Source of the DNA: Candidatus Saccharimonadota bacterium
GTDB lineage: Bacteria; Patescibacteriota; Saccharimonadia; Saccharimonadales; JACDBH01
Length of the DNA stretch: 64,000 nucleotides
Reading direction: 5' to 3'
NCBI GenBank assembly: GCA_028289135.1
Contig: JAQGGW010000003.1
Coordinates: 2,015 to 66,014, forward strand
Part shown: piece by piece, positions 1-64,000 of the stretch
Position numbering within the stretch: the stretch's first letter is position 1
Layout of the letters: each line of letters opens with the position of its first letter
Position numbers and translations under genes: made by a program
Notes under the pieces: model-generated
Database searches by the model: none
Told to the model about the DNA's origin: nothing
What the model saw: only the letters and a program-made list of their open reading frames with translations

Positions 1-79
1 TCTTGCCGGTTAGCTCTTTGACAGCAGGAATATAGGCCGCCAATGCTGCTTCAATATCAGAAAAAGTCTTGAGCTCCAT
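1..79 (-). CDS. hypothetical protein, N-terminal fragment (gene runs off left edge)
   Basis: ATG at 79-77 (minus) opens a frame reading MELKTFSDIEAALAAYIPAVKELTGK to the window edge with no stop. Too short to assign a family. Confidence 0.3.
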   Translation of the reverse strand, partial: MELKTFSDIEAALAAYIPAVKELTGK

Positions 80-130
80 CATAACTACTTATTGTACAGA
101 TAAAATGTTAAAATACAGAGGTCATTTTAT

Positions 131-207
131 GTACCCGTAGCTCAGCTGGATAGAGCGCTAGGCTTCGAACCTAGAGGCCGGGGATTCGAGTTCCTCCGGG
201 TACACCA
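131..207 (+). tRNA. tRNA-Arg (anticodon TCG)
   Basis: Cloverleaf read by eye: acceptor GTACCCG/CGGGTAC, anticodon loop CTTCGAA, T-loop TTCGAGT, encoded CCA. Confidence 0.9.
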
Positions 208-212
208 TACTT

Positions 213-413
213 ATGATAGAGATTAGCGCAGATAGAACCCTTGAAGCCATTCGCCGATGCCCCGGAGATTTACAGATCTGCGAAGTCTGGAGAGCTGCAG
301 CAATATTACAGGAAGCTACATTAGATAACCAAAAAGCGCAGGACATACGCGCTGGACTAGCTAAGGTAGCCTGCGGAGAATGCAAAGCAACTTACTTGCC
401 AGACTTCAGCTAA
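213..413 (+). CDS. hypothetical small Cys-containing protein
   Basis: 66-aa ATG ORF directly after the tRNA. It has a spaced Cys pair plus a CGEC motif. No obvious RBS and no recognisable family. Confidence 0.25.
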   Translation: MIEISADRTLEAIRRCPGDLQICEVWRAAAILQEATLDNQKAQDIRAGLAKVACGECKATYLPDFS

Positions 414-478
414 TTTAAAAATTTTAAAGATCAGCCACTCAGCCAGTTTCCAGCTTTAGCTGTTAATAATACCCCGAG

Positions 479-934
479 ATGCGGTATTATTATAAAAAGC
501 TTATGCATAGAACTCATCACAAATTACGAGCTAAAAAGTCAAATATCATTTCGCTGCAGATACCTTCGTGGGCGAGCCGATTATATATTGGTCTGGGCTT
601 AATTTTAGTACCATGGACGGTTTACCTTGGCTCCAGCCTGCCAAGACATTATCTCTTAACCCACTGGGATATAAGCTGGACAGGTTTTGATATAGGCTTG
701 GCTGTCGCTCTTATATGTACGGGCATTTTTGCCTACATTAAATCCGTCTGGCTTATTATTGCCGCTTCAACTGCCGGCAGCCTCCTATTAGTTGACGCAT
801 GGTTTGATGTAATGAGCGAAAAGTCCCCTTTTGTATTGCACCAATCAATTTTATTGGCGCTGGTATTTGAAATCCCCCTAGCGCTCATGAGTTATTATTT
901 AGCGTTTCACACAATCAAGACCAACAAAAAATAA
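479..934 (+). CDS. hypothetical membrane protein
   Basis: 151-aa ORF with 3-4 hydrophobic helices (LYIGLGLILVPWTVYL, IGLAVALICTGIFAY, LIIAASTAGSLLLV). Start uncertain, with an alternative ATG at 503. Confidence 0.55.
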   Translation: MRYYYKKLMHRTHHKLRAKKSNIISLQIPSWASRLYIGLGLILVPWTVYLGSSLPRHYLLTHWDISWTGFDIGLAVALICTGIFAYIKSVWLIIAASTAGSLLLVDAWFDVMSEKSPFVLHQSILLALVFEIPLALMSYYLAFHTIKTNKK

Positions 935-944
935 GAAAGGTGCC

Positions 945-1574
945 ATGCGTATAACTGTTTTGGGAGCGTCTGGGAATATTGGTCAGCGAGTAACTAAGCT
1001 GCTGTTGGAGCATGGACATGAAGTGGTGGCGATGGTGCACAGCAAGGATTTGCCAGGTTTAGATTCTGCCAAACTACACGTCATTAAGGGTGATGTTCAC
1101 AACCCAGGTGATATTAATAAGGCTATTTCAGGAAGCGACGCAGTCGTAAGTACGCTTGGATCGTGGGGCACAAAAACCAAAGATATAGTTGCCGCGGCTA
1201 CCAAAAATCTTATACCTGCCATGCAAAAAGCTGGCATTAATCGGTTTGTATCAATTACTGGCAGCGGTGCCTGTTTGCCGGGCGAGGCAAAGCCAATATC
1301 GCTCGCCTTAACACGTCTTTTGCTAAAAACTCTTCAAAAGCCAGTACTTACTGACGCCGAAAAGCATTTAAGGCTTTTGAATGAGAGCAATTTAGACTGG
1401 ACGGCACTGCGTTCACCCGTTATGACCAACAAAAGTTTGACAAGTTATGTTTTGAGATTAAAGCCATTTTCGCCGCTTGCGAACATTAGCCGCCAAGCAA
1501 TTACGATAGCGCTAGTTGAAGTAATTGAAAAAAATACTTTTAGCAAACAGGCTCCATTTATATCGGCCAAGTAA
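945..1574 (+). CDS. NAD(P)-binding (NmrA/atypical SDR-like) oxidoreductase
   Basis: N-terminal Rossmann motif MRITVLGASGNIGQRV. Length about 210 aa, weak RBS aaagg upstream. Confidence 0.75.
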   Translation: MRITVLGASGNIGQRVTKLLLEHGHEVVAMVHSKDLPGLDSAKLHVIKGDVHNPGDINKAISGSDAVVSTLGSWGTKTKDIVAAATKNLIPAMQKAGINRFVSITGSGACLPGEAKPISLALTRLLLKTLQKPVLTDAEKHLRLLNESNLDWTALRSPVMTNKSLTSYVLRLKPFSPLANISRQAITIALVEVIEKNTFSKQAPFISAK

Positions 1575-1602
1575 ACTTTTGTGTGCTAAACTTCTCCTTG
1601 CC

Positions 1603-1679
1603 GCTCCCGTAGTTCAGCTGGATAGAATGTTGGCTTCCGAAGCCAAAGATCGCTGGTTCGAATCCAGCCGGGGGCACCA
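1603..1679 (+). tRNA. tRNA-Arg (anticodon CCG)
   Basis: Acceptor GCTCCCG/CGGGGGC, anticodon loop TTCCGAA, T-loop TTCGAAT, encoded CCA. Confidence 0.9.
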
Positions 1680-1681
1680 AG

Positions 1682-1705
1682 CCCCAAAAAGCAGGCTTTT
1701 TGGGG
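1682..1705 (+). terminator. perfect 11-bp hairpin after tRNA-Arg (possible terminator)
   Basis: CCCCAAAAAGC-AG-GCTTTTTGGGG. There is no separate trailing T-run, so the terminator role is tentative. Confidence 0.4.
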
Positions 1706-1783
1706 ACCCCAGTTGAAAGTTCATATTATTTTTAAATAATTTACACTTGGTTACAGTCATTTTCACTTTAAGACAGTAAACCT

Positions 1784-2437
1784 ATGAAAAATTTTAAAGC
1801 GGTTGTATTTGATGTAGATGGGACGCTCACGGAAGATAATTCGTGGTATGCCTTTACGCGCAGCCTGGGGGCTTCGGAGGCCGAGCACCTGGCCATTTAT
1901 GAGGGCCAGAGCAGCGGGCAGATTGGGCACGACGAGGCCAAGACAAAAATTCTCGCGCTTTGGCTTGCAACCGGCAAAGCAAGTAAAAAATTTATTGAAG
2001 AAACTTTTAGCAATATCCCTGTGCGCGAAGATGCATATCCATTAATAAAATGGCTCCAAGAAAATAAGTATCCAGTTTGCTTAATCACCGGCTCTTCAAG
2101 AATATATGCGGCTACTATTGCCGAAAAGCTTGGTGTTGAAGAATATTATGCCAATGCCAACTTATTTTTTGACGGGACTGGAATGCTAAAAGGTTTCCAT
2201 TACGACGCTGACCAGGCAAAAATAAAGCTTGAACACCTGGCGGAATTTTGCAAAAAACACGGCATTGAACCCACCGACTGTATCGCGATCGGTGATGGCA
2301 ACAACGACATCGGGCTTTTTAGAATCACCGGAAACGGCATCTTTGTAAAAAACGACAAAGCTTCACCCGAAGTTGAAAAAGCAGCCTGGAAATTGGTCAG
2401 TTCTCTGAGCGAAGTACGTTATTTACTGGAAAGCTAG
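1784..2437 (+). CDS. HAD-superfamily hydrolase (phosphoserine-phosphatase-like subfamily)
   Basis: Motif I VVFDVDGTLT and motif IV GDGNND near the C-terminus. Length 217 aa. Confidence 0.8.
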   Translation: MKNFKAVVFDVDGTLTEDNSWYAFTRSLGASEAEHLAIYEGQSSGQIGHDEAKTKILALWLATGKASKKFIEETFSNIPVREDAYPLIKWLQENKYPVCLITGSSRIYAATIAEKLGVEEYYANANLFFDGTGMLKGFHYDADQAKIKLEHLAEFCKKHGIEPTDCIAIGDGNNDIGLFRITGNGIFVKNDKASPEVEKAAWKLVSSLSEVRYLLES

Positions 2438-2460
2438 AAGCGGAACTCAACTGACAATAA

Positions 2461-2850
2461 TTACATTACTGGAGCTGGCGGAGCGGGTGCAGCTGGCATC
2501 ACTGGTGTTGGGGCGCTCATAGCTGGAGCCTGGGGAGCTGGCATGTCGGCATAAGACGTGTGGCTCGCCATAAACTTATAAGACTTAATAGCAAACCAAA
2601 AGCTGTAAATTCCTAAAGTAACAATAACGAGCAGGATGTTAACAACCAAAAACTTTAATACTTCACCGTAAGTGGCGGTATATTTTACCTTGCGGCCGTT
2701 AATCAGCACGTTATCAGCCAACCACGTGTTCATATAGTTATACCCAATTGGCCAGCCAAATATAGGTATATAGGCAGTTACCAGGCTAATAATACTTGCC
2801 ACAAAATAACCGCCCGGTGTCCCGGTAAATTCGAATTGCTTTAGATCCAT
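2461..2850 (-). CDS. hypothetical membrane protein with Pro/Ala-rich C-terminal tail
   Basis: Two TM helices and a tail APQAPAMSAPTPVMPAAPAPPAPVM. Start moved to the ATG at 2850 (MDLKQ) because GAGGAG lies 4 nt upstream; the ORF track starts at 2862. Confidence 0.6.
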   Translation of the reverse strand: MDLKQFEFTGTPGGYFVASIISLVTAYIPIFGWPIGYNYMNTWLADNVLINGRKVKYTATYGEVLKFLVVNILLVIVTLGIYSFWFAIKSYKFMASHTSYADMPAPQAPAMSAPTPVMPAAPAPPAPVM

Positions 2851-2953
2851 AAAACTCCTCACATTATTGTTTATACTTATGGTTAGACTCTAACACACTT
2901 TAATACAGCCTGGATAGCGGCCGTTTTATTATTGCCTTTGACTGGTTAGCAAA

Positions 2954-3493
2954 CTATTTTTTGTCTTCGTCGGGTTTGGGAGCCGGCAGGTTTTTGGTGT
3001 GAGGAAATTCGGCGGCGGTTTTGATGGTCTGCTGCAGTGTCTCAACGACGCGCTTGGCGTGGTCCAGACTCATCCCAACCCGTGAAACAGCCAGAGGCTG
3101 CCCGTTTTGGCCGGCATTTTGCATAAAGTTCATAACAACCCCGTATTGGTTAATCATAACCTGGAAGGTGTCGCTGTAGACAATCCGCGCGTCCATTGGC
3201 AAAAGCATAATGGCTGGCTGCTGGCCCAGGATCTCTTCCGACGCGCCCTGCTTTTCGTCGTAGCCGGCAAGGTCCCAAAGCTGGTCGGACTCTTCGTCAC
3301 GGAGGTTAAAGTGCGTAATAAGCAGCTGCAAAATGTCTTCGCTAGGGCGGACTTCACCCTTTTCATAGGCCGTAAGGCGATCGTCTGTAATTTCTACAGC
3401 ACCAGACACTTCCGCCAGGCTTTCTTGCATACGCGTCCTAATACGAGCTAGCTCGTCACCAAGGGGTTTAAATGGGGTTTCTCCTCGTTTCAT
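2954..3493 (-). CDS. XRE-family helix-turn-helix transcriptional regulator
   Basis: N-terminal HTH-like segment (LARIRTRMQESLAEVSGAVEITDDRLTAYEKG). 179 aa, divergent from murB with only 23 nt between the start codons. Confidence 0.6.
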   Translation of the reverse strand: MKRGETPFKPLGDELARIRTRMQESLAEVSGAVEITDDRLTAYEKGEVRPSEDILQLLITHFNLRDEESDQLWDLAGYDEKQGASEEILGQQPAIMLLPMDARIVYSDTFQVMINQYGVVMNFMQNAGQNGQPLAVSRVGMSLDHAKRVVETLQQTIKTAAEFPHTKNLPAPKPDEDKK

Positions 3494-3516
3494 CGTATTG
3501 TCTATAATAGAATTTT

Positions 3517-4584
3517 ATGACTAAAAATGCAATCAAACGCGCTATACTAATGCTTATGGATATGCAGGAAAACGTCTCTCTAAGCGGTTATTCGACCATG
3601 CGTCTTGGTGGCAAATCTGACTATTTTGTTGAGGCTAGGACAAAAGAAGACCTTGTAGCTGCGGCGGAGTGGGCAGACGAGCATGCTGTGCCGCTTCGGG
3701 TAATTGGCGGCGGCAGTAACATCATCTGGCGCGACGAGGGCTTTAAAGGTCTTTTGGTGGCAAACAAAATCCCCGGCTTTGAGAAAATAAATGAAGACCA
3801 CATAAGCGTAACCTACACATTTGGAGCAGGCGAAAACTGGGATGAAACAGTCAGAAAAACAGCTGAAATGGGGCTTTATGGGATTGAATGTTTGTCGGCG
3901 ATCCCAGGAACCGTTGGTGCAACCCCCGTCCAGAACGTTGGAGCCTATGGCCAGGACATTTCGCAGACAATGGTGAGCCTTGAAGCTTATGATTGCGTTG
4001 AAAAAAAGTTTGTAACACTCCACGGCGGTGACTGTGATTTTGGATACCGGACTTCACGGTTTAAAGGCGCGGACAATGGCCGCTTTCTAATTAGCTCAGT
4101 CGCCCTAAAACTACAAAAAAATCCGCCGGCGGCATTGTGGTCGAATTCGCTTAAGGACTACCTTGAAACTCATAATATTACCGAGCGCGATCCAATGACT
4201 TTTCGTAATGCTATTATTGCCATCCGCGCCGCAAAGCTGCCCGACCCTGCAGTTGTTGCCAATACCGGATCATTTTTTGCGAACCCGATAATATCAGACG
4301 CTGAGCTTGCCAGGATCTGGGTTAATTTCCCCGACATGCCGGCCTGGGAAGTTGGCAAGGACAGTCAAAAACTATCGGCTGGCTGGATGATTGAAGCCGC
4401 TGGGTTTAAAGGATATAGCGATCCAGAAACTGGAATGGCCACCTGGAAAAACCATGCGCTCGTGATCGTGAACGAACATGCCGAAAGCACCGGAGACCTT
4501 ATGAAGTTCCAACAAAAAATCAAAGACAAAGTCGAAGAGCTGTTTGGGGTTAGGCTAGAACAAGAACCGGAGCTTTTGCCTTAG
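3517..4584 (+). CDS. murB: UDP-N-acetylenolpyruvoylglucosamine reductase
   Basis: YSTMRLGG and VIGGGSNI FAD-binding motifs and a MurB-like C-terminal domain. Start may be the internal MLMDMQ instead. Confidence 0.88.
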   Translation: MTKNAIKRAILMLMDMQENVSLSGYSTMRLGGKSDYFVEARTKEDLVAAAEWADEHAVPLRVIGGGSNIIWRDEGFKGLLVANKIPGFEKINEDHISVTYTFGAGENWDETVRKTAEMGLYGIECLSAIPGTVGATPVQNVGAYGQDISQTMVSLEAYDCVEKKFVTLHGGDCDFGYRTSRFKGADNGRFLISSVALKLQKNPPAALWSNSLKDYLETHNITERDPMTFRNAIIAIRAAKLPDPAVVANTGSFFANPIISDAELARIWVNFPDMPAWEVGKDSQKLSAGWMIEAAGFKGYSDPETGMATWKNHALVIVNEHAESTGDLMKFQQKIKDKVEELFGVRLEQEPELLP

Positions 4585-4620
4585 TTTTACAATTGTAATT
4601 TTTGTTATATAATATTTAAT

Positions 4621-5088
4621 ATGCCCCAACATTCACTTTTGTATTTAGATCCACATAATGCTGAACATACACCCCTTATTGTTAATGGCCTTAATATGGG
4701 CAACGACTGGGATTCCGCTGAACTTGCAGCTGACTACATCGAGCAGGGTGTTAGTAACTTATGCAGGTGGAATGCTGAAGTAATAGTACTACAAGAGGCG
4801 AATGAACCTTTGGCTATGACTGCTTGGTATGCCACAAGAGGCCCCGAGCTCATTGGCTTGGCTAGCATCAACTATGTGTATACTGCTAAACAACAAAGAA
4901 GACTAGGTTATGGCGCTTTAGTGATTCATGCCGCCGAAGACCGAGCACGAGAGCGAGGCTTTCAGCATATATGGTTGTCCTCGGTTAGGTCGGCTGTCCC
5001 GTTTTATGAAGCACTTACTTATAGAGTCCCAGATGGTGAGACTTTAGGAAAAATGCTTACACGAATGACAAAAGATCTCACAGACTAA
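4621..5088 (+). CDS. GNAT-family N-acetyltransferase
   Basis: Acetyl-CoA-binding style motif QQRRLGYGALVIHAAEDRARERG. 155 aa, visibly AT-richer than its neighbours. Confidence 0.65.
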   Translation: MPQHSLLYLDPHNAEHTPLIVNGLNMGNDWDSAELAADYIEQGVSNLCRWNAEVIVLQEANEPLAMTAWYATRGPELIGLASINYVYTAKQQRRLGYGALVIHAAEDRARERGFQHIWLSSVRSAVPFYEALTYRVPDGETLGKMLTRMTKDLTD

Positions 5089-6359
5089 CTAGGCAGCGGG
5101 AAGTCGGCCGCGAACTTAGTTATTTCGCTGTGCAGTCCGGCCAGCTTCTTATCGTCTTTATGGTTCTTGACTGCATCGTTGATCCAGTCGGCGACCATGA
5201 CCATGTGCTCTTCTTTCATGCCGCGGGTTGTCAGTGCTGGCGTGCCTAGACGAATGCCGCTTGGGTCAAATGGTGAGCGCGGGTCAAACGGCACAGTGTT
5301 TTTGTTGACGGTAATTCCAGCAAGGCCCAAAGCCTTTTCGCCCTCTTTGCCGCTGATGTTTTTGTTGTTAAGGTCAATTACCATCAAGTGGTTATCGGTG
5401 CCGCCAGTAACGATATTAAAGCCTCTCTGCAGCAGTTCGGCGGCCAGCTTTTTGGAATTTTTAACTATCTGTTTGCCATATTCTTTAAATTCTGGCTGGA
5501 GAGCTTCGCCAAGGGCAACGGCGATGGCAGCAGTCTGGTGGTTATGCGGCCCGCCCTGCAAACCCGGAATTACTGCACGGTCAATGAGTGAGGGAATGTT
5601 TTCGACAGTTCGCTCTGGTTTCTTTAAAGGGTTAGAAGGGTTCCCGTTGGCCAAAATCATCGCTCCCCGCGGACCACGCAGCGTCTTATGAGTTGTTGTC
5701 ATAATTACATCAACTATTCCTGCCGGACTTGGATGCTCCCCAGCAACAACCAATCCGCTAATGTGCGAAATGTCGGCCGCCAAAAAAGCACCTGATGCAT
5801 CGGCGATCTCGCGCATTTTTTTCCAATCAATAATGCGCGGGTAGGCCGTGGTGCCGCTCATAATTAGCTTTGGTTTGTGCTCCATTGCAAGCTGCATAAT
5901 TGCGTCGTAATCCATAAAGCCGTCTTTGTCGGTTGTATACTGCACAGAGTGGTAGTATGTGCCGCTAAAGTTCACTTTTAACCCATGCGTCATATGCCCG
6001 CCAAAATAAAGCGACATGCCCATGACAGTGTCGCCTGGGTCGACCAACGCAAAATATATGGCCTGGTTAGCCGGGCAGCCAGAGTGCGGCTGGACATTGG
6101 CAAAGCTTACGCCAAACAGTTCTTTGGCCAGGTCGCGCGCCAAATTTTCGACTTTGTCTACTACTTCACAGCCGCCATAGTAGCGCATACCAGGATAGCC
6201 TTCGGAATATTTGTCGGTTAAAATTGAGCCCGAGGCCTCACGGACCGCTACCGAAGAGTGGTTTTCGCTCGGAATCATTTCCAGCCCCTGGCTTTGGCGT
6301 GCCCGCTCTTCTTCGATAAGTTTCTTTATTTGTGCGGTAACATTTTTATCATTTGTCAT
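5085..6359 (-). CDS. glyA: serine hydroxymethyltransferase
   Basis: SENHSSVAVREASGS, YSEGYPGMRYYGG, and the PLP-lysine motif TTTHKTLRGPRG. 424 aa. Confidence 0.97.
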   Translation of the reverse strand: MTNDKNVTAQIKKLIEEERARQSQGLEMIPSENHSSVAVREASGSILTDKYSEGYPGMRYYGGCEVVDKVENLARDLAKELFGVSFANVQPHSGCPANQAIYFALVDPGDTVMGMSLYFGGHMTHGLKVNFSGTYYHSVQYTTDKDGFMDYDAIMQLAMEHKPKLIMSGTTAYPRIIDWKKMREIADASGAFLAADISHISGLVVAGEHPSPAGIVDVIMTTTHKTLRGPRGAMILANGNPSNPLKKPERTVENIPSLIDRAVIPGLQGGPHNHQTAAIAVALGEALQPEFKEYGKQIVKNSKKLAAELLQRGFNIVTGGTDNHLMVIDLNNKNISGKEGEKALGLAGITVNKNTVPFDPRSPFDPSGIRLGTPALTTRGMKEEHMVMVADWINDAVKNHKDDKKLAGLHSEITKFAADFPLPS

Positions 6360-6401
6360 ACTTTTACCCGCTCTTTCCTAGTTTAACGCCCAGTTATTGT
6401 A

Positions 6402-6523
6402 AGGGTTTCGTACTTTAGTGCAGTTTGGCCAAACAATCGAGCACCGGATTCGGAGTGTATACAGAAATACATGTAGAAACGGAGCGGAGATTTTTGGCCG
6501 AAATGTGCAAAGTACGGAAGCCT
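6402..6523. repeat. long imperfect hairpin element, copy 1 (homologous to 37884-38044)
   Basis: The arm at 6402-6430 pairs with 6496-6523, about 27 bp with bulges and G-U pairs. It shares TAGTGCAGTTTG, CGAG[C/T]ACC, AGCGGAGAT and AAATG[T/C]GCA with the second copy. Confidence 0.6.
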
Positions 6524-6641
6524 GCTCAGTTATGTTGCGTTTCATTAGATCATGGGTGTATTGTAGTTGATGTAACGCAAAAAATAAAAAAATCCGGCAA
6601 TATCGACAAAATATACCGTTCTTGATATAGTAAACAAGCTT

Positions 6642-8165
6642 ATGAATACAACCAGCGAGAAAATTGGTCACTTAATTTACCAAGTACGGCAAGAAAAAGG
6701 CCTAACCCAGGCTGAATTTGCCAAACGGCTGAACACATCGCAGTCGGCAGTTAACCGTATTGAACACGGGCACCAAAACCTTAGCATGGATATGCTAGGC
6801 CGGATTAGCGATGTTTTAAACAAGCAGATTATTAGCCTAAACACCAACGCCGTTTCACTCCGGATTGAAGGCGGCCACAAACTAAGCGGTGAGATTTCGG
6901 TTAAAACCAGCAAGAACGCTGCCGTTGGCCTGATCTGCGCTTCGCTACTTAACAAAGGCACGACCAAACTTAAGTCCGTTGCCCGCATCGAAGAAGTTAA
7001 CCGCCTGGTTGAAGTGCTTGAAAGCATTGGCGTAAAAGTCCGTTGGCTGCCCGGAAACGACCTGGAGATCAAACCGCCCGCCAAACTTAATCTTGAAAAT
7101 ATCAACGGTATAGCCGCACGCAAAACCCGCAGCGTTATCATGTTTGTCGGCGCGCTAATGCACGATTATAAAGAATTTAAGATCCCCTATGCCGGCGGCT
7201 GTGAACTTGGCAAACGAACGGTTTTGCCGCACATTTACGCGCTTGAAGAATTTGGAACGAACATCATCGCCAAAACCGGGCATTACAACATTACGTCCAA
7301 GCTCAAACTCCCAAAGCGCGATGTGGTTTTGTACGAATCCGGCGATACAACTACCGAAAACGCCTTGATGGCCGCGGCTGGATTTGAAGGCGAAACGGTT
7401 ATTAAAATGGCAAGCGCTAACTATGCAATCCAGGACATGTGTTTCTTCTTGCAAAAGCTCGGCGTCAAAATTGACGGCATCGGCACGACAACTTTGCGCG
7501 TCCGCGGCCAAAAGCGCATGAAGAAAAACATTAGCTACGCTCCAAGCGAAGACCCGGTTGAGGCCATGACTTTTATTGCGGCCGCGATTGCGACCGACTC
7601 AACGATTACTATCAAGCGCGCGCCGATTGACTTCTTAGAACTTGAACTTTTAAAGCTAGAAAAAATGGGACTGCGCTATGACACAAGCGAAAAATACAAG
7701 GCTGAAAATAATAAAACCGACCTGGTTGACCTAACTATCCACGAACACAATGGCAAGCTGATTGCGCCGGAAGACAAGCTCTATGGCCGCCCTTTCCCTG
7801 GCCTAAACATCGACAACTTACCGTATTTTGTGCCGATTGTAGCTGTTGCCAAAGGCCGCAGCATGATCCACGACTGGGTTTACGAAGACCGCGCGCTGAT
7901 GTTTACCGAAATGAAAAAGATTGGCGTTGACCTGGAGCTAGCCGACCCGCACCGGGTGTTTATTAACGGCCCAACCCGCTGGCGCGCCGCCGATTTAGTT
8001 TGCCCAAGCGGCATCCGCCCGGCAGTTATTATTTTAATCGGCATGCTGGCCGCAACCGGCACCTCCATGCTTCGCAATGTCTACACAATCAACCGCGGTT
8101 ATGAAGACCTGGCCGAGCGTTTGAATTCCCTTGGTGCGCACATCGGCATCGTTCACGAAGTATAA
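6642..8165 (+). CDS. murA: UDP-N-acetylglucosamine 1-carboxyvinyltransferase with N-terminal XRE-type HTH domain
   Basis: Residues 1-65 form an HTH (LTQAEFAKRLNTSQSAVNRIEHG). The rest is MurA/EPSP-synthase fold (GGHKLSGEISVKTSKNAA) with an active-site loop AGGCELGKRTVLPH that retains the Cys. Confidence 0.85.
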   Translation: MNTTSEKIGHLIYQVRQEKGLTQAEFAKRLNTSQSAVNRIEHGHQNLSMDMLGRISDVLNKQIISLNTNAVSLRIEGGHKLSGEISVKTSKNAAVGLICASLLNKGTTKLKSVARIEEVNRLVEVLESIGVKVRWLPGNDLEIKPPAKLNLENINGIAARKTRSVIMFVGALMHDYKEFKIPYAGGCELGKRTVLPHIYALEEFGTNIIAKTGHYNITSKLKLPKRDVVLYESGDTTTENALMAAAGFEGETVIKMASANYAIQDMCFFLQKLGVKIDGIGTTTLRVRGQKRMKKNISYAPSEDPVEAMTFIAAAIATDSTITIKRAPIDFLELELLKLEKMGLRYDTSEKYKAENNKTDLVDLTIHEHNGKLIAPEDKLYGRPFPGLNIDNLPYFVPIVAVAKGRSMIHDWVYEDRALMFTEMKKIGVDLELADPHRVFINGPTRWRAADLVCPSGIRPAVIILIGMLAATGTSMLRNVYTINRGYEDLAERLNSLGAHIGIVHEV

Positions 8166-8170
8166 ATGCT

Positions 8171-9829
8171 CTAGTGGGCGGCTGGAGGGCCGGCGACTGA
8201 TTCATTGTGCTCAATGTGCTTGCCGCCAGGCAGCTGGGTTGAAGCTACGAATGCTAACGCCATAAACACAACCGTATATAAAATTGCGGTTTGTGAAGCG
8301 GATGTTGTTGAAGTGTCGCTTAAAGATTTTATTTCCTGCTTTTCTGCCGGGTTAAGTGTCTGCACGGTTTGCAGCTTGCCGCCGAACTCAACTGCAGATG
8401 ATTGCGCGGACACTTCCTGGGCAATTGATGCCCGCTGCGAACTTGGAATTACCGGACTATTCGAGATGCCGCTTGTTAGATGACCAGAGAGCGTTGTTAG
8501 CAGTACCGCGCCGACGATCGCCGAACCAAGTGAAGACCCGATTTGACGCATTGTGTTGTTAACACCCGATGCTTCACCCGCTTCGTTTACCGAAACGGCT
8601 GACAAAGTCAGGTTGCTTATCTGCGCCATGCCAAGGCCCATGCCGATACCGTATAGTGCCAAGCCTGGCAAAAGGCTAAGCGCGGATGAATGAACAGACA
8701 TTGAAAAGCGGATCAAAATTAACGCGGCAACGTCTAGCACCAGCGCGACCTGGATAATACGCTTAGGCGTAAATTTCTTTGACAGCACAGCGCCCGAAAA
8801 AGGCGCGGCGACTAACAGGCCGACAGAAAGCGGCAGCAACCCGTAACCCGTATGCAGGGCGTCAAGGCCGTGTACGCTCTGAAGGAAAACTGGCACCGCA
8901 AACAACAAGCCAACCTGGCCAAGCGACATTATCATTGTGGTGACCGCGCCCGAAGTAAACTGTTTGTTTTTGAATAGTTTCATTGATACAAGCGGTGTTT
9001 TGTTTCGGCGTACCATGCTCTGTTCCCAGGCTACAAATAGGCTAAGCAGTACCACCGACAAGGCAAGCATTACTGGGACGATAGAAACCGAACCAAAGCT
9101 TATGGCGTGGCCGGCAACAGTAAAGATTTTTTGTGCGTGCAGCCAGCCGTACTGAGCGCCTTCAATAATGGCAAACACCCCGGCCAGCAGGCCGAATGAA
9201 GACAAGAGCACACCCACAAAGTCGATCGTTGGCTTTTCTTCAAGGTCGTGCGAGTCTTTGATAACAACAGAACCGATAAGCAGTAGTGCGGCCACAAAAA
9301 CGTTAATCCTAAAGCCCCAGCGCCAGCTATAGTGGCTGGTCAAAAAACCGCCCACAACTGGTCCAATTGCTGAACCAACCGCTGCCATTCCTCCCCAAAC
9401 ACCAAGCGCAGTCGCGCGGTCATGGCCTTTATAAGTTGCAACTAAAAGCGACGATGTTGCCGGCAGCATAAGCGCCGCGCCGATACCTTCGATGATAGAC
9501 TCGCCGATCAGCAACATACCGACAGAATGGCTAAGCGAAGCCAGCAATGAACCTGCAGCAAAAATAACCGCGCCTGCCATGAACAAGCGTTTACGGCCAA
9601 ACAAGTCTCCCAAACGCCCGCCCGTAATCGTCAGGGCGGCAAGTGTTAGGGCATAGGCGGTAATAACCCACTGGATGGCCTGGATGTTGGTGTGAAGCTC
9701 ACGGATGATTGTGCCAAGTGAAACGTTAAGCAGCGTCGTGTCGATAACGATAATCAAAACTGCCATGCCAAGTACAACCAGCGGCAGCCATTTTTTTAGT
9801 CCTGTTGGTGCGTGTGTTTCCGTGTTCAT
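8171..9829 (-). CDS. MFS transporter, DHA2 (14-TM drug:H+ antiporter) type
   Basis: MFS motif A GGRLGDLFGRKRLF and many TM helices over 552 aa. RBS GGAG lies inside the end of the upstream marR. Confidence 0.85.
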   Translation of the reverse strand: MNTETHAPTGLKKWLPLVVLGMAVLIIVIDTTLLNVSLGTIIRELHTNIQAIQWVITAYALTLAALTITGGRLGDLFGRKRLFMAGAVIFAAGSLLASLSHSVGMLLIGESIIEGIGAALMLPATSSLLVATYKGHDRATALGVWGGMAAVGSAIGPVVGGFLTSHYSWRWGFRINVFVAALLLIGSVVIKDSHDLEEKPTIDFVGVLLSSFGLLAGVFAIIEGAQYGWLHAQKIFTVAGHAISFGSVSIVPVMLALSVVLLSLFVAWEQSMVRRNKTPLVSMKLFKNKQFTSGAVTTMIMSLGQVGLLFAVPVFLQSVHGLDALHTGYGLLPLSVGLLVAAPFSGAVLSKKFTPKRIIQVALVLDVAALILIRFSMSVHSSALSLLPGLALYGIGMGLGMAQISNLTLSAVSVNEAGEASGVNNTMRQIGSSLGSAIVGAVLLTTLSGHLTSGISNSPVIPSSQRASIAQEVSAQSSAVEFGGKLQTVQTLNPAEKQEIKSLSDTSTTSASQTAILYTVVFMALAFVASTQLPGGKHIEHNESVAGPPAAH

Positions 9830-9830
9830 T

Positions 9831-10271
9831 TTATTTCTCCTTATTTTCTGCGATTGTGCTGTTTAGTTTTTTCAAAATACCCAAGAAAGTTTTAAGCTCT
9901 GTGTCATCAAGCGTGCCCATGGTCGACTCAAAACTGGCGAGGTAATTATGCCGCACCTGTTCCACCTGTTCTGTGCCTTTTTTAGACAGCAGAATGTGCA
10001 CAATGCGGCGGTCCTGGGTGTCCTGTTCTCGTTTTACCAGACCAAATGTTGCGAGGCCGTCAACCAGCTGCGTCACTGCACCGCTAGAGATTCTTAGTTC
10101 AGCCGCGATCTCCTTTACCGTTAAAGACTTATGCTTTGAGATTAAAAACAAAAGCTGGCCCTGCGCTGGAGGCACATTTGGCCCAAGCGGCGCCGACACG
10201 GAGTGAAAAATTATCCGCTTTAGTTCTGCGAATTCTCCGGCGACTTCTTCGATTAGTTTGTTCTTTGTCAT
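9831..10271 (-). CDS. MarR-family transcriptional regulator
   Basis: Winged-HTH LTVKEIAAELRISSGAVTQLVDGL...DRRIVHILLSKKG. 146 aa, immediately upstream of the MFS gene. Confidence 0.85.
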   Translation of the reverse strand: MTKNKLIEEVAGEFAELKRIIFHSVSAPLGPNVPPAQGQLLFLISKHKSLTVKEIAAELRISSGAVTQLVDGLATFGLVKREQDTQDRRIVHILLSKKGTEQVEQVRHNYLASFESTMGTLDDTELKTFLGILKKLNSTIAENKEK

Positions 10272-10297
10272 ATTTACTGCCTTAATACTTTAGCTAC

Positions 10298-10323
10298 TTA
10301 ACATATTAGCAGCTAACATATTA
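10298..10323. promoter_or_regulatory. candidate MarR operator (direct repeat TAACATATTA x2)
   Basis: TAACATATTA occurs at 10299-10308 and 10314-10323, 15 nt apart, inside the inverted repeat TTAGCT-N15-AGCTAA. It lies about 30 nt upstream of the marR start. Confidence 0.4.
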
Positions 10324-10413
10324 ATAGTCAACACGTTAAGTATTAATGGGGCAGGGAATTATGCCTCCCGAGTAGGATTTTGAGGACTTTTTCTATATAA
10401 TACCTCTGTTCAA

Positions 10414-10488
10414 GCGGGATTCGTATAGCGGCTAATATATAAGTTTTCCAAACTTAGGAGGAGAGTTCGATTCTCTCATCCCGCACCA
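10414..10488 (+). tRNA. tRNA-Gly (anticodon TCC)
   Basis: Acceptor GCGGGAT/ATCCCGC, anticodon loop TTTCCAA, T-loop TTCGATT, encoded CCA. Confidence 0.9.
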
Positions 10489-10494
10489 AGTCAC

Positions 10495-10571
10495 GCACCC
10501 GTAGCTCAGCTGGATAGAGCAATGGGCTTCTATCCCACAGGTCGGGGGTTCGAATCCCTCCGGGTGTACCA
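10495..10571 (+). tRNA. tRNA-Arg (anticodon TCT)
   Basis: Acceptor GCACCCG/CGGGTGT (G1-U72), anticodon loop CTTCTAT, T-arm GGGGG-TTCGAAT-CCCTC, encoded CCA. Confidence 0.88.
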
Positions 10572-10578
10572 ATAAAAA

Positions 10579-10606
10579 AGTCTCACCGCTAGGTGGGGCT
10601 TTTTTA
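10579..10606 (+). terminator. rho-independent terminator after the tRNA pair
   Basis: AGTCTCACC-GCTA-GGTGGGGCT (9 bp including 2 G-U pairs) followed by TTTTTT. Confidence 0.7.
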
Positions 10607-10610
10607 TTGG

Positions 10611-10824
10611 CCGCGAGGGATTCAAACGCCTTGGCCAAAAAGGTCGGGGTGAAAAATGCCAGTGGCATTTTGCAAGGAAATCTTCACTTGGCAACTTGTT
10701 GCCAAAGCAGAAGTTTCGGGCTCGCCAAAGGCGAGTTGAATCCCTGATTGTTAACCTAAGAAGTTTATAAAAACGAAGTTTCTGGCCTGCTGAAAGCAGG
10801 TCGAATCCCTACAATATGTTCTAA
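10611..10824 (+). repeat. array of short hairpins with two tandem 65-nt-spaced units ending in tRNA T-arm-like GAATCCCT
   Basis: The units at 10710 and 10775 share GAAGTTTC[G/T]GG-hairpin-T[T/C]GAATCCCT. The hairpin stems differ but stay complementary (CTCGCC/GGCGAG versus CCTGC/GCAGG). A third, inverted GAATCCCT lies at 10617-10624. Confidence 0.55.
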
Positions 10825-11261
10825 AGACGGATGGCATCACTAGGAAAGCCTTTTTTCATGGCCTTAACAATTGCTTCTTGGAGCTGAGGAGTCCGGAAAG
10901 CGATTTTGGCAAAGGCTTTTTTGTCTATCCATTGGGGTTTATGGATATTCACAGTTAGTTTGTTAAGCTGTGCTTCTTCGGATGCATCATCGAGCGCAAC
11001 ATCGGCGTGCGGCGCGACTTCGCATAGGTATATATACTGCTCGTTGTACGGCGGCTGGTGGTATTCAACAAAAACTAGCTGCGCCGTAGTGATGCTAAGG
11101 CCTGTTTCTTCCATGATTTCGCGGACCAATGCGTCTTCGGGTGTTTCGCCTTCGGCCACACGGCCGCCGACCAATGTGTAGTATTGGCTGCCTTGTTTGT
11201 TACGGTACATAACTAAAACTTTGTCGTTTTCGATAATAATTGCGCGGCTTGCTTGTCCCAT
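10821..11261 (-). CDS. NUDIX hydrolase
   Basis: Nudix box GGRVAEGETPEDALVREIMEETGL. 146 aa. Confidence 0.85.
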   Translation of the reverse strand: MGQASRAIIIENDKVLVMYRNKQGSQYYTLVGGRVAEGETPEDALVREIMEETGLSITTAQLVFVEYHQPPYNEQYIYLCEVAPHADVALDDASEEAQLNKLTVNIHKPQWIDKKAFAKIAFRTPQLQEAIVKAMKKGFPSDAIRL

Positions 11262-11306
11262 AGTGCCTGTATTATACGATGTTTTAGTATATCTTGGTGT
11301 ATTTAG

Positions 11307-12488
11307 TTATTGTCCTGGGTTTAAAATCCCTGCCTGATGGCCACTGCCCGTCTTTTCATTGGTCCTGTTAAAAATTACCGTAAAAGTAGAGCCTTTTTTG
11401 GGAGCGGAACTTACCTTAATCTCGGCACCGTGCAGCATGACTAATTTTTTAACCCAATAAAGCCCCAGCCCGCTGCCGCCGGCAGTTGTGGTGAGCGGGT
11501 TGTTAATACGCGAAAATTTATAAAATAGTTTTGGAATGTCGCGCTTGCTTATCCCCACGCCGGTGTCTTTGACTGAAACTTTAATTTTTGTTTTGGTCTG
11601 CGTTAGCTTTATGGCAATCTTGCCCTTGTCTGGCGTATATTTGTTGGCATTGCTTAGGAGGTTTTCTAACACCATTCTAAGGTGTACAGGGTCCGCCGAG
11701 TAGATAGCCGACTCAACGTTGTGTATGTAGGTGACTTGCTGCTGGGCGGCATTAAACTTATCATTAAAATCCTTTATTATTTCATCGACAAGCAGCACAA
11801 GATCAACGTCTTCTTTTATAATCTTAACGGCGTTTGCTTCTGCCCGCGCTACCCGCAGCAGGTCATTAATAATATTCAGCTGGCGCTCGTTGTTTTCAAA
11901 CGCAGTAGTTAGCATGACCAGCTGGTCTTCCGTTAGACTGCCGGCGTAGCCGCCCATGACCATACTTAAATATTGCTTCACGATTGTGGCGGGCGTTCTA
12001 AGCTCATGCGATGCAATCGAAATAAACTCATCCTTGGCATTTTCTAGCTCAACTTCACTGGTAATATCACGAAAAACTTCAATGGCGCCAATGGGGCTAT
12101 TATTTAAAAGAATCGGTGAAACCGTAACGGCAACCGACATTTTTGTGCCGTCTTTTCTTAAGTACTTAACTTTGTCAAAAACTGGTTTGCCAGTTAAAAA
12201 AACTTCCAGGTTTGGCCGTTCCATGTTGGGGATCAAGTTGCCGCTTTCATCTTCGGCAACAATGGCTTCGGGGTACCATTTGCCGACAAGTTCGCGGGTG
12301 CTGTAACCCAGAAGCTGCAAGGCGATGTTGTTAATGCGTGAAATATTGCCGTGGTTGTCCGTTACAATCGCGCCTTCGCCGATGCTTAAAAACAGCGCTT
12401 CGGCTTCGGCCCGGCCGCGGCGTAACAGCGCAAGGCTAGCATCTTCGGTTAGCGTATCAATGCTCAGATGATTAGCGGGTTTTCTCAT
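11307..12488 (-). CDS. soluble PAS-domain sensor histidine kinase
   Basis: PAS segment (GAIVTDNHGNISRINN), H-box SHELRTPAT, N-box LLSNANKYT, G-boxes DTGVGI and GGSGLGL. No TM helix. Confidence 0.88.
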   Translation of the reverse strand: MRKPANHLSIDTLTEDASLALLRRGRAEAEALFLSIGEGAIVTDNHGNISRINNIALQLLGYSTRELVGKWYPEAIVAEDESGNLIPNMERPNLEVFLTGKPVFDKVKYLRKDGTKMSVAVTVSPILLNNSPIGAIEVFRDITSEVELENAKDEFISIASHELRTPATIVKQYLSMVMGGYAGSLTEDQLVMLTTAFENNERQLNIINDLLRVARAEANAVKIIKEDVDLVLLVDEIIKDFNDKFNAAQQQVTYIHNVESAIYSADPVHLRMVLENLLSNANKYTPDKGKIAIKLTQTKTKIKVSVKDTGVGISKRDIPKLFYKFSRINNPLTTTAGGSGLGLYWVKKLVMLHGAEIKVSSAPKKGSTFTVIFNRTNEKTGSGHQAGILNPGQ

Positions 12489-12741
12489 CAGACACCGGTT
12501 TACTTACGCCCAGTGACAGTAGATTACTGGTATAAGAAGACACCTCGTGATAGTCGTTAGTCAGCAGCGCGAAGGCAAGTTCGGTCCATTTGGTGAGCTT
12601 TGGCAGATGATTCTTTTTCAAAGATTCAGGGACGATGCCAAGATGCGTGTCAATCTGGCGGCGCAAAAACCGCTCGCCCGCTGGTCCTAAATATTCTTCA
12701 CTAATCTCGACCGCTTGTGTATATATTGAATCTTGGGCCAT
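12472..12741 (-). CDS. hypothetical protein
   Basis: 89-aa ORF whose end overlaps the kinase start by 17 nt. It begins 3 nt after the stop of the upstream membrane-protein gene. No recognisable motif. Confidence 0.45.
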   Translation of the reverse strand: MAQDSIYTQAVEISEEYLGPAGERFLRRQIDTHLGIVPESLKKNHLPKLTKWTELAFALLTNDYHEVSSYTSNLLSLGVSKPVSDEKTR

Positions 12742-12744
12742 AAA

Positions 12745-13653
12745 CTAAACTTCTTCTATGAGTTTTAGTTTTTTAGCGCCGCGGGCAACAAGTCCGAATC
12801 CAAGGGCGTTTAGCGCCACCAAAACGTATACCAATATTAAAATTGGCGTTAGGTTTAAGCGGTTCAGCCGGGCGCTAAGCGTTATAAGAATCTGCGACGC
12901 GACTGACAGAATAATAATTGTCGCAATGCCGGTCGCCAACAGCCCCAGAGACTTTTTGTAGATGACACCGCGGATGTTTTGCTTGTATACAAAGAACTTA
13001 ACGGCGGCCAAGATCCCCCGGCACCATATATACAAATACGGTATAGACAGCGTCGCGAGAATTATCCAGTTTGGCAAATAGTATCCTGTATCCCCTGCCG
13101 CGCTAAATGGTCGCGTGGTGATTAGCCAGGTATAAACGCTTGAAGCGATAATAATCCCCGGCAGCGTTAGTGGCGGCCAAGTTACCGGGCGGATTTTTCT
13201 AAGCGTGCTAATTAGCGCCGATGCGCCTTTGTTAATTGTCAGTAGGCCGGCAGCCGGTAAAATAATGTTAAAATAATTTCTTAAAATAGTTGCCGTACTC
13301 TGAAAATTAGGGTTTTTTACGGTAAAATAACTAAGAACCGCTCCAAATACCGCATTGGCTGGCAAACTAAAGGCAATAAATAAAAGCCCTCTTGAGACAA
13401 GCTTGAATGCAATACCTTCTTTGGTGTCTTTAATTACTTTTGAGTAGTCATGAATCCTGACAGAGCCATATAAAGCTGTCAGCCATATAACAACCAAAGG
13501 CACGACGATGGTTAGGGTAAGAAGACGGATTTGAGATTGGTCAATGTGATATTTTGCCGTCGCGCTTGGGTCAGCCGGCGAAAACATTACTATTGCTACG
13601 TACAGCAGCGTTAAAGCTAGGAAGAAATAGATAGTAAGTTTGTTGCGCTTCAT
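12745..13653 (-). CDS. hypothetical polytopic membrane protein
   Basis: 302 aa with about 8 hydrophobic helices. RBS AAGGA before the ATG. Confidence 0.6.
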   Translation of the reverse strand: MKRNKLTIYFFLALTLLYVAIVMFSPADPSATAKYHIDQSQIRLLTLTIVVPLVVIWLTALYGSVRIHDYSKVIKDTKEGIAFKLVSRGLLFIAFSLPANAVFGAVLSYFTVKNPNFQSTATILRNYFNIILPAAGLLTINKGASALISTLRKIRPVTWPPLTLPGIIIASSVYTWLITTRPFSAAGDTGYYLPNWIILATLSIPYLYIWCRGILAAVKFFVYKQNIRGVIYKKSLGLLATGIATIIILSVASQILITLSARLNRLNLTPILILVYVLVALNALGFGLVARGAKKLKLIEEV

Positions 13654-13848
13654 CTCTTGTCCTTTTTACGGAGTATGCAGGCATTATTATAACCCATGTG
13701 TAAATAGTGCCCAGCATAATCTGCCTAAACTTAGGTTTATAACCATATTTTAGGCGTCGGTATACAGCCCGTTAGTTAGAGAGATGGTTTGTGTTATTTC
13801 ACAGACGCTCTCATTGACATATCCTGTCTATTTTTTAATACTAGACTC

Positions 13849-14343
13849 ATGCCAATAAACAGCTGCCAATTCTGTAAAGCAAACTTCTATGCAAAACCAA
13901 GTCATATAAAAAAGGGCTGGGGCAAATATTGCTCTAAATTGTGCCAGTCTTCGTCAAAAAAGACAGGAAATATGATAGACTGTTTTATTTGCAAAAAGCC
14001 GACATATAAAAATCTAAGAGATCAGCAAAGGTCAGTTAGCAGCAAATTTTTCTGTTCAAAATCTTGCCAAACCATTTGGAGAAACACTCAGTATTCTGGA
14101 GATAAACACAGTAACTGGACGGGAGGTAAGTCTTCGTATAGAGTTGCACTACTACGCAGCAGCTTAAAACAAGCTTGCGGCAAGTGCACGATTACTGACA
14201 AGCGCGTTCTCGCTGTTCATCATAAAGATAAAAATAGATGGAATAATGACCTTTCTAATCTGATGTGGTTATGTCATAATTGTCACTATCTTGTTCACCA
14301 CGATAAGAGAGAGGCTGAAGGCTTTTTGGTGCCTGTAGCTTAG
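13849..14343 (+). CDS. HNH endonuclease with duplicated CxxC zinc-ribbon modules
   Basis: Motifs HHKDKNRWNN...NLMWLCHNCHYLVHH (HNH) plus CQFC...CSKLC and CFIC...CSKSC. ATG chosen at 13849, whereas the track ORF starts at a GTG at 13789. Visibly AT-rich. Confidence 0.75.
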   Translation: MPINSCQFCKANFYAKPSHIKKGWGKYCSKLCQSSSKKTGNMIDCFICKKPTYKNLRDQQRSVSSKFFCSKSCQTIWRNTQYSGDKHSNWTGGKSSYRVALLRSSLKQACGKCTITDKRVLAVHHKDKNRWNNDLSNLMWLCHNCHYLVHHDKREAEGFLVPVA

Positions 14344-14405
14344 CGGTTTAAAGCGTCGGTTTGTGGTACCGAAGATCGAGGGTTCAAATCCCTTTAGGCA
14401 CCCCA
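14328..14405 (+). tRNA. tRNA-His (anticodon GTG) with encoded G-1
   Basis: An extra 5' G opposite discriminator C73, acceptor GTGCCTG/TAGGCAC, anticodon loop TTGTGGT, encoded CCA. The 5' end overlaps the last 16 nt of the HNH ORF. Confidence 0.88.
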
Positions 14406-14412
14406 TATAAAG

Positions 14413-14438
14413 AGTCGGTCACAATGACCGGCTTTTTT
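14413..14438 (+). terminator. rho-independent terminator after tRNA-His
   Basis: AGTCGGTCA-CAA-TGACCGGCT followed by TTTTT. Confidence 0.75.
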
Positions 14439-14452
14439 GTTATCATAACTTC

Positions 14453-14989
14453 ATGCCCCACATCCACACAAAACCTGGCCAGCACGACCTAACAGCAAGC
14501 GCCTACATCGTCAGACTCGACAACGTGGATCCGTCGATCATGCTCCACATGCATAAAAAACTCAAAAAATATATGCAGTTTGGCGGGCATGTTGAGCTGC
14601 ATGAAACTCCTTGGCAGACGATCATCCACGAAATAAAAGAAGAGGCTGGCTACAATATTTCACAGCTTAGTTTGCTTCAGCCCGCAAATTCGCTAGCCAA
14701 AGTTAGTAATTCGGTTATTCACCCATATCCGCTTGCCTTAGCGACTTTCAAGTATGGAGACTTGGACCATTATCATACCGATACTGCCTTTGCTTTTGTT
14801 ACCAAGGAGGCGCCGCACCATAAAATTGAAGACGACGAGTCCAAGGACATCCGGCTATTCACCAAAAGAGAATTACTGAATGCGAAAAACGATCTTGTCC
14901 CGGAAAATGTGAAGGAAGTAGCCCTATATGTTTTGGACCACATATTAAAAAATTGGCAAAAAACTGATGCCAATGACTTTGCCAGTTAA
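14453..14989 (+). CDS. NUDIX hydrolase
   Basis: Nudix box GGHVELHETPWQTIIHEIKEEAGY. 178 aa. Confidence 0.8.
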   Translation: MPHIHTKPGQHDLTASAYIVRLDNVDPSIMLHMHKKLKKYMQFGGHVELHETPWQTIIHEIKEEAGYNISQLSLLQPANSLAKVSNSVIHPYPLALATFKYGDLDHYHTDTAFAFVTKEAPHHKIEDDESKDIRLFTKRELLNAKNDLVPENVKEVALYVLDHILKNWQKTDANDFAS

Positions 14990-14992
14990 AGC

Positions 14993-15553
14993 CTAGTCTA
15001 CAAAACCGAGCTTGCTATAAACAGCGCTAAAAGTTTCATGGTCATAAAAACTGCTGCTGTATGAAGCCAGCAAGATTTTGCTGCTATGACCAGACACCAA
15101 GAACATGGCCGGGACTAAAAATAAATCGCCGTCGATTGTAGTTTGGTTGTAACCGTGTTCACGAACGGCCTGTAACCAGTAAGGTATCTTCGTAATGCTC
15201 CGGGCAGCCGCAATGACCGAATTTTCCACGCCGTATTTTTTATAAGTCACTTTTTGTTGGTCGGCAATAATCGAAAAAGGCGGTTTGCGGGCATGCCGTT
15301 TATAAATATTTTCTTTGACGTTTTCTGGAGTGGACTGGATAAATGCAATGACTTCGCAGTTATTCTTCTTCAAAAGCGGATACTCCATGGTCAGCCGGTG
15401 CAATGCCAGGTTGCACCATGGGCAGCCTGAGTAGCGCAGGAAAACGATCAGCGTGGATTTTGGACGCTGTTTACTGAGTGTGAACTTTTTGCCCATAACA
15501 TCCTGCACGGTAAAGTCGGGTGCAGCCTGCCCGACCTTAAGAAGATGTTTCAT
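14993..15553 (-). CDS. peroxiredoxin-like (AhpC/TSA, thioredoxin-fold) protein
   Basis: APDFTVQD...LIVFLRYSGCPWCNLAL, a CxxC in a redoxin context. 186 aa. Confidence 0.7.
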   Translation of the reverse strand: MKHLLKVGQAAPDFTVQDVMGKKFTLSKQRPKSTLIVFLRYSGCPWCNLALHRLTMEYPLLKKNNCEVIAFIQSTPENVKENIYKRHARKPPFSIIADQQKVTYKKYGVENSVIAAARSITKIPYWLQAVREHGYNQTTIDGDLFLVPAMFLVSGHSSKILLASYSSSFYDHETFSAVYSKLGFVD

Positions 15554-15626
15554 ATGCTTTTAGTATACTTGGCAAAAGAAGTTAACCCTATTTTCTGCTA
15601 TAATATAGTTAAGAAAGAGGTTAAAA

Positions 15627-17477
15627 ATGTTAAAAAAAGTGGCTCGTTTTTTCCGTGATTACAAGCAGTTTGGTTTCGTATTAATTGCAGTTTTAATTAG
15701 CTTGGGGCTCGACCTTGGTGGCAAAGACGTTATTGCGCACTGGATCCTAGCCATTACGGCCGCAATTAGCACTGTGCCGCTTTTATATGGCATGGTCCAA
15801 GACCTCCGCGACGGCAAATATGGGATTGATATTTTGGCGGCCACTGCCATTATCACCTCTGTTATTTTGCACGAATTCTGGACGGGCATTATTATTGTAT
15901 TTATGTTAACCGGCGGCGAATCATTAGAAGATTACGCCGAAAAACGGGCTCGCATTGAGTTGGATTCGCTCCTAAGCCGGGCTCCGAAAGAAGCCCACGT
16001 GCTTCGCGGCCGTAAAGTAATCGACATCGCCATTTCGCAAGTCCATGTTGGCGACAAAGTTATTATCAAGCCCGGCGAGATCGTGCCGGTGGATGGCGTT
16101 ATTTTAGAGGGCGAAAGCTCTTTGGACGAGTCAAGTTTAACAGGCGAAAGTTTGCCTGTCAGCAAAGCCGTTGGTGACCAGCTGCTGAGCGGCGCGCTAA
16201 ACATTGAAGGTGCCATCACCATCCGCGCCAGCCATACCGCCGAAGACAGCCAGTACGAGCAGATTATTAAGCTCGTTAAAAGCGCTTCCAGCACCCAGTC
16301 GCCTTTTGTCCGTCTGACGGACCGCTACGCAATTCCCTTTACCGTCATCTCTTTCGCGATTGCCGGGACAGCTTGGGCCCTAAGCGGCCACGCCCTAAGA
16401 TTCCTGGAAGTTATAGTTGTCGCCACTCCTTGCCCGCTGCTTTTGGCAGCGCCAATCGCACTTATTAGCGGCATGAGCCGGGCCGCAAAACACGGGATTA
16501 TCATCAAGACCGGTTCGGCACTGGAACGCCTTGCCGAAGTAAAAACCATGGCATTCGACAAGACAGGTACGCTTACGCACGGTACCCCAGTTGTTGGTGA
16601 AGTTACAGCCCTCAAGCCGTTTTCTAAGGATGAAGTTTTAAGCAGCGCCGCTTCACTGGAGCAGTCATCCACGCACATTTTAGCCCAGGCAATCGTTGCT
16701 GCTGCGGAGAAAAAACGCTTGCACGTTGTGAAAGCAAAACAAATCCATGAGCATCATGGGCACGGGCTAAACGGCAAAGTCGGCAAACAGGATGTTATCG
16801 TCGGCAAGCTCCAGCACCTCAAAGAACATAAAGTAGAATTTCCTAAAGATTTTTCAAGCGACCTTAAAACCACTGTTACTTTTGTGGCTATTAGCGGCAA
16901 GCTGGCCGGCTACATAAGCTTTAGCGACGAAATCCGTGCCGAGAGCAAACCAATGCTAGACCGCCTGCGCCAGCTTGGTATCAAAAAGTTTTTGATGGTA
17001 ACCGGCGACAACAAGTCCGCTGCGGTTAGCGTCGCTAAACAACTTTCGATTACTGACGTCATTAGCGAGGCATTGCCGGCCGACAAAGTCCGTGCGCTTG
17101 AAGAAGTTTCACCGCGCCCGGTCGCCTTTGTTGGAGACGGCGTTAATGACGCGCCCGTGCTGACTGCATCCGATGTTGGCATCGCGCTTGGCGCCCGTGG
17201 TTCTACAGCAGCTAGCGAATCGGCCGACGTGGTGATTATGCTCGACGATATTGGTAAGGTAACCAAGGCTGTAGAGATTGCCAAAAACACTTTCAGCATT
17301 GCCAAGCAGGCCATTTTGATTGGCATCGGGCTCAGCATTGTGCTCCAGCTGATTTTCTTTACCGGCAAATTTAAGCCAGTTATGGGCGCAATCTTGCAAG
17401 AAGGTGTTGATGTCTCGGTAATATTCATTGCCCTACGCGCCCACGGCAGCTTCAAAAAATCTAAAAGCGGAAAATAG
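15627..17477 (+). CDS. heavy-metal translocating P-type ATPase (P1B) without an N-terminal metal-binding domain
   Basis: Motifs TGES, CPC (ATPCPLLLAAP), DKTGTLT and GDGVNDAP. 616 aa, RBS AGAGG. Confidence 0.9.
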   Translation: MLKKVARFFRDYKQFGFVLIAVLISLGLDLGGKDVIAHWILAITAAISTVPLLYGMVQDLRDGKYGIDILAATAIITSVILHEFWTGIIIVFMLTGGESLEDYAEKRARIELDSLLSRAPKEAHVLRGRKVIDIAISQVHVGDKVIIKPGEIVPVDGVILEGESSLDESSLTGESLPVSKAVGDQLLSGALNIEGAITIRASHTAEDSQYEQIIKLVKSASSTQSPFVRLTDRYAIPFTVISFAIAGTAWALSGHALRFLEVIVVATPCPLLLAAPIALISGMSRAAKHGIIIKTGSALERLAEVKTMAFDKTGTLTHGTPVVGEVTALKPFSKDEVLSSAASLEQSSTHILAQAIVAAAEKKRLHVVKAKQIHEHHGHGLNGKVGKQDVIVGKLQHLKEHKVEFPKDFSSDLKTTVTFVAISGKLAGYISFSDEIRAESKPMLDRLRQLGIKKFLMVTGDNKSAAVSVAKQLSITDVISEALPADKVRALEEVSPRPVAFVGDGVNDAPVLTASDVGIALGARGSTAASESADVVIMLDDIGKVTKAVEIAKNTFSIAKQAILIGIGLSIVLQLIFFTGKFKPVMGAILQEGVDVSVIFIALRAHGSFKKSKSGK

Positions 17478-18102
17478 CCAACATCCCCAACACAGAAAGC
17501 GGCACGGTAATATTGTCGGTTCCTAAGCCGCTGACGTTTTCTAATGCTGCAGTAACTAGCGGTATGGTGATGAGTGCCGGCAAAAGACGGTAAGTACTGC
17601 CAACGTTGTTTAGATCAATAGCAGCTAGCAGGATTATTAGTGAGATTAAGGCAAACGTAGCAGTTCCTAAAACTGACTTATTGTGCCCCAGAACTTTGTA
17701 AAACTTTTTGCTAAAACGCAGGCCAATTAAAGCCGCCAATCCATCACACAATGAAACGTGTAAAATGGCGATAGTAAACAGCCAAGGCGCAGGATGAATT
17801 AGCGCGCAGATGAGTATGCCGCCAGCAAACAGAAAATCGCCGTATGTCTTACGCTTGATGCTCAGGCCGGCTTTAAAAAAATGATAATGGCTGTTGATTA
17901 GACTCAGACAGATGACGCCAACGCTGCAAAATGCAATCCAGTTGTAACTTAGCCAAAACGGTAACGCGGCCGCGATGCTGCCAGCAAGAATATGTATGAA
18001 TTTCCGGGCGGTTTCGCCTTCCAAGCGTTTTGTACGCCATAAATATTCAGAACTGAATAAAATCAGCAGAACGACTACAGTAGCTAAAATCGCATTAATC
18101 AC
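17461..18102 (-). CDS. polyprenol/dolichol/phytol-kinase-like (CTP-transferase 1 superfamily) membrane protein
   Basis: 213 aa with about 6 TM helices and RKFIHILAGS near the N-terminus. GTG start. The 3' end overlaps the ATPase gene convergently by 17 nt. Family assignment is tentative. Confidence 0.45.
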   Translation of the reverse strand: MINAILATVVVLLILFSSEYLWRTKRLEGETARKFIHILAGSIAAALPFWLSYNWIAFCSVGVICLSLINSHYHFFKAGLSIKRKTYGDFLFAGGILICALIHPAPWLFTIAILHVSLCDGLAALIGLRFSKKFYKVLGHNKSVLGTATFALISLIILLAAIDLNNVGSTYRLLPALITIPLVTAALENVSGLGTDNITVPLSVLGMLAIFRF

Positions 18103-18181
18103 TGAATGGCATTATACGCCCAGTTCAAGGTTTGAATATTATAAATTACACACGCTATACGCCGCGTGTTATAATTACTCT

Positions 18182-18622
18182 ATGAATTTAACTTCACGAG
18201 AAATAGTTGCAATAATACTCTGGTGGGGAGAAGGATCTAAATCCCGAAGGGATATAAGATGGAAAAATACATGGAGTTATCCCGTAGAAATCACAAATAC
18301 TAACCCGCTTATAATAAAAATATTTCTAGACTTTCTGCGCTATGATCTTAAAGTTGACGAAGATCGTATTCGCCTTCAACTACAAATCCACCTAGGAGAT
18401 GACCAGGTTATATTGGAAGAGTTTTGGTCCGAACTTACCAATATTTCGTTGGATAAGTTCCAAAAAACAATTGTAAGACCTACCGGCAAGAAGATAGGCA
18501 AAAGTAAAGGAACATGCAAGATTAGGTTTGTAGATAAGGCCGTATATCAGAAATTAGATTTATTGCTTAAACAAGTGCTTATTGAAGTGCAACAGGATCC
18601 TAATCTACTTACAAGCTTATAA
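18182..18622 (+). CDS. hypothetical protein, possibly a LAGLIDADG-like homing-endonuclease fold
   Basis: ATG at 18182 is used because the track extension overlaps the opposite-strand gene. Motifs ILWWGEGSKS, EITNTNPLIIKIFLDFL and GTCKIRF resemble single-motif LAGLIDADG proteins. AT-rich, 50 nt upstream of tRNA-Pro. Confidence 0.4.
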   Translation: MNLTSREIVAIILWWGEGSKSRRDIRWKNTWSYPVEITNTNPLIIKIFLDFLRYDLKVDEDRIRLQLQIHLGDDQVILEEFWSELTNISLDKFQKTIVRPTGKKIGKSKGTCKIRFVDKAVYQKLDLLLKQVLIEVQQDPNLLTSL

Positions 18623-18671
18623 GAATAATCTACTGTTAATTCGCTGTTTAATCTGTTAATATACCGTGGAT

Positions 18672-18748
18672 CGGGGTGTGGCGCAGCTGGCTAGCGCGGG
18701 CGGTTTGGGACCGTCAGGTCGTAGGTTCGAATCCTATCACCCCGACCA
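18672..18748 (+). tRNA. tRNA-Pro (anticodon TGG)
   Basis: Acceptor CGGGGTG/CACCCCG (C1-G72), anticodon loop TTTGGGA, T-loop TTCGAAT, encoded CCA. Confidence 0.9.
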
Positions 18749-18755
18749 TTTAAAA

Positions 18756-18777
18756 AGTCCATCATAAAAGATGGACT
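18756..18777 (+). terminator. hairpin terminator after tRNA-Pro
   Basis: AGTCCATC-ATAAAA-GATGGACT followed by an A/T-rich tail. Confidence 0.5.
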
Positions 18778-18905
18778 ATTTAAATTGCAGGCAAGAATTG
18801 ATAAACCCAGAATCAGAGAGTTAGCTAAGCTTGGGATGATGTAAATAGGCCGTTTTTTACAGAGACCGCTGGATAATTAACACCGGAAATTGTATAATTA
18901 TAGGG

Positions 18906-19064
18906 ATGAAATATATCTCTATCTTCTTTACGATTCTCTTCATCTGGATAGCAGTCATATTTATGGCTTTTACCCGCAACAACACCAACGAGATTTTTGA
19001 CCTGTATCTTGCCGTGATGGCCAGCACCCTAACTTTGTTTTTAATTGGCTTTGCCAAGAAGTAG
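18906..19064 (+). CDS. small membrane protein (52 aa, below the ORF-track cutoff)
   Basis: Reads MKYISIFFTILFIWIAVIFMAFTRNNTNEIFDLYLAVMASTLTLFLIGFAKK with two TM helices. The stop lies 3 nt before the kinase ATG at 19068. Preferred over the antisense 95-aa ORF. Confidence 0.45.
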   Translation: MKYISIFFTILFIWIAVIFMAFTRNNTNEIFDLYLAVMASTLTLFLIGFAKK

Positions 19065-19067
19065 CAT

Positions 19068-20651
19068 ATGAGTACTAAAGCTAAAAAATCTACAACGCGG
19101 TCAACGCACGCTAAAACCATCGCCGCCATCAAGCGCAACCGCACGCGGCGCCTGGCTTCTTTGATTACCCGGTCGTATTATCTCCATAAGAAAAAACAAG
19201 ACGAACAGCTTTATGGCCTGATATGTGAAGAGTTTATGTCCCTTGGCGGCGTCTATGTAAAGTTTCTCCAGGGCGTCCTGCTCCGCTCGCAAATTATGCG
19301 CAAATGGCACAATCCAGAAAAGCTGAATATTTTTGAAAACCTCGACAGCGAACCGATCGACATTATGAAGTTTTTGCAAAACGAACTGCCAAAAGATAAG
19401 CTTTCACAAATTGCCATGATCCAGCCTATGCCTTTTGCCGCCGGAAGTTTTGGCCAGGTTTATTACGGCCAGCTGCGGACCGGCGAACCAATTATCGTAA
19501 AGGTGCTTAGGCCAATGGTTCGCGAGCTGCTTAAATATGACCTAAAGCTGCTCACAACGTTTTCAAAAACCTTTATGGTTAAGCTTAATAAAAACATGAA
19601 CATGCAGATTGGTGACGCGCTTAAAGACTTTAGTGCTGCGACCCTGCGCGAGACCGACTACAAACACGAAGCCGAGTTTGCTAACGAGCTGCATGAAGCC
19701 TACAAAGGCCACAACACGATTGTTATCCCAAAGACTTATCTAGATTTATGCACAAACAATATTATCGTCCAGGATTATGTTGATGGCATTTCGGTGGCGC
19801 AAATTATACGCATGCACGAACAAGGTGTTGACCCGGCCGTATACGTCAAAGAACAGCTTGGCTCCGACCTGATCACGCAGCTGCAAAATTTGGGGTATGA
19901 ATCAGTAATGTCAGTATTTAGGCTTCGCCGCATCCAGGGCGACCCGCATCCTGGCAACATACGCTTGATGCGCAACAACAAAGTCGGCATGATTGATTTT
20001 GGCATTAGCGCCCAGGCGCCAGAGGACAAAAGCGGATTGTTCGGCCTGTTCGAAAGTTATGACAAAGTCTTTAAAGGGTCTCAAACAGCAATTGGCCTGT
20101 TCGAACACAGCATGCGGTTTTTTGTGAGCGACCTATACCGTTCATTAAAACGCCTCGGCGACTACATCGGCAAAAACGACGACCGTGATTATGTAAAAGA
20201 CGTAAGTAAAATTGCCGGTGACGTTTTCCAGCAGGCAACCGGCAGCGACATTATTAATGCCGATTTTAAAAACGACTCAAGCGTGCTGGTGATTATTAAC
20301 AAAATGGTCAACAAGGGCAACCGTTTTGGCCTGGTCATGAAGCTTGAGGCCACTGAAATTTTGCGTGCCACCCAGACGTTTACGTCTATGCTCGGCAGCC
20401 TAGGCCTCTACGCAAAAGTTATGCCTTCGGTAATAGATCATTCCGTCAAAGACATCCGCCGGCTATACCCCGAAGTTATCCAAGACAGCAAAGAAACCGT
20501 TAGTATTGGCGACGCGATCGAAACTGTGGCCAACTGGCTAGAGCGTGTTGCCGCCCGCGACCCGATGCTTTTTAGGCAGCTTTCTGATAAAATTCGTTTT
20601 AATAAGGTTGTCCCCGCAGTGGAACCAGAAGAGGAAGTTCAAACATCATGA
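19068..20651 (+). CDS. ABC1/UbiB/AarF-family atypical protein kinase
   Basis: AAGSFGQVYYG...IIVKVLRP (nucleotide-binding loop plus Lys) and GDPHPGNIRL (catalytic loop). 527 aa. Confidence 0.85.
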   Translation: MSTKAKKSTTRSTHAKTIAAIKRNRTRRLASLITRSYYLHKKKQDEQLYGLICEEFMSLGGVYVKFLQGVLLRSQIMRKWHNPEKLNIFENLDSEPIDIMKFLQNELPKDKLSQIAMIQPMPFAAGSFGQVYYGQLRTGEPIIVKVLRPMVRELLKYDLKLLTTFSKTFMVKLNKNMNMQIGDALKDFSAATLRETDYKHEAEFANELHEAYKGHNTIVIPKTYLDLCTNNIIVQDYVDGISVAQIIRMHEQGVDPAVYVKEQLGSDLITQLQNLGYESVMSVFRLRRIQGDPHPGNIRLMRNNKVGMIDFGISAQAPEDKSGLFGLFESYDKVFKGSQTAIGLFEHSMRFFVSDLYRSLKRLGDYIGKNDDRDYVKDVSKIAGDVFQQATGSDIINADFKNDSSVLVIINKMVNKGNRFGLVMKLEATEILRATQTFTSMLGSLGLYAKVMPSVIDHSVKDIRRLYPEVIQDSKETVSIGDAIETVANWLERVAARDPMLFRQLSDKIRFNKVVPAVEPEEEVQTS

Positions 20652-20833
20652 AAGACTTTTTACTATTTATTAAATACCCGTACACCGCAGGAGTCATTGG
20701 CATTATTTGGCTTGGCAGCGCCGGTCTACTAGCCATAGATAGCCACCTGCCGCTGGTGCGCGTGGTGATTATAAATATGTTTATGAGCGTTATTATTGCT
20801 GGCTTTGGTTTCCGCGGCAAAAGCGAACTATAG
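20648..20833 (+). CDS. small membrane protein
   Basis: 61 aa with two TM helices. The ATG overlaps the kinase stop (ATGA). Confidence 0.5.
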   Translation: MKDFLLFIKYPYTAGVIGIIWLGSAGLLAIDSHLPLVRVVIINMFMSVIIAGFGFRGKSEL

Positions 20834-20844
20834 ACACTTCTTGG

Positions 20845-20963
20845 GCCGACCTAAGCATATTCCATCTGAATGACACTCTCTACGGGGAGCCTAAGGGCTC
20901 GCCCGTGGCGTTTGGCTGGCCGAAGCGGCCACAGTCACCCAGACGAAATATGCTTAGGTCGGC
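20845..20963. other. 119-nt rod-like hairpin in a convergent intergenic region
   Basis: A perfect 17-bp closing stem GCCGACCTAAGCATATT / AATATGCTTAGGTCGGC. Inner pairings are CTG..TGAC/GTCA..CAG, GAGCC-TAAG-GGCTC and GGCCG-AAG-CGGCC. Confidence 0.6.
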
Positions 20964-21012
20964 GCGAACGTGTTTTTTAAGCCAACGTGACTCGCCTGCA
21001 TCTAAGTTTTAG

Positions 21013-21810
21013 CTAAATAATAATTCGGATTTGTTCGATTGATTTTGCGCGGTTTGTTTCGGGGTTGGTTTCGACTAAAACGGCATTAAACTGCATGGCG
21101 CCTTCTGTTTCCAGCACGTTACGGGTTTGGATCCCGTCGCGCCAGCGGGGAAGTACGCTTTCAAACTTTACTCCCAAGGAACTGTCCAAAGAGCCTACCA
21201 TGCCGACATCGGTTATGTGAGCCGTGCCGCCTTTTAACACCCGCGCATCGGCCGTTGGCACATGCCAATGATCGCCAATAACGGCCGTAACGCGGCCGTC
21301 CAGATAGTGGCCAATTACCACTTTTTCGCTGCTAAAATCACCATGAAAATTAACAATAACAGTGGTAAAGTCGCTTATGCTTAACATGTTAAGTATGCCG
21401 TCAACAGAGGCAAGGGGATTGTCGGTTGGCTTGTCAGCGTCTTTGCCTACAATACTGCCCAGCAGGCTGATGAGCAACACTTTGCCCTGGCTAGTTTCGG
21501 CAATCTTGTAGCGCTTCCCTGCTGTGCCGTCTGGATAGTTTGCCGGTCGTGTTACGGCGTGTTCCTCGCCCTCAAGCAGCTCATGGGTTTCGTCCAAGTG
21601 CATTGTCCAGTTGCCGCCGGTGAAGGCCTGCACCCCTGCCCTTTTGAGCCTTTCGTAATCAGCAACAGTTAGGCCTTTGCCTTCCGAAACATTCTCGGCC
21701 TGGGCAATAACAAAATCTACATCTTTTTCATTAACAAGTCCGGGCAAAACTTTTTCAACTGTTTCGATCCCTGCTTCGCCCATTACGTCGCCAATATATA
21801 AAATTCTCAT
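21013..21810 (-). CDS. ymdB: YmdB-type metallophosphoesterase (2',3'-cyclic-nucleotide phosphodiesterase family)
   Basis: MRILYIGDVMG...VIAQAENVSEGKGLT, GGNWTMH and NFHGD motifs. 265 aa. Confidence 0.85.
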   Translation of the reverse strand: MRILYIGDVMGEAGIETVEKVLPGLVNEKDVDFVIAQAENVSEGKGLTVADYERLKRAGVQAFTGGNWTMHLDETHELLEGEEHAVTRPANYPDGTAGKRYKIAETSQGKVLLISLLGSIVGKDADKPTDNPLASVDGILNMLSISDFTTVIVNFHGDFSSEKVVIGHYLDGRVTAVIGDHWHVPTADARVLKGGTAHITDVGMVGSLDSSLGVKFESVLPRWRDGIQTRNVLETEGAMQFNAVLVETNPETNRAKSIEQIRIII

Positions 21811-22409
21811 GCATTCAACCTATCTTTAAAATATTTTGGCAGCGGTATATCAAACTTCACTTCCGGCAGATCACCAACGGAATCACTGTCTTTCATGCCC
21901 TTATACTGGTCCATATATACTATATCTACACTGCCAAACTTTGCATCAACCCAATCAAGTCCAAGTATTTTTGCAACTGCTTGGATCGATGCTTCATCCG
22001 CGCCTTCGATTTCCATATACGGGTTTAGCCATGGCCACTCATCTAATACAACTTCGACATTATTTATTATCCAAGTTTCCCGTTTTGACTCCTGATAACT
22101 AAAATCAATAAGCCCAATAGCTTTAAAGATTGCGATCATATTGTCATAAGAGCCAACGGTCGTTTCTATTTCGCCCACGTAATTAGTTTTGTTTTTTGCT
22201 TTGAAAGTAACCGTAAATTTGTCGCCCTCATCGCGTACACGTAACCGTTTAGGATGGCCATTATTTTGAAAACGCCCATCGGGAAAATCAAAATGCACCC
22301 GGCGCATTATACGCATTGGATGTTCGCAAATAGCGCCAGCTTCTTTAAGCATGGCTCGCATTGCCTCGTGATTTGTATTTAAAAATTTGGCTTCAATTTC
22401 TTGCTGCAT
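21807..22409 (-). CDS. CYTH-domain (triphosphate tunnel metalloenzyme) protein
   Basis: Begins MQQEIEAKF, which carries the ExExK signature. ATG at 22409 lies 1 nt after the upstream stop, so the track extension to 22502 is rejected. The 3' end overlaps the ymdB start by 4 nt. Confidence 0.75.
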   Translation of the reverse strand: MQQEIEAKFLNTNHEAMRAMLKEAGAICEHPMRIMRRVHFDFPDGRFQNNGHPKRLRVRDEGDKFTVTFKAKNKTNYVGEIETTVGSYDNMIAIFKAIGLIDFSYQESKRETWIINNVEVVLDEWPWLNPYMEIEGADEASIQAVAKILGLDWVDAKFGSVDIVYMDQYKGMKDSDSVGDLPEVKFDIPLPKYFKDRLNA

Positions 22410-22410
22410 A

Positions 22411-22941
22411 TTAAAACTCGTACTTCCAGCCCGGTTGGTGGGTAAAGTGTTTTGAGACGCAGTCAATAAGCGGCTCTTTGTTAATAATATGATCCAGCCC
22501 AAAGTGTGTTGCCCGGTGGCCGATTATCATAACCGTTTTGCCGTCAAAGTTTGCCTTTAAGTAATCTAAAAACGAGGCCATACGTTTCATACATTGGTTA
22601 TAACTCTCGCCACTCGGGAAAGGTTCGCTTAGGCGCTTTGAGCGCTCTGTCTCAACCAATTCTTTATCCTTAAGCGTAAAGTCGCCGTAATCGCATTCGC
22701 GCAGCCTATTGTCTGGATAGACTGGTAAATTATGTTGGCTAGCGGCAGGAATAGCAGTCTTAACGGCTCGCTGCAAATCAGACGTAAAGATTATCTCTAT
22801 GCCTCGGCTCTTGCAGCGCTCGACTATCTCAAGCGCATCTCTGTAACCCTTTTCCGACAGGTCAACATCATTCCAACCGCTCGCCCGTTTAGCTTCATTA
22901 TCGGCGGTCGTGGCATGCGGCTCAAACCAAATAGTTATCAT
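22411..22941 (-). CDS. histidine phosphatase (phosphoglycerate-mutase-like) family protein
   Basis: N-terminal IWFEPHATT (catalytic His context), TSDLQRA and IIGHRATH. 176 aa. Confidence 0.7.
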   Translation of the reverse strand: MITIWFEPHATTADNEAKRASGWNDVDLSEKGYRDALEIVERCKSRGIEIIFTSDLQRAVKTAIPAASQHNLPVYPDNRLRECDYGDFTLKDKELVETERSKRLSEPFPSGESYNQCMKRMASFLDYLKANFDGKTVMIIGHRATHFGLDHIINKEPLIDCVSKHFTHQPGWKYEF

Positions 22942-22952
22942 TAAGCTACTTT

Positions 22953-24467
22953 CTACTTCGCGAATTCGATGGCGCGGGTTTCGCGGATGACGTTTACCTT
23001 GATGGTGCCAGGGTACTGCATAGTACTTTCGATCTTGTTGGCAATGTCACGTGCCAGCTTGATGGCGCTAAGATCATCGATGTCTTGCGGACGGACGAAT
23101 ACTCGCACTTCACGGCCGGCAGAAATTGCGTAGGCCTTTTCGATACCCGGGAAAGCTAAGGCGACGTTTTCTAGATCACGCATGCGTTCGCCAAAGTTTT
23201 CGGCCGAGATGTTGCGGGCACCTGGGCGGGACGCGCTGATTGCGTCAACAACACGGACAATCAAGGCTTCTACTGAAGTTGCTTCAACATCATCGTGGTG
23301 CTGCTCGGCGGCCAAAGCGACTTCTTCTGGAGCGCCGTATTTGCGCAACATTTCACCAGAGATGTGGTGATGCTTGCCTTCCATCTTGTGTGTCAGAGCC
23401 TTGCCAAGGTCATGTACTAATGCGGCGTATTTAGCGGTCTTAACATTCGCGCCAAGCTGCTCGGCAATGACGCCGGCGATGTGAGCCATTTCGGTGGAAT
23501 GCTTAAGCACGTTCTGACCGTAGCTGGTGCGGTATTTTAGCTCGCCAAGCAGCTGCAAAATTTCTTTCGGGATTCCAACCACGCCCACCTCACGGGCAGC
23601 GTCTTCAGCTGCGTGTAAAACTTCTTTTTGGACCTGGACTTGGGCTTTTTCAACAACTTCTTCGATTCGTCCTGGGTGAACACGGCCGTCCTTCAAAAGC
23701 ATTTCAAGTGCGATCCGGGCGGTTTCGCGGCGGATTGGGTCAAAGCTGCTTAAGATAATCATGCCCGGCGTATCGTCTACCATAATGTCGACGCCTGTCG
23801 CACGCTGGAGCGCCTGGATGTTGCGGCCTTCTTTGCCGATAATGCGTCCTTTCATTTCTTCGTCTTCAAGCTTCACGGCCGTTACGGTGCGCTCAGAAGT
23901 TACCTCGCTAGCCATGCGTTCCATAGCTTCGGTGATGATGACAGCAGCTTGGTCTTCGGCAGTTTCTTTGGCTTCGTTTTGAAGCTTGTTAATCAATCCC
24001 AGCAAGTCGCCACGGATGTCGCGCTCGGTCATTTTCATAAGTTTGTCAGCGGCTTCTTCTTTTGTCAGCTTGGCGATCTTTTCTAGCTTGTCTTGCTGTT
24101 TTGTCCGGATGGCACGGATTTCGTCTTTAAGTTCCTCGGCTTCTGCTTCAGCCTTGCGCATATTTTCGGCGCGCTTGTCGAGAGTGTCCAGCTTTTTGTC
24201 GATAGATTCTTCTCGGCCCAGTAAACGGGCTTCAATTTCTTTAACTTCGCGGCGGCGGGTTTGTTCGTCTTTGCGTGCCTGTTCCGAAATTTCGGCTGCT
24301 TCGGCGCGGGCCTTACTTAAGCGTTCTTCGGCTTCTTTTTTGGCCTTTTTTAACTCTTTTTCCGCGGCCTCTTCAACAGAGCCCATCTTCTTTTTTGTAT
24401 AAACTGTACTTCCACCAAAACCAGCACCGAGCCCGACCAATGTTAAAACAATGGTTAATGGCAACAT
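22953..24467 (-). CDS. rny: ribonuclease Y
   Basis: N-terminal TM helix, K/E-rich coiled coil, KH domain (GKEGRNIQALQRATGVD) and HD domain (LVHDLGKAL). Start set at 24467, with GGAGG 6 nt upstream. Confidence 0.95.
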   Translation of the reverse strand: MLPLTIVLTLVGLGAGFGGSTVYTKKKMGSVEEAAEKELKKAKKEAEERLSKARAEAAEISEQARKDEQTRRREVKEIEARLLGREESIDKKLDTLDKRAENMRKAEAEAEELKDEIRAIRTKQQDKLEKIAKLTKEEAADKLMKMTERDIRGDLLGLINKLQNEAKETAEDQAAVIITEAMERMASEVTSERTVTAVKLEDEEMKGRIIGKEGRNIQALQRATGVDIMVDDTPGMIILSSFDPIRRETARIALEMLLKDGRVHPGRIEEVVEKAQVQVQKEVLHAAEDAAREVGVVGIPKEILQLLGELKYRTSYGQNVLKHSTEMAHIAGVIAEQLGANVKTAKYAALVHDLGKALTHKMEGKHHHISGEMLRKYGAPEEVALAAEQHHDDVEATSVEALIVRVVDAISASRPGARNISAENFGERMRDLENVALAFPGIEKAYAISAGREVRVFVRPQDIDDLSAIKLARDIANKIESTMQYPGTIKVNVIRETRAIEFAK

Positions 24468-24662
24468 ATAACACCTCCCTACCGGCCCCAAGGTCCTGAT
24501 ATCAGGCGATCACTATCACTTCTTTAGCCTGAAAAATTTCGTCAGTAACCGATATAAAAAATTACGTTTAAGTTAGGATTTTTCCTTTTGTCTCACACAA
24601 TCCTGTATTAAATATATCACAAAACACATACAAAAATAACTTATTGAAAATATATAAAAGCT

Positions 24663-25055
24663 TTATTTTCTAGGCGTTGTAATGTTTGCATCAGCTCCAT
24701 AAAATGGCAAAACAGGAAGATGATTGTTTTTAGCCATGACTAGCTCCAGCCCATCTTTAACCCAGTGGTCGCCTTGGCTGCCAATGATAGGTATTTTTAA
24801 GCTATAACTTAGCGCGTTGGCAACGCTTATCCCAATCCTGAGGCCGGTAAAGGAACCGGGGCCTTCATAGACGACCACGCCCTCGATGTCCTGCCAGCTT
24901 TTGCCATGCTGTTTAAGCAGCGCTTGGATTTTTTTATGCAAAGTCTCTGCCAGCTGGCGGTGCGCCTCCCATTTTTCGTAGGCAATCTGTTTCTCGTCAC
25001 TGTAAATGCCAATTTCAGACTCTGGCTTGTCGGTACGGATGGTTAAGATAATCAT
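24663..25055 (-). CDS. tsaB: tRNA t6A37 biosynthesis protein TsaB (short, N-terminal-domain-only form)
   Basis: VVYEGPGSFTGLRIGISVANAL. 130 aa versus the usual 230 or so. The ATG overlaps the tsaE stop. Confidence 0.8.
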   Translation of the reverse strand: MIILTIRTDKPESEIGIYSDEKQIAYEKWEAHRQLAETLHKKIQALLKQHGKSWQDIEGVVVYEGPGSFTGLRIGISVANALSYSLKIPIIGSQGDHWVKDGLELVMAKNNHLPVLPFYGADANITTPRK

Positions 25056-25537
25056 GAGATATCCTTAAACAAATAATTAAACTTTTCCGGATAGTTAACA
25101 GTTATGGCTCGCGCATCTTCACTATCTGCTTTGCGCTCAATAGTTACTTCAATATGTTCGATTGGCAAAACGCCACTTACAATGTCGCCCCATTCAACCG
25201 CAATTACGGCCTTGTTGTCATTAATTACTTCACTGAGTTCGCGCGCGAGTATCCCGGCCTCTTGCAGACGATAAAAATCATAGTGATGCAATAACAACCC
25301 GTTTCGGCATGCGTATACGCGCTCAACCATAAAGGTCGGGCTGTTTACGACATCCTTTGACCCCAGGCCTTTAGCTAGGCCTTTTACAAAAGTCGTCTTG
25401 CCCCCGCCAATATCGCTTTTTAGCAAAAATATTTCACCGCCCTTACACTTCTGCCCGAGCCGCTCGGCGGCCGCGAAGGTATCGGCGGAGTTGGAAGAAT
25501 CGGTTTGCCACGTCACGTCGGTATTCATATATGGCAT
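25052..25537 (-). CDS. tsaE: tRNA t6A37 biosynthesis ATPase TsaE
   Basis: P-loop SDIGGGKTTFVKGL followed by VNSPTF. 161 aa. The 5' region overlaps the upstream gene. Confidence 0.85.
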   Translation of the reverse strand: MPYMNTDVTWQTDSSNSADTFAAAERLGQKCKGGEIFLLKSDIGGGKTTFVKGLAKGLGSKDVVNSPTFMVERVYACRNGLLLHHYDFYRLQEAGILARELSEVINDNKAVIAVEWGDIVSGVLPIEHIEVTIERKADSEDARAITVNYPEKFNYLFKDIS

Positions 25538-26837
25538 ATGCTACCGCGGCAGCACCCACCCCGGCAAGCACAAGCGGATGTAAAGGTGCCGCGTCATTAA
25601 GATTCGCAGCATCTGCAGACGGTGTAGTGGTGCTAGCTCCGGCAACTTTGCCTGTCGTTTTCTTGGCAGCGGCCGTCTTTTTAGCAGTTGTTGTTTTGGC
25701 GGCAGTGCTGGTTGCAGCCGGGTCAGCCGGTACAATAGCGCTTGGCAAGTTCGCCGCGTTTGGGGTTGGCGTATCGGTCCATTGCCAGCTGTCACCAATA
25801 ATGCTCCAGCTTTGGCCTTCGGGCGCGCTTTCATAGCCGGGTGTTTCACTGATGGTTGTGCCGTCCGGGCTTTGCAGCCGCGCTTGGCCTTCGGTATTTG
25901 AAAGCTGCAAGTTGGTGTCGACAATTGTAAAAGCGGTGTAGGATTTTGGCTGCAGGGTTTCTGACTTAAAGATATAGCCGCGGGAATATGACGTCCCGAC
26001 CTGGACTTGGTAGCCGGACAAGCTAAAAACGGAATCGTTTGGGTTATACAGCTCAATAAATTCATCAGTGTCGTCGCTTTGCGGTGCGGCCGGGTTTGGC
26101 AGTAGCTCAGTTATTTCTGGCGCAACTAGCCCAAGGTTGTTTGCGGCCGTGGTGTCTGGAGTTGGAGCAACGGTCGTAACTTTTTGCGGCGCGTCGGTGG
26201 CAACGGGCGCACTCGGCGTACTGCTGGCGGCAATCTGGGTTTGGAGATCACAAGCATCAGTTGCCGACGGCGTAACACTAATCCATGGGTCGTTGGTGGT
26301 TTTGCTGACACCAGCTACCCACGCTCTTTGCAAAAAGCCGCTGGTTGATGTTGGCAGTGTCTGCACTCCTGTTGGGGTCGTGACGGCGGTTTTTGACCAA
26401 GCTACGCTGTCCAATATGTTTGACGGGCCGTTTTGCGTTACCTGGACCGTCCCGGCGGTTGAGCTAAAACCAAGCGACATCGCGTTAACCATCATTTTGT
26501 AACAAATCGTCATCGCCCCGTCGCTGACCATATAGTAGTTGTGTGATGCCAGCTTGCCGCTGAGCGGGATGTAGCGGCTACTGGTCAACTTTGTACTGTT
26601 CAGGTCGTAGTAGTTATAGTAGGCCAGCTGTACGGTGCTCATGTCGATGTCGGCGCCCGTGTTGTTATAAAGCGAAACAAACTGGCCGTTGCTACTAGTG
26701 ATCTTAATTTGGCCAATCAAAATCGCCGCGCTTGGTGTGCTTTGGCTTAAAGCCCGCACGTGGCCAAACGAAAACAGTCCATAAGTGGCAATAATTGCAA
26801 CAGCTGCAAGCGATAAAACCCTTCTTAGAAATCTCAT
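25443..26837 (-). CDS. membrane-anchored surface protein with lamin-tail (LTD) domains
   Basis: N-terminal signal/TM segment, LTD signature ITELLPNPAAPQSDDTDEFIELYNP, an Ala/Thr/Lys-rich stalk, a C-terminal TM helix and an Arg-rich tail. Confidence 0.7.
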   Translation of the reverse strand: MRFLRRVLSLAAVAIIATYGLFSFGHVRALSQSTPSAAILIGQIKITSSNGQFVSLYNNTGADIDMSTVQLAYYNYYDLNSTKLTSSRYIPLSGKLASHNYYMVSDGAMTICYKMMVNAMSLGFSSTAGTVQVTQNGPSNILDSVAWSKTAVTTPTGVQTLPTSTSGFLQRAWVAGVSKTTNDPWISVTPSATDACDLQTQIAASSTPSAPVATDAPQKVTTVAPTPDTTAANNLGLVAPEITELLPNPAAPQSDDTDEFIELYNPNDSVFSLSGYQVQVGTSYSRGYIFKSETLQPKSYTAFTIVDTNLQLSNTEGQARLQSPDGTTISETPGYESAPEGQSWSIIGDSWQWTDTPTPNAANLPSAIVPADPAATSTAAKTTTAKKTAAAKKTTGKVAGASTTTPSADAANLNDAAPLHPLVLAGVGAAAVAYAIYEYRRDVANRFFQLRRYLRGRRAARAEV

Positions 26838-26964
26838 TGATTTTTACTATACTGAGAGATTTTACAGATGCAATATTTTTGGATACTTTTTTGTTGTAGT
26901 TTTGTAAAATATATTATTTAGCATAAACGTATTGGCCGAGCTTTGTGCCGCCAAATATCGTATA

Positions 26965-27498
26965 ATGCATAGCATGTTACAGCTTGCGAATGCACTGGAT
27001 GGATTAGCGGTCATGAGCCTGCGCACTGGCGGAATGGTAGCGCGCGCCGAGCGGCCGATTATTAACCCCAATAACCTTAAGATTGAGGGCTGGTACTGCC
27101 GCGACCATTTTAGTAAAGAAGAATTGATACTGCTTATCAAAGATTTGCGCGACATTGTTCCGCAAGGTTTGGCGATAGACGACTATGAGGTCCTGAGCAA
27201 ACCGGACGAGCTAATCCGGCTTAAAGACATCTTAGATCTTGATTTCCAGCTCATCGGCAAACCAACGATGACCAACAACGGCCGCAAACTTGGCAAAGTA
27301 AGCGACTTCGCCACCGACATGACATCGTTTTTTATAAAAAAACTCTACGTAAACCAGCCGGTGTACCGCACAATCAGCGGCGGCCAGCTAAACATTGACC
27401 GGACGCAAATTGTCGAGATTACCCCCAAGCAAATTGTGGTGCGCGATGTTGACCAAAAGGTGGGTTCGCCCGTAGCCGCTTTCTTAGGCGTCAGCTAA
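26965..27498 (+). CDS. PRC-barrel domain protein
   Basis: GLAVMSLRTGGMVARAERPIINPNNLKIEGWYC and LIGKPTMTNNGRKLGKVSDF resemble two PRC barrels. Start ambiguous among TTG 26932, ATG 26965 and ATG 26974; no RBS is visible, and a TATAAT at 26961-26966 could give a leaderless mRNA. Confidence 0.55.
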   Translation: MHSMLQLANALDGLAVMSLRTGGMVARAERPIINPNNLKIEGWYCRDHFSKEELILLIKDLRDIVPQGLAIDDYEVLSKPDELIRLKDILDLDFQLIGKPTMTNNGRKLGKVSDFATDMTSFFIKKLYVNQPVYRTISGGQLNIDRTQIVEITPKQIVVRDVDQKVGSPVAAFLGVS

Positions 27499-27513
27499 AA
27501 CTTATAATCCGGG

Positions 27514-28113
27514 CTACTCTTCTGATAGCACTATTTTAATGTCGTCATAACCAAAACCTTGGCGCAACAGGTATTGTTTAAGTTTCATTTCGTCATTTTT
27601 ATAGCGGCTTAGTTTACGCTTTTTCTCGATTACTTCGCGGAGCAAGGCTTGTTCTTGCTCGCTGTCTTTTGTAAGAGTCTCTGCAATGTCCTCGCGGCTA
27701 ACGCCTTTTTTCATAAGTTCATTCTGAATAGCCCGGTCGCTTTTGCCGCCGCGACGGCGCATATCAATCAGCCACTTGGCGAATGTAATGTCGCTTAAAT
27801 AGCCTCTGGCTTGGAAGTCCTCCACTAGGCCAATAATTTGTTCGGGTTCGGCTTTTTTACGGTATAAATAATCTTTTAGCTCGCGGGCTGAACGCGGCCG
27901 GTTGAGGATCCATTCCAGCGCCCTTCCCTTTAGCTTCCCATCGATGGACAATTGCTTTAAACGCTTAAGATCGGCATCATTAATTTCTTGGTTTATTTTA
28001 AGCTTTTCCGTCACAAGTTCGTTTAAACTTAAAGAAAACGAATATTTGCCGTCCACAAACAGGCTGGCCCGCTCTGGGTTTTTGACTTGTTGTTTTATGC
28101 TGGTGATCTTCAT
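27514..28113 (-). CDS. recX: recombination regulator RecX
   Basis: ASLFVDGKYSFSLS...ALEWILNRPRSARELKDYL and three-repeat helical architecture. 199 aa, RBS GAGG. Confidence 0.85.
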   Translation of the reverse strand: MKITSIKQQVKNPERASLFVDGKYSFSLSLNELVTEKLKINQEINDADLKRLKQLSIDGKLKGRALEWILNRPRSARELKDYLYRKKAEPEQIIGLVEDFQARGYLSDITFAKWLIDMRRRGGKSDRAIQNELMKKGVSREDIAETLTKDSEQEQALLREVIEKKRKLSRYKNDEMKLKQYLLRQGFGYDDIKIVLSEE

Positions 28114-28117
28114 ATAT

Positions 28118-28576
28118 CTACCTCTGAGCTAAAATAATTGCGCCCATCGCTACGAACCACGCCCCTTCCACAAACAAACCCTTCGGTGTCTCAGACCACT
28201 GTATCCATTTATGAAAACGTCCGAATGTTCCATAAACTGGCTTTTGCGCTTTAATTTTTTCGAGATATAGATGATAGTAGGCCCACATTAAGTCCGGGAT
28301 GGCTGCGGCGATCATACAGCCCCAAATTAGCCAGCGATGAGACGGAAATAAGATTCCTAAAACAATCATTATGACCACCGCAAAAATAAAGTCGCAAATG
28401 AGCATTGTCGTGAACCTTTTTCCAAATAACTTTTCGCCCGGTTTAAGGCTCCAGCCCCAATGCGGGACTGCGTCGCAAGCAAAATGGCTTAAAAAGCTTA
28501 GTGGGACGGCGAGTGCCGGCTCTTTTACAAGCAGCGCGATTACCGCCCCCGTCATGCCATGGTTTGTTCCGGTCAT
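28118..28576 (-). CDS. membrane protein, possibly YdjM/DUF457-like metal-dependent hydrolase
   Basis: MTGTNHGMTGA...SHFACDAVPHWG with 4 TM helices. Overlaps the upstream NUDIX stop by 4 nt. Family call is tentative. Confidence 0.4.
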   Translation of the reverse strand: MTGTNHGMTGAVIALLVKEPALAVPLSFLSHFACDAVPHWGWSLKPGEKLFGKRFTTMLICDFIFAVVIMIVLGILFPSHRWLIWGCMIAAAIPDLMWAYYHLYLEKIKAQKPVYGTFGRFHKWIQWSETPKGLFVEGAWFVAMGAIILAQR

Positions 28577-29142
28577 AATTTTTGTTTTAAGTAGCTTATG
28601 AGTTGACTATAGTAGCTATCTCCGTGCGGTACAAGTTTGTTTACATGGGTTAATTTGCCTTGCGTAGCCTTTTCTAGGTCATCAAGCGAAATCCATTTGA
28701 CCTCAGCGACTTCACCATCGGCAAACTTGAACAGTTTATTCAAAACTAAGTTGAGCTCATAAGTAAACTGCCATTCATTTTCTATCGCGCCAGAGCCTTC
28801 ATCTGTATAGTCAGCATGAAACACAAACATAGGCGACAGGTCATTTTCTTTAACACTAAGGCCAATCTCTTCAAAAGTTTCGCGTACTGCAGCTTGTCTG
28901 GGCGTTTCGTTAAGGTCAATATGCCCAGCTGCTGAAATATCCCAGTGGCTTGGCCAGGTCCTTTTGTCGCTTGCCCTCAGCTGCAACAAAACCTCTATCG
29001 TATTGTCCTTGTGACGCCAAAGCCAGACCTGTGATGCGGCGTGCAATTTGCCTCCATACGCCTCGGCTCTTGTGAGCCCAACGCCGGCGACAGGCTTACA
29101 ATTTTCATCGTAAGCCTGCCACAGTTCTGCCGGTCCAGACAT
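28573..29142 (-). CDS. NUDIX hydrolase (IDI-like subfamily, lacking the isomerase Cys)
   Basis: LHAASQVWLW...LLQLRASDKRTWPSHWDISAAGHIDLNETPRQAAVRETFEEIG. 189 aa. Confidence 0.75.
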   Translation of the reverse strand: MSGPAELWQAYDENCKPVAGVGLTRAEAYGGKLHAASQVWLWRHKDNTIEVLLQLRASDKRTWPSHWDISAAGHIDLNETPRQAAVRETFEEIGLSVKENDLSPMFVFHADYTDEGSGAIENEWQFTYELNLVLNKLFKFADGEVAEVKWISLDDLEKATQGKLTHVNKLVPHGDSYYSQLISYLKQKL

Positions 29143-29147
29143 TTGTT

Positions 29148-30206
29148 TTAGGCCTTTTTAACTTCAACCGGCTTGTTCGCCTCAATGACCTTTTTAGCGA
29201 TCTCTTCCATGACTTTTGGATTGTCGCGGAGGTACTGCTTTGATGCTTCACGGCCCTGGCCGATTTTTGCGTCATTGTAAGCAAACCAGGCGCCGCTTTT
29301 TTCAACGATTTCTTTAGCAACGGCCAAATCAAGCACGTCGCCTTCTTTTGAAATGCCTTCGTTATACATAATGTCGAACTCAGCTTCTCTAAAAGGCGGC
29401 GCAACCTTGTTTTTTACAACCTTAACGCGGGTACGGTTGCCAATGACGGCATCCCCCGCTTTAATTTGTGAAATCCGTCGGATATCCATACGGAGGCTGG
29501 CATAGAACTTAAGCGCGTTACCACCAGTGGTTGTCTCCGGGTTGCCAAACATAACACCAATCTTCATACGAAGCTGGTTAATGAAAATAACGGTGCTTTT
29601 GCTTTTAGAAATAATAGCGGTGAGCTTACGAAGCGCCTGGCTCATCAGACGTGCCTGGAGACCCATGTGGCTGTCGCCCATGTCGCCTTCGATTTCGGCC
29701 TGTGGAACAAGCGCCGCAACAGAGTCAACCACAATCAGGTCAACGGCGTTTGAACGGACTAAAGTTTCAACAATTTCAAGTGCTTGTTCGCCGTTGTCTG
29801 GCTGTGAAACAAGCAAGTTGTCTAGGTTAACACCAATTTTTTGAGCGTATACAGGATCAAGTGCGTGTTCGGCGTCAATGAATGCCGCTACACCACCGCG
29901 TTTTTGAACTTCGGCAATTGCGTGCAGTGTTAGAGTTGTCTTACCAGAAGATTCAGGTCCGTAGACCTCAATGATACGGCCTTTTGGAATGCCGCCGCCA
30001 AGAGCAAGGTCTAGGCTTAGTGCGCCAGTTGGAAAGGTTTCGACATTAGCGTGGGATGTTTCGCCCAGGCGCATAATTGTACCTTTACCAAATTGCTTCT
30101 CGATAGTTTCTACAGCCAGGCCAAGTGCCTTGCCTTTACCGTCGAGCTTAGCTTCTGGCTCGTCGTGATTTGATGTTGTTGATGCGTCAGCTTGTGCTTT
30201 TACCAT
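29148..30206 (-). CDS. recA: recombinase RecA
   Basis: Walker [20 protein letters not shown] and the L1/L2 loop regions. 352 aa, RBS AAGGGG. Confidence 0.97.
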
Positions 30207-30451
30207 CGCGATACCCCTTTATATATAAGTTATTTGTAGTACAGGATCTTTATAATCTTTTGGATAATAAAATTCCTGTGCAAGTAGTTATATTATACCG
30301 CGCCGTGCAAATGCAAGGCCATTCCAAAAAATTATTGTTGTAGTTTTTAAAATAGATGTCTTAGCATAAGCGTCATTACCGGATATCACATTTCAGTATC
30401 CTTAAGCATATGCATTAAAGATAATTTACTTTATAATCAAGTGTAAGTACT

Positions 30452-32266
30452 ATGCGTATTTCTGATGCACTTGTGAAGGAGTTGTTGCTCGAGGGTAAAA
30501 AAATTACTGCTGAGCAAATTAAAGCCGCCCACGATACGGCTGGTAACGAAAAGCTATCCCTGCAAGAAGCGGTTTTAAAAGCAAATCTGATCAGTGAAAA
30601 AGACTTGACCAAGCTTTACGCCGCCAAAATCGATGTTCCTTATATAGAACTCAATTCCAAAGAAATTAAGCGCGAGCTTCTAAAGCTTATCCCCGAACGT
30701 ATTGCCCGGCAGTATAATGTGGTGCTCTACGGTGTTGAGGCCGACGGCTCCAAGCTACTAGCCATGGATGACCCGGATGATATCCAAGCAGTTAACTTTT
30801 TGAAAAAAGAGCTCGGCAACGAGATCAAAGTCTCGATGGCCACCAAACAGGCTATTTTGCAGTCGCTTGACCAGTACCGAGGCAATATAAGTAGTGAGCT
30901 TACCAAAGTTATTTCGCCAGATGAAATTACCGACGAAGAAGACGAAGAAGTCAGCGAAGAAGACGTTGCCGAGGATTCACCGATTGCCCAAACCGTTAAT
31001 TTGCTTATTGAATACGCCGTAAAAGCTGGGGCATCGGACGTTCATATTGAACCGCGCGAAGGCCACGTTTTGGTGCGCTACCGGGTGGACGGCATTTTAA
31101 AAGAAGCCAACAAGCTGCCCAAAAAAGTCATGAATGCCCTGGTGAGCCGTATCAAAATCTTGAGCAACCTCAAAATTGACGAAAAGCGCGCGCCCCAGGA
31201 CGGCCGTTTTAAGATTGCCGCCAATGGCCAGGTCTATGCGCTGCGTGTCTCAACGCTGCCGATTGTAGACGGCGAAAAGGTGGTTATGCGTATTTTGAAC
31301 GAATCCAGCAAAGCTTTAACGCTTGAGGAGCTGGGATACTGGGGCTATTCGCTAAATGTCGTTAATAAAGCCATCGTCCAGCCGCACGGTATGATCCTGG
31401 TCACGGGGCCGACCGGTTCTGGCAAATCAACTAGCCTGTTTAGCGTGCTGTCGCTGCTAAATAACCCGAGCGTTAACATCTCAACAGTCGAAGACCCGGT
31501 TGAATACCGCATCCCGGGAACCAACCAAACCCAGGTTAACCCTGTAGCTGGCATGACGTTCGTAAACGGCCTAAGAGCCCTCCTCCGCCAAGACCCGAAC
31601 GTCATCATGGTTGGGGAAATCCGTGACGGCGAAACGGCTGACCTTGCTGTCCAGGCTGCCTTAACAGGACACCTTGTGTTTAGCACGCTTCACACCAACA
31701 ATGCCGCCACATGTCTGCCGCGTTTGCTCGACATGGGCATTGAAGCGTTTTTGATTGCCAGCACTGTCCGCTGTGTAGTGGGCCAGCGCCTTGTCCGGCG
31801 CCTCTGTGTGGACTGCCGCGAGAGTATCCAGCCTGATGCCGTTATATTGAAGCGGCTTCAAGAAGCATTCCACCTAGACGAAGCTGGCGGTATGGGGCAA
31901 ATCCATGAGCTTGAGAAGCAAGCGCTGGAAGGCGGGATTGGTAAAACAAACACCTCCACCGTTAGTAAAGCCAGCACGGCCGAGCTAAGTACCACCGAAA
32001 ACAGCATTAACCGGATCTGGAAAGCCCATGATGGAGGCTGCGACGCCTGCAGCCACACCGGCTACAGAGGCCGGATGGGCATTTATGAAGTGCTCGGCAA
32101 CACCCAGACTATCCAAAAACTGATTGTCGGCAACGCAACCAGCGATGTTATACAGGACGAATCCATAAAAGAAGGCATGATTACCATGCAGGTCGATGGG
32201 TTTATTAAGGCTTTGCGCGGGCAGACTTCGATTGAAGAAATTTTAAGAGTAACGAGTGAACGCTAA
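30452..32266 (+). CDS. pilB: type IV pilus assembly ATPase PilB (GspE family)
   Basis: N-terminal T2SSE_N-like repeats, Walker A GPTGSGKST, VGEIRD, and a tetracysteine CVDC...CDAC. 604 aa. Confidence 0.92.
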   Translation: MRISDALVKELLLEGKKITAEQIKAAHDTAGNEKLSLQEAVLKANLISEKDLTKLYAAKIDVPYIELNSKEIKRELLKLIPERIARQYNVVLYGVEADGSKLLAMDDPDDIQAVNFLKKELGNEIKVSMATKQAILQSLDQYRGNISSELTKVISPDEITDEEDEEVSEEDVAEDSPIAQTVNLLIEYAVKAGASDVHIEPREGHVLVRYRVDGILKEANKLPKKVMNALVSRIKILSNLKIDEKRAPQDGRFKIAANGQVYALRVSTLPIVDGEKVVMRILNESSKALTLEELGYWGYSLNVVNKAIVQPHGMILVTGPTGSGKSTSLFSVLSLLNNPSVNISTVEDPVEYRIPGTNQTQVNPVAGMTFVNGLRALLRQDPNVIMVGEIRDGETADLAVQAALTGHLVFSTLHTNNAATCLPRLLDMGIEAFLIASTVRCVVGQRLVRRLCVDCRESIQPDAVILKRLQEAFHLDEAGGMGQIHELEKQALEGGIGKTNTSTVSKASTAELSTTENSINRIWKAHDGGCDACSHTGYRGRMGIYEVLGNTQTIQKLIVGNATSDVIQDESIKEGMITMQVDGFIKALRGQTSIEEILRVTSER

Positions 32267-32456
32267 TTATGACCTATTATTTTTGCCCATTTCTTTGTTG
32301 CCAGCTCCAGTCCGAGATCGTGGCTTTTTCGCAGTGTAGCGGGCTTAGCCCGCTAGCAGGCGAAAAAGAGACCATGTCAGTCGTCGTATTATCAGATACG
32401 CCTCCTTTGCGGGCTTCGCAGGCACCTCGAACTGGACTAAAAATAATAAGTCATAA
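32267..32456. repeat. 190-nt structured element with 18-bp terminal inverted repeats between pilB and pilC
   Basis: TTATGACCTATTATTTTT (32267-32284) versus AAAAATAATAAGTCATAA (32439-32456), 17 of 18 complementary. Nested pairs are CCAGTCCGAG/CTCGAACTGG and TGGCTTTTTCGC/GCGAAAAAGAGACCA, with an apical palindrome TAGCGGGCTTAGCCCGCTA. Confidence 0.6.
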
Positions 32457-32475
32457 AAAGGCTAGGTCATTTTAA

Positions 32476-33702
32476 ATGCCTAAATTTACATATGCTGCAG
32501 TTAATAAAGCCGGTAAATCGATAACCGGAGCTGGCGAGTCTACCAGCCGCGACACCATGGCCGACACGCTTATCAAGCAAGGCCTGCGCCCGGTTACTAT
32601 AAAAGTTGCAAGTGAAAAAAAGGGTTTTAGCTCAAAATTAAAAAACTTTGGAAACAAAGTAAAACTTAAGGACTTGGTTATCTTTAGCCGCCAGATGTCC
32701 ACCATGATCTCGGCTGGCGTGCCGCTGACACGTGCGCTGTCGACCATGCAAACCCAGAGCACCAACAAATACTTCCAGACTGTCATTGCCGGCATCTCCC
32801 ACGACGTCGAAGGCGGTATGTCGCTCGGGGAAGCTTTTGGCAAATATCCCACCGTTTTTTCTGAGATTTATATCAACATGATCAAAGCCGGTGAAGCCGG
32901 CGGTATTTTGGATGACATTATGAAACGTCTGGCCACCCAGGTGGAACAAGACTCAAGCATGCGCAAAAAAGTTAAAGGCGCCATGACCTACCCGATCGTC
33001 ATCCTTACCGTCACTGTGATCGCATTCTTTGGAATCACGATGTTTGTCCTACCAAAAATCGGCAAAATTATCCTAGACCTCGGCGGCCCGAACGCCAAAC
33101 TGCCAATCTACACTGTCGCGATGCTTAACATTAGTGCTTTTATGCAGAAAAAAGGCGTCTTTATTTTTGTATTTTTGGTCATTTTTGTTTTCTTTGGGAT
33201 GAAATATATCAAAACGCCAAAGGGCAAATATAAGTTCCACTATGTTTTGCTAAAGATCCCTGTTCTTAAAGACATTATTATCAAAATTGCGGTTGCCCGT
33301 TTTGCCCGCACTTTTGCTTCGCTCATGACAGCTGGCGTTACAGTACTCGATGCGCTGGAAGTTACTGGCGGCGCCGTGGGCAATAAAGTCATCCAAAAAG
33401 AGCTGATTGAAGCCGCCAAAGAGGTAAAAAACGGTAAGCAGTTAAGTGAGCCGCTGAGCAAAAGCAAGAACTTCCCGCCGATTGTTTCACAGATGCTTGC
33501 CATCGGTGAAGAGACGGGACAGACCGATACAATTCTTGTGCGCGTCGCCGACTTCTACGAAGAAGAGGTTGCAACCGTCATCGACAGCCTGGCGTCTATT
33601 ATTGAACCGATCATGATTATCATTTTGGGCGCCGGCGTCGGGCTGATTGCTGCCAGCGTTATGGGCCCAATCGCCTCCCTGTCTAAAAACATTGGTGGAT
33701 AA
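32476..33702 (+). CDS. pilC: type IV pilus platform protein PilC (GspF family)
   Basis: Two T2SSF repeats (FSRQMSTMISAGVPL... and FARTFASLMTAGVTVL...) and 3 TM segments. 408 aa. Confidence 0.92.
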   Translation: MPKFTYAAVNKAGKSITGAGESTSRDTMADTLIKQGLRPVTIKVASEKKGFSSKLKNFGNKVKLKDLVIFSRQMSTMISAGVPLTRALSTMQTQSTNKYFQTVIAGISHDVEGGMSLGEAFGKYPTVFSEIYINMIKAGEAGGILDDIMKRLATQVEQDSSMRKKVKGAMTYPIVILTVTVIAFFGITMFVLPKIGKIILDLGGPNAKLPIYTVAMLNISAFMQKKGVFIFVFLVIFVFFGMKYIKTPKGKYKFHYVLLKIPVLKDIIIKIAVARFARTFASLMTAGVTVLDALEVTGGAVGNKVIQKELIEAAKEVKNGKQLSEPLSKSKNFPPIVSQMLAIGEETGQTDTILVRVADFYEEEVATVIDSLASIIEPIMIIILGAGVGLIAASVMGPIASLSKNIGG

Positions 33703-33729
33703 ATCTCACCGCTTTTTATCTTTCAAAAA

Positions 33730-33755
33730 GATCCGGGTTTATCCCGGTCTTTTTG
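33730..33755 (+). terminator. putative terminator after pilC
   Basis: CCGGG-TTTAT-CCCGG followed by TCTTTTT. Confidence 0.5.
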
Positions 33756-33850
33756 CCGAAACGATAGAGACTGTAACTCAGTCAAAAAAGATATAGAATT
33801 AAGAAGTACTTGACCCTGGGGTCCCCATGAAACCTGTTTCATGGGGTATG

Positions 33851-33895
33851 GTTATGGGTCCGATCGCCTCCCTCTCCAAGAACATTGGTGGATAA
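33851..33895 (+). pseudogene. orphan second copy of the pilC 3' end (last 14 codons plus stop)
   Basis: 40 of 45 nt are identical to 33658-33702, and all 5 differences fall in codon third positions. Both copies encode VMGPIASLSKNIGG*. Confidence 0.7.
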
Positions 33896-33920
33896 AAAAA
33901 GGCTTTCCCAGAGAAAACTG

Positions 33921-33948
33921 TTGACTAGTGTGAGCTTATGCTTATAAT
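33921..33948 (+). promoter_or_regulatory. sigma70-type promoter for the pilin genes
   Basis: TTGACT-N16-TATAAT lies about 90 nt upstream of the pilin ATG. RBS GGAGG at 34021-34025. Confidence 0.6.
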
Positions 33949-34036
33949 CATGTGCAGATACTTACTGTCTACCCGGATAGTAGGTGGTCAAAGAAAATAA
34001 TTAAAACTCAACCAAATCAAGGAGGGTGGGCCCTAG

Positions 34037-34504
34037 ATGATTTCACTAAAAAATAAGCAATCTGGTTTTACAATCGTAGAACTCTTGATCGTAATTGTCG
34101 TTATCGGTATTTTGGCCGGTCTTGTCATTACGACCTTCAGCGGTATTCAACAAAAAGCTCGCGACACTGAACGCGAAACAGATATTAAGGCGCTACACGG
34201 CCAAATTGAAGCTTTCTGGGCACAGAAGGGTTATTACCCATCTTTGACAGACATGAACACGGCTTCATTCGTATCGACTAACCTCAAGGGCTTGGACGCA
34301 GGTGCGTTTAAGGATCCTAAAGGAAGCGTAAGCACTCTAGCAACTACGGCTGCTGCAAGCGTTTACTCATACGCCGTTACAAACACAGCTGGTACCACCT
34401 GCGAAGCAGATGACACCACTTGTTCCAAGTACGTTTTGACTGCTACCCTGGAAGGTACACTCAACGGTTCTGGCACGTTCGTCAAGAACAGCTTGAACAG
34501 CTAA
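34037..34504 (+). CDS. type IV (major) pilin, copy 1
   Basis: Class III signal MISLKNKQSG|FTIVELLIVIVVIGILAGLV with Glu+5. C-terminal Cys pair CEADDTTC. Has its own terminator. Confidence 0.9.
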   Translation: MISLKNKQSGFTIVELLIVIVVIGILAGLVITTFSGIQQKARDTERETDIKALHGQIEAFWAQKGYYPSLTDMNTASFVSTNLKGLDAGAFKDPKGSVSTLATTAAASVYSYAVTNTAGTTCEADDTTCSKYVLTATLEGTLNGSGTFVKNSLNS

Positions 34505-34517
34505 GTTTAATACTATT

Positions 34518-34565
34518 CCCCAAGCGTGAACCCCTAAAAAGGTATTCACGCTTGGGGGTTTTTAA
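34518..34565 (+). terminator. rho-independent terminator between the pilin genes
   Basis: A 13-bp stem CCCCAAGCGTGAA / TTCACGCTTGGGG followed by GTTTTT. Confidence 0.8.
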
Positions 34566-34584
34566 AATGTAAAAGGCATTATAA

Positions 34585-35058
34585 ATGATTAATCTCAACA
34601 AAAAGCAAAGCGGTTTCACGATTGTGGAACTTTTGATCGTCATCGTTGTTATCGGTATTTTGGCAGGACTTGTCATCACAACCTTTAGCGGCATCCAGCA
34701 AAAAGCTCGCGACACTGAACGCGAAACAGATATTAAGGCATTGCATGGTCAAATTGAAGCATTCTGGGCACAGAAGGGTTATTACCCATCTTTGACAGAC
34801 ATGAACAGCCAGGCTGCTGGCGGGTTCGTAGCTACAAACCTCAAGGGCTTGGACGCGGACTCATTTAAAGATCCTAAGGGCTCTTCGAACGCATTAGTCA
34901 CAGCACCGGCTGCAAATGCATACGCATATGCTGTTACTAACGCTGCTGGTACCACCTGCGAAGCAGATGACACCACATGCGCAAAGTACGTTTTGACTGC
35001 TACCTTGGAAGGTACGCTCAACGGATCTAGCACATTTGTTAAAAACAGCTTAAACTAA
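34585..35058 (+). CDS. type IV pilin, copy 2
   Basis: MINLNKKQSG|FTIVELLIV. Residues 7-74 are identical to copy 1, the middle is variable, and the C-terminus is conserved. Confidence 0.88.
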   Translation: MINLNKKQSGFTIVELLIVIVVIGILAGLVITTFSGIQQKARDTERETDIKALHGQIEAFWAQKGYYPSLTDMNSQAAGGFVATNLKGLDADSFKDPKGSSNALVTAPAANAYAYAVTNAAGTTCEADDTTCAKYVLTATLEGTLNGSSTFVKNSLN

Positions 35059-35077
35059 AGCGCGTTTTTCTTTAGTA

Positions 35078-35110
35078 AACGGGACTTCTTGATGGGGTCC
35101 CGTTTTAAAT
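35078..35110 (+). terminator. putative terminator after pilin 2
   Basis: AACGGGAC-loop-GTCCCGTT followed by TTAAATTTT. Confidence 0.55.
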
Positions 35111-35195
35111 TTTATATACCCCTAACATAAGCAATTTGTTATACTAATAGCAATACTTTACGTGTGGTTACAGAAGGGCACCCTGAACCGATTAG

Positions 35196-36266
35196 ATGAA
35201 CACTCAGAAACTGTTATATAAGGATAAACCACTCTTTGGTTTGGACATTGGTGCCAACAGTATTAAAGTCATGCAATTAACCCATGAGGGCAAGCAAATA
35301 AGCGTTAGCGGCTATGGGGTTATCCGCTTTGAAGAGACTGCTACCGAAAACGGAGCCATAACCGACTACGAAGGTCTTGCCAAAGCGATGCTGGAGCTTT
35401 TTGATAAACATATCAACGGCAAGATTACTACCCGCCGTGTAGCTGCCACCATTCCAGCTTCGAACGCCTATTCACGTGTTATGACCCTGCCCGCTTCGCT
35501 TTCCCGTAAAGAGCTGGATGAGGCTGTAAAGTTTGAAGCCGAGCAATATATTCCTATCCCGCTTGACGATCTTTATATCGACTATTCCTTGGGCACCACG
35601 ACGACAGACACGCGCGATGTCCTGGTGGTGGCCGTGCCTAAAAAAATTATTGATTCCTATACACGCTTCTTTGAACTTGTCGGCCTGGAAGTCTGTTCAA
35701 TAGAAACTACAATTTCCGCCTCCAGCCGCTTGATTGCAGCTACCGACCGTACCGCTCAAACGCCTAGCATTTTGATAGACCTGGGCTCGGTCTCTGTGGA
35801 TCTTAGTATTTATGACAAAATTTTGGTAGTAAACGGAACGGTTCCTGGCGGCGGCGATAACTTTTCGGAACAGATTAGAGACCGCCTGCAAGTCACATTG
35901 CCTGAAGCTAATACCATTAAGATTAACTACGGCCTCGGTAGAAGTAAAAAACAGGATGAGATCCGAGAAGCCCTGCGCGACCAGCTCGACCAGCTTGTCA
36001 AAGAAATCCGCCGGGTCGTGCGTTACTACGAAGAGCGTACCGAAGGAAAAAGTAGGATCGGCCAGATAATAACTATGGGCGGCGGCGCCAATATGCCAGG
36101 TTTGACAGACTTTTTAACCGATACTTTGCGCCTCCCAACCCGTATGTGTAACTTTTGGGGTAATTTTGACCTGCATAAGCTGCCTGTTCCAGATGAAGGC
36201 GACCGCTCAATATACGTAAGTGTGGCCGGCGCGGCGCTGCTTAATCCAAAGGAAATTTGGAAATGA
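35196..36266 (+). CDS. pilM: type IV pilus assembly protein PilM (actin-like ATPase fold)
   Basis: FGLDIGANSIKVMQL... and GGGANMPGL. 356 aa, directly upstream of pilN and pilO. Confidence 0.88.
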   Translation: MNTQKLLYKDKPLFGLDIGANSIKVMQLTHEGKQISVSGYGVIRFEETATENGAITDYEGLAKAMLELFDKHINGKITTRRVAATIPASNAYSRVMTLPASLSRKELDEAVKFEAEQYIPIPLDDLYIDYSLGTTTTDTRDVLVVAVPKKIIDSYTRFFELVGLEVCSIETTISASSRLIAATDRTAQTPSILIDLGSVSVDLSIYDKILVVNGTVPGGGDNFSEQIRDRLQVTLPEANTIKINYGLGRSKKQDEIREALRDQLDQLVKEIRRVVRYYEERTEGKSRIGQIITMGGGANMPGLTDFLTDTLRLPTRMCNFWGNFDLHKLPVPDEGDRSIYVSVAGAALLNPKEIWK

Positions 36267-36892
36267 GCACCCTAAACCTTATGCCGCCCGAGGCCAAGTC
36301 CTCAATTGCCTACGCCCGCCGCAACACACGCCTGGTACATTGGACCATTGGCTGTCTAGTCATAATTGTCGCTATGGCAGCAACTGTCGTCGTAGGCGGC
36401 TTTTATATCGACAACTCCAAGCAAAACCTTGCTTCTTCTATTAGTGCCACCCAAGACACCATCAAATCCCAAAAACTTGATAAGATCCAAGCTGAAGCAC
36501 AAAACCTTTCAGGCGGGGTCAAGCTTATCGTGCAAGTATTGTCTAAAGAAATCCAATTTTCAAAACTCCTCCAGCAGCTCGGCGGCCTGATGCCAACTGG
36601 AGCAACACTGGGGAGCGTACAGCTTTCCAACAAAATTAACGGCGCGCTTGACCTGACAGCAAACGCAGTCGACTACGAATCCGCTACCCAGGTGCAAGTA
36701 AACCTTCAGGATCCAAAAAATAACCTGTTTGATAAGGTCGACACCATCAGCGTTACCTGTAACGACGCTAATGCCGCCGCAAGCACAAGCTCCGTGGATT
36801 CACGCTACAAATGCCAGATAATTATCCGTGCCCTGTTTAAAGCCGACGCGGCTGTTACATTGCTAGCTAGCCCGGCAGGAGCTGCAAAATGA
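36263..36892 (+). CDS. pilN: type IV pilus assembly protein PilN
   Basis: ATG at 36263 overlaps the pilM stop (ATGA), with AAGGA 9 nt upstream. Single N-terminal TM helix and the LNLMPPE motif. The track start at 36257 is a TTG. Confidence 0.75.
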   Translation: MSTLNLMPPEAKSSIAYARRNTRLVHWTIGCLVIIVAMAATVVVGGFYIDNSKQNLASSISATQDTIKSQKLDKIQAEAQNLSGGVKLIVQVLSKEIQFSKLLQQLGGLMPTGATLGSVQLSNKINGALDLTANAVDYESATQVQVNLQDPKNNLFDKVDTISVTCNDANAAASTSSVDSRYKCQIIIRALFKADAAVTLLASPAGAAK

Positions 36893-37542
36893 GTCCAAAG
36901 CGCTTTTTCTTCGTAATGGTCGGCGTGTTTTCACTTAGTATTGTTGGTGGCGGGGCAATGCTTTATTTTGCTAATACAATGCTGCAAAAACGCTCAAGCA
37001 GTGTCGTCGACCTCAAACTGCAAAGCTCAGAAGTCGAGGCCCAGTTAACCGCATATCAAGCGGCCAAAAAAGACGTTCAGCAGTATTCGTATCTTAACGA
37101 CATTATTGCCAGCGCTTTACCGCAGGACAAAGACCAAGCCCGCACCGTACGTGAAATTTTCTTGTTAGCCAACCAGTCTGGCATTGCCATAAAATCCGTC
37201 CAGTTCCCAAGCTCATCACTAGGGGCGGTTGTTGCGCCTGTTGCCGGAGCTACACCTGCGGCCACTCCCGCAACCCCCGTAGCTGCTCCAACACCAGCCA
37301 TCACCCAGGCCAAGCCAGTTACCGGCTTAAACGGCGTATACTCGATAGAGACAATCGTAACGCCGTTTGCCGACGACAAGAACAACAAGGTTACCTATGC
37401 CCAGCTGATCAGCTTCCTGCAAAAGATCGAATCCAACCGCCGCGCCATGCAAGTAGCCAGCATCCAGCTTAACCCGCTCGGTCAAAACACTTCCGATTCC
37501 ATATCTTTCACGCTAACCCTTAATATTTTTATAAGGCCATAA
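36889..37542 (+). CDS. pilO: type IV pilus assembly protein PilO-like
   Basis: N-terminal TM helix, coiled coil, and an Ala/Pro/Thr linker. Assigned from its position after pilM and pilN, with a 4-nt overlap. Confidence 0.6.
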   Translation: MSPKRFFFVMVGVFSLSIVGGGAMLYFANTMLQKRSSSVVDLKLQSSEVEAQLTAYQAAKKDVQQYSYLNDIIASALPQDKDQARTVREIFLLANQSGIAIKSVQFPSSSLGAVVAPVAGATPAATPATPVAAPTPAITQAKPVTGLNGVYSIETIVTPFADDKNNKVTYAQLISFLQKIESNRRAMQVASIQLNPLGQNTSDSISFTLTLNIFIRP

Positions 37543-37554
37543 GGAGGGATAAAT

Positions 37555-37851
37555 ATGAAACTAGAACTTAAACCCCTACTCAAAAAACTCCAGCCATTTC
37601 TTAACTTTTTAAAGAAAGACTCGGTGGCAATATTTTTGGTTATTGTAGCGATTGTATTTGGCTTCTTAATCTGGCGGATCGGCAGCCTGGCCGGAGCCGA
37701 ACCAAGCCAGGACGCACTAGACGAAAGTTTGCTTAAAGTTGTCCGGCCTAAAATCGACCAAGACAGCATTGCCAAAATCAAAGCCCTGCAGGCGCAAAAC
37801 GTCGACATCCAGTCATATTTTGTTGACCGCAACAACCCATTCCAGGAATAA
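37555..37851 (+). CDS. hypothetical single-pass membrane protein, last gene of the pilus operon
   Basis: 98 aa with TM helix VAIFLVIVAIVFGFLIW. Begins 12 nt after pilO. No recognisable family. Confidence 0.5.
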   Translation: MKLELKPLLKKLQPFLNFLKKDSVAIFLVIVAIVFGFLIWRIGSLAGAEPSQDALDESLLKVVRPKIDQDSIAKIKALQAQNVDIQSYFVDRNNPFQE

Positions 37852-37883
37852 ATTCTATCTCCCGCATTAATGCATTGGTGAGC

Positions 37884-38044
37884 TAGGGATTACTTACAGT
37901 AGTGCAGTTTGTTCGAAAAGCGAGTACCGAAGCGGAGATGTACGGAATGGTATATTGAGCATCGGAACACACTCTACCCCACAAAGCAGGCTTTGCGGGG
38001 ACCCTTAGCTTTTCGGACAAAATGCGCACTGTATGTAAGCCCTA
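37884..38044. repeat. long imperfect hairpin element, copy 2 (homologous to 6402-6523)
   Basis: The arm starting at 37884 (TAGGGATTACTTACAGTAGTGCAGTTTGTTCGAAAAG) pairs with CTTTTCGGACAAAATGCGCACTGTATGTAAGCCCTA ending at 38044. Inner hairpin CCCCACAAAG-CAGG-CTTTGCGGGG. Fills a convergent intergenic gap. Confidence 0.6.
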
Positions 38045-38047
38045 CTT

Positions 38048-38680
38048 CTAAAAACCGCCGTGGGCAAGTTCTACGCGCTGCGCAGAACCAAGCCGGCCAA
38101 TCCGCTCAATTGCCCGCTCGTGGCAGTTTATAACCGTCCGGCGGTAAAAATCTGGGTTTGGCGTGTTTGGGAAGGTAAAGTTTTCTTCCTCGCCGGCCGT
38201 TTCAATCGTCATGGTGCCGTAGTTGAAAAATGTCTGCAAAATTCCTTTTTTTGTCACCGATACATCTTCGACGTTGATCATATTCAAATGCCCGACTTTA
38301 TGTGAAAACAAACCAAGCTGGCGCACTTCAATCACATTTTGATCTGTAATTAAAATCCGGCTTTGGTTGTAGATCCAGAGCGTAATAAAGGTGCCAACGG
38401 CAATTAGTCCGGCCATCAGAATAAATCCAAGCGTTACCATGACCTTTAGTTGCGAAGTAAAGCTAACATGTATACCTCTGGTAAGCGAAGGCAAAAACAG
38501 CGCAAAACCAAGCATCAGCAAAATAAGTATGGCACCTGTTAGAATAATAATCGCCCGCCCAAGCCAGTGGCGGCGGACATCGGCATAAAGTTGTTCTTTT
38601 TCGTCATCGGCCACCTCTGGATAAGCTTCCACTAATGGCCTCATTGGTTGTTGTTCAGGTTCCATGTATGTTTTTACCAT
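38048..38680 (-). CDS. membrane protein with bacterial PH (YdbS/YdbT, DUF304-like) domain
   Basis: Two TM helices followed by ITDQNVIEVRQLGLFSHKV...GTMTIETAG. 210 aa. Confidence 0.6.
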   Translation of the reverse strand: MVKTYMEPEQQPMRPLVEAYPEVADDEKEQLYADVRRHWLGRAIIILTGAILILLMLGFALFLPSLTRGIHVSFTSQLKVMVTLGFILMAGLIAVGTFITLWIYNQSRILITDQNVIEVRQLGLFSHKVGHLNMINVEDVSVTKKGILQTFFNYGTMTIETAGEEENFTFPNTPNPDFYRRTVINCHERAIERIGRLGSAQRVELAHGGF

Positions 38681-38691
38681 TTATACGATTA

Positions 38692-39720
38692 TTATATCAG
38701 ACTAGCTTGGCCATTAGACGGCTTTTTACCAAGGTGTTTGTAGGCCTTTTTTGTGGCTTTGCGGCCCCGGGGCGTGCGTTCGATCAGGCCAATTTGCATC
38801 AAATATGGCTCATAAAAATCTTCGATCGTTGTGGCTTCATCACCTGTTAATGCCGCCAAGGTGTTAAGCCCCACCGGGTTTTCCCCATAATTATCAATCA
38901 TATGGGTCAAAAGCTGCCTGTCGGCCGGATCCAGGCCAAGTTCATCAATATCCAACAGCTCCAGCGCCAGATGGGTTGTAGCAACGTCAATAATTCCATC
39001 GCCATTCACGTCGGCATAGTCACGCACCCGTTTTAGCAGGCGGTTGGCAATCCGGGGTGTCAGGCGGGCGCGGGTCGAAAGCAGCTGGGCGGCTTCTGGG
39101 GCAATTTTATTGTCCAGGATGTTGGCAGAACGCATTATAATCTGGCTAATCTCGTCCGGCGTATAAAACTCATGCCGGTGCATCATGCCAAAACGGTCTC
39201 TAAGCGGAGCGGCCAATGCGCCAGTGCGTGTAGTGGCGCCAATTAAAGTAAATTTCGGCACATCCAAACGCATACTGCGCGCACTAGGGCCTTTGCCGAG
39301 CATAATATCAATCTTGTAGTCTTCCATGGCGCTGTAGAGCACTTCCTCTACGCTACGGTGCAAACGGTGGATCTCGTCAATAAACAAAATGTCGCCGTCC
39401 TGGAGGTTGGTGAGCAAACTGGCCAGATCCCCTGCCTTTTCAATTGCGGGGCCTGATGTTATGCGGATCTGGGCGCCCATTTCGTTGGCAATCACGCTGG
39501 CCATGGTCGTCTTGCCTAGCCCGGGCGGGCCATAAAGCAAGATGTGATCAAGCTGTTCACCGCGCTTTTTAGCGGCATCAATCGCCAGTTTTAAGTTTTT
39601 CTTAAGGTGTTCCTGCCCAATATAGCTAGCAAAATCGCGCGGCCGCAGCGTAACTTCAAACTCAACCTCTTCGGGGTCTTCATTGTCTGTTGTTGTGGTG
39701 ATAATTCGCTCAACCGCCAT
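38692..39720 (-). CDS. ruvB: Holliday junction branch-migration helicase RuvB
   Basis: [20 protein letters not shown] and a winged-helix C-terminal domain. 342 aa. Confidence 0.97.
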
Positions 39721-40605
39721 TTATGCCTCCATGCTCGCCGGATAATCAAGCGGCACTCTGTTTGAAACCACTTTTTGGTTTGGAAATTCTTTGGTCAATT
39801 TATCTATATCGTCCGGATCCATTTCCCAGCCAATAGAACCTAAGTTTTCTTTGAGGTGTTCTAAGCTAGTCGTTTTTGGGATGGTGATAACATTTTTCTG
39901 AGCCAGCACCCAGTTAAGTGCAACTTGGTAAGGCGTTTTATGATACTTTTCGGCCATTTTATGCAAGATTTCCGCATCTTCAAGCGCGCCTTTGGAAAGC
40001 GGGCCCCAAGCTACTATAAAAATATCATTTTCCTGGCAATATTCTAAAACGCCCTTTTCGACAATTTCGCGGTACTCAAGACTGTAATGCACTTGGTTGC
40101 AAACAATTTTATTCGTTGTGCATTCCTGTGCAGCCTTAAGGCGCGGTACGGTAAAGTTAGAAACGCCAATATGTTTTACTTTGCCATCGGCAACCAGTTT
40201 GTCCATGGCACGCATTGTTTCTTTTATATCAAGGCCTGGATCAGGAAAACGATGCAGAAGATAGAGGTCAAGGTATTCAGTGCCGAGTCGTTTAAGACTT
40301 TCCTCGCAAGAGTGGAGAACATTTTCATAACTTTGGTTAAAGCCTATTACCTTTGACGTAATAAAAAGTTTTGAACGATCATAGACCTTAATTGCTTCGG
40401 CAATTAGCTCTTCAGCGTGCCCTGCGCCGTACATTTCGGCGGTATCAATATGGGTTATCCCATGCTCAATAGCATTTTTTATTGCTTGGATTTGAGCCTC
40501 ATCTTTGCTATAGTCAGGCTCCATCCGCCCACCCATTTCCCAAGTTCCAAGGCCATATACCGGCAAACTAAAACCACTTTTAAGTGTCTTCAAAGGTATT
40601 TTCAT
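39721..40605 (-). CDS. aldo/keto reductase
   Basis: GLGTWEMGG, IDTAEMYG and LLHRFPD motifs. 294 aa. The stop abuts the ruvB ATG and the start overlaps the ruvA stop by 4 nt. Confidence 0.88.
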   Translation of the reverse strand: MKIPLKTLKSGFSLPVYGLGTWEMGGRMEPDYSKDEAQIQAIKNAIEHGITHIDTAEMYGAGHAEELIAEAIKVYDRSKLFITSKVIGFNQSYENVLHSCEESLKRLGTEYLDLYLLHRFPDPGLDIKETMRAMDKLVADGKVKHIGVSNFTVPRLKAAQECTTNKIVCNQVHYSLEYREIVEKGVLEYCQENDIFIVAWGPLSKGALEDAEILHKMAEKYHKTPYQVALNWVLAQKNVITIPKTTSLEHLKENLGSIGWEMDPDDIDKLTKEFPNQKVVSNRVPLDYPASMEA

Positions 40606-41183
40606 ATGCCGCCCTTTAGCGCTTGTTTGACACGGTTTTCGGTACTTTGGCTTGGGTCAATATTTTTAAGCGCCAGCATGGCGTCAAGTTCGCTGTAGCC
40701 AAGACTCATCAGCGCCTGTGCGGCTTCGTCTTGGGTATCAATGCCGCCGCGCGTCACAATGTCTTCGGCAGAATCTGTCGAGATTAGTCCGACTTTGTCA
40801 CGCAGCTCCACCACAATCTGTTCTGCCGCCCGCTTGCCAACGCCTTTTGCAGTTTGCAGCCGCTTTACGTCGCCGCTGGCAATAGCCGCCCGGACGTCAT
40901 TGGCGCTGCCAATGTCGAGTACACTCATGGCAACTTTCGGGCCCACATTCTTTACACTTAACAGCTGCTCAAAAAGCTTTTTGTCGTCGAGTAGCAAAAA
41001 GCCAAACAAATCGTGCGCTTCTTCTTTAATATTTTCGTGTATATAAAACTTGGTCTTTTCGCCGGTTGTGACTCGGTCGAGGTTATTTAACGTTGTTAAA
41101 ACGCCATAACCAACGCCGGCAATAAGCACCACGGCCTGCTGGCCGATTTTTTCTGAAACAATACCCTCTAAAGTCGCAATCAT
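40602..41183 (-). CDS. ruvA: Holliday junction DNA-binding protein RuvA
   Basis: MIATLEGIV, an OB domain, HhH motifs (VKNVGPKVAMSVL, LQTAKGVGKRAAEQI) and C-terminal domain III. Confidence 0.92.
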   Translation of the reverse strand: MIATLEGIVSEKIGQQAVVLIAGVGYGVLTTLNNLDRVTTGEKTKFYIHENIKEEAHDLFGFLLLDDKKLFEQLLSVKNVGPKVAMSVLDIGSANDVRAAIASGDVKRLQTAKGVGKRAAEQIVVELRDKVGLISTDSAEDIVTRGGIDTQDEAAQALMSLGYSELDAMLALKNIDPSQSTENRVKQALKGGI

Positions 41184-41261
41184 GTACGCTTATTATCCCA
41201 TACTTCTTACCTTGAGAGAAATTGCCTGCTCAAGCTAAAAGATTTTGTAATATTTCCAGTG

Positions 41262-41735
41262 CTACACTGATAGCGTCATCGAATGAGTGATCGCAGTAGC
41301 CAATGCATCCGCCGCATCATCTGGCTGCGGTACTACTTTTAGCTTTAAAATTACGCGCACCATTTCCTGGATCTGCTTTTTTTCGGCCTTGCCGTAGCCT
41401 GTTAAGGCCTGTTTGATTTGCCCAGGTGTATATTCAGAAATCTTAAGCTTGGCCTGCATTGCGGTCAAAAGCACAACTCCCCTCGCTTGGCTGACAGTCA
41501 TAGCTGTCGTGACGTTTTGGCTAAAAAAAAGTTTTTCAACAGCCATTTCACTCGGTTTCGTCTGAGCAATTATATCTGTTAATTCTTCATAAATTGTCAA
41601 AAGCCGCACAGCGTCATCTTCTTTAACTGGAGTACGTATGACACCGGCATCAACCAAGCTAATCTTGCCCTTAACCACGTCCACAATTCCAAACCCTAAT
41701 ATTCCTGTGCCCGGGTCAATGCCAATAATTCTCAT
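41262..41735 (-). CDS. ruvC: crossover junction endodeoxyribonuclease RuvC
   Basis: Starts MRIIGIDPGTGILGFG. ATG at 41735 overlaps the upstream stop (ATGA), so the track extension to 41804 is rejected. Confidence 0.92.
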   Translation of the reverse strand: MRIIGIDPGTGILGFGIVDVVKGKISLVDAGVIRTPVKEDDAVRLLTIYEELTDIIAQTKPSEMAVEKLFFSQNVTTAMTVSQARGVVLLTAMQAKLKISEYTPGQIKQALTGYGKAEKKQIQEMVRVILKLKVVPQPDDAADALATAITHSMTLSV

Positions 41736-42133
41736 AGTCGTTTTTGAATATTCTTTTTCAGCACTGTAAGTACGTAGCCAAGGATAACGGAAGCAACCGA
41801 CCAAATTAACCAGTCCACATAAAACTGCCAGGTTTTAACTGCGCTTTTAAAAATGTTTAGTGCACCTGGGTCTGGTTGTATTGCCAAACAATCAACATTA
41901 CCGATACTATTGCTTACCAGATGAGCCTTTATCGGCAGACCGGCATCCACACGAACGACATCGCTAGTATATTGTTGAGTATTTAAATTTATACCCAAAC
42001 ATATACCTCCCGATATACCGAGGCCATTATCTGGCGCGACGGGTTGAATTGGAGAAAAGTCATTAGAAAAGTTAAAAAAGAAGAGAGTAATCCCTAGCCC
42101 CAAAATAACAGATATTATTACTAATTTACGCAT
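41732..42133 (-). CDS. hypothetical secreted/membrane-anchored protein
   Basis: 133 aa with an N-terminal TM/signal segment (VIISVILGLGITLFFF) and a C-terminal hydrophobic helix. Sits between yebC and ruvC. Confidence 0.5.
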   Translation of the reverse strand: MRKLVIISVILGLGITLFFFNFSNDFSPIQPVAPDNGLGISGGICLGINLNTQQYTSDVVRVDAGLPIKAHLVSNSIGNVDCLAIQPDPGALNIFKSAVKTWQFYVDWLIWSVASVILGYVLTVLKKNIQKRL

Positions 42134-42164
42134 GACTTCACTATAACAGTTTCTACTTTGGAAA

Positions 42165-42878
42165 TTATACAGCGATGTCGAAGTTGGTGTGGGTTGCTGT
42201 AACGTCTTGGAGTTCGTCTAATGAGTCCATTAAACGTTCAATTTTGCCAGCAGTTTCAGTGTCGGTGATTTCAATCGTGTTGGTTGGTTCATAAGACAGT
42301 TCGGCATCGATTACTTCCAGCCCGGCTGCTTTTAACGCGTCGCGGACTTTCGCCAGTTCTTTTTGGTCAGTGTAGATAATAGACTCTTCGCCTGCTTCCT
42401 GGACGTCCTCAGCCCCTGCGTCCAGTGCGCTAAGCATTAAGTCATCACCAGTGCCTTTTACACGGATAATTCCACGGTGGGCAAACTGGAAGGCCACGGC
42501 GCCTTTTTCGGCGATGCTGCCGCCGTGTTTTGAAAACGCAAACTTAACTTCTGGATAGGTTCGGTTTAGGTTGTCGGTTGCGCACTCCACCAAAATCGCC
42601 ACGCCGCCCGGGCCGTAGCCTTCATACATGACTTCCATAAGCTGGGCAGCGCCTTTGTCGGACACGCGCTTTATGGCGCGCTCGATGTTTGCCAGCGGCA
42701 TGTTGGCAGCCTTAGCCTTTTCGATTGCCATGGCAAGGCTCGCGTTCATGGTTGGGTCGGTGCCGCCGCGGGCTGCAACCGCGATTTGATTGCCGATGCG
42801 TGTAAATACCGCGCCGCGTTTTGCGTCCGTTAAGCCTTTGGCTCTTTTAATCGTTGACCACTTGGAGTGTCCGCTCAT
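42165..42878 (-). CDS. yebC: YebC/PmpR-family DNA-binding regulator
   Basis: Starts MSGHSKWSTIKRAKG, with RBS AAGGAG upstream of the ATG at 42878. The track extension is rejected. Confidence 0.92.
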   Translation of the reverse strand: MSGHSKWSTIKRAKGLTDAKRGAVFTRIGNQIAVAARGGTDPTMNASLAMAIEKAKAANMPLANIERAIKRVSDKGAAQLMEVMYEGYGPGGVAILVECATDNLNRTYPEVKFAFSKHGGSIAEKGAVAFQFAHRGIIRVKGTGDDLMLSALDAGAEDVQEAGEESIIYTDQKELAKVRDALKAAGLEVIDAELSYEPTNTIEITDTETAGKIERLMDSLDELQDVTATHTNFDIAV

Positions 42879-43023
42879 AATTCTCCTTATGTGCGCGCCT
42901 TTGTATGCGGCATATTTTGGGCGGATAGCTCCGGGCTTGGCTGCTACGTACTTTCCTGTACGTTTCCGCCGAAGTCCTCGCTCTCCATCCCAAACTATGC
43001 TCGCCCACAAAACCGCTTAACAT

Positions 43024-44484
43024 CTAATTCTGTAGGATCGTTTCAGGATTTACATCTGTTATAGTATCACTTTTGCGATTTTTACGCCAGAGCACGATCA
43101 GAACCAATACCATTGCCGCGTACATAATAATCATACCCATAAGGCTCACTGTGACAGAGATTTTCATATGCGGAACCCTAGCAAACATCGTCGCCATTTC
43201 TAGCAGATAAGTCAGCACCCAACGCGCCGGGAACGCCAGCCAGCCGGCAATTGGCGCAATAAACATCCCGGCCAGCCCGGCGATAAAGCTCAGCAGCATT
43301 GCCAGCGGAATTAGCGGCACGACCAAAATGTTGGCCGGCAGCGCGATAAAGCTGGAAGTCTTAAAAATATATAAAATAATCGGCACCGTCATAATCTGTG
43401 CCGAAAGTGTTTCCATAATAAGCTCACCAATAATCCCTCGCGGCTCCCCGCTAAACAAGCGGTGGCGGACAAGCGGCCCCAAAATTAAAACGCCAAAGAA
43501 TGCGAGGAATGACAAATACCAGCCGATGTCCGACCATATATAAAGCGGATTCCACAGCGCTGTTAAAGCAGCCGCAAACAGAATTAACAGCAGCGGTTTT
43601 ATTGTCCGGCCATAATACCAAGCGCCCAAACTTAAAGAGCTAATTATTGCCGCGCGGACGATCGACGCGCTTAGGCCTGTTACTAATAAAAATCCAAGGA
43701 TTAATGCTTGCGATCCGACAAAAGTTTGGAACTTTGACCAACGTCCAAAAATTTTCTTGCCAGCGCGCATCATAATTGTCAGGTTATAGCCCGACACCGC
43801 GATGATATGACTCAGCCCAACGGCGGCCAAGATTGTCGTAATGGTCGCTGGCAGTGTGTTGCGCTGCCCAATCAAAAGCCCGAGCGCAAAGGATGCCAAA
43901 GGTTCCGGTAAAGTGTTTTGCAACCCCACCGTAAAGTGCCGCGTGATGCTATAGGCAACCGAATGCGACTGCCCGGTTATATTAAAATTTGAGTAGCTTA
44001 AATACGCCACAACCGAGCCGCGCGCCGGATAAAACTTGCCCGTAACCGTAATGTGATCACCTCTAAAGACCATGTTTTCGCCAAAACCAGACACGCCAAT
44101 TTTGCCAACAATATTTTTCTGATACGGCTCCTCCAAATGCAGGTTGCCAACATCAAAACTCAGCTGCGAGTTTTTGCCATACACCCCGTCTGTTAAAACC
44201 GTCCCTGTTACTGTCACGCTACGTTTGCTAAGGCCCGCAAGCTCACGAACATGTGCCATATACACCCCGCCGCGACACCAACCAAGCGTAAATCCAAAAA
44301 TTATAACTGCGTACAAAGAAAACAGCCGGGCCCTGCGGAAGCTTAGCAGTACCAAAGCCGCTAAGATCCATATGTAAACAAAAGAAAGCGCTGGCGCAAA
44401 CCGCGCCCAGCCAAGCCCCAACAAAACCGTGCCAAACAATACTGTTAATCTGGTCGTGCGCCGGTATGTTCTCTGAGCTTTCAT
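43024..44484 (-). CDS. comEC: ComEC/Rec2 DNA-internalisation channel protein (no C-terminal metallo-beta-lactamase domain)
   Basis: Polytopic, with a competence-domain motif AAVGLSHIIAVSGYNLTIM. 486 aa. Confidence 0.8.
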   Translation of the reverse strand: MKAQRTYRRTTRLTVLFGTVLLGLGWARFAPALSFVYIWILAALVLLSFRRARLFSLYAVIIFGFTLGWCRGGVYMAHVRELAGLSKRSVTVTGTVLTDGVYGKNSQLSFDVGNLHLEEPYQKNIVGKIGVSGFGENMVFRGDHITVTGKFYPARGSVVAYLSYSNFNITGQSHSVAYSITRHFTVGLQNTLPEPLASFALGLLIGQRNTLPATITTILAAVGLSHIIAVSGYNLTIMMRAGKKIFGRWSKFQTFVGSQALILGFLLVTGLSASIVRAAIISSLSLGAWYYGRTIKPLLLILFAAALTALWNPLYIWSDIGWYLSFLAFFGVLILGPLVRHRLFSGEPRGIIGELIMETLSAQIMTVPIILYIFKTSSFIALPANILVVPLIPLAMLLSFIAGLAGMFIAPIAGWLAFPARWVLTYLLEMATMFARVPHMKISVTVSLMGMIIMYAAMVLVLIVLWRKNRKSDTITDVNPETILQN

Positions 44485-44553
44485 TACAGAGATAATAAAA
44501 CCTTGAGGCTATAATCCAAAGCATGAGCAAAACAAATTATTTATAACTTCGAA

Positions 44554-45741
44554 CTAATAAGACCAGACAGCAGCCCAATCAACTTCCAGATGTCCGTCTT
44601 GCGTGCACGTCGAAGGCGTCACTTGGTCGCACGTTGTCTTGGTTTCAGTCTGCAACTGCCAGCGTTCAGGCCCTGCCCATACAAAGCTTGTCGAACTGCC
44701 CACCTGTACGCCATCAAGATAATATTTTCTTTGGCCCGGCGACCATTCCTGGGTGTATGTATGCCACTGGGTGCGGTTCGCGCCGATTCCACTAATGGCT
44801 GTTTGATGCGAAGCACCGCCGCCGTCACAATAATGCGCAAAAGCACTAACTGTCGTATTGCCAAGAGCTCCTTCAGGATAGTCACTTTCGGCGCATGAGC
44901 CATTGGAGTTACTGCTCGGCCAAAGCAACCAGGCCTGGTAAAACTCACTTAGGTTTGAGGTTGTAGTCCTAAAGCGGATTTCATAACGGCCATATGTCTG
45001 GTATTCACTGCCGCCAGGCAAAACTGGAGAAGGGCTAGCTCCGGCAGGTACACCATCAACGTTATGCAGCCAAAAATCCAATACCCCATTATGAACACTT
45101 AGCACCTGGTCTGAACGATACTTCCGGCTTTGGTAGGTATCTTTATAGCAAGAAGGGTACGACTTCCACGGTGTCCCGCTTGCCCCCGTATAGTTAATAG
45201 TTGTTGTGCAGGTGGAGTTTCCCCAGGATCCTAATGCAGCATCTTTCGTGAAATTCTCATTAACTATTTGGTGCCACGTATGTCCACTGCTTGAAACATC
45301 ACCCGACGGTGCGCATTGCCCACTTGGGCAGGTCACGGTTGGGGCTGGAGTGGGTACCGGCGTTGGAATTGGGGCTGGAGTGGGTGTAGGAGTTGGGGTA
45401 GGCGTAGTTGAAGGCGCGGGCGTAGTCGTCGTGCCTCCCGGCTGTGAACCAGATCCAGTTGCCGGAGTTGGCGTAGTCGTAGTTTCTTTTTTCTCTGCAA
45501 CCGAACCAGTTGAAGGTTTTGGAGGCGTATTTGCCGTATCTGCCGGTATACCATTTATACCCGATTGCTGCTGTGTAATAACCGACATTACACTTCCGGT
45601 GACACCGCTCATTGATGAAATTAAATGTTTACCAAATAGCGGATATACCAGAGCTGAGGTAATTACTATTAATACAAGAGCCGTGGCCCCTAATGAGAAT
45701 AACCTCAGATGATTACTAACTATTTTTAAATACTTTTTCAT
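44554..45741 (-). CDS. secreted protein with Thr/Pro-rich linker and GH16/ConA-like glucanase domain
   Basis: Signal/TM segment, linker TPTPTPTPTPAPIPTPVPTPAPT, catalytic-type motif AESDYPE (ExDxxE), and YGRYEIRFR. Confidence 0.55.
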   Translation of the reverse strand: MKKYLKIVSNHLRLFSLGATALVLIVITSALVYPLFGKHLISSMSGVTGSVMSVITQQQSGINGIPADTANTPPKPSTGSVAEKKETTTTPTPATGSGSQPGGTTTTPAPSTTPTPTPTPTPAPIPTPVPTPAPTVTCPSGQCAPSGDVSSSGHTWHQIVNENFTKDAALGSWGNSTCTTTINYTGASGTPWKSYPSCYKDTYQSRKYRSDQVLSVHNGVLDFWLHNVDGVPAGASPSPVLPGGSEYQTYGRYEIRFRTTTSNLSEFYQAWLLWPSSNSNGSCAESDYPEGALGNTTVSAFAHYCDGGGASHQTAISGIGANRTQWHTYTQEWSPGQRKYYLDGVQVGSSTSFVWAGPERWQLQTETKTTCDQVTPSTCTQDGHLEVDWAAVWSY

Positions 45742-45822
45742 TTTTATTTTTGTTGTTACAACATATATTATACATTATAATTGCAAGACTTTAAATATCG
45801 CGCATAACTAAAAAGCTTAAGA

Positions 45823-45851
45823 TTGACTTTTTTATCAAAAAAACAGATAAT
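45823..45851 (+). promoter_or_regulatory. sigma70-type promoter upstream of the tRNA-Lys locus
   Basis: TTGACT (45823-45828)-N16/17-GATAAT/ATAATA. It lies about 35 nt upstream of the truncated tRNA copy. Confidence 0.5.
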
Positions 45852-45885
45852 AACCCCTGTATTTCGTATATGGCTAGTCCATTTG

Positions 45886-46008
45886 CGGGCCCGTAGCTCA
45901 GCTGGTTAGAGTGAGAACTGCCAGCGGCAGTTCGGAAACGAATCTTCCGATGAAAACTTGTTTTCAATCGCGAAGTTCGGGGGTCGCGGAACGTGACCCT
46001 GCCTTTTA
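45886..46008 (+). pseudogene. 5' half of tRNA-Lys(TTT) interrupted by an 86-nt structured insertion
   Basis: 45886-45910 matches the first 25 nt of the intact tRNA-Lys, and 45997-46008 (CCTGCCTTTTAA) matches its anticodon stem 5' strand plus loop. Between them lie 4 hairpins. No 3' half follows. Confidence 0.7.
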
Positions 46009-46047
46009 ACGAAATACAATGTACTTTTCCATTAAATCCACTATATG

Positions 46048-46124
46048 TGGGCCCGTAGCTCAGCTGGTTAGAGCACCTGCCTTTTAAGCAGGGTGTCGTG
46101 AGTTCAAGTCTCACCGGGCCCTCC
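46048..46124 (+). tRNA. tRNA-Lys (anticodon TTT)
   Basis: Acceptor GGGCCCG/CGGGCCC, anticodon loop CTTTTAA, T-loop TTCAAGT, encoded CCA. Confidence 0.92.
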
Positions 46125-46160
46125 ACGAAAAAAGACTTATAGCAAGATAGGTCTTTTTTC
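46125..46160 (+). terminator. hairpin terminator after tRNA-Lys
   Basis: CGAAAAAAGAC-loop14-GTCTTTTTTCG, an 11-bp stem with a T-run inside its 3' arm. Confidence 0.6.
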
Positions 46161-46226
46161 GTGAGTAAGAACCGCAAATTACAAATATATATCGGGCAGC
46201 TGCTCTACTTTTGATATACTTATGCC

Positions 46227-46817
46227 ATGCTTTTAAAAATCTATCAAACTGGACAGCCAGTCCTTAGAAATAATTCAAATAAAGTTAGTATAGATAAGCT
46301 TAATAAAAAGGAAACTCAGCAGCTTATTGATTTAATGATTGAAACGCTAAGAGACTCACCGGGTGTAGGTCTAGCTGCTCCGCAAGTTGGAGAACCATTA
46401 AGAATATTAATCGTCGAAGACTTGGCCAAATATCATGAGCAAATACCCATTGATGTTCTTAAGTCCCAAGAGCGTAAACCTGTGAAGCTAAAAGTATTTG
46501 TTAACCCTGAATTAGAAGTTATTGAGCAGGAAGAAGCATTATTTTTTGAAGGCTGCTTAAGCGTAGACGGCTATGTTGCAGCTGTGCCTAGAGCTAAAAC
46601 AGTAAAAATAGATGCCGTCGACCGGTACGGTAAACCTATTAGCTATACTGCAAAGGGTTGGTTTGCGAGGATCTTACAGCATGAATACGATCACTTAAAT
46701 GGCACTCTGATGATTGATCGAATGAAAACTAATAGCTTTATGAACCAAAAGAATTTCAATAGTTTATGGCGTAAGGCTCTGCCAAGTAAAATAAAGAAAG
46801 AATTTGGCAACCAGTAG
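46227..46817 (+). CDS. def: peptide deformylase
   Basis: All three PDF motifs are present: GVGLAAPQVG, EGCLSV and HEYDHLNG. 196 aa. Confidence 0.93.
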   Translation: MLLKIYQTGQPVLRNNSNKVSIDKLNKKETQQLIDLMIETLRDSPGVGLAAPQVGEPLRILIVEDLAKYHEQIPIDVLKSQERKPVKLKVFVNPELEVIEQEEALFFEGCLSVDGYVAAVPRAKTVKIDAVDRYGKPISYTAKGWFARILQHEYDHLNGTLMIDRMKTNSFMNQKNFNSLWRKALPSKIKKEFGNQ

Positions 46818-46887
46818 CTTTTTACTATTATGTATCTGTTAAATTTTACTACTAACACTGAGATGATTTTTGTTTATTAAGATTAAA

Positions 46888-47862
46888 CTACCGGTTAACG
46901 GTCGACATGTCAGGATAGCGCTGGCCAATTGCAAAACCTTTGGGCGCTACTTCATCAATTGCACCCAGCTCATCTTCGGTTAACGAAATTTCGGTAGCGG
47001 CAATGTTATCTTCTAAATAATTTATATGTTTGGTGCCAGGAATAGGCACAATATCTTCGCCCTGGGCCAACACCCATGCCAAAGCCAACTGTGCCGCCGT
47101 TACGCCTTTTTCGTGGGCAATTTCTTGAATTTTGGCCACCACGTCTAAATTCTTGTGAAAGTTTTCGCCCAAGAAACGCGGCCAGCGCCGGCGGCTGTCG
47201 TCTGGTTCCAGGTCATCAATAGTTTTAATCTGCCCAGTTAAAAACCCACGGCCCAGCGGGCTGTAGGCCACAAAGCCAATTCCAAGCTCACGCACCAGCT
47301 CCAGCAATTCGTCTTCCGGCTCTCGTGACCACAAACTGTATTCGGTTTGCAGGGCTGTAATAGTATGGACTTTTGCTGCCCGGCGGATTGTCTCGGGAGC
47401 AGCCTCGCTCATGCCGATATATCGTACCTTTCCTTCTTTAACCAAATCCGCCATAGCCTGGATTGTTTCCTCGATCGGTACGTTTGGATCAACCCGGTGT
47501 TGGTAATACAGGTCAATATGGTCAACTCCCAAACGCTTCAGACTATCTTCGCATGATTTCTTTACGTATTCCGGTTTTCCGTTAACCCCCAAAAATGACC
47601 CATCTTGCCCGCGTTCGTTCCCAAACTTAGTCGCCAACACAACCTCATTACGCCGGTCTTTAATTGCCTTGCCGACCAACATTTCATTTGTAAACGGCCC
47701 GTACATATCGGCAGTGTCCAAGAAGTTAATACCGTGATCCAGCGCGTAAGCAATGGTTTCGAGCGCCGACTTTTCGTCCCGCCCACCATAAAACTCACTC
47801 ATGCCCATACAGCCAAGCCCTATTTCTGATACCAATAGATCGCCCAGTTTTCGTTGCTTCAT
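46888..47862 (-). CDS. aldo/keto reductase (Tas/YghZ-like)
   Basis: [20 protein letters not shown] and YYQHRVDP. 324 aa, RBS AAGGGG. Confidence 0.9.
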
Positions 47863-47947
47863 TCTAAATTCCCCTTACCCTTATATAATACCTTTTCCTT
47901 GTTTTTAAGGAGGCACGATATCGTACACGGACTGCTACAATAGGACC

Positions 47948-48691
47948 ATGAACATCTCTGTTTTGCAGTGGAATATTTGGTACAAAGAAGACGTTAGAAA
48001 AATTGTCGAATTTTTAAAAGAAAATCCAGCGGATATTATCTGTTTGCAAGAACTTCCAATAAACTATGCGACATCGGTAGTTAAAGATAGCCCAGAATAT
48101 ATAGCCCGCGAACTTGGTTATAACTTTTTTTATAAAGATCTGCCTATAGAAGACACTGACGGTCTACACAGAACTCTAGCAAATGGTATTTTTAGTAAGT
48201 TTCCAATAAAAAGTTCACGGTTTGCATGGACGAAGGAGTCAACCGGAAAGCTAGGGTATGATGATGAGTCCAGGGCATATGTAGAAGTCGTGCTGGATAT
48301 TAATGGCAATGACATTACAGTGGGCACAACGCACATGTCATACACGCACGATTTTGCACCAAACGAGAGCAAAAAGAAAGAAACCGACATGCTGCTTAAA
48401 GAACTTAAACAAAAATCAGAAGCATACATATTCGCCGCCGACCTAAACGCCCTGCCCGGTTCCTACACCATAGATTCCATTTCTAACCTCATGCAAAACG
48501 CTAGCCCAAGCCTTGACCAAAAAACCTGGACCACCAAACCATTCAGCTACAACGGCTTTGAAGCAAACTCGCTCGGTTGGCGGCTTGATTATATTTTTAC
48601 GACCAAAGATATTAAGCTCATCGAGAGTAAAATCTTGCATACTGAATACTCCGACCACTTGCCTGTTTTTGCTTACTTAGAAGTAAACTGA
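47948..48691 (+). CDS. endonuclease/exonuclease/phosphatase (EEP) family protein
   Basis: VLQWNIW...ICLQE near the N-terminus and SDHLPV near the C-terminus. 247 aa, AT-rich. Confidence 0.8.
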   Translation: MNISVLQWNIWYKEDVRKIVEFLKENPADIICLQELPINYATSVVKDSPEYIARELGYNFFYKDLPIEDTDGLHRTLANGIFSKFPIKSSRFAWTKESTGKLGYDDESRAYVEVVLDINGNDITVGTTHMSYTHDFAPNESKKKETDMLLKELKQKSEAYIFAADLNALPGSYTIDSISNLMQNASPSLDQKTWTTKPFSYNGFEANSLGWRLDYIFTTKDIKLIESKILHTEYSDHLPVFAYLEVN

Positions 48692-48732
48692 ATTTATTGA
48701 CAGGTACGCACCAAGTGCTAAGCTTACAACAA

Positions 48733-49194
48733 ATGAAACAACCAAAATCCTCAGCAAACTACGTCGTTGGGCCAAATCTTCAAAAATTATTTATCTGGCT
48801 CGCCATCGCAAGCTTTTTATCCGCGATCGCAGTGAATGTTTATATTATTGCGCAGCAGTTGCATTACTTTAATCACCTTAGCAACCTGATTCTTCAAACC
48901 AGTTTCTATACCGTCGGTCCTGCTGTGATGTTTTTTATCGCCTATTTAACCTCAGGCAAAGATCGAAACACCCGTGCATCTATGTTTGAAAATTTTTTAC
49001 TTGTAAGCATAGGTGGCTTTATTTTTGGAGTTTTGAGTGTGTTGCATACATTTACAATACAAAGTTGGCTGAATCATAATAATACAAGCTATGCGATTTC
49101 TGCCCGGTATAGTCTTATCCCTACCTTTTTGACATTATTTTTCTATACTTTAATCATTATAAAATTTAGATCCAGCCCTAAAAAATCAGTCTAA
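48733..49194 (+). CDS. hypothetical membrane protein
   Basis: 4 TM helices. ATG at 48733 is preferred over the TTG at 48697. The stop overlaps the convergent gene by 4 nt. Confidence 0.5.
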   Translation: MKQPKSSANYVVGPNLQKLFIWLAIASFLSAIAVNVYIIAQQLHYFNHLSNLILQTSFYTVGPAVMFFIAYLTSGKDRNTRASMFENFLLVSIGGFIFGVLSVLHTFTIQSWLNHNNTSYAISARYSLIPTFLTLFFYTLIIIKFRSSPKKSV

Positions 49195-49682
49195 TGTTTG
49201 CCCTTTTTGTGATGGTCATCTTTGTGGTGCTTTGGAATAGTCAGCGCCAGAACTAAAAGGCTTGAGACAATCCCAACGACAACAATCAGCTCATAATACT
49301 GGGCAATCAGCGGCCAGCCTGTGCTTGCGGTCAGGGTGTTTTGGAAGGAGCCGCTTAAAAACGGATATACAATTGTCAGGCCAACAAGTGCCGAGCAAAG
49401 CGCCGGAACTACGGCCATAATAAGCAATGGTTTTTTGATGCGTTTACGAAGTAATATGGCGCTAATAATAGCCGGAAACAGCATCACAGCCGCCTGGGCA
49501 ACATTGGTAGAAACCTGCAGCTTGCCTCCCAAAGAGTGCGCCAAAAGGTCGGTGTCCTTACCTGCGGCCGCTACCAAGACACTCCCCGCGCAGACAGCAA
49601 AGAAAACAACCGCCGTGTTGGTACGAAGCAGCAGCTGAAGAGCAACTACAATGGCAATAATGACAATAAGCGCGTAGATCAT
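49191..49682 (-). CDS. hypothetical polytopic membrane protein (last gene of the ATP-grasp operon)
   Basis: 163 aa with about 5 TM helices and a His/Lys-rich C-terminus HHKDDHHKKGKH. Begins 27 nt after the DUF192 gene. Confidence 0.55.
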   Translation of the reverse strand: MIYALIVIIAIVVALQLLLRTNTAVVFFAVCAGSVLVAAAGKDTDLLAHSLGGKLQVSTNVAQAAVMLFPAIISAILLRKRIKKPLLIMAVVPALCSALVGLTIVYPFLSGSFQNTLTASTGWPLIAQYYELIVVVGIVSSLLVLALTIPKHHKDDHHKKGKH

Positions 49683-49709
49683 ACTAACCCTATTCTAGCA
49701 TGAGCGGGA

Positions 49710-50264
49710 TCAGAGATTTATGTGTGAACCCACCGAAAGCCCAGCGCTCTTGGCGACATGGGCATTTACCTCGATTACAAAAAATGTATTATCGGCGCAA
49801 TATTCATTTGGATACGTCTCGGGTTTTAAGCCTTCTTCTAGCTTAACTACATTGCCACGTACATCAAGCCAAGCAATGTCCAGGTCAAAATGCATGTTCT
49901 TCATCCATATGCATTGACGGCCAATATTATCAAAAACAAACAGCATTCCGTGGCTGGACGGCATTGAAGGCCGGTCCGACAAACCATGTTCGCGCGCCGC
50001 CTCGGTATCAACTTTTTCCAAGCTCAAAACGCATTGTTTTTTGCCGATCGGCGTCGATTTGCCACCGTTGGTAACTGTCTCATACTTAATACAAACATCC
50101 GTGCTGGCATTTTTATCAAACACCAGCTGGCGGGCGATTAAAATAACGCCCGCACCCAGCATTAGTATCAAAATCAACGCGGAGGTATTTCGCGGCTTCA
50201 TTTCACCCAGGCCGTTCCACAGCTTTCGTATCATTGCCTTAGTATAGCGCAGCAAGAACTGCAT
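49710..50264 (-). CDS. DUF192-family protein with N-terminal membrane anchor
   Basis: HGMLFVF...IWMKNMHFDLDIAWLD matches the DUF192 pattern as I recall it. TM helix ALILILMLGAGVILIA. The start may be an internal Met. Confidence 0.55.
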   Translation of the reverse strand: MQFLLRYTKAMIRKLWNGLGEMKPRNTSALILILMLGAGVILIARQLVFDKNASTDVCIKYETVTNGGKSTPIGKKQCVLSLEKVDTEAAREHGLSDRPSMPSSHGMLFVFDNIGRQCIWMKNMHFDLDIAWLDVRGNVVKLEEGLKPETYPNEYCADNTFFVIEVNAHVAKSAGLSVGSHINL

Positions 50265-50272
50265 AAAACGCT

Positions 50273-51124
50273 TTAGCCGTGAAAGCTATGTTCAACAAAC
50301 TCAACAATTTTGGCGGCCACATCAATGCCGGTTGCACTCTCCAAAGCTTTGAAACCTGGCGACGAATTAACTTCAATCACCAGCGGCCCGCGCTTGGACC
50401 GTAAAATATCCACACCGCCAATCTTAAGCCCCATGGCGTCGCATGCTTTTACCGCCAATTCTTCTTCTTTGGCTGTGGCTTCAATTGCGTCTGCGTTGCC
50501 TCCAAGATAAACGTTTGAACGGAATTCCCCTTCTTTTGCCTGGCGCTTTATCGCTCCCGCCACCTCTCCATCAATCACAAAAATCCTGATGTCGCTTCCT
50601 GCCGACTCTTCTATAAATTCTTGGGCATAAAACGCTCTTTTTAAACTTTTTAATTCACCCACCAAGCTGTCCAGCTCGGCCATATTTTTTACAAGCCAAA
50701 CGCCATCCCCCTGAGTGCCCGTGAGCGCTTTAATCACGAATGGGAAAGCCAGATCATCTTTATTATTCAAATCCAGCGTCTGCGGAATCGGAACACCTGC
50801 GCTCTGAAGTTTATGCGATGCGGCGGCTTTATCGTGCGAAAGTTCTATGCCATTGGACGAAGTCGTCGAAAAAGTTCCGATTGCCTCAAAAGCTTTTAAC
50901 GTTGTTACGCCGTCTATCGGGGAGCCGGACATTACGCGCGGGATAATTGCGTCAAAATCTGCAAGCGAACGGCCGTGGTATATAACATCCGGCTTTTCAT
51001 TTACAGAAGAGGGCTGGCACTCAGTATAAACAATCAGTTCGGCCGAATGCCCACGCTTAATGGCGGTATCAATAATTCTTTGATTACTATAGCTAGTCGT
51101 TCTAGCAAGCAGCGCAATTTTCAT
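50273..51124 (-). CDS. rimK: RimK-type ATP-grasp alpha-L-glutamate ligase
   Basis: MKIALLAR..., GSDIRIFVIDGEVAGAIKRQAKEGEFRSNVYLGG and GGVDILRSKRGPLVIEVNSSPG. 283 aa. Confidence 0.8.
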   Translation of the reverse strand: MKIALLARTTSYSNQRIIDTAIKRGHSAELIVYTECQPSSVNEKPDVIYHGRSLADFDAIIPRVMSGSPIDGVTTLKAFEAIGTFSTTSSNGIELSHDKAAASHKLQSAGVPIPQTLDLNNKDDLAFPFVIKALTGTQGDGVWLVKNMAELDSLVGELKSLKRAFYAQEFIEESAGSDIRIFVIDGEVAGAIKRQAKEGEFRSNVYLGGNADAIEATAKEEELAVKACDAMGLKIGGVDILRSKRGPLVIEVNSSPGFKALESATGIDVAAKIVEFVEHSFHG

Positions 51125-51153
51125 TTTATTTTCCGTTTGATTCTTTAGAAATA

Positions 51154-52530
51154 TTATTTGGGCAGATTGAATGACTTTTTTATGTCACTGACTAAAAGTT
51201 GGGTTTTAATGCTTAAGTCGTCGTCTTTGGCCATAATTTTGCCAAACTTTGTAACTTTGATAATACGCCTGCCTGTACCAATCAGATCGCCTTTTTTGTA
51301 CCTGCACAAAACCAGTACCATATCTTCGCCTTTTAGATCACTTACAGAGTAGGCGGGCTTTACAAATTCGAGCTTGCCGTCTTTGTAGAGGTAAATACCC
51401 GGATGGATTGTTTCTTTTAGTTCAAAGTCCACTTCAAGCGGGTTGTTAAAAATCATAAACGACACCGGCTTTTTATAGCGGCCGGCACTTGGAAGTTTGT
51501 CAGTGTCTGTTACTTCGTAATCAAAGTTACCCAGCTCCAAAGCGTGCAACAGCAAGAACGGGATCTTGCCTTCGTTCAGCTGCATATCACTAATAAGGTG
51601 CGAATAACCGGTGTGGCGGGCGTTGATTTCAATGGCATAGACTTCGTTTTCTGGTGTTACGATCAGGTCAATCCCAAAGATGCCCTTATAGCCGTGGCTG
51701 GCAAGCTCCGAACCGACTACCGAAGCGATCTCGCGCGACTGGTGCTGCACAATGTCTGGATATTCCACGCCAACTTCACCGCCGCACCACTTTGTCGTGC
51801 CTTCGAGCTTTGGATTGCAAAGATATTTGCTGGTCACGAGCTGGCGCTGGATGCCGCCACTAAAAATACCGTACTTGGTAATGCAAACCTGGATGCTTGA
51901 TGTCTGTCCGGCAACGTAGCGCGAGACAACGACCGAGCGGCCCTGGGAGAATTTCTTAAGCAGCTTAACGGCGTCTACAAATTCATCATAATTGTGGACG
52001 ATGTAAGTCCCGCGTGAACCAAATGATTCTTCGTCCTGAAGCACCATCGAAGTGCCAAGCTCTTCGCGGAGTTCGCGGTAGGATGCAGCCTTGTCGAGTT
52101 CGGAAATATACTTAATTTCGTATTCTGGCATTCGGATCAGGTCGGCAAATTCGTCGCGGAAATAACGCTTGTTTTCGTAGGCGTGCGCGATGGTTGGCGA
52201 GTTCATGAGCAGCGCCAGCGGGTTTACTTTATAAGGCGGATCAACTGGCGAATACAGCAAATACTTGCGCTTTGGCTCGCTTTTAGTTAGTTCAACAAAC
52301 TTCTTTAGCTTAACCAGGCGGGACACACCTTCAATGGCATTAGTTTCCATGCCAAGATCACTAATGCTGCCTTTGAGCGGCAGTTCGTAGAGCCATTCCT
52401 GGCGCTCGCCAGTTACAATTTTAAAATCATCAAAAAACTGGTCGTGCAGCAAGAAAGTAAAGGGGTCGTCGTGAATTGCCCCGACCTGTGTCGAGCGGTT
52501 GTACTGGATCGCGTTTGAGAGTTTATGCAT
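51154..52530 (-). CDS. ATP-grasp domain protein with N- and C-terminal extensions, unknown substrate
   Basis: Central ATP-grasp motifs are SRGTYIVHNYDEF, SRYVAGQTSSIQV and GIFGIDLIVTPENEVYAIEINARHTG. 458 aa. Confidence 0.7.
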   Translation of the reverse strand: MHKLSNAIQYNRSTQVGAIHDDPFTFLLHDQFFDDFKIVTGERQEWLYELPLKGSISDLGMETNAIEGVSRLVKLKKFVELTKSEPKRKYLLYSPVDPPYKVNPLALLMNSPTIAHAYENKRYFRDEFADLIRMPEYEIKYISELDKAASYRELREELGTSMVLQDEESFGSRGTYIVHNYDEFVDAVKLLKKFSQGRSVVVSRYVAGQTSSIQVCITKYGIFSGGIQRQLVTSKYLCNPKLEGTTKWCGGEVGVEYPDIVQHQSREIASVVGSELASHGYKGIFGIDLIVTPENEVYAIEINARHTGYSHLISDMQLNEGKIPFLLLHALELGNFDYEVTDTDKLPSAGRYKKPVSFMIFNNPLEVDFELKETIHPGIYLYKDGKLEFVKPAYSVSDLKGEDMVLVLCRYKKGDLIGTGRRIIKVTKFGKIMAKDDDLSIKTQLLVSDIKKSFNLPK

Positions 52531-52573
52531 TGGTTTACCAGTCTTTCCGTTACGTTACAGAGCCTATCATTTA

Positions 52574-52602
52574 ATTATACCACATTATGTGTTATAAAGC
52601 AA
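52574..52602 (-). promoter_or_regulatory. candidate promoter of the ATP-grasp operon
   Basis: The minus strand reads TTGCTT-N17-TGGTATAAT (extended -10), about 45 nt upstream of the ATG at 52530. One GTGTTATAA motif overlaps the spacer. Confidence 0.45.
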
Positions 52603-52743
52603 TAGTTTTTAGGTGTTATATCAAGAGTTTCAGGCAGGGTCAAAGGTCAAGTTTTTGGTTATCAAACAACTGATAACTCTTCCTTTATAACACCTGTGAG
52701 CAGTTATGTACACTGTTTAATTAACTGTGGCCGTTAGGGTTGT

Positions 52744-52890
52744 TTATTTCTGGGCTTTTAGGACTCTTAGGTAAACTAGCGCCAGCACAGCCGCAAGAAC
52801 CAATATTAGGCATATTACTAGGGTAATAAAGCCTTGCTGGCTAGCCTGTACATCTGATTTTGAGCCCAGTTTTGAGCGAAGCTTACGCAT
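52744..52890 (-). CDS. small membrane protein (48 aa, below the ORF-track cutoff)
   Basis: Reads MRKLRSKLGSKSDVQASQQGFITLVICLILVLAAVLALVYLRVLKAQK. Begins 65 nt downstream of dnaJ on the same strand. Confidence 0.35.
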   Translation of the reverse strand: MRKLRSKLGSKSDVQASQQGFITLVICLILVLAAVLALVYLRVLKAQK

Positions 52891-52955
52891 AATTAGCCCT
52901 AACTATCACGCATATGCTTAGCTTTGTAAAGCGTGAAAAGTGCTGTGCCAAAGGA

Positions 52956-54059
52956 TTATTTGCGGCCAAAAAGGCCGTGCTTGTGTTCGGAGGCGATTTC
53001 AAACTGTTCGAGGAGCTCTCTTTGGGTCTTATTAATGTCGCGCGGGGTTTCAACATTAATGGTCAGGATATGCGCGCCTCTTGTACCGGTGCGAAGGTGC
53101 GGAACGCCGTGGTTAGACAGCTTAAAGTCAGTGCCGCTCTGCGTCCCCGCTGGGATTTTCATTTTAATGTCGCCATCCACTGTAGCTACGTCGATTTCGT
53201 CGCCCAGTGTGGCTTGGACCATAGAGATAGTCTGCTCGGATAAAATCAGGTCGCCTTCGCGCGTAAAGTGCTTGTGCGGCTTGACCTTGATGTTTACGTA
53301 TAAATCACCGCGCGGACCGTTGGCAATTGCTTCTCCGTGCTCACGCAGGCGGATGGTAGCGCCGTCGTCAATGCCAGCTGGGACTTTGAGCGTTACTTCC
53401 TGGTTTTTGTGCTCGGTGCCTTTGCCTTTGCAGACGCTACAGACCATTTCCGGGACTTTGCCGGTGCCGTGGCAGGTTGGGCAGACGCTGGCTTGCTGGA
53501 TATTGCCAAAAATAGTCCGGGTAACGCTCATCACCTGGCCGGAACCTTTACAGGTGCCGCAAGCTTTTAGCTCATGGCCTGGCTCGGCCGTGGTGCCTTT
53601 GCAGTGTTCGCATGGGATGTCCATGACCATGTTCAGCTCGGTTTCGGTGCCAAAAACAGCGTCTTCGAACGTAATAACCATCTCGGTCTCAACGTCACGG
53701 CCTCTGCGGGCACGTGTGCCGCGCTGCTGGCCGCCAAAAAAGCTGCTAAAGATGTCGCCAAATCCAAGGTCGCCAAAGTCAAAGTTAACGTTTTGGCCGC
53801 CCTGGCCTCCAAAGCCAGCAAACGGATCACCGCCGCCGCCACTGCCGCCGACACCGGCATGGCCAAACTGGTCGTAGCGCTGGCGTTTTTTGTCGTCTTT
53901 TAGGACTTCGTAGGCCTCATTAATTTCTTTAAATTTGGTCTCGTCGCCGCCGCGATCGGGGTGGTGTTCGATAGCCGCTTTGCGGTAAGCTTTTTTAAGC
54001 TCATCGGCACTTGCCGACTTATTAACACCGAGTACTTCGTAATAATCACGCTTATCCAT
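52956..54059 (-). CDS. dnaJ: molecular chaperone DnaJ
   Basis: J-domain with HPD, a Gly-rich region, and four CxxCxGxG zinc motifs ([32 protein letters not shown]). Confidence 0.97.
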
Positions 54060-54069
54060 TATGTCTATT

Positions 54070-54096
54070 TTAGCACTTTCGGCCCATGAGTGCCAA
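54070..54096. promoter_or_regulatory. CIRCE operator upstream of dnaJ
   Basis: TTAGCACTT-N9-GAGTGCCAA versus the consensus TTAGCACTC-N9-GAGTGCTAA. It lies 10 nt upstream of the dnaJ ATG. Confidence 0.8.
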
Positions 54097-54171
54097 CATG
54101 AGCGTTATACTTTTTCATAAAAACGCGCCCTGGTTATAGGACGCGTTTTTGCCCGCATGCTAGCTTTTAAC

Positions 54172-54441
54172 TTAGATAGCTGAATTGTGACCACGGCCGC
54201 TAACAGCGCGGTAGATGCCAAGCGCGATGCAAGCGCCAACGACTGCTACGACAACGCTGTAGAGGTTAAATCCTGTGACGCCGTTTTTACCAAACAAGCC
54301 CATAATCATGCCGCCGATAAAAGCGCCGATGATACCCACGATAATGTTCCCGAGTGCGCCCTGGTTTGCGTCGGTTCCCATAATCATTGAACCAATCCAA
54401 CCTGCTAAAGCACCTAGCACGATCCAAGCGATAATTCCCAT
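54172..54441 (-). CDS. GlsB/YeaQ/YmgE-family stress membrane protein
   Basis: Starts MGIIAWIVLGALAGWIGSMIMG with Gly-zipper TM helices. ATG at 54441 with AAGGAG upstream, so the track extension is rejected. Confidence 0.8.
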   Translation of the reverse strand: MGIIAWIVLGALAGWIGSMIMGTDANQGALGNIIVGIIGAFIGGMIMGLFGKNGVTGFNLYSVVVAVVGACIALGIYRAVSGRGHNSAI

Positions 54442-54602
54442 TGTGTTATTCTCCTTACTTTTTACTACTTCACAAGTATCGCAATTGGCGGCTTTTTCAG
54501 ATATGAGATATCTCACGCGCTAGGTGTAGAATTTCTCGGTTGGCCGTTTCGACCCCTGTAAAATTTAATGTTATAAAAAGGTGTTATACTGGATTGTACG
54601 AT

Positions 54603-56060
54603 ATGAAGTTTACGCGCCGCGACTCCGCAACCTTCTTCACTTCTTCTCTCCTGATTGGAATTCTGACCGACATGTTAATCCGCCAACGCATCTTTGGCCT
54701 GAACTTTTTTGTATGGACTGTTGCCTGGACCGGCATTATGCTGCTGGCTGCAATTATGAAGCGGCACATTTCGCGGCGGTTTCTTTTGTTTAGCGGTTTT
54801 GCGCTTTTAAATTCATTTTTGGTTTATGTCCGGATTGAGCCGGTGGTGCAGGCCTGGTCGGTCGTTATTACTTTAGTTTCGCTGACTCTTATGACAGGCG
54901 CATTGTTTGCCGAAAACTTTTTAAATCTTGGGATTACTAACCGGGCTATCGAATTTATTTCGAGCATACCTGGTGTTATAAAGTCTGACGCAAAGCTTAT
55001 GTATAGGCTGCTCAACAACCGGTCTGAGAGCCATAAAAAGACTAGGATAAATGTTGGCATTATTGTGGCCGTAATTCTTGGGCTAATTTTTATCGGTTTG
55101 TTTTCTGGGTCGGACGCAGTTTTTAGGCATCAGTTTAGTTTTATCGGTACGTTTTTTAGTAGCATCGGCAACTGGCTTTCGCACTACAACCTCGCCCGGG
55201 TTTTCTCGATTATTTTCTGGTCTGGGGTTGCTGGCGCTGGTCTTTTGACCTTAGCCGGCAAAGACTCGCCCGCCAAAGAGCTTGTTATGCCTGCCAAAAA
55301 GTACTTCTCGCGTAATGATACCGTCATAATTTTGAGCACGCTGACCGCAGTTTTTGGCTTCTTTATTCTTATCCAGATCAAATATTTGTTTGCCGGCGGG
55401 ACACTGCCAGACGGTTTGACCTATGCCAACTACGCCCGCCGCGGTTACGGTGAACTGCTGCTGGCTACGATGTTGGCATCAGCCGTTATCTACGCCGCCA
55501 TCGCTTTTACCCGCGAAAAAGCCCACACCTTGACCGCCCGCATTTTGTCGAATGTGCTGGTTGTTTTAAACGGCATCGTGGTGCTATCGGCCTGGAAACG
55601 GCTGAGTTTATATGAAAGCGCCTACGGCTGGACGATGACACGCTTTATTGCCCGTCTTGGCCTGATCTGCATTTTGCTTGGTTCGATTTTGCTACTGTTT
55701 TGGGTTAACAAAAAGATTTCTGCCCGGCGTTTGTTTGGTTTTAGCTGGTACGCGGTTGCTGGGGTCTTGATGATTGCAGCGCTATTGAATCCGGTTGGCA
55801 TTATCACCCAGAAAAACATATCCGAGCGCCCGCAGCGCGAAACTAAGCTAGATACTGAATTTATCAGGGGTCTTTCTGCAGACAGCTATCCCGCCCTATG
55901 TAAGTACGCGGCCACACTTAAAAACAAATACCCCGGCGAATATAATTCACTTCAAAACCTTGCGCCAAATGTTAACCAATTTGTTGTCAGCAAAGGCCTG
56001 TCCGCCCACCGTACAACCGCCAAAGCTTACATAGACAAATACAGTAACTGCCTAGAATAA
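54603..56060 (+). CDS. polytopic membrane protein (DUF4153/DUF4173-like)
   Basis: About 12 TM helices. ATG at 54603 (MKFTRRDSATFF) is preferred over the track start. Family call is from memory and tentative. Confidence 0.5.
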   Translation: MKFTRRDSATFFTSSLLIGILTDMLIRQRIFGLNFFVWTVAWTGIMLLAAIMKRHISRRFLLFSGFALLNSFLVYVRIEPVVQAWSVVITLVSLTLMTGALFAENFLNLGITNRAIEFISSIPGVIKSDAKLMYRLLNNRSESHKKTRINVGIIVAVILGLIFIGLFSGSDAVFRHQFSFIGTFFSSIGNWLSHYNLARVFSIIFWSGVAGAGLLTLAGKDSPAKELVMPAKKYFSRNDTVIILSTLTAVFGFFILIQIKYLFAGGTLPDGLTYANYARRGYGELLLATMLASAVIYAAIAFTREKAHTLTARILSNVLVVLNGIVVLSAWKRLSLYESAYGWTMTRFIARLGLICILLGSILLLFWVNKKISARRLFGFSWYAVAGVLMIAALLNPVGIITQKNISERPQRETKLDTEFIRGLSADSYPALCKYAATLKNKYPGEYNSLQNLAPNVNQFVVSKGLSAHRTTAKAYIDKYSNCLE

Positions 56061-56076
56061 TTTGAAAATTATTATT

Positions 56077-56466
56077 TTAGATGATTTCGGTAACTGCAGC
56101 TAACCCTGCTAATATTTTAACTCTAGCTTTTTCAATATCTTCTTTATTATTATCTGCTATCAAAATGCCTTCCTCGAGTTCGACTTCAAATTCATCCCCA
56201 TTGTCCCAGAAAAGAACGATTCTATGATCTGGTATTACTTGGTCATCCAAACTAATAAGCCCAATAAAATCAATAACGTGTACTACTGAATCGACTGCAG
56301 GATCGTATGAATATTTTAAGCGTGATGAGCCCGATACTATTTCTAGGTCAGCTGCATCTTCAGGCGATTCCGGTATATAGTCTGCCCCATCAAAAGCTAT
56401 ATCGACAACATCGCGTATTGCCTCCATCGCTTGGGGGGGAATAGGTATGCAGTATCCGTCTGACAT
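56077..56466 (-). CDS. hypothetical acidic protein downstream of dnaK
   Basis: 129 aa, rich in Asp and Glu. The ATG lies 2 nt after the dnaK stop. Visibly AT-richer than dnaK. No recognisable motif. Confidence 0.55.
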   Translation of the reverse strand: MSDGYCIPIPPQAMEAIRDVVDIAFDGADYIPESPEDAADLEIVSGSSRLKYSYDPAVDSVVHVIDFIGLISLDDQVIPDHRIVLFWDNGDEFEVELEEGILIADNNKEDIEKARVKILAGLAAVTEII

Positions 56467-56468
56467 TA

Positions 56469-58406
56469 CTACTTTTCTTTATCGTCTTTTTCGTTGACAA
56501 CTTCACCTTCTACTGGCTCTTCTTTATCGTCCTTCTTTTCGCTTTCTCCGTCATCGGTTTCAACAGATGCTTCGGCGCTAGCAGACGCGCTCGATGAATT
56601 TTCGTACATCTTGGCGCCAATCGGCATGATCTTTTCGCTGAGTTCTTTGCTGGCGGCTTCCAAAGCTTCTTTGTCGGCAGATTCGTCGGCAGTTATTTTT
56701 TTAGCGGCTTCAATTGCTTCGTCCAAAGTTTTAGCGTCTTCTTCCGAAATTTTGTCCTTATTGTCGGACTTCATTTTCTCGGCTTGGTAGACTGCGCTGT
56801 CAAGAGTGTTGCGCGCATCAACAGATTCACGCTTTTTCTTGTCTTCTTCGGCATGCGCTTCAGCATCTTTTGCCATTTTTTCAACTTCGTCTTTGCTAAG
56901 GCCAGAACTTCCCTGGATGGTAATGCTCTGCTCTTTGCCGGAACCCTTGTCCTTGGCGGTTACATTTAGGATTCCGTTGGCGTCGAGGTTAAAGGTCACT
57001 TCAATCTGCGGCACACCGCGCGGTGCGGCTGGAATGCCATCTAATACAAAGCGGCCTAATGATTTGTTGTCAGTGGCAAATTCGCGCTCGCCCTGCAAAA
57101 CATGGATTTCCACCTGGTTTTGGTTGTCAGCTGCGGTCGAGAAAGTCTCACTCTTAGAAGTAGGGATGGTCGTGTTTCGCTCAATTAGCTTGGTGCTGAC
57201 GGAACCCATAGTTTCGATTCCGAGAGAAAGTGGGGTTACATCAAGAAGCAAAACATCCTTAACATCGCCCTGCAAAACACCGCCCTGGATAGCTGCGCCA
57301 ACGGCGACAACTTCGTCTGGGTTCACGCCCTTCATCGGGTCTTTGCCAAAAATTTTCTTAACCTGGTCTTGGACGGCTGGCATACGTGTCATACCGCCAA
57401 CCAAAACTACGGCGTCAATGTCGCTTGCCTTTAGGCCTGCGTCCTTCAAAGCTTTTTCGCATGGGCCTGCTGTTTTTGTAATCAAATCACCAACCAGGCT
57501 TTCGAGCTTGGCGCGGGTAAGCTTGTGCTCGAAGTGCTTTGGACCATCGGCGTCCGCAGTCAAGAATGGCAGGTTGATGTTAATTTCATTCGCTGTCGAA
57601 AGCTCAATCTTGGCCTTTTCTGCTTCGTCGCGGAGGCGCTGCATAGCTGGCTTGTCTTCGGTAATATCGATGCCGTGCTCTTTTTTAAATTCGTCAGCAA
57701 AATAGTTAACTAAAACACGGTCAAAGTCGGCACCGCCAAGGTGTGTATCGCCGTTGGTGCTCTTTACTTCAAAGACCCCGTCGCCAAGTTCCAAAATTGA
57801 AACGTCAAAGGTTCCACCTCCAAGGTCGTAAACAGCAATCTTTTCGTCTTTGCTACTACCTTTATCCAAACCGTAAGCCAAAGCAGCTGCGGTTGGTTCG
57901 TTGATAATACGCTTTACTTCCAAGCCCGCGATTTTACCAGCGTCTTTGGTTGCCTGGCGCTGTGAGTCGTCAAAGTACGCAGGAACAGTAATTACCGCTT
58001 CGGTAACTGGCTGGCCCAAGAAACCCTCGGCGTCTGCCTTGAGCTTGCTTAAGATCATGGCAGAAACTTCTTCGGGGCTGTATTCTTTGTCGCCCATCTT
58101 AACTTTTACAGAGTTGCCGCTCTTAATAATCTCGTAGCCCATCAGCTTAAGGTCGCGCTGGACTTCTTTGTCGCTAAAGTTGCGGCCAATCAGGCGCTTT
58201 ACTTCATAAATCGTGTTTTTGCTGTTAGTAACTTGCTGGCGGCGGGCAAGCTGCCCGACCAAACGTTCGCCGTTTTTGTTAACAGCTACAACGCTCGGCG
58301 TTGTGCGTGCGCCTTCTGAGTTTGTGATAATTTCAGCTTTACCAGACTGCATAACAGCCATAGCCGAGTTAGTTGTTCCAAGGTCGATTCCGATAATTTT
58401 ACCCAT
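56469..58406 (-). CDS. dnaK: molecular chaperone DnaK (Hsp70)
   Basis: [17 protein letters not shown] and [10 protein letters not shown] motifs. 645 aa, RBS AAGGAG. Confidence 0.98.
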
Positions 58407-58472
58407 TTTTTAATTCTCCTTTTGTCTCCGGGCGGTGCCGGAGTTTTTTATAACTGGTTAAGAGTCGTATTG

Positions 58473-58499
58473 TTAGCACTGCTAGCAATAGAGTGCTAA
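58473..58499. promoter_or_regulatory. CIRCE operator (dnaK-proximal)
   Basis: TTAGCACTG-N9-GAGTGCTAA. Confidence 0.85.
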
Positions 58500-58521
58500 A
58501 ACAATGATACCACAAATAAAA

Positions 58522-58548
58522 TTGGCACTCAAGTACCTAGAGTGCCAA
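58522..58548. promoter_or_regulatory. second, CIRCE-like operator upstream of dnaK
   Basis: TTGGCACTC-N9-GAGTGCCAA is a perfect inverted repeat. On the minus strand a candidate promoter TTGAGT-N17-TATCAT lies between the two operators. Confidence 0.7.
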
Positions 58549-58554
58549 TTTATT

Positions 58555-58812
58555 TTATTCACATATTATTGTTTCTATAAAACCTATAAATTTTCTAAAT
58601 TGTGAGGCTACGTCCTGTTTTGTTCCTTCTGCGGCAACAGCTAAATACTCAGGCTCATTTATAATAATTCCAATATGGAATAAGTCTCCTCTTAAGATAT
58701 CCTCACCATCCTTAACTTCATCTGCCTCAAAAAGATCCAGTAGTCTGTGCATAGATGTAACCCACGTTAAATCTATAGTTCGCAAGAATAACTCTGGTTC
58801 CATTTCTGCCAT
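58555..58812 (-). CDS. hypothetical acidic protein between grpE and dnaK
   Basis: 85 aa, begins 12 nt after the grpE stop. Strongly AT-rich compared with its neighbours. No RBS and no motif. Confidence 0.45.
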   Translation of the reverse strand: MAEMEPELFLRTIDLTWVTSMHRLLDLFEADEVKDGEDILRGDLFHIGIIINEPEYLAVAAEGTKQDVASQFRKFIGFIETIICE

Positions 58813-58824
58813 AAAAATTTGCTA

Positions 58825-59307
58825 TCAGGTCGTTACCTTGACCATCGCGTGGCGCAAAACTTCGTCACCTAGGGTGTAGCCGGATTGTAGTTCTTCGCTC
58901 ACTACTTCTTGGTCGCCTTCGCCTTCTTCCATTGCGACGGCTTCGTGGAGGTTTGGGTCAAATAGTTCACCAACAGTTTTAATCCGCTGGACACCAATTT
59001 TGGCAAGAGCATCTTCAAACTGCTTAACAACTCCTTGGATTCCCTTAATATAGTCGTTTTTCTCAAGGTCCTTTGGCACGTGCTTGAGCGCTCGTTCAAA
59101 GTTGTCGATGGTCGGCAAAAGTTCACGCACAACAGCAGATTTATAAAAACCAGACATTTTGGCTTTTTCTTCTTCTGAGCGTCTTCGGACATTCATAGCA
59201 TCAGCACGTTCACGCTGCAAAGCATCTGTTAAATCAGCAATTTGCTGCTCCAAAACCTGCACTTCTTCGCTTTTTTGACTGATGTCACCTGGCTGTTTTT
59301 TACTCAT
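58825..59307 (-). CDS. grpE: nucleotide exchange factor GrpE
   Basis: Coiled-coil N-terminus, LLPTIDNFERAL, and a C-terminal beta domain ending RHAMVKV. 160 aa. Confidence 0.93.
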   Translation of the reverse strand: MSKKQPGDISQKSEEVQVLEQQIADLTDALQRERADAMNVRRRSEEEKAKMSGFYKSAVVRELLPTIDNFERALKHVPKDLEKNDYIKGIQGVVKQFEDALAKIGVQRIKTVGELFDPNLHEAVAMEEGEGDQEVVSEELQSGYTLGDEVLRHAMVKVTT

Positions 59308-59555
59308 TACAGCGCCTCCCCTATTTCTCTATCCATATCGCGTAGTGCCCATGCTTCAGAGTCTAATTGTGCCCTGCGTGCCTCACCCCGAGCCAATATA
59401 ATTTCAACCATGCTTGCATTAATTCCTAGTTCGGCGGCTCTAATCATAAATTGTTCCGGCGTTATATACTTTTTAGTACCTTCTAATAAGTCTGATGCCA
59501 CACCAACAAGTAAAGCATGTTCAGGGTGTACTACCGGACCATTTTCATTACTCAT
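59307..59555 (-). CDS. hypothetical protein translationally coupled between hrcA and grpE
   Basis: 82 aa from the ATG at 59555 (MSNENGP), with GAGGAGG 6 nt upstream. It overlaps the hrcA end by 8 nt, and its stop overlaps the grpE ATG (TAATG). Confidence 0.55.
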   Translation of the reverse strand: MSNENGPVVHPEHALLVGVASDLLEGTKKYITPEQFMIRAAELGINASMVEIILARGEARRAQLDSEAWALRDMDREIGEAL

Positions 59556-60252
59556 ATAGAGCCTCCTCAAGAGATTTGCCAGCATGCGTTACAAGGCTCA
59601 TAACGTCGCGGTAGCTTTGGCGCGTTGGGCCAAGAATGCCAATGTAGCTGCGGTCGCTGTAGGGGCTGCGGAATTTGGAAATAATAAGCGTACAGCCACT
59701 GTTGCGGCCAATCGGGTTCTCGCGTCCAATATAAACGCTCAGTGGGTCGTTTGGAGCGGCTTCGCGGAGCCATGGCTCAAGGTTGTCGAGCAGCTGGGCA
59801 ACTTCTTGGACTTGGCCGGGGTGCATAAATTCTGGCTGGCCAAATAGGTTAGAAAGCCCCGACATATAGAGCTGGTTGCCAAGAGTAGCCAAACCCAGGT
59901 TGCCCGTTAGGTTTACAAGCGTATCAACGGCGTTCCGGATGGTGCGTTCTGGCAAACCGCCATCAGCCACACGGGTAGCTAGCGCGCGTTCTGCACGGCG
60001 CTCGTCTGGAACTTCCGTAGCTTCGGCAAGGTGGTTAACATAATAGCGGTAGCCTTTGTCGGTGGGGACGCGGCCAGCGCTGGTGTGCGGCTGGCTAATA
60101 AAGCCGTGGCGCTCAAGCTCGGCCATTTCGGCACGAATGGTGGCACTAGAGACATGAAACAGCTTCGCGAGCAGGCTGGACCCCACAGGGCTAGCAACTT
60201 CGGCGTATTCTTCGACAATTGCCAGCAGCAAACTTTTTTGGCGTTCGGTCAT
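59548..60252 (-). CDS. hrcA: heat-inducible transcription repressor HrcA (short form)
   Basis: The N-terminal wHTH is LLLAIVEEYAEVASPVGSSLLAK...SATIRAEMAELE. The C-terminal motif IGILGPTRQSY is present. 234 aa versus the usual 340 or so. Confidence 0.88.
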   Translation of the reverse strand: MTERQKSLLLAIVEEYAEVASPVGSSLLAKLFHVSSATIRAEMAELERHGFISQPHTSAGRVPTDKGYRYYVNHLAEATEVPDERRAERALATRVADGGLPERTIRNAVDTLVNLTGNLGLATLGNQLYMSGLSNLFGQPEFMHPGQVQEVAQLLDNLEPWLREAAPNDPLSVYIGRENPIGRNSGCTLIISKFRSPYSDRSYIGILGPTRQSYRDVMSLVTHAGKSLEEALYE

Positions 60253-60262
60253 GATAATGGTT

Positions 60263-60300
60263 ATTATAGACTTTTAGCACTCGAGAATCAAGAGTGCCAG
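60263..60300 (-). promoter_or_regulatory. hrcA promoter embedded in a CIRCE operator
   Basis: CIRCE TTAGCACTC-N9-GAGTGCCAG at 60274-60300. On the minus strand TTGATT, inside the CIRCE spacer, is followed by N17 and TATAAT (60268-60263). Only 10 nt separate the -10 box from the ATG, so the transcript would be near-leaderless. Confidence 0.7.
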
Positions 60301-60301
60301 T

Positions 60302-60622
60302 TTAATTTCCGAATTCTATATAGCCGTCACCACCTGCCGCTGTATCGCCCTTAACAATCGTCACATGCGCCGGGTTGGTGATTTTACCATTTTCAGCTTC
60401 CACAATAATCCGCTGGCTATCAGCGGTAGACTGGTAAACTGCTGCAGGAATAAAGGCCGCTACAGCTAGCAGCCCTGTTAAAACAAAGGCGATAATAATA
60501 AACCGGTTCCGCTGCACAACATCTTCGTAATGCATTTCAAAATTTCCAGTAATAACAGCCGGCCGGTCAACATGGGCCTGATATTTGTCGGTGCGCTTAC
60601 GTAAGCGTCTTAATGTAGCCAT
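60302..60622 (-). CDS. hypothetical single-pass membrane protein
   Basis: 106 aa with TM helix FIIIAFVLTGLLAVAAFIPAAVY and a short extracytoplasmic tail ending GGDGYIEFGN. Confidence 0.5.
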   Translation of the reverse strand: MATLRRLRKRTDKYQAHVDRPAVITGNFEMHYEDVVQRNRFIIIAFVLTGLLAVAAFIPAAVYQSTADSQRIIVEAENGKITNPAHVTIVKGDTAAGGDGYIEFGN

Positions 60623-60655
60623 AAGCTGTATTATCCCACATTAGTACTATAACGA

Positions 60656-61408
60656 CTATGCTGCAGCTAAGAAGAGCTGTACATCGACCAAAAGCTGTTC
60701 GGCATGATCGCGGCCGAGCTGCTGTTTTTCGCCGTCAAGCTCGCGGCCATTGGCAATTTCGTCAACCGCTTGGGCGGCTTCGTGGATTTCGTGGTTAATA
60801 ACAAACTGGTAATAATCCTTTTTAAGCGCATCACTAATTTCGAGTACCGCGCTTTCTAGACGGCGCCTTAGCTCGGCCGTATCCACATCACCGCGGCGGC
60901 GGATTCTTTGCATCCATTTTTCAAAGCTAGGTGGGAGTAAAAATACACAGAGTGTATCCGGCTTATACATGTGATAGGTGGCAACTCCTTTATTCTCAAT
61001 TTCGCTAATTGCAATCTTGCCGGTTTTCATGGTGTCTTCGAGCCGGGTTATGTTTACGCCAGAAACCTGCTGTTGGTGAATGATAGCGGCTTCAAGGTAT
61101 TTGCCTTCTTTGAGCCCTGTTAAAAATTCTTCTTCATTAATAAACCAGTACTCCGCGCCGTCGCGCTCCATGACATTGTCATTCTTGCGTTTTTTGCGGG
61201 TAGTATCGGATACGACATAGTGGTAGCGGTCAGTCTGGGTAAGCAGCTTAATAAGCGTATTGCGACCGGCTGCAGTTGGACCAGCCAGGATCACAAGGTG
61301 AAGGTTGGCAAGCAGCTCAAGCGTTTTTTCACTTGGGCGATAGTCCTTTAATATATCCTCAAAATCACTCAAATAATGCAATAAAGGTTTTTGTGTTGAA
61401 GTTTCCAT
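60656..61408 (-). CDS. guanylate-kinase-like P-loop protein with atypical Walker A
   Basis: GPTAAGRNT (Arg where the Walker Lys is expected), SDTTRKKR and EYWFINEEEF. N- and C-terminal extensions, 250 aa. Confidence 0.65.
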   Translation of the reverse strand: METSTQKPLLHYLSDFEDILKDYRPSEKTLELLANLHLVILAGPTAAGRNTLIKLLTQTDRYHYVVSDTTRKKRKNDNVMERDGAEYWFINEEEFLTGLKEGKYLEAAIIHQQQVSGVNITRLEDTMKTGKIAISEIENKGVATYHMYKPDTLCVFLLPPSFEKWMQRIRRRGDVDTAELRRRLESAVLEISDALKKDYYQFVINHEIHEAAQAVDEIANGRELDGEKQQLGRDHAEQLLVDVQLFLAAA

Positions 61409-61470
61409 ATTAACCCTTATTTATAACAGATTTACTCCTGTAATACTAGTGTTTATGCTATTCTGGGAAT

Positions 61471-61932
61471 ATGAAACAAGCACCAGACTTTTCTTTGCCT
61501 GACCAAGACGGCGCTATGCACAGCCTAAAAGATTACACCGGGAAATGGCTGGTGGTGTATTTTTACCCCAAAGACGATACGCCTGGATGTACCAAAGAAG
61601 CCTGCAATTTCCGTGACGCGCGTGATGCCATTGCCGAGTATGGCAACGCCGAAGTTGTGGGGATTAGCAAAGACAATGTCCGCTCACACAAAAAATTTGC
61701 CGACAAACACAAGCTAAACTTTACGCTTTTAAGCGACCAAGACCACACCACCATCCAAGCATTTGGCGCATGGCAGCCAAAGAAGTTTATGGGCCGCGAA
61801 TTTATGGGCATAATGCGCAACACCTACCTTATTAATCCAGAAGGCAAAATCGCAAAGTCATACGAAAGTGTCACTCCAGAAAGCCATGCCGGCGAAATAA
61901 TCAGCGATCTTAAAGAGTTGCAAGCAGCCTAA
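61471..61932 (+). CDS. bcp: thioredoxin-dependent peroxiredoxin Bcp
   Basis: APDFSLPDQDG...VVYFYPKDDTPGCTKEAC. 153 aa. Confidence 0.92.
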   Translation: MKQAPDFSLPDQDGAMHSLKDYTGKWLVVYFYPKDDTPGCTKEACNFRDARDAIAEYGNAEVVGISKDNVRSHKKFADKHKLNFTLLSDQDHTTIQAFGAWQPKKFMGREFMGIMRNTYLINPEGKIAKSYESVTPESHAGEIISDLKELQAA

Positions 61933-62609
61933 AGCTCGATTTTGGTCAGCAGGTCAATAGCCACTTCGCGCGCACGTTCTTGGTAAGCAGGATCTTTTTC
62001 TTTGCCGTAGGCAATATTTTGGAACTCTTTGATCGCCATATTTAGGTCGTCATTAACTAAAAAGTTATAGCTCGGTTCACTCAACGCCAATTCTATCGAT
62101 TCTTTGGCTTCAATCAGGCGTTTTTTTACTTCGCCGTCATAGTTATTCTCTGCGCGGCGCATCCACTCGGTGTAGTTGGGCGGCAGGATATATATTGGCA
62201 CGATGCTATGAAATCCAAGGTTATTAAAAAGATTAAGCAAACTTGCAATTAAAGCCAGCGTGCAAAAACCCTCTTTAGGATAAGCGGTGGCTTTTGTGCC
62301 ATAAAACTCAAATGTTTGGCTAACATAATATTGGACAAATTCGCCGTTTTCCAGCTCTGCCCAAAGCTTGTCGTAGTCGGTCCGGAAGTTGTAGTCGACA
62401 CCGTCTTTTTCTTGCCTGCGCGGCTCACGCGTCACATCGCTCAGCACATATGGGATACCGCTGCTTTCCATGAGAGTTGTTTTGCCGGCACCAGTCGCGC
62501 CAACGGTCGCAATCAACTCCAGCTGCGCCAAATGCGCCTTTACCTCCGGGCTACAAGTGTAACGCGCGCTAAGCTCCCAAGCTTTTTGTATAAATGTTTG
62601 TTTATCCAT
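61929..62609 (-). CDS. guanylate-kinase-like P-loop protein (paralog of 60656-61408)
   Basis: GATGAGKTT, SDVTREPRRQEKDGVDYNF and FYGT. It shares the LPPxxxxWMxR and FLVND/FVINH C-terminal blocks with the paralog. The stop overlaps bcp convergently by 4 nt. Confidence 0.65.
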   Translation of the reverse strand: MDKQTFIQKAWELSARYTCSPEVKAHLAQLELIATVGATGAGKTTLMESSGIPYVLSDVTREPRRQEKDGVDYNFRTDYDKLWAELENGEFVQYYVSQTFEFYGTKATAYPKEGFCTLALIASLLNLFNNLGFHSIVPIYILPPNYTEWMRRAENNYDGEVKKRLIEAKESIELALSEPSYNFLVNDDLNMAIKEFQNIAYGKEKDPAYQERAREVAIDLLTKIEL

Positions 62610-62627
62610 TACCCTAATTATACCAAT

Positions 62628-64000
62628 TTAGTCGCGTTTTAGCATGACAGTAAATGCATCCGCAGGTATATCTACCTTCCCAAACCTCTTCATCCGCTCC
62701 TTACCCTTCTTCTGCTTGGCCAAAACTTTTTTCTTTCGTGAGACGTCTCCACCGTAAAGCCCAGTCGTAACGTCTTTTCTAAAGGCAGAAATGTCCGCGC
62801 GGGCAATAAATCTGCCGCCAATGCCGGCCTGTAGCGCCACCTGGAAGTTTTGGCGCGGAATGACTTCTTTTAGCTTTTCAACAGTTTCGCGGCCCAAGCG
62901 GTCGGCTTCGGTTTTGTGCGCCATAACGCTCAGCGCGTCCACCCGGTCACCGGCCACATAAAAGTCGACCCGCACTAACTGTTCGGCGCGGTAATCGTCC
63001 AGCTCATAGTTAAATGAACCGTAGCCGCTAGTGATGCTCTTAAGCTGGTCATAAAAATCGGTCAATAGGTTGGCCAGCGGCGCTTCAAAGCTCACCAGCG
63101 CCAACTGCGCGTCGACATAGCTAACGTTTTTCTGGAAGCCGCGGCTGTTAATAATCAGCTGGATCACCGCACCAACATAATCTTTTGGCGCGACGATTTC
63201 GCCTTTGATCCACGGCTCACGTATCTCGGCGATGCGGGCAACGTCTGGCAGATCGGCGGCGGATTTGATAATTGTTTCTTCGCCGTTTAACAGATGGATA
63301 TGATAATCGGTCGACGGGTTGGTAATGATAATATCGAGTGAATATTCACGTTCCAAACGCTCCTTAACGATGTCCATGTGGAGGAGGCCCAAAAAGCCAA
63401 CGCGGAAGCCAAAACCCAAAACTGGTGAACTTTCGGGTTCGTACACCAAAGCCGAATCGCTAAGCGATAGCTTTTCGATTGCGTCTTTTAGGACGTTGTA
63501 GTTTTCGTTGCTGTCCGGGAACAGGCCTGCGTACACAAATGGCCGGACGTCTTTGTAGCCTGGCAAGGCCTGGGTTGCAGGAGATTTGGAAAGCGTGACA
63601 GTGTCGCCGACTTTTGCTTCGCGGGTGCTTTTGAGGTTGGTTACAACGTAGCCAATTTCGCCGGCGTGGAGTTCTTTGGACGGTGACAAGTTAGGATTTA
63701 GGCTGCCGACTTCAAGCGCCAAGCCGTTCGAGTCAGCCGAGATCATATGGATATGGTCGCCCTTTGCAATCGTGCCGTCAAAAACACGGACATACAAAAT
63801 AACCCCGCGGTAATCGTCATAGTAGCTGTCAAAAATTAGCGCCCTGGTTGAAGCGTCGAGGGTGCCCCGCGGTGACGGCACCAGCTTAACAACCGACTCC
63901 AGCACCGTATCGACGCCCATGCCGGTTTTGGCACTAATGAGTAAAATATCTTCTTTTTTGCAGCCCAGCAGGCTGATTACTTCGGCACTGACCCGCTCCA
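62628..64000 (-). CDS. lepA: elongation factor 4 (LepA), C-terminal two thirds; N-terminus beyond the right edge
   Basis: The LepA-specific C-terminal domain is present (LDDYRAEQLVRVDFYVAGDRVDALS... KKKVLAKQKKGKERMKRFGKVDIP). The frame stays open to position 64000. Confidence 0.93.
   Translation of the reverse strand, partial: ERVSAEVISLLGCKKEDILLISAKTGMGVDTVLESVVKLVPSPRGTLDASTRALIFDSYYDDYRGVILYVRVFDGTIAKGDHIHMISADSNGLALEVGSLNPNLSPSKELHAGEIGYVVTNLKSTREAKVGDTVTLSKSPATQALPGYKDVRPFVYAGLFPDSNENYNVLKDAIEKLSLSDSALVYEPESSPVLGFGFRVGFLGLLHMDIVKERLEREYSLDIIITNPSTDYHIHLLNGEETIIKSAADLPDVARIAEIREPWIKGEIVAPKDYVGAVIQLIINSRGFQKNVSYVDAQLALVSFEAPLANLLTDFYDQLKSITSGYGSFNYELDDYRAEQLVRVDFYVAGDRVDALSVMAHKTEADRLGRETVEKLKEVIPRQNFQVALQAGIGGRFIARADISAFRKDVTTGLYGGDVSRKKKVLAKQKKGKERMKRFGKVDIPADAFTVMLKRD

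Follow-up and report, generated by a model that had tools for sequence, protein, structure and literature searches.

The long hairpin in the glyA/HTH-murA spacer of the window (the whole 64-kb stretch of Saccharimonadales DNA analysed here) is one copy of a new family of dispersed, non-coding, non-autonomous, MITE-like palindromes of approximately 122-190 bp, which is restricted to some Saccharimonadales lineages. It is likely that the element is a mobile MITE-like repeat with a selected single-strand fold. The original prediction left the choice between a small structured RNA family and a MITE-like mobile palindrome. The second of these is favoured by the number of copies, the duplications at insertion sites, the presence of an empty site and the absence of promoter, terminator and transposase, while a stand-alone small-RNA gene is not supported.

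Copies and architecture of the family

The divergent spacer of 282 nt separates the SHMT gene glyA (5085..6359, - strand) from a gene for an HTH-MurA fusion (6642..8165, +), which agrees with the flanking genes first proposed. It contains one complete rod (copy 1, 6402..6523, +; covariance model match at 6400-6526), which scores 95.2 bits (E 1e-21) with the first covariance model, R1, and 103 bits with the second, R2. Sequence 6395-6530 (+) folds as a single rod in which 6402-6433 pairs with 6494-6523, with a minimum free energy of -58.3 kcal/mol and a z-score of -7.76 that none of 200 shuffled sequences matched; the complement reaches -37.2 kcal/mol at best. The 5' conserved motif TAGTGCAGTTTG (6416..6427, +), invariant in the MAFFT alignment, includes a bulged A, the GUGCA helix in which U.G and G.U pairs stand in tandem, a bulged G and UUUG. 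Its partner is the 3' conserved motif CGAAATGTGCA (6499..6509, +), which is nearly invariant among pattern-scan matches even though it was absent from the search pattern. The pairs of alignment columns 20-24 with 109-113 are GC, UG, GU, CG and AU in 23-24 of 24 sequences. Further inward, the CCG of the central motif CGAGCACCG (6438..6446, +) pairs with CGG at 6481-6483 (helix 3), and the apical hairpin (6455..6472, +) is formed by GUGUAU, a loop and AUACAU, where most copies have CGUAC, a variable loop and GUACG. A look-up of exact GlyA and MurA proteins returned two short Logan contigs of the same organism from one run, both of which break off within copy 1, as would be expected of a repeat.

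At least four copies of the family are found in the window with covariance models, at 6400-6526 (+), 32267-32455 (-), 37884-38045 (+) and 42892-43018 (-). Copy 2 (37884..38045, +; 69-75 bits) is a rod with an extra inserted hairpin that makes a three-way junction. Folded over 37878-38050, it takes the same fold as copy 1 plus one hairpin at -77.5 kcal/mol (z -8.5), with -66.7 kcal/mol for its complement. It is located 3' of a pilM/N/O-like operon, with its 3' end 2-4 nt from the stop codon of a convergent bPH_2 gene (38048..38680, -). Copy 1 has the predicted fold and is identical to copy 2 in TAGTGCAGTTTG, and the two are matched by covariance model with E values of 1e-21 to 1e-14; the initial observation of a 122-nt rod at 6402-6523, homologous to a second element at 37884-38044, is therefore real. 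The description of these two as a two-member family was an undercount, given two more copies in the window (E 2e-15 and 1e-10) and 40 copies in loci of related MAGs. Copy 3 (42892..43018, -) is found in the comEC-yebC spacer in sense orientation and has a fold z-score of -7.75; it scores 72.8 bits with R1 (E ~5e-16 to 2e-15) and 91 bits with R2. Copy 4 (32267..32455, -) has an inserted hairpin and is found in the pilB-pilC spacer, antisense to both genes (neighbours T2SSE and T2SSF), with its 3' end abutting the pilB stop codon; it scores 51.2 bits with R2 (E 1e-10). A fifth rod at 20843-20964 has weak family resemblance (E 1.4). An inverted repeat at 52589-52693 was rejected as a family member on account of its weak fold (z -2.8). 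GC skew over the window is too weak for replication-strand assignment.

Outside the window, a scan of one genome per species with the pattern TAGTGCAGTTTG-N6-14-CGAGYACCG identified 31 loci. Of these, 29 are genuine and two are chance matches inside coding-like sequence. Almost all are from Saccharimonadales MAGs, several of which have two matches. R1, built from 24 members, found 39 copies including copy 3 of the window, and R2, built from those 39, added copy 4, bringing the family to 40 copies in the related loci fetched, from approximately 25 Saccharimonadales MAGs. The MAG JTS-RE396 has five pattern-scan matches, and at least seven copies in its fragments by covariance model. Seven loci have a second copy at a distance of 1-3 kb, and one locus (L014) has two adjacent inverted copies. 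Copy density in positive genomes is about one per 16-30 kb, the per-genome number being extrapolated from fragments. The pattern scan of viral contigs and blastn against plasmids and phages gave no matches. The literature on ncRNAs or MITEs of Saccharibacteria yielded nothing specific and no report of such an element.

Copies are 91-189 nt in length and carry no transposase gene; their ORFs are short, and the reading frame varies among copies. The element as a whole forms an imperfect palindrome, the outer stem of which measures 15-20 bp and has loosely conserved tips (AGG...CCT in about half of the copies). Moving inward, the common architecture starts with a variable outer stem, which is followed by UAGUGCAGUUUG facing CAAAAUGUGCA (conserved bulges and the tandem U.G/G.U are found here), a variable second stem, an internal-loop and helix region (CGAGCACCG...CGGAGCGSAG), and an apical CGUAC-loop-GUACG. 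Some copies carry inserted hairpins, and there is one mini version. The block AGCGGAGAT, previously listed among those that copies 1 and 2 share in the same order, in fact lies on the 3' side of copy 1 and the 5' side of copy 2. It belongs to a 16-nt motif, GAGCAYCGRAGCGSAG, that is found on both sides of the rod and of which the central motif of copy 1 is the 5' instance.

Target-site duplications and empty sites

The five near-identical copies of JTS-RE396 (88-98% identical to each other, where 50-65% is typical within a genome) occupy unrelated housekeeping spacers. Four of them have clean target-site duplications of 5-6 bp, with the direct repeats exactly at the rod base: CACTT on both sides of CAGG...CCTG, TTACA on both sides of ACAGG...CCTGT, and two others flanked by GTTCA and by GAACAT. 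Altogether, clean 5-6 bp duplications are seen at loci L006, L011, L016, L027 and L025 (in the last, TCAAC on both sides of AAGG...CCTT), and most older copies show none. When the flanks of different loci are paired as a null, with offsets of +/-3 allowed, the probability of a direct repeat of 5 nt or more is 0.055. The repeated (mobile) unit is exactly the rod. Copy 1 is bracketed by two copies of a 7-nt direct repeat, CAGTTAT at 6391..6397 on the left and at 6527..6533 on the right, which, as read from the sequence, is a candidate target-site duplication. It stands 3-4 nt outside the stem of copy 1, while in young copies the repeats are 1-2 nt from the outermost AGG/CCT pairs.

Metagenome scanning for the MurA fusion retrieved 80 related murA loci (965 kb, 55-93% identity), and neither covariance model finds a copy in any of them. 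In the closest relative, L032, where MurA is 93% identical, the glyA-murA spacer is 152 nt long and its alignment with the window has one clean gap of 132 nt exactly over copy 1. The window spacer without 6398-6533 aligns end to end with that of L032 (195 versus 201 nt). Copy 1 is thus an insertion relative to L032, and the two spacers are a filled/empty polymorphism. Given the 80 empty relatives, insertion in the lineage of the window is the economical reading.

Several features of the family are those of MITEs: small size (under ~400 bp), lack of a transposase gene, terminal inverted repeats, dispersed copies in uneven number (four in 64 kb of the window, at least seven in JTS-RE396, none in 965 kb of relatives), and filled and empty sites at the glyA-murA spacer. 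A related autonomous IS with the same ends is the feature of the class that is not seen here. The partner search, for two halves of the element 200-4000 nt apart or flanking an ORF, found no autonomous partner with matching ends in the 1.25 Mb of DNA fetched, yielding just chance pairs or pairs of neighbouring copies, and no transposase, reverse transcriptase or other recurrent gene is found beside the copies. This counts against the MITE-like reading, as do the lack of a target-site duplication at most copies and the distance of CAGTTAT from the stem of copy 1. It was originally held that dozens of copies with duplications would amount to an ordinary MITE. The family comes close to this without fully reaching it, at its density of about one copy per 16-30 kb and with clear duplications in young copies alone.

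Covariation and strand bias of the fold

The rod does not behave as junk DNA in decay: covariation is seen in its helices, both over the family and within orthologous copies, and its conserved bulges and internal loops persist. In the model-fitted alignment of 39 sequences, standard pairs make up 90.5% of cells, compared with 33-52% when partners are slid, and double changes occur in 41 of the 44 pairs. The covariation score is 0.526, against 0.07-0.12 for slid partners, and is not reached in any of 500 shuffles. The unfitted MAFFT alignment already has 19 pairs with double changes. The apical helix 4 is 97.7% paired, with double changes in four of its five pairs. Even the "invariant" helix covaries, as can be seen in copy 3, where GCAUA/UAUGC substitutes for the conserved GUGCA/UGUGC; helix 3 of the same copy has the compensatory CUU/AAG instead of CCG/CGG. 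The original claim that both of the copies then recognised keep the fold therefore holds and generalises to strong covariation over 39-40 copies.

The fold is strand-specific: without exception, the TAGTGCAG strand has the greater stability. This is the case for all 31 initial pattern-scan members (means of -62.5 versus -47.4 kcal/mol) and likewise for eight later copies. Outside the conserved helix there are 122 G.U pairs versus 44 A.C pairs. Selection for pairing acts on the TAGTGCAG strand alone. Orthologous copies in the atpE-atpF spacer (L015, L023 and L030) vary in 12 of 88 paired columns versus 16 of 38 unpaired columns, and three pairs have changed on both sides, while the flanking spacer DNA is unalignable. 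With paired columns steady and changes compensatory, these copies are being maintained, not decaying; purifying selection acts on orthologous copies, and a reading of the element as purely selfish therefore falls short.

Covariation and one-strand G.U bias would be expected of a functional RNA, which speaks against the MITE-like reading, as does the distribution of conservation along the rod. The outer stem is its most variable part and the interior its most conserved; variable tips with a conserved interior are the reverse of typical MITEs, in which a transposase binds the terminal repeats. An independently transcribed, trans-acting family of structured sRNAs with several paralogues per genome, the loops and bulges of which would bind protein as those of 6S, Y or SRP RNAs do, would account for the strong covariation, the conserved bulges and internal loops, the G.U bias and the retention of the fold in old paralogues. 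Such an sRNA would be a new class, because it has no Rfam match. At the gathering threshold, Rfam models detect just seven tRNAs in the whole window and nothing at copies 1 and 2, for which the search at E<=10 adds chance matches to snoRNA and miRNA families alone, in keeping with the initial failure to recognise a known class. We nevertheless regard an sRNA family as quite unlikely. The repeated unit stops exactly at the rod base, and its position in the genome is not conserved. It is absent at this locus from the 93%-identical relative, and from 965 kb of relatives. A sigma-70-like site is present within 80 nt upstream in just 4 of 40 copies, with no enrichment, and some copies leave no room for a promoter, a divergent start codon being just 16-20 nt away. 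None of the 40 copies is followed by a terminator, and there is no U-tract at either end; the organism uses consensus promoters and canonical terminators elsewhere (the latter in the window, for example, at 10569-10610 and 58514-58556).

The 6S, small SRP and Y RNAs resemble the element in being long rods that the 5' and 3' ends close, in having conserved internal loops and, in some cases, in occurring as two paralogues. The element differs from them in having a covarying central helix rather than an open bubble, in lacking a GNRA-capped domain IV, an Rfam match (E<=10) and a promoter, and in its mobile genomic positions. A 6S identity was rejected, there being no model match at E<=10 and the central CCGN/NCGG forming a covarying helix without a bubble. 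Readings as SRP, Y RNA, retron or omega-RNA were rejected as well: no model matches, and a central bubble, a GNRA-capped loop and an adjacent RT, TnpB or IscB gene are all lacking. An intrinsic terminator was rejected because no U-tract follows the rod. By-eye readings of the internal loops as K-turn or sarcin-ricin motifs were dropped, as the required GA/AG positions vary.

A folded single strand could also be recognised as DNA, in a recombination or transposition site of the integron attC, IS200/IS605 or REP/RAYT-like kind that is acted on by a tyrosine recombinase or HUH enzyme. The strand-specific fold, the conserved extrahelical bases, the variable terminal structure that accepts inserted hairpins and the orientation bias are all in line with such a site. 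Even so, it is a very unlikely explanation of the family, since these systems do not make 5-6 bp duplications of differing sequence; IS200/IS605 palindromes and REP/REPIN elements have no target duplication and use a fixed tetra- or pentanucleotide, in contrast to the duplications of variable sequence seen here. The consensus lacks the R''/R' core sites of attC (RYYYAAC/GTTRRRY), cassette arrays are missing, and the copies are surrounded by housekeeping genes of mixed orientation, with no integrase, RAYT or TnpA gene found nearby. The hairpin-competent strand is usually antisense to genes, which, if genes follow replication, would make it the leading-strand template and not the lagging one.

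Gene context, spanning ORFs and related elements

Neighbouring genes vary by locus and include atpE/atpF, pilB/pilC, comEC/yebC, pnp, nrdR, glyA/murA and others. The gene downstream is convergent in 27 of 37 copies, and at approximately 16 independent loci the 3' end of the rod falls -4 to +3 nt from the convergent stop codon. The 5' end abuts a co-directional stop codon in just three to four copies. Eighteen copies are antisense to both neighbours and thus lie inside strings of genes in one direction. This placement directly after stop codons and inside operons (atpE-atpF, pilB-pilC, comEC-yebC) is consistent with a host cis-acting mRNA element, that is, an intercistronic or 3'-UTR hairpin serving as an RNase III site, stabiliser or terminator, the spread of which would be incidental. 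The retention of orthologous copies with compensatory changes fits the same explanation, and comparable roles have been described for ERIC, Correia and REP elements (PMC3184786). We consider it unlikely, because at about three quarters of loci it is the complementary strand of the rod that would end up in the mRNA. A.C mismatches are found in the complement exactly where the opposite strand has G.U pairs, so selection is not on an mRNA hairpin. The missing U-tract also argues against it, as do the canonical terminators elsewhere, and ORFs that span the element would melt the hairpin instead of using it.

On the complementary strand, which reads like the mRNA where copies are antisense to both neighbours, the element begins with AGGA-N10-AUGCACAUUUUG; the matching position of the top strand is UAG. 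Frames free of stop codons number 46 of 120 on the complementary strand versus 21 of 120 on the other. ORFs span the element in 17 of 25 loci versus 8.65 expected from dinucleotide shuffles, an enrichment of about two-fold among loci that are not all phylogenetically independent. Where the operon spacer is tight, the ORF crosses the whole insert and its stop codon overlaps the start of the next gene. The junctions are TAG/ATG in L015, TAATG in L023, ATGACTAA in L030, ATGA in L031 and a stop 2 nt before ATG in L021, and the types seen overall are TAG/ATG, TAATG, ATGA and TAA/ATG. Within the window, a 68-codon ORF (32269..32475, +) spans copy 4 on the mRNA strand and fills the pilB-pilC spacer to the nucleotide, starting 2 nt after the pilB TAA and ending with its own TAA directly before the pilC ATG; the shuffle probability of a spanning ORF at that locus is 0.07, and the ORF is putatively translated. 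Copy 3 is spanned by a 58-codon ORF (42847..43023, -) that starts right after the comEC TAG (TAGATG) and ends 28 nt inside yebC, the frame of which is also open through the copy. On the glyA strand, a 55-codon ORF (6378..6545, -; ATG at 6545) spans copy 1 antisense and stops 18 nt before the glyA ATG; with a shuffle probability of 0.32, it is possibly due to chance.

A gene on the complementary strand for a small protein, with peptides beginning MHILPE..., could be proposed from the AGGA-N10-AUG start context, the enrichment of stop-free frames and the spanning ORFs within operons. It is extremely unlikely: the frame varies among copies (for example copy 4 versus the MHIL frame), many copies have ORFs cut to 6-16 codons, nucleotides are conserved equally at all codon positions, and the changes restore pairing rather than being synonymous. 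With a reading frame that varies among copies, it is openness that is conserved and not a peptide. The spanning ORFs, modestly enriched as they are, may represent accommodation of the insert by translational read-through.

If the element is a mobile MITE-like repeat, an enzyme supplied in trans would make staggered cuts of approximately 5 bp and insert it into short spacers beside stop codons. That enzyme, or another host factor, would recognise the top strand in its single-stranded fold, whether as ssDNA or as RNA, and this recognition would keep the fold intact. Of the copies in operons, it would mainly be those oriented so that the mRNA receives the weaker hairpin that survive. The strand with the weaker hairpin reads AGGA-N10-AUG followed by a stop-poor frame, so ribosomes could translate across the insert without uncoupling from the next gene.

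There is perhaps a small chance that the rod is more than a passive MITE, having a folded strand with a dedicated protein, a role as host antisense regulator or a translation-transparent complement. Selection for pairing on one strand, usually antisense to the operon, has persisted at atpE-atpF since several species diverged. The element could be a mobile structured RNA that is copied back into DNA, as a bacterial SINE-like retroelement, or a hairpin-dependent transposon of a new kind, one that generates 5-bp duplications. On one reading the host took it over as an antisense regulator. Another possibility is that the complementary strand, with its SD-AUG and few stops, has been shaped to be "translation-transparent" for life inside the operons of a streamlined genome.

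Among described elements, bcr1 is the closest in kind, with ERIC, Correia and RPE (also listed in PMC3184786) as broader relatives; none of them is related in sequence. bcr1 of the Bacillus cereus group is a "Group A" mobile repeat of ~155 bp with 5-bp direct repeats, its positions differ between related strains, and compensatory changes keep an RNA-type structure (PMC3184786). It thus shares with the Saccharimonadales element the character of a small non-coding dispersed repeat with 5-bp direct repeats, non-conserved positions and compensated structure. The differences are that bcr1 is a cruciform-like stem-loop pair known to be transcribed, whereas the element here is a single long rod with conserved internal loops, has variable target pentamers (CACTT, GTTCA, AACAT, TTACA and TCAAC) and resides in a reduced-genome lineage of Saccharibacteria, without sequence similarity to bcr1.

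ERIC/IRU (127 bp) and Correia/NEMIS are imperfect palindromes of ~100-160 bp, classed as MITEs, that form long hairpins, occupy transcribed intergenic spacers and gene 3' ends, and have very unequal copy number among related genomes (PMC3184786). The element here resembles them in size class, palindromic form, hairpin, placement and uneven copy number. They differ in duplicating TA and having conserved terminal repeats, in contrast to the variable tips, conserved interior and 5-7 bp duplication of the Saccharimonadales element. A marked one-strand G.U bias and a preference for antisense orientation are not known for ERIC or Correia. The Rickettsia palindromic elements (RPE) are similar as palindromic repeats of ~105-146 bp in a reduced-genome symbiont, and continued translatability may be what makes both them and the element here tolerable; in the latter, ORFs cross copies in operons and the yebC frame continues through copy 3. 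The location of RPEs is within protein-coding genes and in frame, whereas copies of the element are found between genes.

Saccharibacteria, members of the CPR, have genomes of approximately 1 Mb that are thought to be poor in mobile or repetitive DNA. A dispersed structured palindrome means that mobile DNA persists in streamlined genomes, even in the operons for ATP synthase, pili and competence. Scans based on structure will report such rods as novel sRNAs, and assemblies break at them, as at copy 1. They may also be useful for telling strains apart. The bias of pairing towards one strand and the ORFs that span copies in operons offer testable leads on how an insertion is accommodated in a compact genome.

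Copy 1 and the glyA-murA spacer

Among public contigs, only two from the Logan run SRR13312994 (L112 and L113) code for exactly these GlyA and MurA proteins, and both terminate within copy 1, the 122-nt rod at 6402-6523 (+). They share an overlap of about 24 nt at the conserved CGAGCACCG region, which corresponds to window positions of about 6444-6467; the repeat is the point at which this assembly breaks.

The MurA gene on one side of the spacer (6642-8165, +) carries an N-terminal Cro/C1-type HTH domain (HTH_3 followed by EPSP_synthase), a fusion that is kept in all 80 of the related murA loci retrieved by metagenome scan. Upstream of it lies a near-consensus promoter, TCGACA-17-TATAGT (6603-6631), which ends 11 nt upstream of the ATG, so that a murA mRNA from this predicted promoter would be almost leaderless. 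On the glyA strand, a 97-codon open frame (6378-6671, -) crosses the whole spacer, including copy 1 in antisense, with an internal ATG at 6545 and a stop 18 nt upstream of the glyA ATG. The shuffle P for a spanning frame here is about 0.3, and the frame may be due to chance.

Other palindromic elements in the window

Canonical bidirectional intrinsic terminators, each a GC stem between A and T runs, are found at 10569-10610 and 58514-58556. The organism therefore uses ordinary terminators, and the rods of the family are something other than these.

A further rod, about 120 nt long and very stable (20843-20964, -; fold -81.6 kcal/mol, z -10.6), lies in the spacer where an ABC1-kinase gene and a YmdB-like gene converge, and is predicted to fold into a 30-bp stem with two apical hairpins. 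Although it has GCAUAUUUCG...GGAAUAUGC in common with copy 3 (42892-43018, -, in the comEC-yebC spacer), the covariance model of the family scores it at E 1.4 only. It may be a distant family member or belong to a second repeat family. The 11-nt inverted repeat GTGTTATAAAG...CTTTATAACAC at 52589-52693, in a divergent spacer (52530/52914), has a weak fold (z -2.8); it resembles paired operator half-sites more than it does an RNA.

Paired and shortened copies in related genomes

In L014, one of the related MAG loci, two copies lie head to head (599-738, -, and 767-880, +), separated by 28 nt. One is young and the other old, which suggests that insertion has occurred repeatedly at the same place. 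Another such locus, L004, carries a "mini" copy only about 90 nt long (4801-4893), which has lost the entire apical domain by a deletion between the CCG and CGG of the repeated motif, so that the 17-nt loop CGAGCACCGGAGCACAG remains. The rod can thus persist as its outer two thirds alone.

Follow-up and report, generated by a model that had tools for sequence, protein, structure and literature searches.

The window analyzed here, the whole stretch of 64,000 nucleotides, contains a gene that encodes in one frame an XRE-type helix-turn-helix (HTH) domain followed by a UDP-GlcNAc enolpyruvyl transferase (MurA; Table 1). Peptidoglycan synthesis starts with MurA, the enzyme that fosfomycin targets. 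A full-length MurA joined in-frame to an N-terminal HTH had been proposed by a sequence-only reading of this DNA, and the proposal was borne out by a single open reading frame (ORF), in which Pfam assigned residues 12–62 to HTH_3 (PF01381; 54.2 bits vs. a cutoff of 23, E = 1.4e-14) and residues 76–494 to EPSP_synthase (135 bits). The ORF listing placed ATG 6642 as the first start downstream of an in-frame stop. The segment LTQAEFAKRLNTSQSAVNRIEHG corresponds to residues 21–43 of the fusion protein. The Cys loop, which the same reading had recognized as retained, was found at residues 184–197 (AGGCELGKRTVLPH). Its statement that canonical MurA lacks a DNA-binding domain agreed with the solved MurA structures, which are 417–458 aa long and include none with an HTH. 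In the databases the fusion proteins are annotated as "MurA" or as "helix-turn-helix domain-containing protein", never as both.

Table 1. Features at and around the HTH-murA gene, with positions in the window.
Feature	Position	Strand	Basis or remark
murB, next pathway enzyme	3517..4584	+	Pfam FAD_binding_4 plus MurB_C; 2 kb upstream of the fusion
glyA (serine hydroxymethyltransferase), conserved divergent neighbor	5085..6359	-	Pfam SHMT, E 3e-157; cluster 3 in the synteny table
Predicted sigma-70-type promoter: -35 TCGACA 6603-6608, 17-nt spacer, TG-extended -10 TATAGT 6626-6631	6603..6631	+	Promoter scan
Putative operator, 18-bp imperfect dyad TATACCGTT/CTTGATATA	6612..6629	.	Overlaps promoter spacer and -10; no binding data
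HTH-murA gene	6642..8165	+	Single ORF, 507 aa plus stop; Pfam, NCBIfam, >80 full-length orthologous loci
XRE/Cro-C1-type HTH domain, residues 2-62	6645..6827	+	HTH_3, AF2, nearest folds, dN/dS
Recognition-helix segment TSQSAVNRIEHG, residues 32-43	6735..6770	+	Residue conservation
Flexible inter-domain linker, residues 63-75 (~10 residues flexible)	6828..6866	+	AF2 pLDDT, sequence variability
MurA (UDP-GlcNAc enolpyruvyl transferase) body, residues 76-507	6867..8162	+	EPSP_synthase, PDB, Foldseek, catalytic residues
Catalytic Cys loop AGGCELGKRTVLPH, Cys187 codon 7200-7202, Arg192	7191..7232	+	Alignment to solved MurAs

The gene order murB > glyA < HTH-murA > was conserved in ~20 Saccharibacteria loci. 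According to Pfam, no restriction-modification or toxin genes were located next to the fusion. The spacer between glyA and the fusion gene (6360–6641) contained no known RNA in Rfam, either at the gathering thresholds or at relaxed E-values. A structured element at 6402–6523 had been pointed out beside the gene, and the fold itself was real, with the + strand folding at −58.3 kcal/mol (z −7.8). A functional link to murA was not found. The hairpin belongs to a ~135-nt insertion (6396–6530) that is missing from the closest orthologous spacers (L003 and L004). It is also a member of a dispersed repeat family, which recurs in the window at ~37885–37971 and has further copies on unrelated metagenome contigs. 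It was thus rejected as a regulatory element of murA or glyA.

The best 120 matches to the fusion were all ~507 aa long with both domains, and the species-representative genomes contained 507 confirmed relatives. The ~505-aa architecture was present in hundreds of Saccharibacteria and in many other classes of Patescibacteria, where 113 of 118 fusions kept all eight catalytic positions. The sequence-only reading had raised its spread in CPR genomes, and there it is indeed widespread; however, it is not confined to them, and it is common in some actinobacteria. Within the Actinomycetota it was found in Dermatophilaceae/Intrasporangiaceae, Nonomuraea, and Streptomyces, the carriers including Janibacter, Intrasporangium calvum, Humibacillus, Knoellia, Nonomuraea, and one Streptomyces strain. 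Carriage on plasmids was rejected, since in a plasmid collection searched by tblastn the fusion occurred only on chromosome-sized records (Nonomuraea gerenzanensis and Streptomyces sp. BHT-5-2) and on no true plasmids.

The predicted promoter of the window gene gave 10 of 12 matches plus the TG in the promoter scan. Only 10 nt lie between its −10 box and the ATG, and they include no Shine-Dalgarno sequence. A −10-like hexamer was located 7–10 nt ahead of the start codon in 25 of 27 Saccharibacteria loci, only one of which had a Shine-Dalgarno-like motif, and a TAnnnT hexamer stood 6–8 nt ahead of the start in all 53 actinobacterial loci. Because the −10 box and the dyad overlapping it are so close to the ATG and no Shine-Dalgarno sequence is present, the HTH-murA mRNA is predicted to be probably leaderless or nearly so.

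A conserved 18-bp palindrome overlapped the −10 box in the promoter of the fusion gene itself, with its 3′ end 6–14 nt before the start codon. It read TATAyCA-N4-TGrTATA in Saccharibacteria and TATCTCA-N4-TGAGATA in actinobacteria, and the actinobacterial operator consensus, with the halves TATCTCAyA and TrTGAGwTA, was met at 53 of 53 loci. The dyad was 10–12 nt from the start in 20 of the 26 Saccharibacteria comparison loci and in all 53 actinobacterial ones, and it was also detected in Paceibacterota, Doudnabacteria, and another CPR contig. At the Intrasporangium/Janibacter site it was perfect (TAACTCATATATGAGTTA), and in the window only 5 of 9 pairs were symmetrical. The window site nevertheless had the top score of a position weight matrix (PWM) in the 64 kb (16.8 bits vs. 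12.7 for the next), and the two next-best sites, at 51865 and 54809, were inside ORFs. In three close unfused MurA relatives, the dyad was missing, and neither a hidden HTH nor a neighboring HTH gene was present. In the alignments compared here, the existence of the palindrome, its fixed position and its HTH-linked distribution are established. The phylogeny indicated that gene and putative operator moved together from Saccharibacteria to Actinomycetota.

In 661,617 bp of actinobacterial loci, the PWM detected no other operator match, even at 4 bits under the weakest true site. Nor did the scans of these 662 kb, of 290 kb from Saccharibacteria loci, and of the 64-kb window reveal convincing extra sites that could form a regulon. 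When the residues of the recognition helix and the bases of the operator were compared, by eye only, no clear pattern of covariation was apparent; this comparison was not counted as evidence.

Degenerate HTH-MurA-like paralogues were also found (P0130, P0131, P0140, P0144, P0152, P0169, P0179, and P0406–P0410). They had lost the catalytic residues but not the fold or the recognition helix of the HTH, and the operator was kept at four of the five degenerate-paralogue loci examined, the exception being L001 with P0152. At three loci representing two contexts (L083, L085, and L086), the paralogue was divergent from an unfused murA-murB operon, 60–84 nt away, and lay upstream of ddl and mur-ligase genes. 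Judged by their residues, these dead paralogues with HTH and operator are a natural separation of function; they only illustrate the capacities of the scaffold once catalysis is lost.

It has to be considered whether the palindrome is bound by some other regulator, or is a mere promoter feature, with the fused HTH binding elsewhere or non-specifically, for example in nucleoid localization. The conservation of the Saccharibacteria dyad could in part come from the promoter alone, because in these AT-rich genomes the right half-site coincides with the extended −10 (TGnTATAAT), and murB has a further XRE-type gene (HTH_31 plus DUF3467) as a conserved neighbor, a possible source of another regulator. 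However, an 18-bp AT-rich palindrome at the ~70% GC of the actinobacteria far exceeds the TAnnnT of a promoter, and the HTH_31/DUF3467 gene is missing from the dyad-bearing actinobacterial and other CPR loci. The dyad also moved with the gene across phyla, was kept beside the catalytically dead paralogues, and is missing from the unfused relatives. This explanation therefore appeared improbable to us, although it keeps some weight.

The best PDB match of the MurA body was MurA 5ujs (E = 2e-50), and the top 43 Foldseek matches were all MurA, with TM scores of 0.85–0.91 normalized to the target (AF2 pLDDT 88). The E. coli residues K22, N23, R91, C115, R120, D305, R371, and R397 correspond to K91, N92, R163, C187, R192, D391, R459, and R485 of the window protein; the E. 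coli reference was cross-checked against PDB alignments. These eight catalytic or ligand positions did not vary among 28 Saccharibacteria and 53 actinobacterial fusions (81 in total), bar one C-to-D replacement. Of the 28 Saccharibacteria sequences, 27 had the catalytic Cys and one had Asp; the actinobacterial count for the Cys was 52 of 52. The Cys loop aligned with the GGC.IG.R loop of solved MurAs. In contrast, the Asp expected at the position of E. coli D369, the neighbor of Arg371, is replaced by Gly in the window protein. This position is Gly or Ala across the whole CPR-type subfamily, both fused and unfused, where classical MurAs have Asp, and the replacement is a trait of the subfamily rather than a peculiarity of the fusion. 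The protein scored above the cutoff of the NCBIfam subfamily PRK09369 (NF006873; 315.9 vs. 297) and below that of the murA equivalog TIGR01072 (299 vs. 392.7). The body was under purifying selection, and no second MurA homologue was found in the 64-kb window. For the window gene alone, the most likely assignment is an active MurA, the housekeeping enzyme of the first committed step, its activity being inferred.

The other possibility is that the fusion is not the housekeeping MurA, and instead represents a paralogous enolpyruvyl transferase or chiefly a ligand-sensing transcription factor with a MurA-fold sensor. The failure to reach the TIGR01072 cutoff and the replaced D369 equivalent are both compatible with this; the degenerate relatives are clearly non-enzymes, the Nonomuraea fusion co-exists with other MurA homologues, and NikO is an example of the same fold serving other substrates. 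Yet the invariance of the eight tested residues in 81 fusions, the PRK09369 score, the conserved synteny with murB, and the purifying selection on the body all speak for the enzyme. Furthermore, the degenerate fusions of L083, L085, and L086 adjoin an unfused active murA, which implies that at other loci the activity comes from the fusion. We thus regard a role other than that of housekeeping MurA as unlikely, with little weight left to it.

In the AF2 model, the HTH forms a four-helix bundle (helices at residues 2–18, 23–29, 34–41, and 49–59) without the fifth helix that dimerizes many XRE proteins. Its nearest solved folds were DNA-binding XRE dimers, namely C.BclI, C.Esp1396I, C.AhdI, HipB, ClgR, and SinR, and among the closest solved relatives are restriction-modification (R-M) controller proteins in complex with their operator DNA. 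Residues T32, S33, Q34, A36, R39, E41, and G43 were invariant in 70 sequences from Saccharibacteria and Actinobacteria, and the recognition-helix residues were at least 82% conserved in the other CPR fusions and the degenerate paralogues. The dN/dS of the HTH was ~0.02 against L003 and L004, and its dN was below that of the enzyme body; by this measure, purifying selection on the HTH is strong. The linker was the most variable segment, with a dN of 0.25–0.68 in five of six Saccharibacteria comparisons (none with L003), 42% identity between Saccharibacteria and Actinobacteria, and a pLDDT of ~50 in the AF2 model at residues 61–69. Together, the architecture, its conservation, the intact catalytic residues, and the selection on the HTH are demonstrated within the limits of comparative data.

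An HTH of this kind might also serve as a protein–protein interaction module that tethers MurA to the cell-wall synthesis machinery. The XRE-like HTH of RodZ binds MreB, and the RodZ type consists of HTH_25 followed by a transmembrane segment. Besides this precedent for protein binding, mreB was the divergent neighbor of the fusion in one Paceibacterota locus, and the lack of a dimerizing fifth helix would be in line with such a role. However, the best match was to HTH_3, Pfam found no HTH_25 in the fusion protein, RodZ was absent from the 59 PDB sequence matches and the top 50 structural matches of the HTH, which were all DNA binders, and what follows the HTH is a soluble enzyme with no transmembrane segment. 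A RodZ-like HTH was rejected as unlikely on the grounds of these neighbors and the missing HTH_25. The interaction hypothesis also leaves unexplained a palindrome that is restricted to HTH-bearing genes and holds a fixed position on their own promoter in two phyla, and we consider it very unlikely. That the fusion is an artefact, in which a small HTH gene was merged with murA through misassembly, a frameshift error, or a miscalled start codon, is virtually ruled out: no supporting point was found, neither the window nor any of >80 orthologous loci (GC 37–75%) had a stop or frameshift between the domains, the full-length fusion is one continuous ORF in hundreds of independent assemblies from two phyla, including isolate genomes and complete actinobacterial chromosomes, in most orthologous loci the start is preceded by an in-frame stop only a few codons away, and an internal Met start is contradicted by the promoter-like −35 and extended −10 directly before ATG 6642 and by the low dN/dS of the HTH codons. 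Both the assembly error and the internal start, which the sequence-only reading had named as what would refute it, were rejected, and the fusion is, on this comparative evidence, not an assembly artefact.

The best reading of these data is a bifunctional, self-repressing MurA, which we hold to be likely, with DNA binding and enzyme activity both inferred. The C-terminal 430 residues would act as MurA in peptidoglycan synthesis, and the N-terminal HTH, probably as a dimer, would bind the 18-bp palindrome over its own −10 (6612–6629) and block RNA polymerase, resulting in negative autoregulation of murA. That the fused HTH is the binder of the palindrome, and that binding means repression, are inferences. 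Autoregulation had already been suggested by the sequence-only reading, and the occurrence of a palindrome over the gene's own −10 only with the HTH gives the idea strong comparative support, in the absence of binding data. More speculatively, the ligand state of MurA (UDP-GlcNAc, PEP, or tightly bound UDP-MurNAc) may modulate DNA binding. In PDB structures, MurA traps UDP-MurNAc together with the PEP–Cys adduct (3swg, 3su9, 3swd, and 8d84). Trapped UDP-MurNAc as the signal for DNA binding is plausible, and remains only a hypothesis.

Several points weigh against self-repression by a bifunctional MurA. The support is computational, with no experimental data. It is unclear how a dimer would form on the palindrome, as the HTH has four helices and MurA is usually monomeric. 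The flexible linker, as modeled, offers no obvious route for allosteric coupling. The window dyad is imperfect, in AT-rich Saccharibacteria its right half falls on the extended −10, and no additional operator sites, and hence no regulon, were observed in the available sequence. The TIGR01072 score under the cutoff and the Gly or Ala at the D369 position count against it as well.

We tentatively propose a wider picture, which as a whole is doubtful: HTH-MurA would be a ligand-gated trigger enzyme and the standard control of murA in much of the CPR, and its scaffold would have been repurposed twice. As part of this picture, HTH-MurA would signal the flux through the first committed step directly to its own promoter via its occupancy by UDP-GlcNAc, PEP, or UDP-MurNAc. 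The first repurposing would have produced dead sensor-regulators between murA-murB and ddl/mur-ligase operons; in the second, a self-regulated cassette of gene plus operator would have passed from epibiotic Saccharibacteria to Actinomycetota and been kept as an extra MurA.

If self-repression holds true, much of bacterial diversity (Patescibacteria/CPR) would tie the level of MurA, and possibly the status of its precursors, to murA transcription, and a domain built into the enzyme would be a compact control for genomes with few regulators. The paralogues with a dead enzyme domain can be regarded as candidates for new cell-wall gene regulators. The gene flow from Saccharibacteria to Actinomycetota is a well-supported case, and the recipient phylum includes known Saccharibacteria hosts. 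Since the cassette, with a clearer operator, is present in cultivable actinobacteria, the hypothesis is directly testable.

A full-text search of open-access papers and preprints found no description of an HTH-MurA fusion, which does not exclude a mention elsewhere. To our knowledge, direct transcriptional self-control by MurA has not been described. The known control of MurA is post-translational, through feedback by UDP-MurNAc and, in Firmicutes, ClpCP/ReoM-dependent proteolysis, and involves no built-in DNA-binding domain. The fusion has the two-domain fold, the Cys loop, and the catalytic residues in common with canonical MurA (E. coli, E. cloacae, Campylobacter, and the Gram-positive MurAA/MurAB). 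It differs in its extra N-terminal HTH and in belonging to the divergent CPR-type subfamily, with G/A for D369 and G(I/L)N.DNLP for GFPTDxQ. The degenerate paralogues resemble pseudoenzyme transcription regulators in keeping the enzyme fold, the HTH, and, at 4/5 loci, the operator, whereas the window protein keeps every catalytic residue and hence is no pseudoenzyme.

The closest HTH folds and sequences are those of R-M controller (C) proteins (C.Esp1396I, C.AhdI, and C.BclI), 434 Cro/cI, SinR, HipB, and ClgR. C proteins and small XRE repressors bind as dimers to palindromic operators that overlap their own promoters, and the predicted operator of the fusion is placed likewise. Some C-protein transcripts are leaderless. 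These regulators are stand-alone proteins of 70–110 aa with a dimerizing helix 5, whereas in the fusion four helices are tethered to a 430-aa enzyme.

The trigger enzymes BirA (biotin ligase and bio repressor), PutA (proline dehydrogenase and put repressor), and NadR carry, as the fusion does, an enzyme and a DNA-binding domain in one polypeptide. We know of no peptidoglycan-pathway enzyme described in this class. The DNA-binding domain is an XRE HTH in the fusion, a winged helix in BirA, and a ribbon-helix-helix in PutA, and the enzyme family of the fusion, the MurA/EPSP-synthase fold, is also different. Ligand-dependent DNA binding defines BirA, whereas for the fusion it is only a hypothesis. 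Like the trigger enzymes, the fusion is predicted to repress genes of its own pathway, in this case its own gene. Both of its domains are under purifying selection and its catalytic residues are intact, so the fusion has the architecture of a trigger enzyme with two apparently functional domains. What is new here, on the evidence of the loci compared, is the conserved palindrome on the promoter of the fusion gene.

The HTH and MurA segments lay in one ORF, as the sequence-only reading had proposed, and the strings it quoted were found at residues 21–43 and 184–197. The ATG at 6642 was the first start codon downstream of an in-frame stop, and Pfam placed HTH_3 at residues 12–62 (54 bits, E 1.4e-14) and EPSP_synthase at residues 76–494 (135 bits). 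In NCBIfam, the body was assigned to the MurA subfamily PRK09369 (315.9 bits vs. a cutoff of 297), while the strict murA equivalog model TIGR01072 gave 299 against a cutoff of 392.7. The closest solved structures were MurA enzymes (top 5ujs, E 2e-50) of 417–458 aa, all without an HTH, in agreement with the view that canonical MurA carries no DNA-binding domain. The AlphaFold2 model (70-sequence alignment; pLDDT 88, pTM 0.82) comprised a four-helix HTH at residues 2–59, a low-confidence linker at 61–69 and a confident MurA body, which superposed on solved MurAs with TM 0.85–0.91.

The best 120 database matches were all ~507 aa with 100% query coverage and both Pfam domains, and several were named Saccharimonadales; a scan in which each species was represented by one genome confirmed at least 507 relatives. 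The ORF was unbroken by frameshift or stop between the domains in more than 80 fetched loci with GC contents of 37–75%, and the upstream in-frame stop was mostly just a few codons from the start. Against the two closest orthologues, dN/dS of the HTH codons was ~0.02, and dN was 0.021–0.036 in the HTH vs. 0.064 in the enzyme body, the linker being the variable segment. An artefactual origin of the fusion was ruled out by this conserved architecture, continuous ORF and low HTH dN/dS.

The Cys loop was retained, with Cys187 encoded at 7200–7202. Equivalents of E. coli K22, N23, R91, C115, R120, D305, R371 and R397 were all present, and across 28 Saccharibacteria and 53 actinobacterial fusions a single Cys-to-Asp change was the only variation at these eight positions. 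PDB alignments served to check the E. coli reference sequence. The equivalent of Asp369, at which (as at L370) substitutions in E. coli MurA are linked to fosfomycin resistance, was residue 457 (8010–8012) and was Gly/Ala in the motif C-P-x-[GA]-[IL]-R-P, a trait of the entire CPR-type MurA subfamily, fused or unfused. The fusion was taken to be the housekeeping MurA because it was the only MurA homologue in the window and belonged to a conserved block containing murB; the homologue count covers the window only, and activity is inferred.

The block from the HTH_31/DUF3467 gene to HTH-murA was conserved in Saccharibacteria. Its first gene was divergent from murB at a distance of 23 nt, a pair kept in ~15 Saccharibacteria loci and in L084, and encoded another XRE-type protein, uncharacterised and likewise linked to a peptidoglycan gene. 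The MFS/MarR part of the neighbourhood differed among Saccharibacteria genomes.

Features of the window and of related loci (window coordinates unless a locus is named)
Feature	Position	Strand	Remarks
HTH_31/DUF3467 gene	2954-3493	-	conserved block
murB	3517-4584	+	conserved block
GNAT	4621-5088	+	conserved block
glyA	5085-6359	-	conserved block
Hairpin element	6396-6530	+ (strongest fold)	-58.3 kcal/mol, z -7.8
Putative operator	6612-6629		imperfect dyad, half-sites TATACCGTT and CTTGATATA; top PWM site
HTH-murA	6642-8165	+	single ORF, 507 aa
MFS transporter + MarR-family regulator	8171-10271	-	directly 3' of murA, convergent
Repeat, second window copy	~37885-37971		
Repeat copies, L092	1695-1820; 5776-5900		metagenome contig
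Repeat copies, L093	4041-4166; 8832-8902; 1-85		metagenome contig
Dead HTH-MurA-like paralogue, L083	5211-6740		
Dead HTH-MurA-like paralogue, L085	9975-11477		
Dead HTH-MurA-like paralogue, L086	10001-11503		
Dead HTH-MurA-like paralogue, L084	10001-11467		
Dead HTH-MurA-like paralogue, L001	10001-11554		

A structured element had been noted beside the fusion, and its strong fold was real (-37.2 kcal/mol on the minus strand). A link to murA did not hold, as the hairpin was an insertion that the closest orthologous glyA-murA spacers lacked, and a member of a dispersed structured-repeat family (~130 nt) in Saccharibacteria-like contigs, two of them unrelated metagenome contigs. Compensatory changes were found in 11 of the 33 predicted pairs (five copies), and no match to the repeat was found in Rfam; the family may consist of small RNAs or of MITE- or REP-like elements. 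The insertion sat between glyA and a conserved block, TTAGATCATnnnTGTATTGTAG (~6545–6570), which occupied the same position on the glyA side of many Saccharibacteria glyA-murA spacers and may be the glyA promoter or leader.

An 18-bp AT-rich palindrome, with halves TATCTCAyA and TrTGAGwTA, lay directly upstream of the start codon in every actinobacterial fusion locus (~70% GC), ending 10–12 nt from it (perfect in TAACTCATATATGAGTTA; ATCTCATATGTGAGAT in Nonomuraea). A PWM built from 23 distinct actinobacterial sites found no further match in 661,617 bp of actinobacterial loci, even with the threshold set 4 bits under the weakest true site. Saccharibacteria carried a related TATAyCA-N4-TGrTATA at the same position; the window site was the best in all 64 kb (16.8 bits vs. 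12.7 for the next), and the two next-best matches fell within ORFs. The same dyad also preceded active fusions in Paceibacterota (TATATCACATATGATATA), Doudnabacteria (TATAGCATATACGCTATA) and on another CPR contig (TATATCACATATGATATC). No such dyad, hidden in-frame HTH or neighbouring HTH gene was present in three close unfused MurA relatives.

The dyad overlapped the -10 box, so that a protein bound there would occlude RNA polymerase. A TAnnnT hexamer began at the final two bases of the dyad, 6–8 nt upstream of the start, in all 53 actinobacterial loci, and 25 of 27 Saccharibacteria loci had a -10-like hexamer 7–10 nt upstream and no Shine-Dalgarno; the window promoter read TCGACA-17-TGaTATAGT, followed by 10 nt to the ATG. 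Given this proximity and the missing Shine-Dalgarno, a leaderless or almost leaderless mRNA is predicted.

In one small clade of fusions (P0130, P0131, P0140, P0144, P0152, P0169, P0179 and P0406–P0410), the Cys loop was gone, as were most catalytic residues, including the PEP-binding Arg residues, and the recognition helix TSQSA(V/I)xR(I/M)ExGxQN was retained. In L083 and L085/L086, the pseudoenzyme gene was divergent from an unfused murA-murB operon at 60–84 nt and had ddl and/or mur-ligase genes after it. The operator lay in the shared spacer, as TATAACATATATGCTATA in L083 and as TTGACA-ATATATCATATATGATAT, 12 nt upstream of the start, in L085/L086. The L084 pseudoenzyme held the Saccharibacteria-type position after murB and relA/spoT, with ATATCAAATATGATAT upstream. 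In these loci, HTH and operator were thus kept as a pair without catalysis, which, judged from sequence, has no easy explanation other than binding of that DNA by the HTH. These paralogues may form a new family of pseudoenzymes that regulate cell-wall genes.

The fusion was present in Saccharibacteria and several further CPR lineages. A search seeded with a divergent member found 118 more (~505 aa) from Paceibacterota, Parcubacteria, Doudnabacteria, Liptonbacteria, Taylorbacteria and Colwellbacteria, with all eight catalytic positions kept in 113. Unexpectedly, the same fusion was common in Actinomycetota (57–61% identity including the HTH; loci L029–L082, and L002 and L091 from Nonomuraea). 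It occurred in many genera of Dermatophilaceae/Intrasporangiaceae (Janibacter, Knoellia, Intrasporangium, Humibacillus, Phycicoccus, Nostocoides, Terrabacter, Dermatophilus, Kineosphaera and others), in Nonomuraea and in one Streptomyces strain (sp. BHT-5-2, match H2). In Dermatophilaceae the gene kept the same chromosomal position, flanked by fatty-acid beta-oxidation genes on one side and dxs on the other. In Nonomuraea NEAU-A123 the fusion adjoined an integrase, and in Nonomuraea gerenzanensis it was an extra copy beside other chromosomal MurA homologues. Fusion and operator were seen together in many Dermatophilaceae/Intrasporangiaceae and in some Streptosporangiales and Streptomyces.

In a bootstrapped neighbour-joining analysis of 56 MurA bodies (432 columns), with other CPR fusions and unfused relatives as outgroup, the actinobacterial fusions were monophyletic (99/100) and sister to the Saccharibacteria subclade L025, L026, L027 and L031 (100/100), which retained the ancestral glyA-murA synteny. 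Saccharibacteria without actinobacteria were never monophyletic (0/100); the overall grouping of both was weakly supported (30/100). This nesting suggested transfer from Saccharibacteria into Actinomycetota, the phylum to which their known hosts belong, and a single transfer of gene plus operator was the most economical reading, within the limits of a simple method.

Public annotation makes the architecture visible, under the NCBI names 'MurA' or 'helix-turn-helix domain-containing protein'; no published account of the fusion, of its operator or of the pseudoenzyme paralogues was found in open-access full text. We consider it likely, without experimental proof, that this MurA is bifunctional and uses its N-terminal HTH to repress its own leaderless promoter. 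The HTH would occupy the dyad over its own -10 box, exclude RNA polymerase and so repress murA. The architecture and its conservation are observed, as are the intact active site and the selection acting on the HTH, and so are the operator's existence, its position and its HTH-linked distribution; binding of the HTH to the dyad and repression by that binding are inferences. The HTH lacks helix 5, which leaves dimerisation of two HTHs without an identified basis. MurA traps UDP-MurNAc and a PEP-Cys adduct (PDB entries 3swg, 3su9, 3swd and 8d84); speculatively, ligand state might gate DNA binding, for which the flexible linker is a difficulty in signal transmission. The fusion is real and widespread, and on this reading it would be a form of an essential antibiotic-target enzyme that regulates itself and has gone unrecognised; its operator is clear and testable, and it has cultivable carriers.

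By sequence and fold, the isolated HTH came nearest to XRE dimers that bind DNA: restriction-modification controller proteins (operator-bound C.Esp1396I among them), as well as HipB, ClgR, SinR and 434 repressor, with no RodZ among these neighbours. The body is structurally a MurA of a divergent subfamily. In its proposed function, the fusion resembles autoregulatory XRE proteins such as the controller proteins, and the enzyme-repressors BirA, PutA and NadR.

Follow-up and report, generated by a model that had tools for sequence, protein, structure and literature searches.

The tRNA-Gly/tRNA-Arg locus and its repeat units

Two intact tRNA genes, tRNA-Gly(TCC) and tRNA-Arg(TCT), lie on the plus strand of the 64-kb window (the whole stretch of DNA that was analyzed). 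They are preceded by minus-strand genes for an MFS transporter and a MarR regulator and followed by a convergent NUDIX hydrolase gene, beyond which lies a histidine kinase gene. The window derives from a Candidatus Saccharibacteria metagenome-assembled genome, and its NUDIX protein has 100% identity to an NCBI entry under this name. The features of the locus are as follows.

10414–10488, plus strand: intact tRNA-Gly(TCC) (ARAGORN; Rfam tRNA, 58.1 bits)
10495–10571, plus strand: intact tRNA-Arg(TCT), from which the tRNA fragments of the spacer derive (ARAGORN; Rfam tRNA, 65.3 bits)
10569–10610, strand not assigned: hairpin with an A run before it and a T run after it (inverted repeat I1; 19-nt arms, 89% complementary)
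10611–10820: spacer between the hairpin and the NUDIX stop codon
10611–10630, minus strand: degenerate inverted copy of the tRNA-Arg T-arm, forming the outer arm of a palindrome (inverted repeat I4)
10821–11261, minus strand: convergent NUDIX hydrolase gene, the right border of the spacer (Pfam PF00293; homologues)

The original prediction described two hairpin units 65 nt apart in this spacer. A repeat search recovered them as a single 36-nt direct repeat (unit 1, 10710–10745; unit 2, 10775–10810; 65 nt apart, 75% identical), with a gap of only 29 nt between the units. Within each unit, a 15-mer folds into a hairpin with six perfect pairs (CTCGCC/GGCGAG and CCTGCT/AGCAGG). When these 15-mers were shuffled with their composition preserved, 6 bp were reached in 4e-5 and 3e-4 of trials, and just 4e-4 of the 15-mers in the window form a perfect hairpin of this kind. 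The repeat-unit observation exceeds chance. Complementarity by chance, the test that had been proposed for these stems, was thus not upheld, and the claim that they are under selection for structure is supported for this hairpin. Additionally, the tails of the units are tRNA-derived, as predicted, and match the T-loop and T-stem 3′ strand of tRNA-Arg(TCT). The longer match, TCGAATCCCT, was found only at the end of unit 2 and in tRNA-Arg (T-loop/T-stem).

Judged from its sequence, the spacer that follows tRNA-Arg(TCT) is pieced together from fragments of this tRNA. The hairpin at 10569–10610, all of which is paired in the predicted spacer fold, forms the middle of an inverted duplication of the 3′ end of tRNA-Arg, with 10545–10560 and 10615–10630 as further arms (I4; 16 nt, 88% complementary). 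Its A and T runs, judged by eye, make it bidirectional and terminator-like; it was absent from the output of our terminator scan. The 8-mer GAATCCCT occurs four times in the 64 kb (~1.3 expected by chance), each time within 10552–10810: in the tRNA-Arg T-arm, in unit 1, in unit 2 and, inverted, at 10616–10623. The last of these had been taken for a third copy at 10617–10624. It does exist, one base away from that position; it is not a unit, being the far arm of the inverted duplication that includes the terminator hairpin (I1, I4). This inverted fragment is predicted to be able to pair with the tail of unit 2.

Fold and covariation of the larger element

The two units are very probably parts of a larger element and not a self-standing repeat. 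A blastn comparison of loci around NUDIX homologues, drawn from genomes and metagenomes, revealed spacer similarity in three of them, L004, L010 and L017. This similarity extends upstream of unit 1, beyond the units alone, and unit 1 is preceded by ~70 nt of the conserved fold. When the copies in the window, in L010 and in L017 were folded one at a time, all three gave the same four-way junction. We built a covariance model, R1, from these three sequences (the window sequence being copy A). R1 detected a further copy in the window, copy B, which had not been used in building the model (75.6 bits, E 8e-19), and a partial copy in L004. The element is laid out in the spacer as follows.

10641–10752, plus strand: copy A, complete (R1, 119.4 bits, E 3e-31)
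10645–10649 and 10742–10746: the two strands of helix P1 of copy A
10650–10674: hairpin P2 of copy A
10677–10717: hairpin P3 of copy A, with the invariant loop AACTTGTT at 10693–10700
10719–10737: hairpin P4 of copy A
10738–10741: joiner GAAT of copy A
10710–10745, plus strand: unit 1, made up of the P3 3′ strand (GAAGTTTC), the P4 hairpin, the joiner and the P1 3′ strand of copy A
10758–10810, plus strand: second element copy, 5′-truncated (direct repeat D1; weak model match)
10775–10810, plus strand: unit 2, with GAAGTTTC, a P4′ hairpin at 10784–10802 and the tRNA-Arg fragment TCGAATCCCT at 10801–10810

The element is ~110 nt long and has a core of 86–87 nt with three hairpins (P2, P3 and P4) and a closing helix, P1. 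In order, P1, the P2 hairpin, a long three-part P3, P4 and a 4-nt joiner leading back to P1 form a four-way junction. The P3 loop, AACUUGUU, is invariant among the copies. The motif GAAGTTTC, already noted in the original prediction, pairs with GAAAUCUUC at 10677–10685, and TYGAATCCCT corresponds to the end of P4, the joiner and the P1 3′ strand. The units as originally delimited are real but incomplete, since each represents just the 3′ third of the larger conserved fold (P3 3′ strand, hairpin P4, joiner and P1 3′ strand). With filters off, the region of unit 2 at 10758–10801 weakly matched model positions 35–96 (7.7 bits), which identifies unit 2 as a 5′-truncated copy. Of the two explanations first offered for the units, a small tRNA-derived RNA family comes closer to these results: a conserved family does exist, of which the unit is only a part.

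To quantify covariation we used an alignment of four sequences only, aligned to the model, in which 96.5% of cells form standard pairs and both sides have changed in 14 of 36 pairs, spread over all five helices. Controls in which the partners were slid by 1–3 columns yielded 1–6 such pairs and were 32–51% paired, and none of 500 shuffles attained the observed values of pairing and covariation. The element is under structural selection, as its compensatory changes exceed those of the controls. Just upstream of copy A, positions 10627–10636 are predicted to be capable of pairing with 10641–10650, which includes the P1 5′ strand, and would compete with P1. L004 retains this pairing, with a mixture of compensatory and disruptive changes.

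The alignment contains seven G·U or U·G pairs and no A·C pair, indicating that the tRNA-sense strand is the folded strand. The spacer also folds better on the plus strand (−97.9 kcal/mol) than on the minus strand (−81.1 kcal/mol). The minus strand nevertheless folds better than shuffled sequences (z −4.6), and the NUDIX transcript probably crosses the spacer as far as the bidirectional hairpin at 10569–10610. Both points would suit an origin of the hairpins as 3′-UTR or terminator structures of the convergent NUDIX mRNA, a minus-strand feature. We consider this exceedingly improbable. In addition to the strand preference of the G·U pattern and of the fold, on neither strand did the terminator scan find a T run after any spacer hairpin, and no NUDIX gene adjoins copy B. 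The orientation of the element relative to the NUDIX gene also varies between genomes, which argues against a feature of the NUDIX UTR: in L010 the element lies upstream of the gene in the same direction, and in L017 the two are divergent.

The element did not correspond to any catalogued RNA that we searched for. At the gathering score, Rfam 15 gave no match to the window spacer, to copy B or to the L010 and L017 copies, and only true tRNAs were matched; permissive filters gave chance-level matches only, such as DUF3800-II (E 8.5) and skipping-rope (E 1.7). Neither ARAGORN (tRNA and tmRNA) nor the Rfam tRNA model (RF00005, up to E 10) placed anything in 10572–10820 or 45887–46048, and in the published literature we found nothing specific to such an element. 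Several candidate identities were rejected. A 46-codon frame across copy A, considered as a conserved small ORF, is broken by a stop codon in L010. Hammerhead, twister-sister and hatchet ribozymes were discarded because their core motifs are absent and Rfam gave no match. The sequence GAAGUUUCGG, which we take to resemble a tmRNA 3′ end, received no support as such from ARAGORN or Rfam, and the idea that GGGUGAAA reflects an RNase P specificity domain, which it presumably resembles, was dropped. Lastly, a crRNA or omega-RNA scaffold with a tRNA-matching guide was rejected, as a nuclease gene is absent nearby.

tRNA-derived flanks, distribution and age of the copies

Every copy of the element sits in tRNA-derived sequence. 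The features that bear on the flanks of the two window copies are these.

10641–10649, plus strand: AGGTCGGGG, equal to the variable loop and T-stem 5′ strand of tRNA-Arg(TCT) at 10539–10547 (direct repeat D8)
45823–45851, plus strand: promoter-like TTGACT-17-GATAAT (consensus match only)
45887–45911, plus strand: second copy of nucleotides 1–25 of tRNA-Lys(TTT), covering the acceptor 5′ strand and the D-arm
45903–46013, plus strand: copy B, complete, with its core at about 45912–45997 (75.6 bits with R1, 108.8 bits with R2)
45998–46009, plus strand: CCTGCCTTTTAA, directly after the core of copy B, matching the anticodon stem 5′ strand and loop of tRNA-Lys at 12 of 12 positions
46049–46125, plus strand: intact tRNA-Lys(TTT) (ARAGORN; Rfam, 72.4 bits)

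Copy A is framed as AGGTCGGGG, core, GAATCCCT, all of the framing sequence being pieces of tRNA-Arg(TCT). On the plus strand of the 64 kb, the 9-mer AGGTCGGGG is present at just the two sites given above, and positions 10645–10649 within it provide the P1 5′ strand. Because these flanks are the T-stem strands of tRNA-Arg, P1 of copy A is a T-stem. Helix P1 is thus made from tRNA-derived sequence, with the two flanking sides paired to each other. In copy A, L010 and L017 alike, the core replaces the first three bases of the T-loop.

The elements of L010 and L017 lie directly after tRNA-Thr(CGT) and tRNA-Gly(CCC). Their frame is GAGGG, core, GACTCYCTCTACCCGCACCA, that is, a tRNA-Gly-like T-stem followed by an acceptor 3′ strand and CCA. 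GACTCYCTCTACCCGCACCA is identical at 17 of 20 positions to the 3′ end of the window tRNA-Gly(TCC), and its acceptor strand, TACCCGC, is unlike that of the adjacent tRNA-Gly(CCC).

Copy B is set in a duplicated 5′ half of tRNA-Lys, with its core between the D-arm and the anticodon stem. The left flank of copy B (45887–45911) is identical to 46049–46073 at 25 of 25 positions, and the intact tRNA-Lys gene starts 39 nt downstream of the interrupted fragment. Folded as a single sequence, copy B lacks P1 and P2 of the model, a deviation that we attribute to competition for pairing by the tRNA D-arm fragment. The family is thus also found inside tRNA-Lys and tRNA-Gly-like fragments. All copies are oriented like the neighboring tRNA genes, and their left flanks are alike (GGTCGGGG, GGTTAGAG and GATGAGGG).

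These positions, either within a T-loop whose T-stem serves as the closing helix or where D-arm and anticodon stem meet, raise the question of an intron-like intervening sequence that is removed from tRNA precursors, the present copies being decayed interrupted tRNA genes. Such tRNA positions are known for non-canonical archaeal tRNA introns. In those introns, as here, related inserts occupy different positions of different tRNAs, and the likeness extends to permuted and split tRNA genes. A separate case in L017 also fits: a full-length tRNA-Gly(CCC) carries a different 51-nt insertion in its T-loop, unrelated to the core, and deletion of this insertion in silico gives a tRNA that ARAGORN detects. 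Interruption of full-length tRNA genes in the T-loop thus occurs in this group. The core itself fails the same restoration test. Its hosts are always tRNA fragments and never a complete gene, and its precise removal restores no tRNA and gives no correct T-loop, with 1–3 bases missing. Moreover, intact, uninterrupted tRNA-Arg(TCT) and tRNA-Lys(TTT) genes adjoin the window copies, and a bulge-helix-bulge is not evident in the consensus fold, where P1 abuts P2 and a 4-nt joiner follows P4. The host is bacterial, and we know of no bacterial splicing enzyme for such introns. We therefore hold an intron-like origin to be scarcely probable.

Across ~357 kb in ~45 Saccharibacteria contigs, we found four full copies (A and B in the window, one each in L010 and L017) and two partial ones (unit 2 and the decayed copy in L004). 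Among the NUDIX-anchored loci from genomes and metagenomes, the element was present only in L004, L010 and L017. Loci of peptide deformylase homologues together with further NUDIX loci (~170 kb) yielded no additional copy, and when isolated 3′ domains were sought by regular expression and hairpin, only the known copies came back. Presence and absence in relatives, a comparison suggested in the original prediction, showed that the spacer varies. In L024, whose NUDIX protein is 73% identical to that of the window, the NUDIX stop codon is followed after 8 nt by tRNA-Arg(TCT) and then tRNA-Gly(TCC), the order seen in the window minus the 249-nt spacer. In closer relatives (L047, at 89%, as well as L022, L023, L002/L003 and L063), the NUDIX gene is in another context and the element is lacking.

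The cores are 67–72% identical over all pairs, including A and B in the same genome (66.7%), and the NUDIX genes beside three of the cores are 62–70% identical in DNA. From this we take the copies to be old. Their helices have stayed paired, so that lasting selection on structure is a better account than recent transposition. The block of tRNA-Thr, tRNA-Gly and element is inverted between L010 and L017 relative to the same two flanking genes.

Several of these properties are shared with the att duplicates of tRNA-targeting integrases: fragments of a neighboring tRNA lie beside the intact gene, the locus varies among relatives, and L024, which lacks the spacer, provides an empty site. The tRNA fragments also break in the T-loop and after the anticodon loop, reportedly the places where integrases classically cross over. 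These genomes commonly contain partial tRNA duplicates, among them a tRNA-His fragment in L047 and the chimeric tRNA-Gly of L017, the tRNA-Gly(CCC) with the 51-nt insertion. Such features would be expected of plain recombination or integration scars, with the tails as att-type duplicates of the tRNA-Arg 3′ end and the hairpins incidental; stacked att scars of repeated integration and excision were the other explanation first offered for the units. The tails do not bear this out. In the window they match tRNA-Arg over TCGAATCCCT or GAATCCCT, 8–10 nt, and diverge before the acceptor strand, so that they end after the T-stem and short of the tRNA 3′ end. In L010 and L017 the copies do reach CCA, but with an acceptor strand that differs from that of the adjacent tRNA-Gly(CCC). 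The two units are 29 nt apart.

Searches for an integrating element were likewise negative. Within ~5 kb of both window copies, a Pfam search of 20 ORFs found no integrase, recombinase, transposase or reverse transcriptase, these ORFs being ordinary cellular genes, and no island. Pattern scans of viral contigs for the conserved core motifs and blastn against phage and plasmid collections returned nothing. The same 86–87-nt core recurs inside fragments at three tRNA types and has been kept with compensatory changes, and this conserved core already largely refutes scars as a full explanation. We accordingly regard them as very improbable in that role.

A possible though unlikely alternative is non-autonomous mobile DNA, either MITE-like or a palindromic derivative of IS200/IS605, that inserts into tRNA-like DNA. 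The hairpins would be recognized as single-stranded DNA by a transposase encoded elsewhere, and copies would have survived only in dispensable tRNA fragments. In line with this, the dispersed copies split contiguous tRNA sequence without target duplication, as single-strand transposons do, the similar left flanks hint at a target motif and the pairing is specific to one strand. The sporadic distribution, the empty site and the truncated and decayed copies would also fit. Similarly, the element resembles Rickettsia palindromic elements, REP/BIME sequences and MITEs in being short, hairpin-rich, multi-copy and patchy, and in its ability to sit in RNA-gene sequence.

Against mobile DNA, copies within one genome are just 67% identical and give no sign of recent transposition, and no transposase lies within 5 kb of the window copies. 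By inspection of four copies, the core ends (the TGARAA start and the end of the P4 3′ strand) are not complementary, so that terminal inverted repeats are absent; P2 is also unlike P4. In the same four aligned copies, the flanks continue the tRNA sequence without a target-site duplication, and the junctions have lost 1–3 bases. Covariation extends to each of the three hairpins, the central P3 among them, and the junction bases and the P3 loop are conserved, which is more than recognition of the ends needs. The small repeats named above differ from the element accordingly. It lacks terminal inverted repeats and target duplications, its copies are old (67–72% identity) with pairing kept by compensatory changes, and in place of a simple palindrome it has a four-way junction in which bases of the junction and the loop are conserved. 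Unlike theirs, every one of its copies lies in tRNA-derived sequence and in tRNA orientation.

Classification and proposed origin of the element

A last group of systems for comparison comprises tmRNA and YrlA, chimeric RNAs in which a tRNA arm frames a foreign body. The element shares this design, and the L010 and L017 copies end in a tRNA-like tail, ...CCCGCACCA. It is, however, not matched by the Rfam tmRNA and YrlA models; the lone YrlA match, at 17.6 bits where the gathering score is 69, overlaps real tRNA genes. Furthermore, it forms no acceptor stem, has no tag reading frame and no rsr neighbor, and its window copies lack a CCA tail. As the element fails a defining test of each of the systems compared, we class it as an uncatalogued family of structured RNAs or repeats whose defining trait is nesting in tRNA fragments. 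This adds a new family to catalogue in Saccharibacteria and the CPR, which have tiny genomes and few known non-coding RNAs, and it provides a handle on the rearrangement of tRNA loci in these genomes through fragments, inverted duplications and block inversions.

Our leading explanation, held at roughly even confidence, is a new structured RNA family associated with tRNA loci that relocates by recombination within tRNA sequence. The element would act as an RNA of the tRNA-sense strand and would be made within tRNA-gene transcripts. Its role might be that of a passenger RNA of tRNA operons that needs tRNA-like flanks for folding or processing, although this is a guess. Co-transcription with tRNA genes is suggested by the promoter-like site before copy B, 36 nt upstream of the tRNA-Lys fragment that bears the copy, and by L010, where inspection found no terminator-like hairpin from the tRNAs through the element to the NUDIX start. 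The family would persist as old copies kept by selection. Movement between tRNA loci would occur by recombination in conserved tRNA sequence (T-loop and D-arm), with no dedicated integrase or transposase, and would leave behind tRNA fragments, inverted duplications and truncated copies. This route is suggested by the T-loop breakpoints, the palindromic TTCGAA core, the inverted duplication, the block inversion and the chimeric tRNA-Gly of L017; recombination through tRNA sequence is thus read from breakpoints. The three tRNA types concerned (Lys UUU, Arg UCU and a Gly closest to UCC) all have a wobble U, perhaps by chance given n = 3.

Some observations fit this explanation less well. Copy A lies behind a strong terminator-like hairpin and has no predicted plus-strand promoter, and most of its transcription may come from the opposite strand, as the NUDIX 3′ UTR. 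The flanks of copy B match tRNA-Lys perfectly while its core is 33% diverged from that of A, a combination that, on sequence comparison, would need gene conversion or a recent event. Additionally, the sporadic spread, the truncated unit 2 and the decayed L004 copy look more like a selfish element than a needed gene. If the element is only a passenger repeat, it accounts for spurious hairpin arrays near tRNA genes and cautions against reading these as att sites.

If the element is instead processed from tRNA precursors or moves through tRNA, it would extend the biology of disrupted tRNA genes from Archaea and eukaryotes to Bacteria. We give a slim chance to a more specific version, a mobile RNA in bacterial tRNA sequence that is either intron-like in the T-loop or copied through reverse transcription with a template switch onto tRNAs. 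Either form would disrupt tRNA genes in a way that has no described example in Bacteria. In Neurospora mitochondrial retroplasmids, the reverse transcriptase switches templates onto tRNAs, and template switching of this sort would explain the chimeric tRNA-element-tRNA junctions.

Inverted tRNA block in two related loci

Two loci from other Saccharibacteria, L010 and L017, carry tRNA-Thr(CGT) and tRNA-Gly(CCC) together with the element, a ~110-nt folded RNA-like sequence nested in tRNA fragments.

L010 2197-2480: block of tRNA-Thr(CGT), tRNA-Gly(CCC) and element
L017 2094-2430: block of tRNA-Thr(CGT), tRNA-Gly(CCC) and element
L017 2228-2352, minus strand: full-length tRNA-Gly(CCC) with a T-loop insertion

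In both loci the block is flanked by the same two genes, which encode a 116/117-aa membrane protein and the NUDIX hydrolase, and its orientation in L010 is opposite to that in L017. This amounts to a locally inverted tRNA block.

The tRNA-Gly(CCC) of L017 contains a 51-nt insertion between positions 59 and 60, in the T-loop. With the insert present the gene was missed by ARAGORN, while deletion of the 51 nt in silico led to detection of a tRNA-Gly(ccc). Because the start of the insert, AATCCCCCGCC, resembles the 3' end of a different tRNA and, in the predicted fold, can form pairs with the 5' strand of the acceptor stem, this gene may be a chimera that arose by recombination in the T-loop or, alternatively, an interrupted gene.

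tRNA-derived sequence around the window tRNA genes

An imperfect palindrome with arms of ~40 nt each occupies window 10545-10630, centered on the terminator hairpin 3' of tRNA-Arg(TCT). Since its left arm consists of the T-arm, acceptor strand and CCA of tRNA-Arg, the terminator seems to have originated when the 3' end of the tRNA was duplicated in inverted orientation. Further downstream, AGAAGTTT / GAAGTTT occurs three times within window 10709-10782 (at 10709, 10759 and 10775); therefore, an additional short remnant of the 3' strand of hairpin P3 lies between the two direct repeats (10710-10745 and 10775-10810). Partial tRNA duplicates seem commonly to adjoin tRNA genes in these genomes.

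A second promoter-like site, GTGACC-16-TACAAT, is found on the plus strand at window 45993-46020, just 5' of the intact tRNA-Lys. Its -35 box is the 3' strand of hairpin P4 of the element, and the inserted element may have contributed part of a promoter here.

Neighboring genes in the window and its relatives

In the closest relative, L047 (NUDIX 89% identical), the 5' end of tRNA-His is present a second time (GCTGAGCTAAAGGCACC; 3890-3910), adjoining tRNA-His(GTG). In L004 (3342-3874), just the first third of the element is kept and the tRNA genes are absent; two small ORFs, a putative antitoxin/toxin pair by eye, lie there 3' of a 20-bp perfect hairpin.

In the window, a 184-aa ORF (13789-14343, plus strand) has several CxxC pairs and a weak, below cut-off match to HNH endonuclease (PF13392), and its 3' end overlaps the start of tRNA-His (14329-14405). 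A MurA-like enzyme of the EPSP_synthase family (6642-8165, plus strand) carries a fused helix-turn-helix domain at its N terminus, an arrangement conserved beside SHMT in other Saccharibacteria, L058 and L060 included.
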